Below, in pieces: positions 1 to 25,719 of a stretch of 25,719 nt of DNA. The stretch is from Candidatus Competibacteraceae bacterium (GTDB lineage Bacteria; Pseudomonadota; Gammaproteobacteria; Competibacterales; Competibacteraceae). Position 1 is the stretch's first letter. Every line of letters starts with the position of its first letter. Position numbers and translations under genes: made by a program. Below the pieces are notes generated by a model. It was not told the origin of the DNA, did not search any database, and saw only the letters and a list, made by a program, of their open reading frames with translations. The DNA lies in NCBI GenBank assembly GCA_039807355.1, contig JBDHRB010000001.1, positions 1 to 25,719 of the forward strand. Direction: 5' to 3'.

Positions 1-45
1 ATGTTGGAAGTGTGGATATGGGCAACCCTGCCCGCGCTTCACAAT

Positions 46-77
46 AAAGCCCGCGACTTCAGCCGCGGGTTATTTAC
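46..77 (+). mobile_element. Right end (RE) of an IS200/IS605-family element whose body lies left of the window
   Basis: AAAG(46-49), then hairpin CCCGCG-acttcagc-CGCGGG(50-69), then ttat-TTAC(74-77). This is the layout of IS605-type right ends (e.g. GAAG-CCCACGACTTCAGTCGTGGG-TAGT-TCAC), and AAAG/TTAC obeys the IS608 guide/cleavage pairing. Confidence 0.6.
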
Positions 78-356
78 TCGAACACGTATACGGTTCTTTT
101 CGATCCTTGATGAGACAGCGCAAAGAAACAAAGATTATCGCGGTGGCTAACCATGAGGGCGGTTGTGGCAAGACGACGACCGTGGTGAACCTGGCCGCAG
201 AATTTTCCAAAATGGGTTTATCGGTTCTCGTGGTCGATGTAGATCCTCAAGCTAACGAATGAAAGGGACTTCCCCGAGCCGGTCGCCGTGCGGCGAGCGG
301 CAACGCGTGCCAAGATGGGGTAGCGAATCTCATCAACGGACTCGGGAGGGGAAATC

Positions 357-1373
357 ATGGCTATTGTGTACGTCGGGATCGATCTCGCCAAGAACGTGTT
401 CGCGGTGCACGGGGTGGACGAGCACGGCAAGCCGGCCCTGGTGCGGCCGAAGGTCGCGCGCGATAAACTGCGCGAGCTGGTCGCGGCGCTGCCGCCCTGC
501 ACAATCGGCATGGAAGCCTGCTCGGGCGCCCACCACTGGGCGCGGCTGTTCGGGGATCTGGGCCACCCGGTGCGGCGGATGGCGCCGCAGTTCGTCGCAC
601 CGTACCGGTTGAGCGGCCAGCGGGGCAAGAACGACGCGGCGGACGCGGCGGCGATTGGCGAGGCGGTCCAGCGACCGAACAGGCGGTTCGTGCCGATCAA
701 GAGCGTGGACCAGCAGGCGCGGCTGGCCTTGCACCGCACCCGACAAGGCTTCGTCGAGCAGCGCACGGCCACGCTCAACCGCATCCGGGGGCTGCTGAGC
801 GAGTTCGGCGTCGTACTGCCGCTCAAGGCGGCGACGGTGCGCCGCGAGGCGGCGGCCGGCCTGGAGGCGTTGCCCGGCTGGGCGCGGTTGGCCGTCGGCG
901 ACCCGTTGGACGAGGTGCGCCGGCTGGACGAGCGGATCGCCGAGTATGATCGACACCTGGTTCAACTGGCTCGCGAGGACGAGCGGGCACGACGACTGAT
1001 GCGGTTGAGCGGCGTGGGCGAAACCACTGCCACCGCCTTGTTGGCGACCGTCGGCAACGGGCACGACTTCCGCTGTGGCCGGCAGTTCGCGGCCTGGCTG
1101 GGGCTGGTGCCGGGCCAGCGCAGTTCGGGCGGCAAGACCCGGCTGGGCCGGATCACCAAAACCGGCGACCCCTACCTCCGAACCCTGTTGATCCTGGGCG
1201 CCCGAGCCGTTCTGGCCCTCGCCAAAACCAAGACCGACCCCATCAGCCGCTGGGCGGTGGCGCTGGAGCAACGCCGAGGTTATTGGAAAGCGGTCGTGGC
1301 CGTCGCCGCCAAGAACGCGCGCTTGGCTTGGGCCGTGCTCCATCATGGCGAACGCTTCGCCCTGCCGACCTGA
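357..1373 (+). CDS. IS110-family transposase / bridge recombinase (DEDD RuvC-like N-domain plus Tnp_20 C-domain)
   Basis: GIDLAK, MEAC and KNDAAD (DEDD residues); GLVP..SSGGK catalytic Ser motif; 338 aa. Confidence 0.96.
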   Translation: MAIVYVGIDLAKNVFAVHGVDEHGKPALVRPKVARDKLRELVAALPPCTIGMEACSGAHHWARLFGDLGHPVRRMAPQFVAPYRLSGQRGKNDAADAAAIGEAVQRPNRRFVPIKSVDQQARLALHRTRQGFVEQRTATLNRIRGLLSEFGVVLPLKAATVRREAAAGLEALPGWARLAVGDPLDEVRRLDERIAEYDRHLVQLAREDERARRLMRLSGVGETTATALLATVGNGHDFRCGRQFAAWLGLVPGQRSSGGKTRLGRITKTGDPYLRTLLILGARAVLALAKTKTDPISRWAVALEQRRGYWKAVVAVAAKNARLAWAVLHHGERFALPT

Positions 1374-1494
1374 TGACAACAGCGCCAAATCGGTATCCAC
1401 CTCATCTCGCCCCCACGAGGAGAACCTTCTCACCCATCATCCCACCACCGAGTGACCTCTCGCGTTGATGATTCAGGTTGGACCTGTGCGGGGG

Positions 1495-1625
1495 GTGCCT
1501 GTTGAACTCTTGGAGGCCACTCCAGCGGTCCTCGACTAACGAATGCGGCTCCCGCGCGCGTCTTTCATCAGGGTCCGTGGCATCAAAGCCGCATCAATGA
1601 CCGGTTGTAGTTTCTCCAGTCCGCA
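1495..1625 (+). ncRNA. Putative bridge/seek RNA core in the IS 3' non-coding region
   Basis: Non-coding region downstream of the transposase with short matches to the element's own junctions: CTAACGAATG 1536-1545 equals 252-261; CTTTCAT 1562-1568 is the reverse complement of 259-265; TTGTAG 1605-1610 equals 1745-1750. Boundaries are approximate. Confidence 0.65.
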
Positions 1626-2416
1626 CCTGACTCGATACTCGGCGCCAGAGACGCTCTCCGGCGGTTTCACAACCCACTTCACTAAACGACGAATCGCCAC
1701 GCTTTTCGTCATGGCCGGCCTTTGCTTGACTTCCGGGGAAGCCCTTGTAGCAAGCCTTCACCTGGGTAAAATGCACCCGAGCGAGGTCCCGATCACTTGT
1801 GCGGAGTTGCTGCTCTCCGAGCTGGAGAAGCTGCCTTTTGCCATTCATGAGGATACCAACATCGAGGGCGTATCGCTGATCTACGGATCGCTGGCGTTGG
1901 GTAGAACGGAAGATGAATTGAGAGATACCACCCCAAGATCATCGGAAGAACTCCGGGCGAAGCTCCAACCGCTCGATGGACTTTATGACATCATCCTGAT
2001 CGACTGCCCTCCCAGCCTAAAATTGCTGACCAGTAATGCTCTGGCGTCCGCTACGCATCTGATTATACCGGTGGAATCTGGCTCTCAGTACGGTATGTAC
2101 GGCGTAACCGACTTGATGAAGCACATCGCTAAAATCCGCCGAATCAACCCTCGGCTTGAGATACTCGGCGCGCTGCTCATCAAGCATGATGAACGATTGA
2201 TGGTTAGCAAGCTCATCGAAAACATGGCGCGGGAACAGATCGGCAAACTCCTGCCCATCAAGATTTCCACCAGCACGAAGGTAAACCAGGCTGCCATGGC
2301 GCAAAGCAGTTTGCACGCGCTGGATCGTACCGCCAAAGTATCCCGCGAGTTTCGGCAGCTTGCTCACCAACTGGCAAAGGAGCTTGGCCTTAAGGGAGTC
2401 GCGGTGGAGGACAGCC

Positions 2417-3322
2417 ATGCCTAAGAATTTGAAGGCACTGCTGGCGAAGAAACTGGCCGAGAACAGCCAACGCCACGCGGATGCACGACAAGAGACCGAT
2501 TTTGATGTTGGGCGACATCACGTCAAGCTGTCCGTCGATGAGGTCGATCCAAACCCCTACCAACCTCGCAGGGTTTTTCCGCAGCAGGAATTGGAGGAAC
2601 TGGCGGCCTCGATTTCCGAGGTTGGGTTGCTTCAGCCCATTTCCGTTCGACAGATTCGTGACCGCTATCAGATCATTGCGGGCGAACGCCGATGGCGGGC
2701 GTACAAGTTGCTTGGGCGTCCTGCTATCGAAGCGCTGATTATTCCCGTCGAAGAATCCGACATGGCCGTGCTTGCGTTGGTCGAGAATATAGATCGCGCG
2801 GACCTTTCGGACTACGAGATCGGCAAGGCCCTAAGACAAGTCGAAAGCTTATTTCCGACCCGAAAAAAACTTGCCGAAGCGTTGGGGATGAACCGAGAGG
2901 ACATGTATCGCTACTACGCTTTCGAATATTTCCCGGAACCGATACTTGCCAGACTTGACGCTAATCCACGCTTGCTGTCAAGGGCTGCGGCAGCGGACAT
3001 CAAACGGACAATGCAGTTGATCGATCCGCCATCGCTGGCGCTAGAGTTGTTGAATCGGGCTTGGGACTTGCTCGAAGCCGGGGTATTGGAACAGACCAAG
3101 CTCTCTAATTTTCTGCTAAGAGAACTGCGAATCTCCAAGGAAGAGAACGCACCAAGGTTCCATGAGGCCCACCAGACACTGGCTCGGGAGGGCAAGCCCG
3201 TTGGCTCCATTTCTCGCGACTCGAAGCACTTGGTCATAAAGCTGAAGATCGATGCGCTGAGCGACGAAAACGAAGCCAAGCTGCGGAGCTTCGTCGAACG
3301 GATCGCGTCAGGAGACTTGTAG
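2417..3322 (+). CDS. parB: ParB/RepB/Spo0J-family partition protein (plasmid/chromid type)
   Basis: PNPYQPRR, GLLQPI and IIAGERRWRA motifs intact; ALVENIDRADLS; central HTH. ATG 2417 overlaps the parA stop, with GGAGG upstream. Confidence 0.95.
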   Translation: MPKNLKALLAKKLAENSQRHADARQETDFDVGRHHVKLSVDEVDPNPYQPRRVFPQQELEELAASISEVGLLQPISVRQIRDRYQIIAGERRWRAYKLLGRPAIEALIIPVEESDMAVLALVENIDRADLSDYEIGKALRQVESLFPTRKKLAEALGMNREDMYRYYAFEYFPEPILARLDANPRLLSRAAAADIKRTMQLIDPPSLALELLNRAWDLLEAGVLEQTKLSNFLLRELRISKEENAPRFHEAHQTLAREGKPVGSISRDSKHLVIKLKIDALSDENEAKLRSFVERIASGDL

Positions 3323-3363
3323 CAAGTTGCTACACAATCCAAAGGTGTAGCAAGTTGCCACAC
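3318..3363. repeat. Two 17-19 bp palindromes, putative parS centromere
   Basis: TGTAGCAA-G-TTGCTACA (3318-3334, perfect 8-bp arms) and GTGTAGCAA-G-TTGCCACAC (3345-3363, one mismatch), 28 bp apart, directly at the parB stop. Confidence 0.6.
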
Positions 3364-3873
3364 TGGTATCGGCGGTCGCCTTCGACGACGACGGCCAAAT
3401 CGACCTGTTGCTGTTCGGCACCCACGTCTACCAGTTGCCGCCCGTGACTTTGGACGAGATCGAGGGTTACGTCGAACGGGTAGTCTTGGCGAGATACAAA
3501 ATCCGGGAAGCCACGAACTACGCGCCGCCGTTGCGGTTGCTACTGAGCAAGTACCAGACGCCGCAGCTCGCGTTCGTGGTTTTCCTGACCGATGGCGGCA
3601 ATGCCGACCGGCGGGAGAGCACGGAGGTGATCCGCGAGCTGTCCGGCGAGCCGGTGTTCGTGCAGTTCGTGGGGAATCGGCCAGGAGGACTTCCCGTTTT
3701 TGCACAAACTGGACGAGCTATCCGGGCGGCTGATCGACAACGCCGGTTTCATGCACGTCAACGATCTGGACGAGATCGAGGACGCCGAGCTGTACGACCG
3801 GCTGCTGAACGAGTTCCCGCACTGGCTGGCGAAGGCGCGGGAAAAGGGCATCCTTGAACGCATGATCGGTTAG
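3363..3873 (+). pseudogene. 5'-truncated, frameshifted vWA-domain (TerF-associated vWA-like) gene
   Basis: AFDDDGQIDLLLFG...TNYAP...FVVFLTDGG...VFVQFVG, then a frameshift near 3675 to IGQEDFPFLHKLDELSGRLIDNAGF...LLNEFPHWL...MIG*. No start codon or N-terminus; the fragment begins at the second palindrome. Confidence 0.8.
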
Positions 3874-3875
3874 CT

Positions 3876-4709
3876 TTACCAGTCGCCGAGAATCTTTGAT
3901 TCGACTGATCGAGACCGAACCCCCATCCGCTCCAACACCCCCTCCAGAATCTCCAGGTCGGCGAACTCGACGATCAGTTGCCCCCGGCCGTCCGCGCCAT
4001 GGGTGACCGTCACCCGCGTCCCCAGCCGGTCCGCCAGGTCGGTTTCCAGCCGGGCGAGGTCGGGGTCCTTCACGGACGCCGCGGGCGCACTTCCGGCGCC
4101 GATTTGGGGATGGCCGCCGCCCTGCTTGTCCGCTCGCGCCAGGGCCTCCACCTGGCGGGTGGTCAAGTTCTCCCGCGCGATGCGTCGCGCCAGGTCGAGC
4201 TGGACCTGTTCCGGCAGGCCGACCAGGGCGCGGGCCTTGCCGATTTCCAGCGCGCCGGTCGCGACCTGTTGTTGGAGGCTCGGGGCCAGCCGCAGCAGCC
4301 GCAATCGATGCGAGGCTTCGGTGCGCGACAGTCCCATCTCGCGGCCGACGGCGGCGATGCTCCGGCCCCGCGCCACTTCGGCCTGGATGGCCCGGGCTTC
4401 GGCGAGGGGATCGGCGGGCTCCGGGCCGGCATCCCCTTCGACCAGCCGGCGGGCGTCGGCGTCGCTCAGCGGGTCCCGCACGTGGACGGGCACGGTGGCT
4501 AGCTCCGCCCGCTGCGCCAGCAGCCAGTGCTTCAGGCCGCTGAGGATTTCGTAGCGGGGCGGGGTCGCGCCTGGCAGCGGGCGCACCGTCACCGGCTCGA
4601 CGAAGCCGACGGCGCGGGCCAGGGCCACGGCCGCCGGGGTGGGCCAGGGCAGGGGGACCGCCGGGCGCAGGGCGCTGACGTGCAGAAGATCGAGGGGAAC
4701 GGCGCGCAT
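3876..4709 (-). CDS. ParB/Spo0J-like protein with degenerate CTP-binding motif
   Basis: PVTVRP..RYEILSGLKHW (GERRW position altered), HTH region MGLSRTEASHRLRLLRL, LTTRQVEAL, and a Spo0J-type C-terminal dimerisation segment (DLARLETDLADRLGTRVTV..G.L.VEFADLEILEGVL). Confidence 0.85.
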   Translation of the reverse strand: MRAVPLDLLHVSALRPAVPLPWPTPAAVALARAVGFVEPVTVRPLPGATPPRYEILSGLKHWLLAQRAELATVPVHVRDPLSDADARRLVEGDAGPEPADPLAEARAIQAEVARGRSIAAVGREMGLSRTEASHRLRLLRLAPSLQQQVATGALEIGKARALVGLPEQVQLDLARRIARENLTTRQVEALARADKQGGGHPQIGAGSAPAASVKDPDLARLETDLADRLGTRVTVTHGADGRGQLIVEFADLEILEGVLERMGVRSRSVESKILGDW

Positions 4710-4862
4710 GAGCCAAAATCCGTGTCATGTTGCACGGTCAGTATAGGACCCGCGGACGAGGTTGGCGATCCCCGGATGCCCGGGCGCCGGCGCGGGCCGT
4801 TCGCGCCCGCCGACGATTCGCTACACTTGTGATCAATACCGTCGCCACCGCCAGAGCTCGCC

Positions 4863-5681
4863 ATGTCCGACCCGAACCCCGGGGCCACCGATCCTACACC
4901 CGTCCCCACGGCGGCGCCCGCCCGCCGCTGGCCGAGCGCTACCCCGCGCTGCTTCGATGGGGAGCACCCCCGGCCGCTCAAGCTCGACATCCACCAGGAT
5001 TTGATCGCGGCGGGCCACGACCGGATCGCCGTCCGGCGCGCGCTGGGCCGCTATTGCCAGACCGACCGGTACCGGCAAGCGCTGCAAGCCGGCGCGGCCC
5101 GGCTCGACTTGCAGGGCCAACCGGCCGGGGTCGTGACCGAGAAAGAGGCCGCGCACGCCCGGCAGGTCTTGACGCCCCGCGCCGAACGGGTCGCCGCCGC
5201 CCGCGAGTCGCTACCCCCCGACACCACCCCCGTCCCGAAAGAACATCTCGTGCCCGGTTGCCTCGAACTCGTCGCGAAATTCTCGGAGCTGCCCAAACCG
5301 GTCGCAGCGCCGAGCGGGCTGAAAATCGGCCTCCAGACCGAGGTGGGCACCGTCACCGCGATCCTGCCCCCCAAGGTCTGGCGCAAGCTGGAGCAGGCGG
5401 CCAAGACCTGCCCGCAGTGGGTGGCCGCCCTGAGCGGGTCGCTGGCGCGGTTCGCGGACGGCGAGATCGTCCTCCAGCACCCGACCGTGCAAATTTTCGA
5501 GCGGAAAGCCCGACCCGAGGCCGAACCGGCGCGGGCGGTCGAGGCGGCGACATCGGCACCGGCCGCAACGCCGGAACCGCCGGAGGCGAAAGCCGCCGAG
5601 GCGAAGGCGCCCGCAATGCCCGCCTCGAATCCGAACATCCTTCGCGCGGCGGCCAGCCCGAGAGGTCAGCGGAAGCCTTGA
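4863..5681 (+). CDS. ProQ/FinO-domain RNA-binding protein with extra C-terminal domain
   Basis: PRPLKLDIHQDL..ALGRYCQTDRYRQAL.AGAARLDLQGQPAGVVT is a ProQ/FinO-like core. It is followed by a second globular segment (LELVAKFSELP...QWVAALSG.L...VQIFERK) and a low-complexity tail. Confidence 0.8.
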   Translation: MSDPNPGATDPTPVPTAAPARRWPSATPRCFDGEHPRPLKLDIHQDLIAAGHDRIAVRRALGRYCQTDRYRQALQAGAARLDLQGQPAGVVTEKEAAHARQVLTPRAERVAAARESLPPDTTPVPKEHLVPGCLELVAKFSELPKPVAAPSGLKIGLQTEVGTVTAILPPKVWRKLEQAAKTCPQWVAALSGSLARFADGEIVLQHPTVQIFERKARPEAEPARAVEAATSAPAATPEPPEAKAAEAKAPAMPASNPNILRAAASPRGQRKP

Positions 5682-5707
5682 CATTGCGTAGATGCGGCCG
5701 TGGCGCT

Positions 5708-7354
5708 ATGGACCTCGTTCGGTTGCTTCCGCGTTTCGCGAACGTCTTGCTGCTCAATTCGCTTACGGCCGTCGTGTATTTCCTCGTCGGCAAGGCCGCG
5801 CTCTCCCTGGCCTTTCTCCACCCGAGCATCACGGTGGTCTGGCCATCCACGGGGATCGCCATCGCGGCCTGTCTCCTCTACGGGTACCGGGCGTGGCCGG
5901 GCGTGCTGGTGGGCGCCTTCATGGTGAACCAGACGGCGTTGGGGACGGTGCTGACCTCTGCGGCCATTGCCGCCGGCAATACCCTGGAGGCCCTCCTGGG
6001 GGCCTATCTGCTCAACCGCTTTGCCGATGGCCGCAGGGCCTTCTGGCAAGCGGAGGGGGTGCTCAAGTTCGCCGCCCTGGTGGCCGTGCTGAGCACGACC
6101 GTGAGCGCCACCGTGGGCGTGACGTGCTTGGCGCTGGCGGGGGAAACCGGCGGCAGGCCCCTGGACATGATGTGGCTGACCTGGTGGCTCGGCGATGCCA
6201 CGGGCGCTCTCGTCGTCACGCCGGTGATAGTGCTCTGGAGCAGTCCCGTGGCTCTCGCCTGGCAGCGCCGAAGGCCGCTGGAAGGGATGCTCGTCCTGGC
6301 CGTACTGGTTCTGGTCGGCCAGATGATCTTTGGTGTCTTGGCTCCTGTCCCGGCGCAGCACTACTTCCTGGAATTGCTGTTCGTCCCGATCCTGACCTGG
6401 GGCGCGGTGCGCCTGGGTCCGCGCCGCGTGGCTCTCGGGGTCCTGCTGGTGGCCACGACCGCCCTGGTCGGCACGCTGCGGGGCGTCGGCCCCTTCGTCC
6501 GCGATTCGGCGAATACGTCGCTGCTGCTGCTCCAGTTCTTCCTGGGCATCACCGCCGTCACCGCCTTCGCCACGGCGGCGGCGGTAGCCGAGCGCGGCGA
6601 AGCCCTGGCCGCGCTCCAGCGCTCCACCGGCGCGGCGCTGGCCGGCGAGGAACGCCTGCGCGCCCAGATCGCGGAGTTTCTGCATAGCCAGGTGCAAAAC
6701 CGCCTGCTGATGGCCTGGCATCGATTACGGATCGCCTTGCAGCGTTGGCCGGCCGAGCCTGAGGCGGCCCAAACATTAGTGGCCGAGGTCGCCGACCAGT
6801 TGGACGAAATCCGCGAGCAGGACGTGCGCCAGGCCAGTTATCGCCTGCATCCCTCGTTTATCCGGGAAGGCTTGACGCCGGCACTGCATGCGTTGATCGA
6901 GCGCTTCGAGGGCCATGTTGGCCTCGCGCTGGTGATCGACCCGGCCTTGGCGGCGCTGGACACGCCGCTGCGTAACCGCCTGCCCGAAGCTCTGCGCCTG
7001 GCGGCGTATCGGATCGTCGAAGAAGCGCTCGGCAACGTGGCGCGCCACGCTCGGGCGACCTGGGTGCGCATCGCCCTCGGCCTGGACGGGCAGGCAGCTC
7101 TCGTCCTCACCGTCGAGGACGATGGCCGGGGGTTCGCGGTGGATGGTGCGCGGCGGGGTTTGGGGCTGGCCAGCATCGACAGCCGGGTGCAGCAGCTCGG
7201 CGGCGAGTGGCGGATCACGAGCCAGCCGGGGAAAGGCACGACCCTTGCCGTGCGCCTCGCACTGGTCAGTCCGGCGCCGGCGGCGGACCCCTCGGATTCG
7301 CCACCGTCTGGCTCTCCAGCAGATACGCGAGCGCCGCGCGGACCCGCGGGTTGA
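5708..7354 (+). CDS. MASE1-domain sensor histidine kinase (HisKA_3/HATPase type)
   Basis: N-terminal multi-TM MASE1 signature (VVWPSTGIAIA, AAGNTLEALLG, WWLGDATGALVVTP); H-box EFLHSQVQ; EALGNVARHA, VEDDGRGF, GLGLASI, GKGTT. Start taken at ATG 5708 inside the longer ORF. Confidence 0.9.
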   Translation: MDLVRLLPRFANVLLLNSLTAVVYFLVGKAALSLAFLHPSITVVWPSTGIAIAACLLYGYRAWPGVLVGAFMVNQTALGTVLTSAAIAAGNTLEALLGAYLLNRFADGRRAFWQAEGVLKFAALVAVLSTTVSATVGVTCLALAGETGGRPLDMMWLTWWLGDATGALVVTPVIVLWSSPVALAWQRRRPLEGMLVLAVLVLVGQMIFGVLAPVPAQHYFLELLFVPILTWGAVRLGPRRVALGVLLVATTALVGTLRGVGPFVRDSANTSLLLLQFFLGITAVTAFATAAAVAERGEALAALQRSTGAALAGEERLRAQIAEFLHSQVQNRLLMAWHRLRIALQRWPAEPEAAQTLVAEVADQLDEIREQDVRQASYRLHPSFIREGLTPALHALIERFEGHVGLALVIDPALAALDTPLRNRLPEALRLAAYRIVEEALGNVARHARATWVRIALGLDGQAALVLTVEDDGRGFAVDGARRGLGLASIDSRVQQLGGEWRITSQPGKGTTLAVRLALVSPAPAADPSDSPPSGSPADTRAPRGPAG

Positions 7355-7976
7355 ACTGCAAGGATTCCTGGCCCAGCCCCAGTTCCTGATAGATCCCATT
7401 CAGCTGGTTTTCCACGGTGCTCGGGGCGAGGTGCAGCCGCTCGGCGATGACCGCATTGGTAAAGCCTTGGGCGATCAGGACCAGCACGTCCCGCTGGCGG
7501 GGGCTCAGCCGCGCCAGCGCCCCGCCCGGACGGGGACGGCGGCGCGCGACGATGTAGGGATCGAGCACCACCAGCCCGGCGGCGGCTCCCTGGATGGCGC
7601 GCACCAAGGTGTCCACGGCCGCGACCGACCGTTTCAGCAGGTAGCACCAGCCGGCCATGCTGACGGGCGGGAGCATCGCCAGGAAATGCGGTACCCAATG
7701 GTTGGAGAGCAGCACGATGCCGAGCGCCGGGAACCGTTCGCGCAGGAGTAGCCCGAGCTGAATCCCGCTCAAGCCCGCGCCGAGGTCGATGTCGAGCAGC
7801 GCCACCCGGGGCTGGAGTGCGGGGATATGCTGGAGGGCGTCGGCGCTCCGGCGGAACACCCCCACCACCTCGATGGCGGGGGGCTGATGCAGGGCCGCGC
7901 GCAACAAATCCAGCAGCAGCGGTTCGTCCTCCACCACGGCCACGGTGATCACGGTCCCAGGCAGCGTCGTCCCCAT
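7266..7976 (-). CDS. NarL/LuxR-family response regulator (REC plus LuxR HTH)
   Basis: VAVVEDE, ALLDIDL (phospho-Asp), YLLKRS, LSPRQRDVLVLIAQGFTNAVIAERLHLAPSTVENQL; strong SD (AAGGAGG) upstream. Confidence 0.93.
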   Translation of the reverse strand: MGTTLPGTVITVAVVEDEPLLLDLLRAALHQPPAIEVVGVFRRSADALQHIPALQPRVALLDIDLGAGLSGIQLGLLLRERFPALGIVLLSNHWVPHFLAMLPPVSMAGWCYLLKRSVAAVDTLVRAIQGAAAGLVVLDPYIVARRRPRPGGALARLSPRQRDVLVLIAQGFTNAVIAERLHLAPSTVENQLNGIYQELGLGQESLQFNPRVRAALAYLLESQTVANPRGPPPAPD

Positions 7977-8331
7977 CGTTCCCCTCCTTTGGGTCCATAA
8001 CGGGCCCGGCTATTCGATTACCGCTTCCTTGCGGGTCGGTGACAAGGAAGGTCACCCTTCAGATTATGTACCCTGAAAAATTGGGTGCTTACCTTCTTGT
8101 TCGGCCTCCATTGTGTCACTACCCTTCGTGCACTCTGGATTTTTGGTTGTCTGGCGTCGAACACCTTATGGATTATTCAGACAATAACCCTTACCGCTGG
8201 TTTTATTCAGTATGCCTTTGATTTTGCTGAATGTCGATCCGTCGATACCGGCAACAACCGATCCATAAGTATTTGATTTCCCTAGTTAGAAACGAACTGG
8301 CGCCATTGGTTGATAAGGATACATTTGACTT

Positions 8332-8397
8332 GCGTCGAACTCCGGCAACGCCCCGCCTGGGTTGGTCGGATTCAGCGTCCCTTTTCCCGACAGGTAC
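8332..8397. repeat. 66-bp perfect inverted repeat, copy 1 (non-coding leader)
   Basis: Exact reverse complement of 9917-9982. The same peptide ELRQRPAWVGRIQRPFSRQV appears in ORF 8310(+) and ORF 9807..10886(-). Confidence 0.95.
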
Positions 8398-8429
8398 ATA
8401 TCGTTTCATACCCCCAAAGGAGACGAAAC

Positions 8430-16422: not shown

Positions 16423-18189
16423 ATCGGGTAAGGGCGGGTGTTTAGCCCGCCCTCCCCACACCACCTAGCATGCGGGTCCGCACTAGGCGGTTCACAAGAA
16501 GGGAGCACACGACGATTTCAGGCATAGCCATGCGCTTTCATCCATTGATCGCGGATGCTGATCAAGCCCTGGCGTTGCAGCCAGTCGTTGGTCATCCCGG
16601 TTTGCGTGCCCAACGAACGGGACCGGCGCCAGTAGCTCTTCGAGCTCATGCCCGTCCAGATCGCGGCACGCTTCGGCGTTCCCGGGGCCAGCAGATGGTG
16701 GATGCGGTTACGCACCCCGCGCCACTGTTTCCAGTAGCACATGCGGATGCGTCACCGCAGCCAGTGGTCCAGCTCGGGAATCGGCCGGTAGTAGTCCGAG
16801 ATGCCGAAGTAGCCCATCCAACCACGGACCTATTCGGCGAGCGGCTTGAGCCGGTAGTCCATGGACACGCCCCAACTCCGGCCGGTGAGCTTGCGCAGCC
16901 GGTGACGGAAGTCCTGGTAGGCGCGCTCAGACCCGCGCAGCTTGCCTCCCCGGAAGGTAAAGCCGAGGAATTCGCACTCGCTGGTCTCGACCACACGGCT
17001 TTTATGCGGGTTGACCACCAGCTTGAGGGTTCCGGTCAGAAAGCGAGACACGCTCGCCATGACCCTTTCACCCGCGCGATGGCTCCGCACGAGGATCAGT
17101 AGATCGTCCGCGTAGCGGACGAACCGATGCCCCCGCACCTCCAGTTCCTTGTCCAGGTCATCCAGCAGGATATTGGCGAGCAAGGGCGACAGCGGCCCGC
17201 CTTGCGGCGTACCGATCACCGTTGCGTCAAGGATATCCCCGACCAGCACACCCGCCCGCAGATACTCGCCGATCAGTGCCAGCAGCCCTTTATCGCGGAC
17301 CTTGCGGCCCACTCGGGCCATCAGGACATCGTGCTGGACCGTGTCGAAGAACTTCGCCAAGTCCAGATTGACGGCAATTCGGTAGCCATCACCGATGTAG
17401 GTTTGTACCCGCCTCAATGCTCCGTGGGCGGAGCGTCCTGGCCGGAAGCCAAAACTCGAATCCGAGAATCCTGGATCGAAGATCGGTCCCAGAACTTGCG
17501 CAATGGCCTGCTGGATGGTGCGGTCTGTCACCGTCGGGATGCCGAGCGGGCGCTCGCCACCGTCGGGCTTGGGGATCGTCACCCGTCGTACCGGCACTGG
17601 CCGGTATGTGCCATCACGCAAGGCTTGGCGGATCGCCGGCCAGTTCGAACGTGCGAACTCCGGGAAGTCCTCGACGCGCATCCCATCCACACCGGGAGCG
17701 CCCTGGTTGGCCTTCACCCGCCTCCATGCCCGTCGTATGTTCTCGCTTTCCAGCACCCGCTCCATCAGGTCGTCGTGCAAGGCTGGCTGCGTGACATCAC
17801 GCCGCGACGCGTCTCCCCCGGACGGGTTCGACGACGCGCGCGAGCAATCCACGGCTCCGCCTTGTCTTCTTATGTTCAGCCCTTCATCGCGCCGCCCGTC
17901 CGCGGGCGGGCAATTACTATGGCCTCGGCTGACTTCTGTCCTGTCACGCCAGAAGTTGCCGCCCGGCGCGCTGCCCGAGTCGCGGTAGGGTCCGGTGGTG
18001 TGTCCAGCCCTTTCGGGCTGGCCCTCAGTCCGGCTCCCCTGGCGACCACAGCCCCCCGTAGAGTTCGATGGCTTGTCCAGCCCTTTCGGACTGGGCCTCA
18101 GTTCGACTCCCAAAGCGGCACGGACCGCCTGCGGGACAGATCTCCCCGGATAAGGACATGAACTTTCAGTGCACAACCGCCGCATTTAC
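16423..18189 (-). mobile_element. Group IIC intron, 5' part of domain I missing
   Basis: On the minus strand: DV GAACCGCC...GGTGG with CGC triad (from 16493), DVI hairpin GGGCGGG..CCCGCCC, 3' end CCCGAT (16423), DIII CAGAAGTCAGCCGAGGCCATAGTA and DI segment GTAAATGCGGCGGTTGTGCACTGAAAG. No GUGYG 5' end at the expected distance. Confidence 0.9.
16518..17852 (-). pseudogene. ltrA: Group II intron reverse transcriptase/maturase with two in-frame stops
   Basis: KANQGAPGVDG, RPLGIPTVTDR.IQQA, SFGFRPGRSA, GTPQGGPLSPLLANI, RYADD, FLGF. TAG at 16830-16832 and TGA at 16752-16754 interrupt the maturase domain (…RGWMGYF…RIRMCYWKQW…). No endonuclease domain. Start (GTG 17852) is uncertain. Confidence 0.92.
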
Positions 18190-19366
18190 CCGAAATTGCG
18201 CGAAAGGCCCCGGCGTTGACGCCGGGGATGGAGTGTGCGGCGCACGAAGTTTGCCCGTCTTTTCGAGCAATCTTGTGGATAATCGCTATCATAAACAGAT
18301 GATTAAGACTTTCCGCTACCGAATCAGGGATTCCGCTGCTGGCGCCCGCCTCGACAAGCTGGCGCGGGCGGTCAACGTCGTGTGGAACTTCTGCAACGCA
18401 ACCCAGCATCACGCCTTGCGCTGGAATCGGCGCTGGCCGTCTTATCAAGACTTGTGCAAGCTGACCACCGGCATCAGCCGGGAACTCGGTCTGCATTCCC
18501 AAACGGTGCAGGCCGTCTGCGAACAGTATGCCGACCGCCGCCAGCAGTTCAAGAAACGGAAATTGCGCTGGCGCGGGCGGCGCTCGCCGGGCTGGATTCC
18601 GTTTAAAGCCTCCGGCGTCAAAGTGGTCGGGGACACCGTGACCTACGCGGGGCAGACTTTCCCTTCTGGAACAGCCGTGATCGTCCCGGCGTGATCAAAG
18701 CCGGCAATTTTGCCCAGGATGCGCGCGGGCGCTGGTACGTCAACGTCGTGGTTGAAGCCCCCGATGAAGCGCCGACGACGGGCACCAGACAGATCGGCCT
18801 CGACTTGGGGCTGAAAACGCTGGCGACCTGTTCGGACGGGACCAAAATCGAAGCGCCCCGCTGGTATCGCGCCCAGCAAAAGCGCCTTGCCGAATGCCAG
18901 CGCCAGCGGAAACCGAGGCGAGTCCGCAACCTGCATGCGAAGATCAAAAACCGCCGCCTGGATTTTCTTCACAAGCTCTCGACGCAACGGGTTCGGGATT
19001 GCGAGCTGATCGTGGTCGGCGACGTGTCCAGTTCCAGATTGACCAAGACGAACCTGGCGAAATCGGTGAACGATGCCGGATGGGCCAGGTTCCGCCACCT
19101 TCTCGACTACAAAGCGATTGCGCGGAAGGTGGTGTATTGTGAGGTATCCGAATATCTCACAACCCAAACCTGTTCTCACTGCAATGCCGTGAGCGGCCCG
19201 AAAGGTCGAAAGGGTCTTGGGGTCAGGGAATGGGCGTGCGGCGAATGCGGCGCGGTTCACGACCGCGACGTCAACGCCGCGCTGAACATTCTCCGCTTGG
19301 GGCATCAAGCGCTACGCGCTGAAGGGCGGTAGGAATCCCCGGTCTTCAGGCCGGGGAGGATGTCAA
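18190..19366 (+). mobile_element. Non-autonomous IS200/IS605-family element (tnpB only, IS1341-like)
   Basis: Left end: TTAC(18186-89)| then 13 nt, AAAG and hairpin CCCCGGCG-ttga-CGCCGGGG. Right end: GAAT, hairpin CCCCGG-tcttcagg-CCGGGG, then aggatg-TCAA(19363-66). Both tetranucleotide pairs match the IS608 code. Confidence 0.9.
18299..19332 (+). pseudogene. tnpB: TnpB RNA-guided nuclease with one frameshift near 18663
   Basis: MIKTFRYRI..VNVVWNFCN; 1-bp frameshift at TTCCCTTCTGG; RuvC-I IGLDLGLK; Zn finger CSHC..CGECG; RuvC-III HDRDVNAALNI. Confidence 0.9.
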
Positions 19367-19704
19367 TCCAGTAGAGGTGATGGGGTGATCGGTGTACCGA
19401 TGAGCCGCATGAGTGCGGGCCGGGCTCGCCGCTTCATTGGAGGGATCGGGCGGACGGTGCCGGTCGCATCGCACCGCCCGAAATCGGCCAGGGCGCGGGC
19501 GGTGGCGGCAGCGTGGCCCGTTCCGGGTCGTCGGCCGCCACCCGCCACGTCTTGCAGGTGGCGCAGCGCAGGTCGTCGCGCGCCCAAGCCGGATGCGCGC
19601 AAAACGCGGCCACCAGACGCGGGGAAGGCGAATTGACGGGAGCGGCGGGGCGGTCTTCGGTTCCGGTCACTGGATGCGCCGGCTTTGTCTCGCCCTCCAA
19701 ACCC

Positions 19705-20334
19705 TCAAAATTTCCTGCTCTTAACGATTTTCTTGCCGACGATTTTCCACTCTTGCCCGGTCACATCCACGGCGCGGAACATATGCTCGATCGGCCCGCC
19801 GCCGTAATACGAATTCGCCGCCTCCATCCAAGCGTCCAAAATCGCTTTCGGACCGTTCTGTCCGGGTTGGACGCGCCGGAAGAAACGTTCGAGCATGACC
19901 TTGTTGATCTCAACGCCGCATACTGCCGCATAGCCGAGCAAGAGCGGGTTCACGAACAACTGCCGGAGCGTTCTGATCGCGATGTCGTCGCGCAACACGT
20001 TGCACGCGCCCCAAACCACCACCGAACAAAACTCGTGCAGCCGAAACTCGGTGGAATTCTTGAGCAGCTCCCTGCTGGGCTCGTTTCCCACGAGCACGGC
20101 CACGCCATCGGATTTGAAATCGACCGCCGCGAAATCGCCGTAAAGCGACATCGGCTCGAAATGGCCGCTGAAATAAATCCAATCCGGCCAGCCACCGAAA
20201 AAGGCGGTCAGTTGCTCGGCGGTCGGTCGGGCGCCGATCAGCGAATGCTCGCCCGACATCCCGATCCGCTGGCACCCCGCTTCCCACAGGCGCGCATCTG
20301 CGCCGCTGCCCAAATCCAAGGTCGAATATTTCAT
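19705..20334 (-). CDS. Hypothetical protein (209 aa) with caspase/CHAT-like (clan CD) His-Cys motifs
   Basis: DWIYFSGHF (H58) and SVVVWGACNVL (C111), each after a hydrophobic beta-strand. Start ATG 20334 is preceded by GAAGG. Confidence 0.7.
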   Translation of the reverse strand: MKYSTLDLGSGADARLWEAGCQRIGMSGEHSLIGARPTAEQLTAFFGGWPDWIYFSGHFEPMSLYGDFAAVDFKSDGVAVLVGNEPSRELLKNSTEFRLHEFCSVVVWGACNVLRDDIAIRTLRQLFVNPLLLGYAAVCGVEINKVMLERFFRRVQPGQNGPKAILDAWMEAANSYYGGGPIEHMFRAVDVTGQEWKIVGKKIVKSRKF

Positions 20335-20579
20335 GCCGTCGCCTTCCCGAATAGGATGGTTATTCGCTCGAGATGGGCTATTCCGCAAATTCCGCGCCAT
20401 CGCCCGATAAAGTCGGTCATGCCGGGAAATGTGCCGCGATAGCGCGCTGCAATGGGATCAGAATGAGCGGGTCAATTCGAGCGCCGCCGTTCAATCAGGG
20501 CTGATCGAAGCGGGCGACGGTTGGATTAGCAACATCGGTAAAATGCGGCGCTTTCGCCGTTGGCTTTGGGCTCGCGCCG

Positions 20580-20815
20580 GCTCGCGCCGGCTGTTGACCC
20601 GCAGGAAGCGAGCGGACCCGGTTTCATCCAGCGCGCCCGCCGCCAGCGCCCGCACCGCTTGGGCCGCTTCCGCCTCGTCGGCGGTGAAAGGTAGACGTTG
20701 AGTTCAAGGAACAGCACGCCGACCCCAAAACCCACGCGCTTGTTACCGTCGATGAAGGGATGGTTGCGCGCGAGGTCCGCCATGTAGGTCACCGCCAGGT
20801 CGAGGCCGCTGCCGG
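20580..20815 (-). pseudogene. doc: Doc (Fic-family) toxin remnant, 5'-truncated and frameshifted
   Basis: DLAVTYMADLARNHPFIDGNKRVGF (Doc motif HPFxDGNKR at 20736-20762); frameshift near 20690 to FTADEAEAAQAVRALAAGALDE; no N-terminus; no phd antitoxin nearby. Confidence 0.82.
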
Positions 20816-20848
20816 GAGACGATCACCATCACCGAGGCCCGGCGGCTG

Positions 20849-21061
20849 GTGATCTCAAAAGGTCGGGTCGATCGTGTTTTGTACCGCGTGGCCGGCATGG
20901 TAGTGCTGGCCGCGCTGCTCGTTTTTTTCTACAGGAGTCTGGTCCATCAACCGTTGTTCGACGAATCAATCGCCGTGGTCGCGGGCATCGTGTTCGCGCA
21001 AATCGGCGTGCTGAGCGTCGGCGTGTGGCTCCGGCGCCGGTGGCCAGAGCGGTTTCGTTGA
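20849..21061 (+). CDS. Small two-TM membrane protein, probably the 3' remnant of a longer gene
   Basis: Two hydrophobic helices (VAGMVVLAALLVFFY; IAVVAGIVFAQIGVLSVGVWL); the frame stays open upstream to about 20816, where it meets the doc remnant. Confidence 0.4.
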   Translation: MISKGRVDRVLYRVAGMVVLAALLVFFYRSLVHQPLFDESIAVVAGIVFAQIGVLSVGVWLRRRWPERFR

Positions 21062-21192
21062 TCCGCACTCCGAACCCCGCGCGGATCGGGTGGCGTTCGG
21101 CGGGGATGAAGCCTTCGAGCAAGGCCGAATCGAGGGCGGTCGGGTCTGCCATGGTGACTCTTGGAGAGGGTTCGATCCGTTTATTCACGTCG

Positions 21193-21705
21193 TCAGCACG
21201 CGCCCTTGGCCGTGGCGAACAGGCGACGCAAGCGCAACTGGTTGTTGGCATTCACGGTCAGCTGCCACTGCTGCTCGACCCGCATGGCGAGCGCCTCACC
21301 CTGGTAGGTGCGCGCCCGCCAGCAGACCTCCAGCGTAACCTCGAATCCGTTGTTGGCTTGGCGGACCACCTCAAGCTTCTGTACCTCATGGGTGTTCCAG
21401 GCGATGTTGTCGATCACGCCCTGATACCAACGCTGGAAATCGGCCACGCTATTGACCGGAAAATCGGGGTACTGGATCGTCACCCCGGCAGGATCCAGAT
21501 GGCGGGTAAACGTCTCCAGCGGGGCCTGGTGATCAAAGCCGGCGAACCACTGATAGACAAAGGCCTTGACGTCATTGGGGCTGAGGGTATTCCGCGCCTC
21601 GGGATCATACTCCCCTGCGGGCGTCGTCAACGCCGTGGCAATGCCAGCTCCCAGCACCAGGACGCCGAATAGACGATTACGCAACAAGGACATGCTCTCT
21701 CTCAT
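21193..21705 (-). CDS. Putative exported NTF2/SnoaL-like protein
   Basis: Signal-peptide-like N-terminus (LLRNRLFGVLVLGAGIATA); VKAFVYQWFAGFDH..F.RWY...THEVQKLEV...V.WRA...QQWQL pattern typical of NTF2-like folds. ATG overlaps the upstream stop (ATGA). Confidence 0.65.
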   Translation of the reverse strand: MRESMSLLRNRLFGVLVLGAGIATALTTPAGEYDPEARNTLSPNDVKAFVYQWFAGFDHQAPLETFTRHLDPAGVTIQYPDFPVNSVADFQRWYQGVIDNIAWNTHEVQKLEVVRQANNGFEVTLEVCWRARTYQGEALAMRVEQQWQLTVNANNQLRLRRLFATAKGAC

Positions 21706-22060
21706 GTTGTACCCACCATGACAATCTTGCCCCGGGTGTGCTGCCGGCGCATGGCCAGCAACGCCTCACCCACTCGCCGCAGGTCGATCTCTTCCAGGGC
21801 GGCGACGCGGATTTTACCCTGCTCCAGCAGGCCGTTCATCGCCGTCGCGGCCTGCGACAGGGTTTGCCGGCCCGCGTCACCGTGGCGATGGCCAGGGCCG
21901 AGGCTCGACTGGTGAAAGCTCAAGCCCTTCATGAAAGCGTCGGGATAGTGCAGGGCGGGTGACCCACACCAATTCGACCAATTCTCCCTCGAAACCCAGC
22001 ACCGAGGCGGCCTGGGGGCGTTATCGCCACCCACCGTATCCAGCACCCGGCTAACTCCCA
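21702..22060 (-). pseudogene. C-terminal remnant of a zinc-binding dehydrogenase / NADPH:quinone oxidoreductase (MDR)
   Basis: VLDTVGG...LLEQGKIRV...EALLAMRRQHTRGKIVM is the MDR C-terminus. Frameshifts lie between 21950 and 22020, and the N-terminal two-thirds are absent. Confidence 0.75.
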
Positions 22061-22097
22061 GTCTACGGGTGATACGCATTAGCGGCCCTTTGGGCTG

Positions 22098-22175
22098 CGC
22101 GCCCCTTCATCCCCAGCCAAATCCCTTCGCCTTCGGCTCGGAAGGAAGGGAATATGGCTGGAGCACTGGGGCGCG
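22098..22175. other. Long imperfect intergenic hairpin (78 nt)
   Basis: CGCGCCCC..CCAGCCA.ATCCCTTC.CCTTC-ggctcg-GAAGG.AAGGGAAT.TGGCTGG..GGGGCGCG. Confidence 0.55.
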
Positions 22176-22260
22176 AGTTCGGGTAGACCGACCAAGGCAA
22201 GGGAAAGGCTTTGGCAAGAGCGGGTCGGCGCTGAACAACTGTATTCCTTTTTCCGTCAAC

Positions 22261-22275
22261 GTATGATTATCATAC
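22261..22275. promoter_or_regulatory. Perfect 7-1-7 palindrome (operator-like) 4 nt upstream of the ATPase start codon
   Basis: GTATGAT-T-ATCATAC; contains TATGAT, a -10-like hexamer. Confidence 0.5.
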
Positions 22276-22279
22276 TTTC

Positions 22280-23524
22280 ATGGAAATTCAACTGCCCTCC
22301 GCTATCCTGCCTCGCGCCGCGGCGGCGACACTGGAGCGCGCCGCCAACGTGGCGCCGGTGGTCATCCTGCTCGGCGCGCGCCAGACCGGCAAAACCACCC
22401 TGGTCCGGTCACTGCCGCGGCTGGCCGGTCGGCCTTATCTGACCCTCGACGACTTCGATCTTCGGATGCAGGCCGAGGCCGACCCCGAAAGCGTGGTGGC
22501 CCGGGCGCCCGCCTTGATTCTCGACGAAGTCCAGCGGGCGCGCGACCTGTTGATCGCCATCAAGCGCGCCGTCGATCGAGACCCGGCGCGCACGCCAGGT
22601 CGCTTTATCTTGACTGGCTCGGCCAACCTGCTGATGTTGGAGCGGATCGGCGAGACCCTGGCCGGCCGGGCGGTCTACGTCACGCTCTGGCCGTTCACTC
22701 GTCGCGAGCGGTTTGGGTTCGGGCGGGCGGGTGCCTGGAGCGAACTGCTGGCCGCGCCGTTCGCCGCTTGGCGTGAGGTACTGGGGGTTGGCGAGGGACC
22801 GGCGGAGGACTGGCGCACGGCGGCCCGACTCGGCGGTCTGCCCGTTCCCGCCCGCGAGCTGGCCGACGACGACCAGCGCGCGCTCTGGTTCTCCGGTTAC
22901 GTGCAGACCTATCTCGAACGGGACTTGCAGGCGCTGCGGGCGGTCGAGAATCTCGCCGATTTTCGCCGGCTGATGCGGGCGGCCTGCCTGCGAATCGGGG
23001 GGTTGCTCAACCAGACCGAACTGAGCCGCGATGTCGGCATCGTCCAACCCCAGGTTCATCGGTTCTTGAACTTGATGGAGGCGAGCTATCAAGCAATTCG
23101 CCTGCCGGCCTACGCGGTGAACCGAACCCGCCGGTTGATCAAGGCGCCCAAGCTGTACTGGAGCGACACCGCGCTGGCCCTGTTCCTGGCGGGAGAGACG
23201 GAGCCGCGCGGGCCGCACCTGGAAAATCTGGTGCTGGCGGACCTGCTGGCCTGGCGGGACGCGCAGGCGCGGCGGCCGGAGGTGCTCTACTGGCGGACCG
23301 CCACCGGCCTGGAAGTGGATTTCGTGGTGGAAACCCCCGCGCGGTTGCTGCCGGTGGAAGTCAAGGCCGCTTCGCGCGTGACGCCCACCGATGCCAAGGG
23401 CTTGGAGGCGTTCCTCGACGAGTACCCCGACCGGACCGATGGCGCCCTGCTGCTCCATGGGGGTGCGGACAGCTTTCCCCTGACCCGGCGGGTGCTGGCC
23501 GCGCCGTGGTGGCGGGTGTGTTGA
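22280..23524 (+). CDS. AAA+ ATPase with C-terminal DUF4143 / PD-(D/E)XK domain
   Basis: Walker A GARQTGKTTL, Walker B ILDEVQR, FILTGSA, LAGR, GGLP, APKLYWSDT, YWRT..G.EVDFVV...VEVKA. Confidence 0.92.
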   Translation: MEIQLPSAILPRAAAATLERAANVAPVVILLGARQTGKTTLVRSLPRLAGRPYLTLDDFDLRMQAEADPESVVARAPALILDEVQRARDLLIAIKRAVDRDPARTPGRFILTGSANLLMLERIGETLAGRAVYVTLWPFTRRERFGFGRAGAWSELLAAPFAAWREVLGVGEGPAEDWRTAARLGGLPVPARELADDDQRALWFSGYVQTYLERDLQALRAVENLADFRRLMRAACLRIGGLLNQTELSRDVGIVQPQVHRFLNLMEASYQAIRLPAYAVNRTRRLIKAPKLYWSDTALALFLAGETEPRGPHLENLVLADLLAWRDAQARRPEVLYWRTATGLEVDFVVETPARLLPVEVKAASRVTPTDAKGLEAFLDEYPDRTDGALLLHGGADSFPLTRRVLAAPWWRVC

Positions 23525-23657
23525 GCGTCCGCCGCCCCTTGGCGGAGCGCGATCAGGTATGGTCAACAGGAACTAAAGTTGATTTGCTCGCGCTGCCGCC
23601 GCAGCGAGCATATACTCCATTTAGCGACTTTTATCTCCATGATTGGATGACGATACG

Positions 23658-24383
23658 ATGGTATCAATGAAGGTTGCCGTAGCCGCCGGAAAAGGGGGTG
23701 TTGGAAAAACAACAATCGCTTGTGGAATCGCATCCGTGTTGGCAACCCAAGGAAATCGGGTTTTGTTAGTAGACTTGGACCCTCAAAGTAACGCTGCTTG
23801 GGGCTTGGGAGCGGATCCCACCCAGCCAGGCACGGCGGAGCTACTCTTGGGCGATGCCCCTGTTCCTATACAAGTTACAGATAACTTGTGGGTATTGCCG
23901 GGAGGGCCAGGGCTCAAAGGTCATGAAGTGATGCGATTAGACCCAGAAGCACTGGCGGATGCCATCGCGAAGTTTGACCACACGGCCATTATTTTCGACT
24001 GCCCGCCCGGCTGGGATCATCTGGAACGATTTGGGTTGGTCGCGGCTGAGGCTGCCTTGATTGTGGTCGATGCTCATCCCTTCGCGATCCAGGGCGCAGC
24101 TCGCGTGGTTGAAACTCTTTTGGCGCGGCGACAAAAAAATCGACAAGGCGCACGGCGGTGGGCTCTCGTTATGAGCAGAGTGGATCTGCGTCGTACCTTG
24201 GATAAGGATCTTGAAGCCGCTCTAACAACTATGTTTCCAGATATTGATCGTCTTTTGATTAGGCAGGATGTAGCCTTATCACTGGCTACTACAGAACGAA
24301 TACCTGTTATGGAGGCAGCACCCCAAAATTGTCGGGGAATTATTGATCTTCAAGAAGTGGTCGGGTGGTTGCGGAATGGCTAA
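23658..24383 (+). CDS. parA: Second ParA-family ATPase
   Basis: KGGVGKTT, VLLVDLDPQSNA, IIFDCPPG. Start at ATG 23658 or 23667. Confidence 0.92.
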   Translation: MVSMKVAVAAGKGGVGKTTIACGIASVLATQGNRVLLVDLDPQSNAAWGLGADPTQPGTAELLLGDAPVPIQVTDNLWVLPGGPGLKGHEVMRLDPEALADAIAKFDHTAIIFDCPPGWDHLERFGLVAAEAALIVVDAHPFAIQGAARVVETLLARRQKNRQGARRWALVMSRVDLRRTLDKDLEAALTTMFPDIDRLLIRQDVALSLATTERIPVMEAAPQNCRGIIDLQEVVGWLRNG

Positions 24384-25230
24384 ACGCTCCGGCAATCGCT
24401 TAATTCAGAGTGACGCTGCCGCCGCTGGGCGGGCACAGGCTAGGCAAGCGGTTGTTTGGATAGAGCGGGAGCAAGCCAGGCGGAGTACGCTTCCTCTAGC
24501 GGCTATCCATCCACGACCTGGAGGCGATTCCCGCTCCCTCAAGCCTAGCCACATACTGAATTTGGCAGAATCGATTGCCGCAGTAGGGCTGGTGGAACCT
24601 CCTACAGTAGACCGTGTTGGACATCTCTTGGCAGGCGCCCATCGTCTAGCCGCATTGAGGCTGTTAGTTCTATCAGACGTAGAAGCTCGCGTTGAAAAAT
24701 GGCTGGAACTTGCTCGCTTAAACAAGGATCGGCTGACAGCAAAGCAGCAAATGGAGGTCGAGCGTTTAAAGGTACTGTCTCCATTGGAGATGGAAGAAGT
24801 GCCAGTTATGATTCTGCCCTTTGACGCATCGGAAGACACTGCCAGGGCACTGGCAATCGAGACCAGTGAGAACACTCAGCGAAGATCGTACTCCAAAGAG
24901 GAAATCCTTACGCTTGTCCAACGACTTCGGGATGCTGGGTTTGTAGAACGAGAAGGTAGGCCGCGAGCGGGCGAAAAAGCCTTACGTCCAGCCCTGTCTA
25001 TCGTGCTTGGTAAATCTGCCAATACCGTGCGCCGTTGGCTAGGTGTTTTGGACGACGCACGGAAAACATGCCCAAATGGGCAAGTTTCGAAGATACAAGA
25101 GGCTGAACATAAGCTGTTGATAGCGATCAGAAATTATCGTCGGGCTATTTTTGATAGCCCTTTAGGAACGAAACAACAGTTACAAAAGTGTCTGGGAGAA
25201 TTGGAATCGTTGTTGAGTGATTCCAGGTAA
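24376..25230 (+). CDS. parB: Second operonic ParB-like protein (ParB N-domain; distinct subfamily)
   Basis: LAESIAAVGLVEP..LLAGAHRLAAL, IETSENTQRRSYS, GRP..GEKAL.PAL..V.GKS..TVRRWL. ATG overlaps the end of parA. Confidence 0.85.
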   Translation: MAKRSGNRLIQSDAAAAGRAQARQAVVWIEREQARRSTLPLAAIHPRPGGDSRSLKPSHILNLAESIAAVGLVEPPTVDRVGHLLAGAHRLAALRLLVLSDVEARVEKWLELARLNKDRLTAKQQMEVERLKVLSPLEMEEVPVMILPFDASEDTARALAIETSENTQRRSYSKEEILTLVQRLRDAGFVEREGRPRAGEKALRPALSIVLGKSANTVRRWLGVLDDARKTCPNGQVSKIQEAEHKLLIAIRNYRRAIFDSPLGTKQQLQKCLGELESLLSDSR

Positions 25231-25333
25231 GAGGTTGTGACAACGAGATTACCAGATTACCGCCTCGGCGTTAAAAGTGGCGGACACCGTTTTGATTCCT
25301 GTGCAAACATCCTCACCAGACATCTGGTCTGCC

Positions 25334-25640
25334 GATGAGTCCCCGGCTTGACTGAAATGCTTCATACCTCCTGTATTCGCCTTTCAGTCATTTTCGCTTT
25401 CGCGCTTCGGCACGAAAGCGCGACTCATCCAGGGTCAGCTACCAGAGCGCCCCCGCGCGGGCGCTCTGAGGGGGCTACGTTATTCGGGTCACGATACCCT
25501 GGGGTGCTTCACCAGCCCCAGGCTCTATCGCTGGCGGTTAAACAGCACAGCACCGGGTTAATGGGCCGTGCCGCCAGCTGGACAAGCCCGAATAACATTC
25601 CCGAGGTGACCTTTACCGTCGCAAGACGCGAGTAACGAGT
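25334..25640 (+). ncRNA. HEARO / IscB-IsrB omega-RNA-like structured RNA
   Basis: P1-like GATGAGTC(25334-41)/GACTCATC(25422-29) enclosing two hairpins. Then CAGGG.., GCTACGTTATTCGGG pairing with CCCGAATAAC, CCTGGGGTGCTTCACCAGCCCCAGG, GTTAAACAG, ACAAGCC and AACATTCCCGAGG..CTTTACC, in the motif order known for HEARO/omega RNAs. Confidence 0.75.
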
Positions 25641-25649
25641 AATTGTTAT

Positions 25650-25719
25650 CCTGATTTTGCGCGGAAGACCCGGCCCCTTGAGGGCGGGGATGGAGAGCGC
25701 ACCGCGCAAGGCGCGGTCA
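25650..25719 (+). mobile_element. Left end of another IS200/IS605-family element (runs off the window)
   Basis: TTAT(25646-49)| then AAGA at +16..+19, hairpin CCCGGCCC-cttga-GGGCGGG and GATGGAG. Closely resembles the left end at 18190 (TTGCGCG..AAG..CCC.G.....GGGGATGGAG). Confidence 0.7.

Follow-up and report, generated by a model that had tools for sequence, protein, structure and literature searches.

A predicted two-loop guide RNA in an IS1111-group insertion sequence within parA and its relation to integron attC sites

The element and the interrupted parA gene

The window, meaning the whole stretch of 25,719 nucleotides that was analysed, begins within a gene for a parA-type ATPase, and this gene is interrupted by an insertion sequence of the IS1111 group of the IS110 family, the defining features of which have been summarised (PMC11187229 and PMC11208160). 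The features at the locus are as follows.

107 to 256, forward strand: 5' part of parA (AAA_31 / CbiA / ParA, profile positions 1-43), with the left target ...GCTAAC at its end
257 to 1750, forward strand: whole IS1111-group insertion sequence, with ends as in relatives
263 to 276, forward strand: left subterminal inverted repeat AAGGGACTTCCCCG, 6 nt inside the end, read from the sequence and kept in relatives
357 to 1373, forward strand: transposase (recombinase) gene, 338 aa, DEDD type (PF01548, E 1.4e-16; PF02371, E 1.2e-24)
1725 to 1730, forward strand: outward-facing -35 box TTGACT, read from the sequence, of which TTGAC is kept in relatives
1734 to 1746, forward strand: right subterminal inverted repeat CGGGGAAGCCCTT, 4 nt inside the end
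1751 to 2424, forward strand: 3' part of parA (AAA_31 profile positions 72-177), with the right target CAAGCCTTCAC at its start

The parA frame breaks off after ...GAT CCT CAA GCT AAC (last base 256) and resumes at G1750/C1751 (GCA AGC CTT CAC ...). There is one G at each junction (G257 and G1750), one of the two being the 1-nt core of the target, and deleting 257-1749 in silico gives the exact parA frame, DPQAN-ASLHLG; the site reconstructed without the element reads AGCTAACGCAAGCCTTCACC. Since a parB gene (ParB_N domain, 2360-3322) lies directly downstream of the interrupted parA, the element has split a parAB partition operon.

Positions 257-1750 are an intact IS1111-group element of about 1.49 kb (the 1.5-kb class). 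As in the IS110 family generally, the transposase joins an N-terminal DEDD/RuvC-like domain (PF01548) to a C-terminal PF02371 domain with the motif GxxPxxxxS/TG, here GLxPxxxxSG at residues 249-258 (read GLVPGQRSSG), and insertion is site-specific, a long target duplication and terminal inverted repeats both being absent. Two features mark the IS1111 group: inverted repeats of 7-17 bp that are subterminal, lying inside the ends, and a longer non-coding region downstream of the transposase gene. Both are present: the reverse complement of the right repeat, AAGGGCTTCCCCG, matches the left repeat over 13 bases with one 1-nt gap, and the non-coding ends measure 100 nt upstream (257-356) and 377 nt downstream (1374-1750). 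The -35 box TTGACT and the hexamer TAGAAT (1748-1750 plus 258-260) are near-consensus with a 17-nt spacer and are contiguous only across a circle junction, predicted to read CCCTTGTAGAATGAAAGG, i.e. CCCTTGTA-G-AATGAAAGG; the predicted promoter would form only in a circular intermediate with the right end joined to the left end. Junction promoters are known in IS1111/IS110 elements (PMC11208158).

The same element occupies the same parA site, with 97.9% identity over 1705 bp, in a second metagenome contig (L094; JRYK01009808.1, reverse strand), so this is an established insertion and not an assembly artefact. Differences between the two copies cluster just past the stop codon, in non-coding 1367-1460, and the transposase of the sister copy has A93 where that of the window keeps D93. 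A metagenome search with the exact guides described below returned one true match, which was this same parA insertion, and two chance matches.

Because the host assembly contains a single copy of the element, target logos were taken from relatives. Scanning one genome per species turned up 80 loci, mostly in Burkholderiales, with transposases 55-93% identical; 56 of them had both ends, and these provided 45 distinct RNA sequences and 49 distinct insertion sites. The ends are GAATGAAAGGG...CCCTTGTAG in all complete relatives.

A structured 3' non-coding region with two predicted guide loops

DNA similarity to the relatives extends about 255 nt beyond the stop codon, to approximately 1628, and then ends. 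The 3' non-coding region very probably encodes a bridge/seek RNA with two loops, which specify the insertion site and the element ends. The predicted parts are listed here.

1465 to 1630, forward strand: predicted bridge/seek RNA, the conserved structured 3' non-coding part (similarity to relatives; covariation)
1497 to 1500 with 1546 to 1549, forward strand: stem closing the target loop, 3/4 pairs compensatory (CG/UA/AU)
1502 to 1512, forward strand: long target guide UUGAACUCUUG, complementary to the right-flank top strand, 1751-1761
1513 to 1533, forward strand: target-loop internal hairpin, stem GAGG (1513-1516) / CCUC (1530-1533), 4/4 pairs compensatory
1536 to 1545, forward strand: short target guide CUAAC (1536-1540), core G (1541) and AAUG (1542-1545), identical to the left junction
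1562 to 1568, forward strand: donor guide CUUUCAU, complementary to the left end, 259-265
1572 to 1602, forward strand: donor-loop hairpin, outer stem GGUC (1572-1575) / GACC (1599-1602), inner stem 1577-1581 / 1588-1592
1605 to 1614, forward strand: donor guide UUGUA (1605-1609), core G (1610) and UUUC (1611-1614), UUGUAG being the right end, 1745-1750

The fold of the single sequence is no more stable than those of shuffles (z -0.2 and -0.8) and is uninformative, and the structure was therefore scored by covariation on an alignment of the 45 distinct RNA sequences, with 500 shuffles and slid partners as controls. Paired cells amount to 93.6%, compared with 85% in shuffles and 38-48% with slid partners, compensatory change is seen at 24 pairs, and 0/500 shuffles reach any of five measures. 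The abundance of G-U pairs assigns the RNA to the + strand. In the donor hairpin, the outer stem has one compensatory pair (UA to CG, 11 sequences) and the inner stem has 4/5, while the outer helix 1473-1477/1626-1630 also shows compensatory changes; the outer helices are partly invariant.

Some pairings compete. The minimum-free-energy fold favours a local hairpin, 1510-1515/1520-1525, which would hide CUUG, and is without the GAGG/CCTC stem. Pairing of GGAC 1480-1483 with GUCC 1619-1622 (plus the outer helix) is preferred over its pairing with GUC 1559-1561, which appears in the minimum-free-energy and RNAalifold folds; the GGAC pairs never vary. RNAalifold also proposes a helix 1466-1470/1566-1570 that is nearly invariant, with one compensatory change (in L066), and that overlaps the donor guide CUUUCAU. 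The conserved UUGAUG at 1465-1470 can pair in this way with CAUCA (1566-1570), a pairing that may represent a second, closed conformation of the RNA. The RNA region has no match in Rfam, and a promoter scan of the non-coding region gave no promoter-like site; the RNA may come from processing of the transposase transcript, or the junction promoter may drive its synthesis.

The original prediction, read from this sequence without relatives, had proposed two loops with a common order of reverse-complement guide, internal stem and same-strand guide. Its segments all lie where it put them (CTTG 1509-1512, GAGG 1513-1516, CCTC 1530-1533 and CTAACG 1536-1541 in one loop; CTTTCAT 1562-1568, GGTC 1572-1575, GACC 1599-1602 and TTGTAG 1605-1610 in the other; 1536-1545 as a 10-nt match to 252-261). 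Both of its stems covary, and its order in both loops is that of the published IS1111 seekRNA layout (PMC11187229), which the covariation of helices and of guides with flanks confirms here.

The long target guide is an 11-nt stretch that is gap-free and highly variable in the relatives. In the window its reverse complement, CAAGAGTTCAA, agrees with right-flank positions +1 to +11 (CAAGCCTTCAC) at 8/11, all other registers tried giving at most 3. The check that the original prediction had called for, covariation of guides with flanks in homologs, was run on the relatives. Long guides match their own flanks at a mean of 6.5/11 and permuted flanks at 5.3, with 0/20,000 permutations reaching the observed value, and the result is unchanged when each distinct guide contributes a single site. 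Lineages that have moved to targets other than attC match at 9/11 (L040) or 8/11 (L010, L035, L062, L067, and L074), and none of their flanks is matched equally well by the guide of another lineage. The closest relatives (88-92% identity) have the guide UUAGCUC with flanks GAGCTAA (L083 and L089), while the corresponding part of the window guide, UUGAACUC, suits GAGTTCA. Matches are poor (at most 4/11) in L007, L036, L087, and the L090 group. One fixed pairing register for all relatives was ruled out, as registers 0, -1, and -2 were found. In register -1 (L020, L033, L053, and L057) the guide lies one base nearer the crossover and the attC spacer is 1 nt shorter; in register -2 (the retargeted L010, L040, and L074) it lies two bases nearer, over the core G and the preceding C. 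Of the guide, 1502-1509 is the portion that discriminates, and it reads target positions +4 to +11.

The 25.7-kb window has exactly two copies of the 10-mer CTAACGAATG, one spanning the left junction (252-261) and the other at 1536-1545, against an expectation of 0.01. The short guide with the core matches the left flank with the core at 6/6. Like the left flank, it is nearly invariant in relatives, with rare joint changes (L010 TTAGC, L022 CGAAC, and L062 TAAT), and the agreement with its own left flank (4.65, permuted 4.34) is again reached by 0/20,000 permutations. The AAUG that follows is identical to the start of the left end; it is conserved without visible covariation because the left end hardly varies. 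The first loop has two guides, one for each side of the target crossover and each for a different strand.

These results modify the target-side guides first proposed. CTTG had been correctly positioned, but it is only the 3' end of the 11-nt guide 1502-1512. From the programmed target CTAAC(G)CAAG, the part CTAAC-G holds, but the right side is 11 nt, ideally CAAGAGTTCAA, and CAAG is particular to the parA site. Copies with the same CUUG adjoin TTAC, CCTT, CTTG, TTTG, TGAT, and TTCG, so CAAG is no general target feature. The caution that a 4-nt CTTG match is weak alone was justified, as the 4-, 6-, and 7-nt matches are each insignificant by themselves, with an estimated 0.6 to 3 expected by chance in the 377-nt non-coding region; the layout of these short matches is backed by covariation in the relatives.

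The second loop has guides for both element ends and is the donor loop. CUUUCAU and the left end change jointly in three lineages: L037 and L060 (both ATGGAAG) and L066 (ATAAAAG). UUGUAG is invariant across the relatives, as is the right end, and is uninformative either way. The UUU(C/G) after UUGUAG corresponds to the start of the usual attC right flank, and agreement of the 3-4 nt that follow GUAG with their own right flank exceeds that with permuted flanks (17 to 22 of 20,000, p ~0.001).

attC sites of relatives and the choice of parA

The left flank of the relatives has the consensus G-C-C-T-A-A-C, with C at -1 in 45/49 sites and A at -2 and -3 in 47/49, and the right flank tends to TTYGAGNTAAGCGGC. 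The relatives occupy integron attC sites of the form GCCTAAC-G-TTYGAGNTAAGCGGC...GTTAGGC, in which GCCTAAC is R'' and GTTAGGC is R'. Sites without the element fold as attC, for example GCCTAAC G TTTGAGGTAAGCGGC...GTCCGCTTGACC...GTTAGGC; under a strict attC test 22/48 sites pass, and more pass if one further mismatch is allowed. L003, one of two copies that are 93% identical, is also in an attC. At four loci (L059, L057, L053, and L045) a second copy of the element starts 40 to ~1000 bp downstream of the first, and the second copy in L059 is at CATAAC about 40 bp away, seemingly in the same attC.

The host assembly has 283 CTAACG sites, among which the parA site is the best at 8/11 with the long guide; no unoccupied site reaches this value. 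Four sites reach 7/11, and three of these are attC sites on contig C245 of the same genome (7.7 kb, outside the window), which carries an integron cassette array comprising at least five such sites. The three are of the type GCCTAACGTTTGAGTTCACCCGC, which fits the guides of the element; array sites read GAGTTCAC, and the host attC sequence is GCCTAACGTTTGAGTTCACC. By these sequences, the element is tuned to the attC type of its own host. The parA codons for QAN-ASLH mimic an attC site for both target guides. Since the host attC sites match the guides and the relatives lie in attC, parA is a look-alike site, which bears out the earlier suggestion of an attC-type IS1111 that had hit parA by resemblance.

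Proposed mechanism, alternatives, and comparison with known systems

By analogy with published work on other elements, the RNA would be made, bind the recombinase, and direct recombination. The DEDD recombinase would use the predicted RNA (~1465-1630, + strand) to pair the circularised element with its target. In the target loop, closed by 1497-1500/1546-1549, guide 1502-1512 would pair with the top strand right of the crossover and, after the internal hairpin 1513-1533, CUAAC with the core G (1536-1541) would pair with the bottom strand left of the crossover; AAUG (1542-1545) would continue the short guide and, being equal to the incoming left end, may act in a handshake-like manner. The donor loop would follow the same plan, with CUUUCAU (1562-1568) pairing with the left end, then the hairpin 1572-1602, then UUGUA and G (1605-1610), equal to the right end and continuing as UUU(C). 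The lineage is tuned to one attC end, GCCTAAC-G-TTYGAG(C/T)T(A/C)A, and the window copy landed in a mimic of it in parA.

An alternative is that the RNA is real but that this copy is a decaying, immobile relic, the guides of which are no working programme, so that the 8/11 match in parA is only historical. An old insertion is indicated by the identical parA insertion elsewhere at 97.9% identity, the assembly has one copy only, and the window RNA has C1546 in place of the A or G of the sister copy and relatives, a derived mismatch that breaks the U1500-A1546 pair in the closing stem of the target loop. This reading is nevertheless unlikely, as the transposase frame is intact with its conserved motif residues and D93, both ends and both subterminal repeats are intact, and two copies in another genome carry identical guides.

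It is far less probable that the protein itself recognises attC or its look-alikes, by sequence or by hairpin shape as integron integrases do, with incidental RNA matches and a non-coding region conserved for transposase binding, regulation, or end recognition. While the left flank CTAAC and the ends are nearly invariant, such that much of the match could be plain conservation, and several insertions have weak long-guide complementarity, the variable 11-nt segment follows its own right flank beyond every permutation. Moreover, lineages have been reprogrammed to non-attC targets at 8-9/11 (L010, L040, L062, L067, and L074), the rare changes in the short guide are accompanied by the identical change in the flank, and the parA site is coding DNA with no attC hairpin. 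That the copy of CTAACGAATG and the end-like segments are DNA relics of nested or tandem insertion or junction duplication rather than RNA parts is scarcely credible: a nested insertion scar could leave an exact 10-nt junction copy inside the element, and second copies do lie close by in the four loci named above, but the segment is at the same aligned position in 45/45 relatives regardless of their flanks, sits in a loop between covarying stems, and has no further element-end sequence (subterminal repeat) beside it.

With the two-loop guide RNA as the preferred reading, the nearest known systems are the guide-RNA-directed IS1111 elements that target attC, namely ISKpn4, ISPst6, and, by prediction, ISPa25 (Siddiquee et al. 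2024, PMC11187229). The ISKpn4 seekRNA has been shown experimentally to target attC (PMC11187229), and the IS1111-attC group goes back to Tetu & Holmes 2008 and Post & Hall 2009, as cited in PMC11187229. The present element has in common with the ISKpn4/ISPst6 group the transposase gene, the long 3' non-coding region, the subterminal inverted repeats, the preference for attC, and a segment complementary to the top strand 5' of one complementary to the bottom strand; in an ISKpn4 copy the same guide order can be seen by eye in the non-coding region (AACAAT ... TTTGAA). However, its transposase is 34% identical to that of ISKpn4, its ends are different, and its RNA is predicted from sequence. 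ISKpn4 inserts a few bases further into attC (GGCTTGAA-...-GAATTGTTAG) and in the opposite orientation relative to attC, whereas the present family cuts directly after TAAC of the R'' core. Transposase kinship and attC position thus both place the element outside the strict IS1111-attC group (the ISPst6, ISPa21, and ISKpn4 clade); it appears to behave like that group while belonging to a separate lineage.

The closest catalogued transposase is that of ISCARN32 (ISfinder), with 75% identity in a comparison over its first 79 residues; long peptide words are shared along its whole length, and it is in the same IS1111 subgroup. ISDar1, ISShdy1, and ISCARN111 are listed beside it (sequences from the source data of PMC11187229). 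In the literature searched, no attC preference, guide RNA, or other published work on the ISCARN32-like clade was found, and the lineage and its attC sub-site appear to be undescribed there. The guide mechanism has been known since 2024, and the element is a well-supported new example of it, not a new system or mechanism.

It is conceivable, at somewhat under even chances, that the ISCARN32-like clade is an independent attC-targeting lineage, opposite in orientation to the ISKpn4 group, that exhibits a design rule for IS1111 guides. If so, the short 3' guide with the core would set the crossover point, and the 11-nt 5' guide would read the attC L'' arm, tolerating a register slip of 1-2 nt and several mismatches; a guide as lenient as this would account for insertion into coding DNA that resembles attC, as at the DPQAN codons of parA. 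About 50 natural insertion sites show how long the guides are, in which registers they pair, which mismatches are tolerated, and what the handshake-like extensions look like, and this information could aid the design of IS1111-type bridge recombinases. Elements that seek attC can also knock out housekeeping or plasmid genes that mimic the attC core.

The IS621 bridge RNA (Durrant et al. 2024, PMC11208160; Hiraizumi et al. 2024, PMC11208158) shares with the predicted RNA two pseudo-symmetric loops, for target and donor, and a promoter across the circle junction. In both, a loop consists of a longer 5' guide, then an internal hairpin, then a short 3' guide with the core in it, and finally a few handshake bases that match the other DNA partner; in IS621 the handshake guides come after the 3' guide of each loop (PMC11208158). 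The RNA is 3' of the gene here but 5' in IS621, and the core is a single G here but CT in IS621. The DNA sides are also swapped, since here it is the top strand of the right flank that the 5' guide reads and the bottom strand of the left flank that the 3' guide with its extension reads, in line with a published statement that top- and bottom-strand matches come in opposite orders in IS1111 and IS110 elements. Further differences from IS621 are the long subterminal repeats and the position of the donor guides in a multi-branch loop closed by a long-range helix, an arrangement noted for many IS1111 members by Durrant et al. (PMC11208160).
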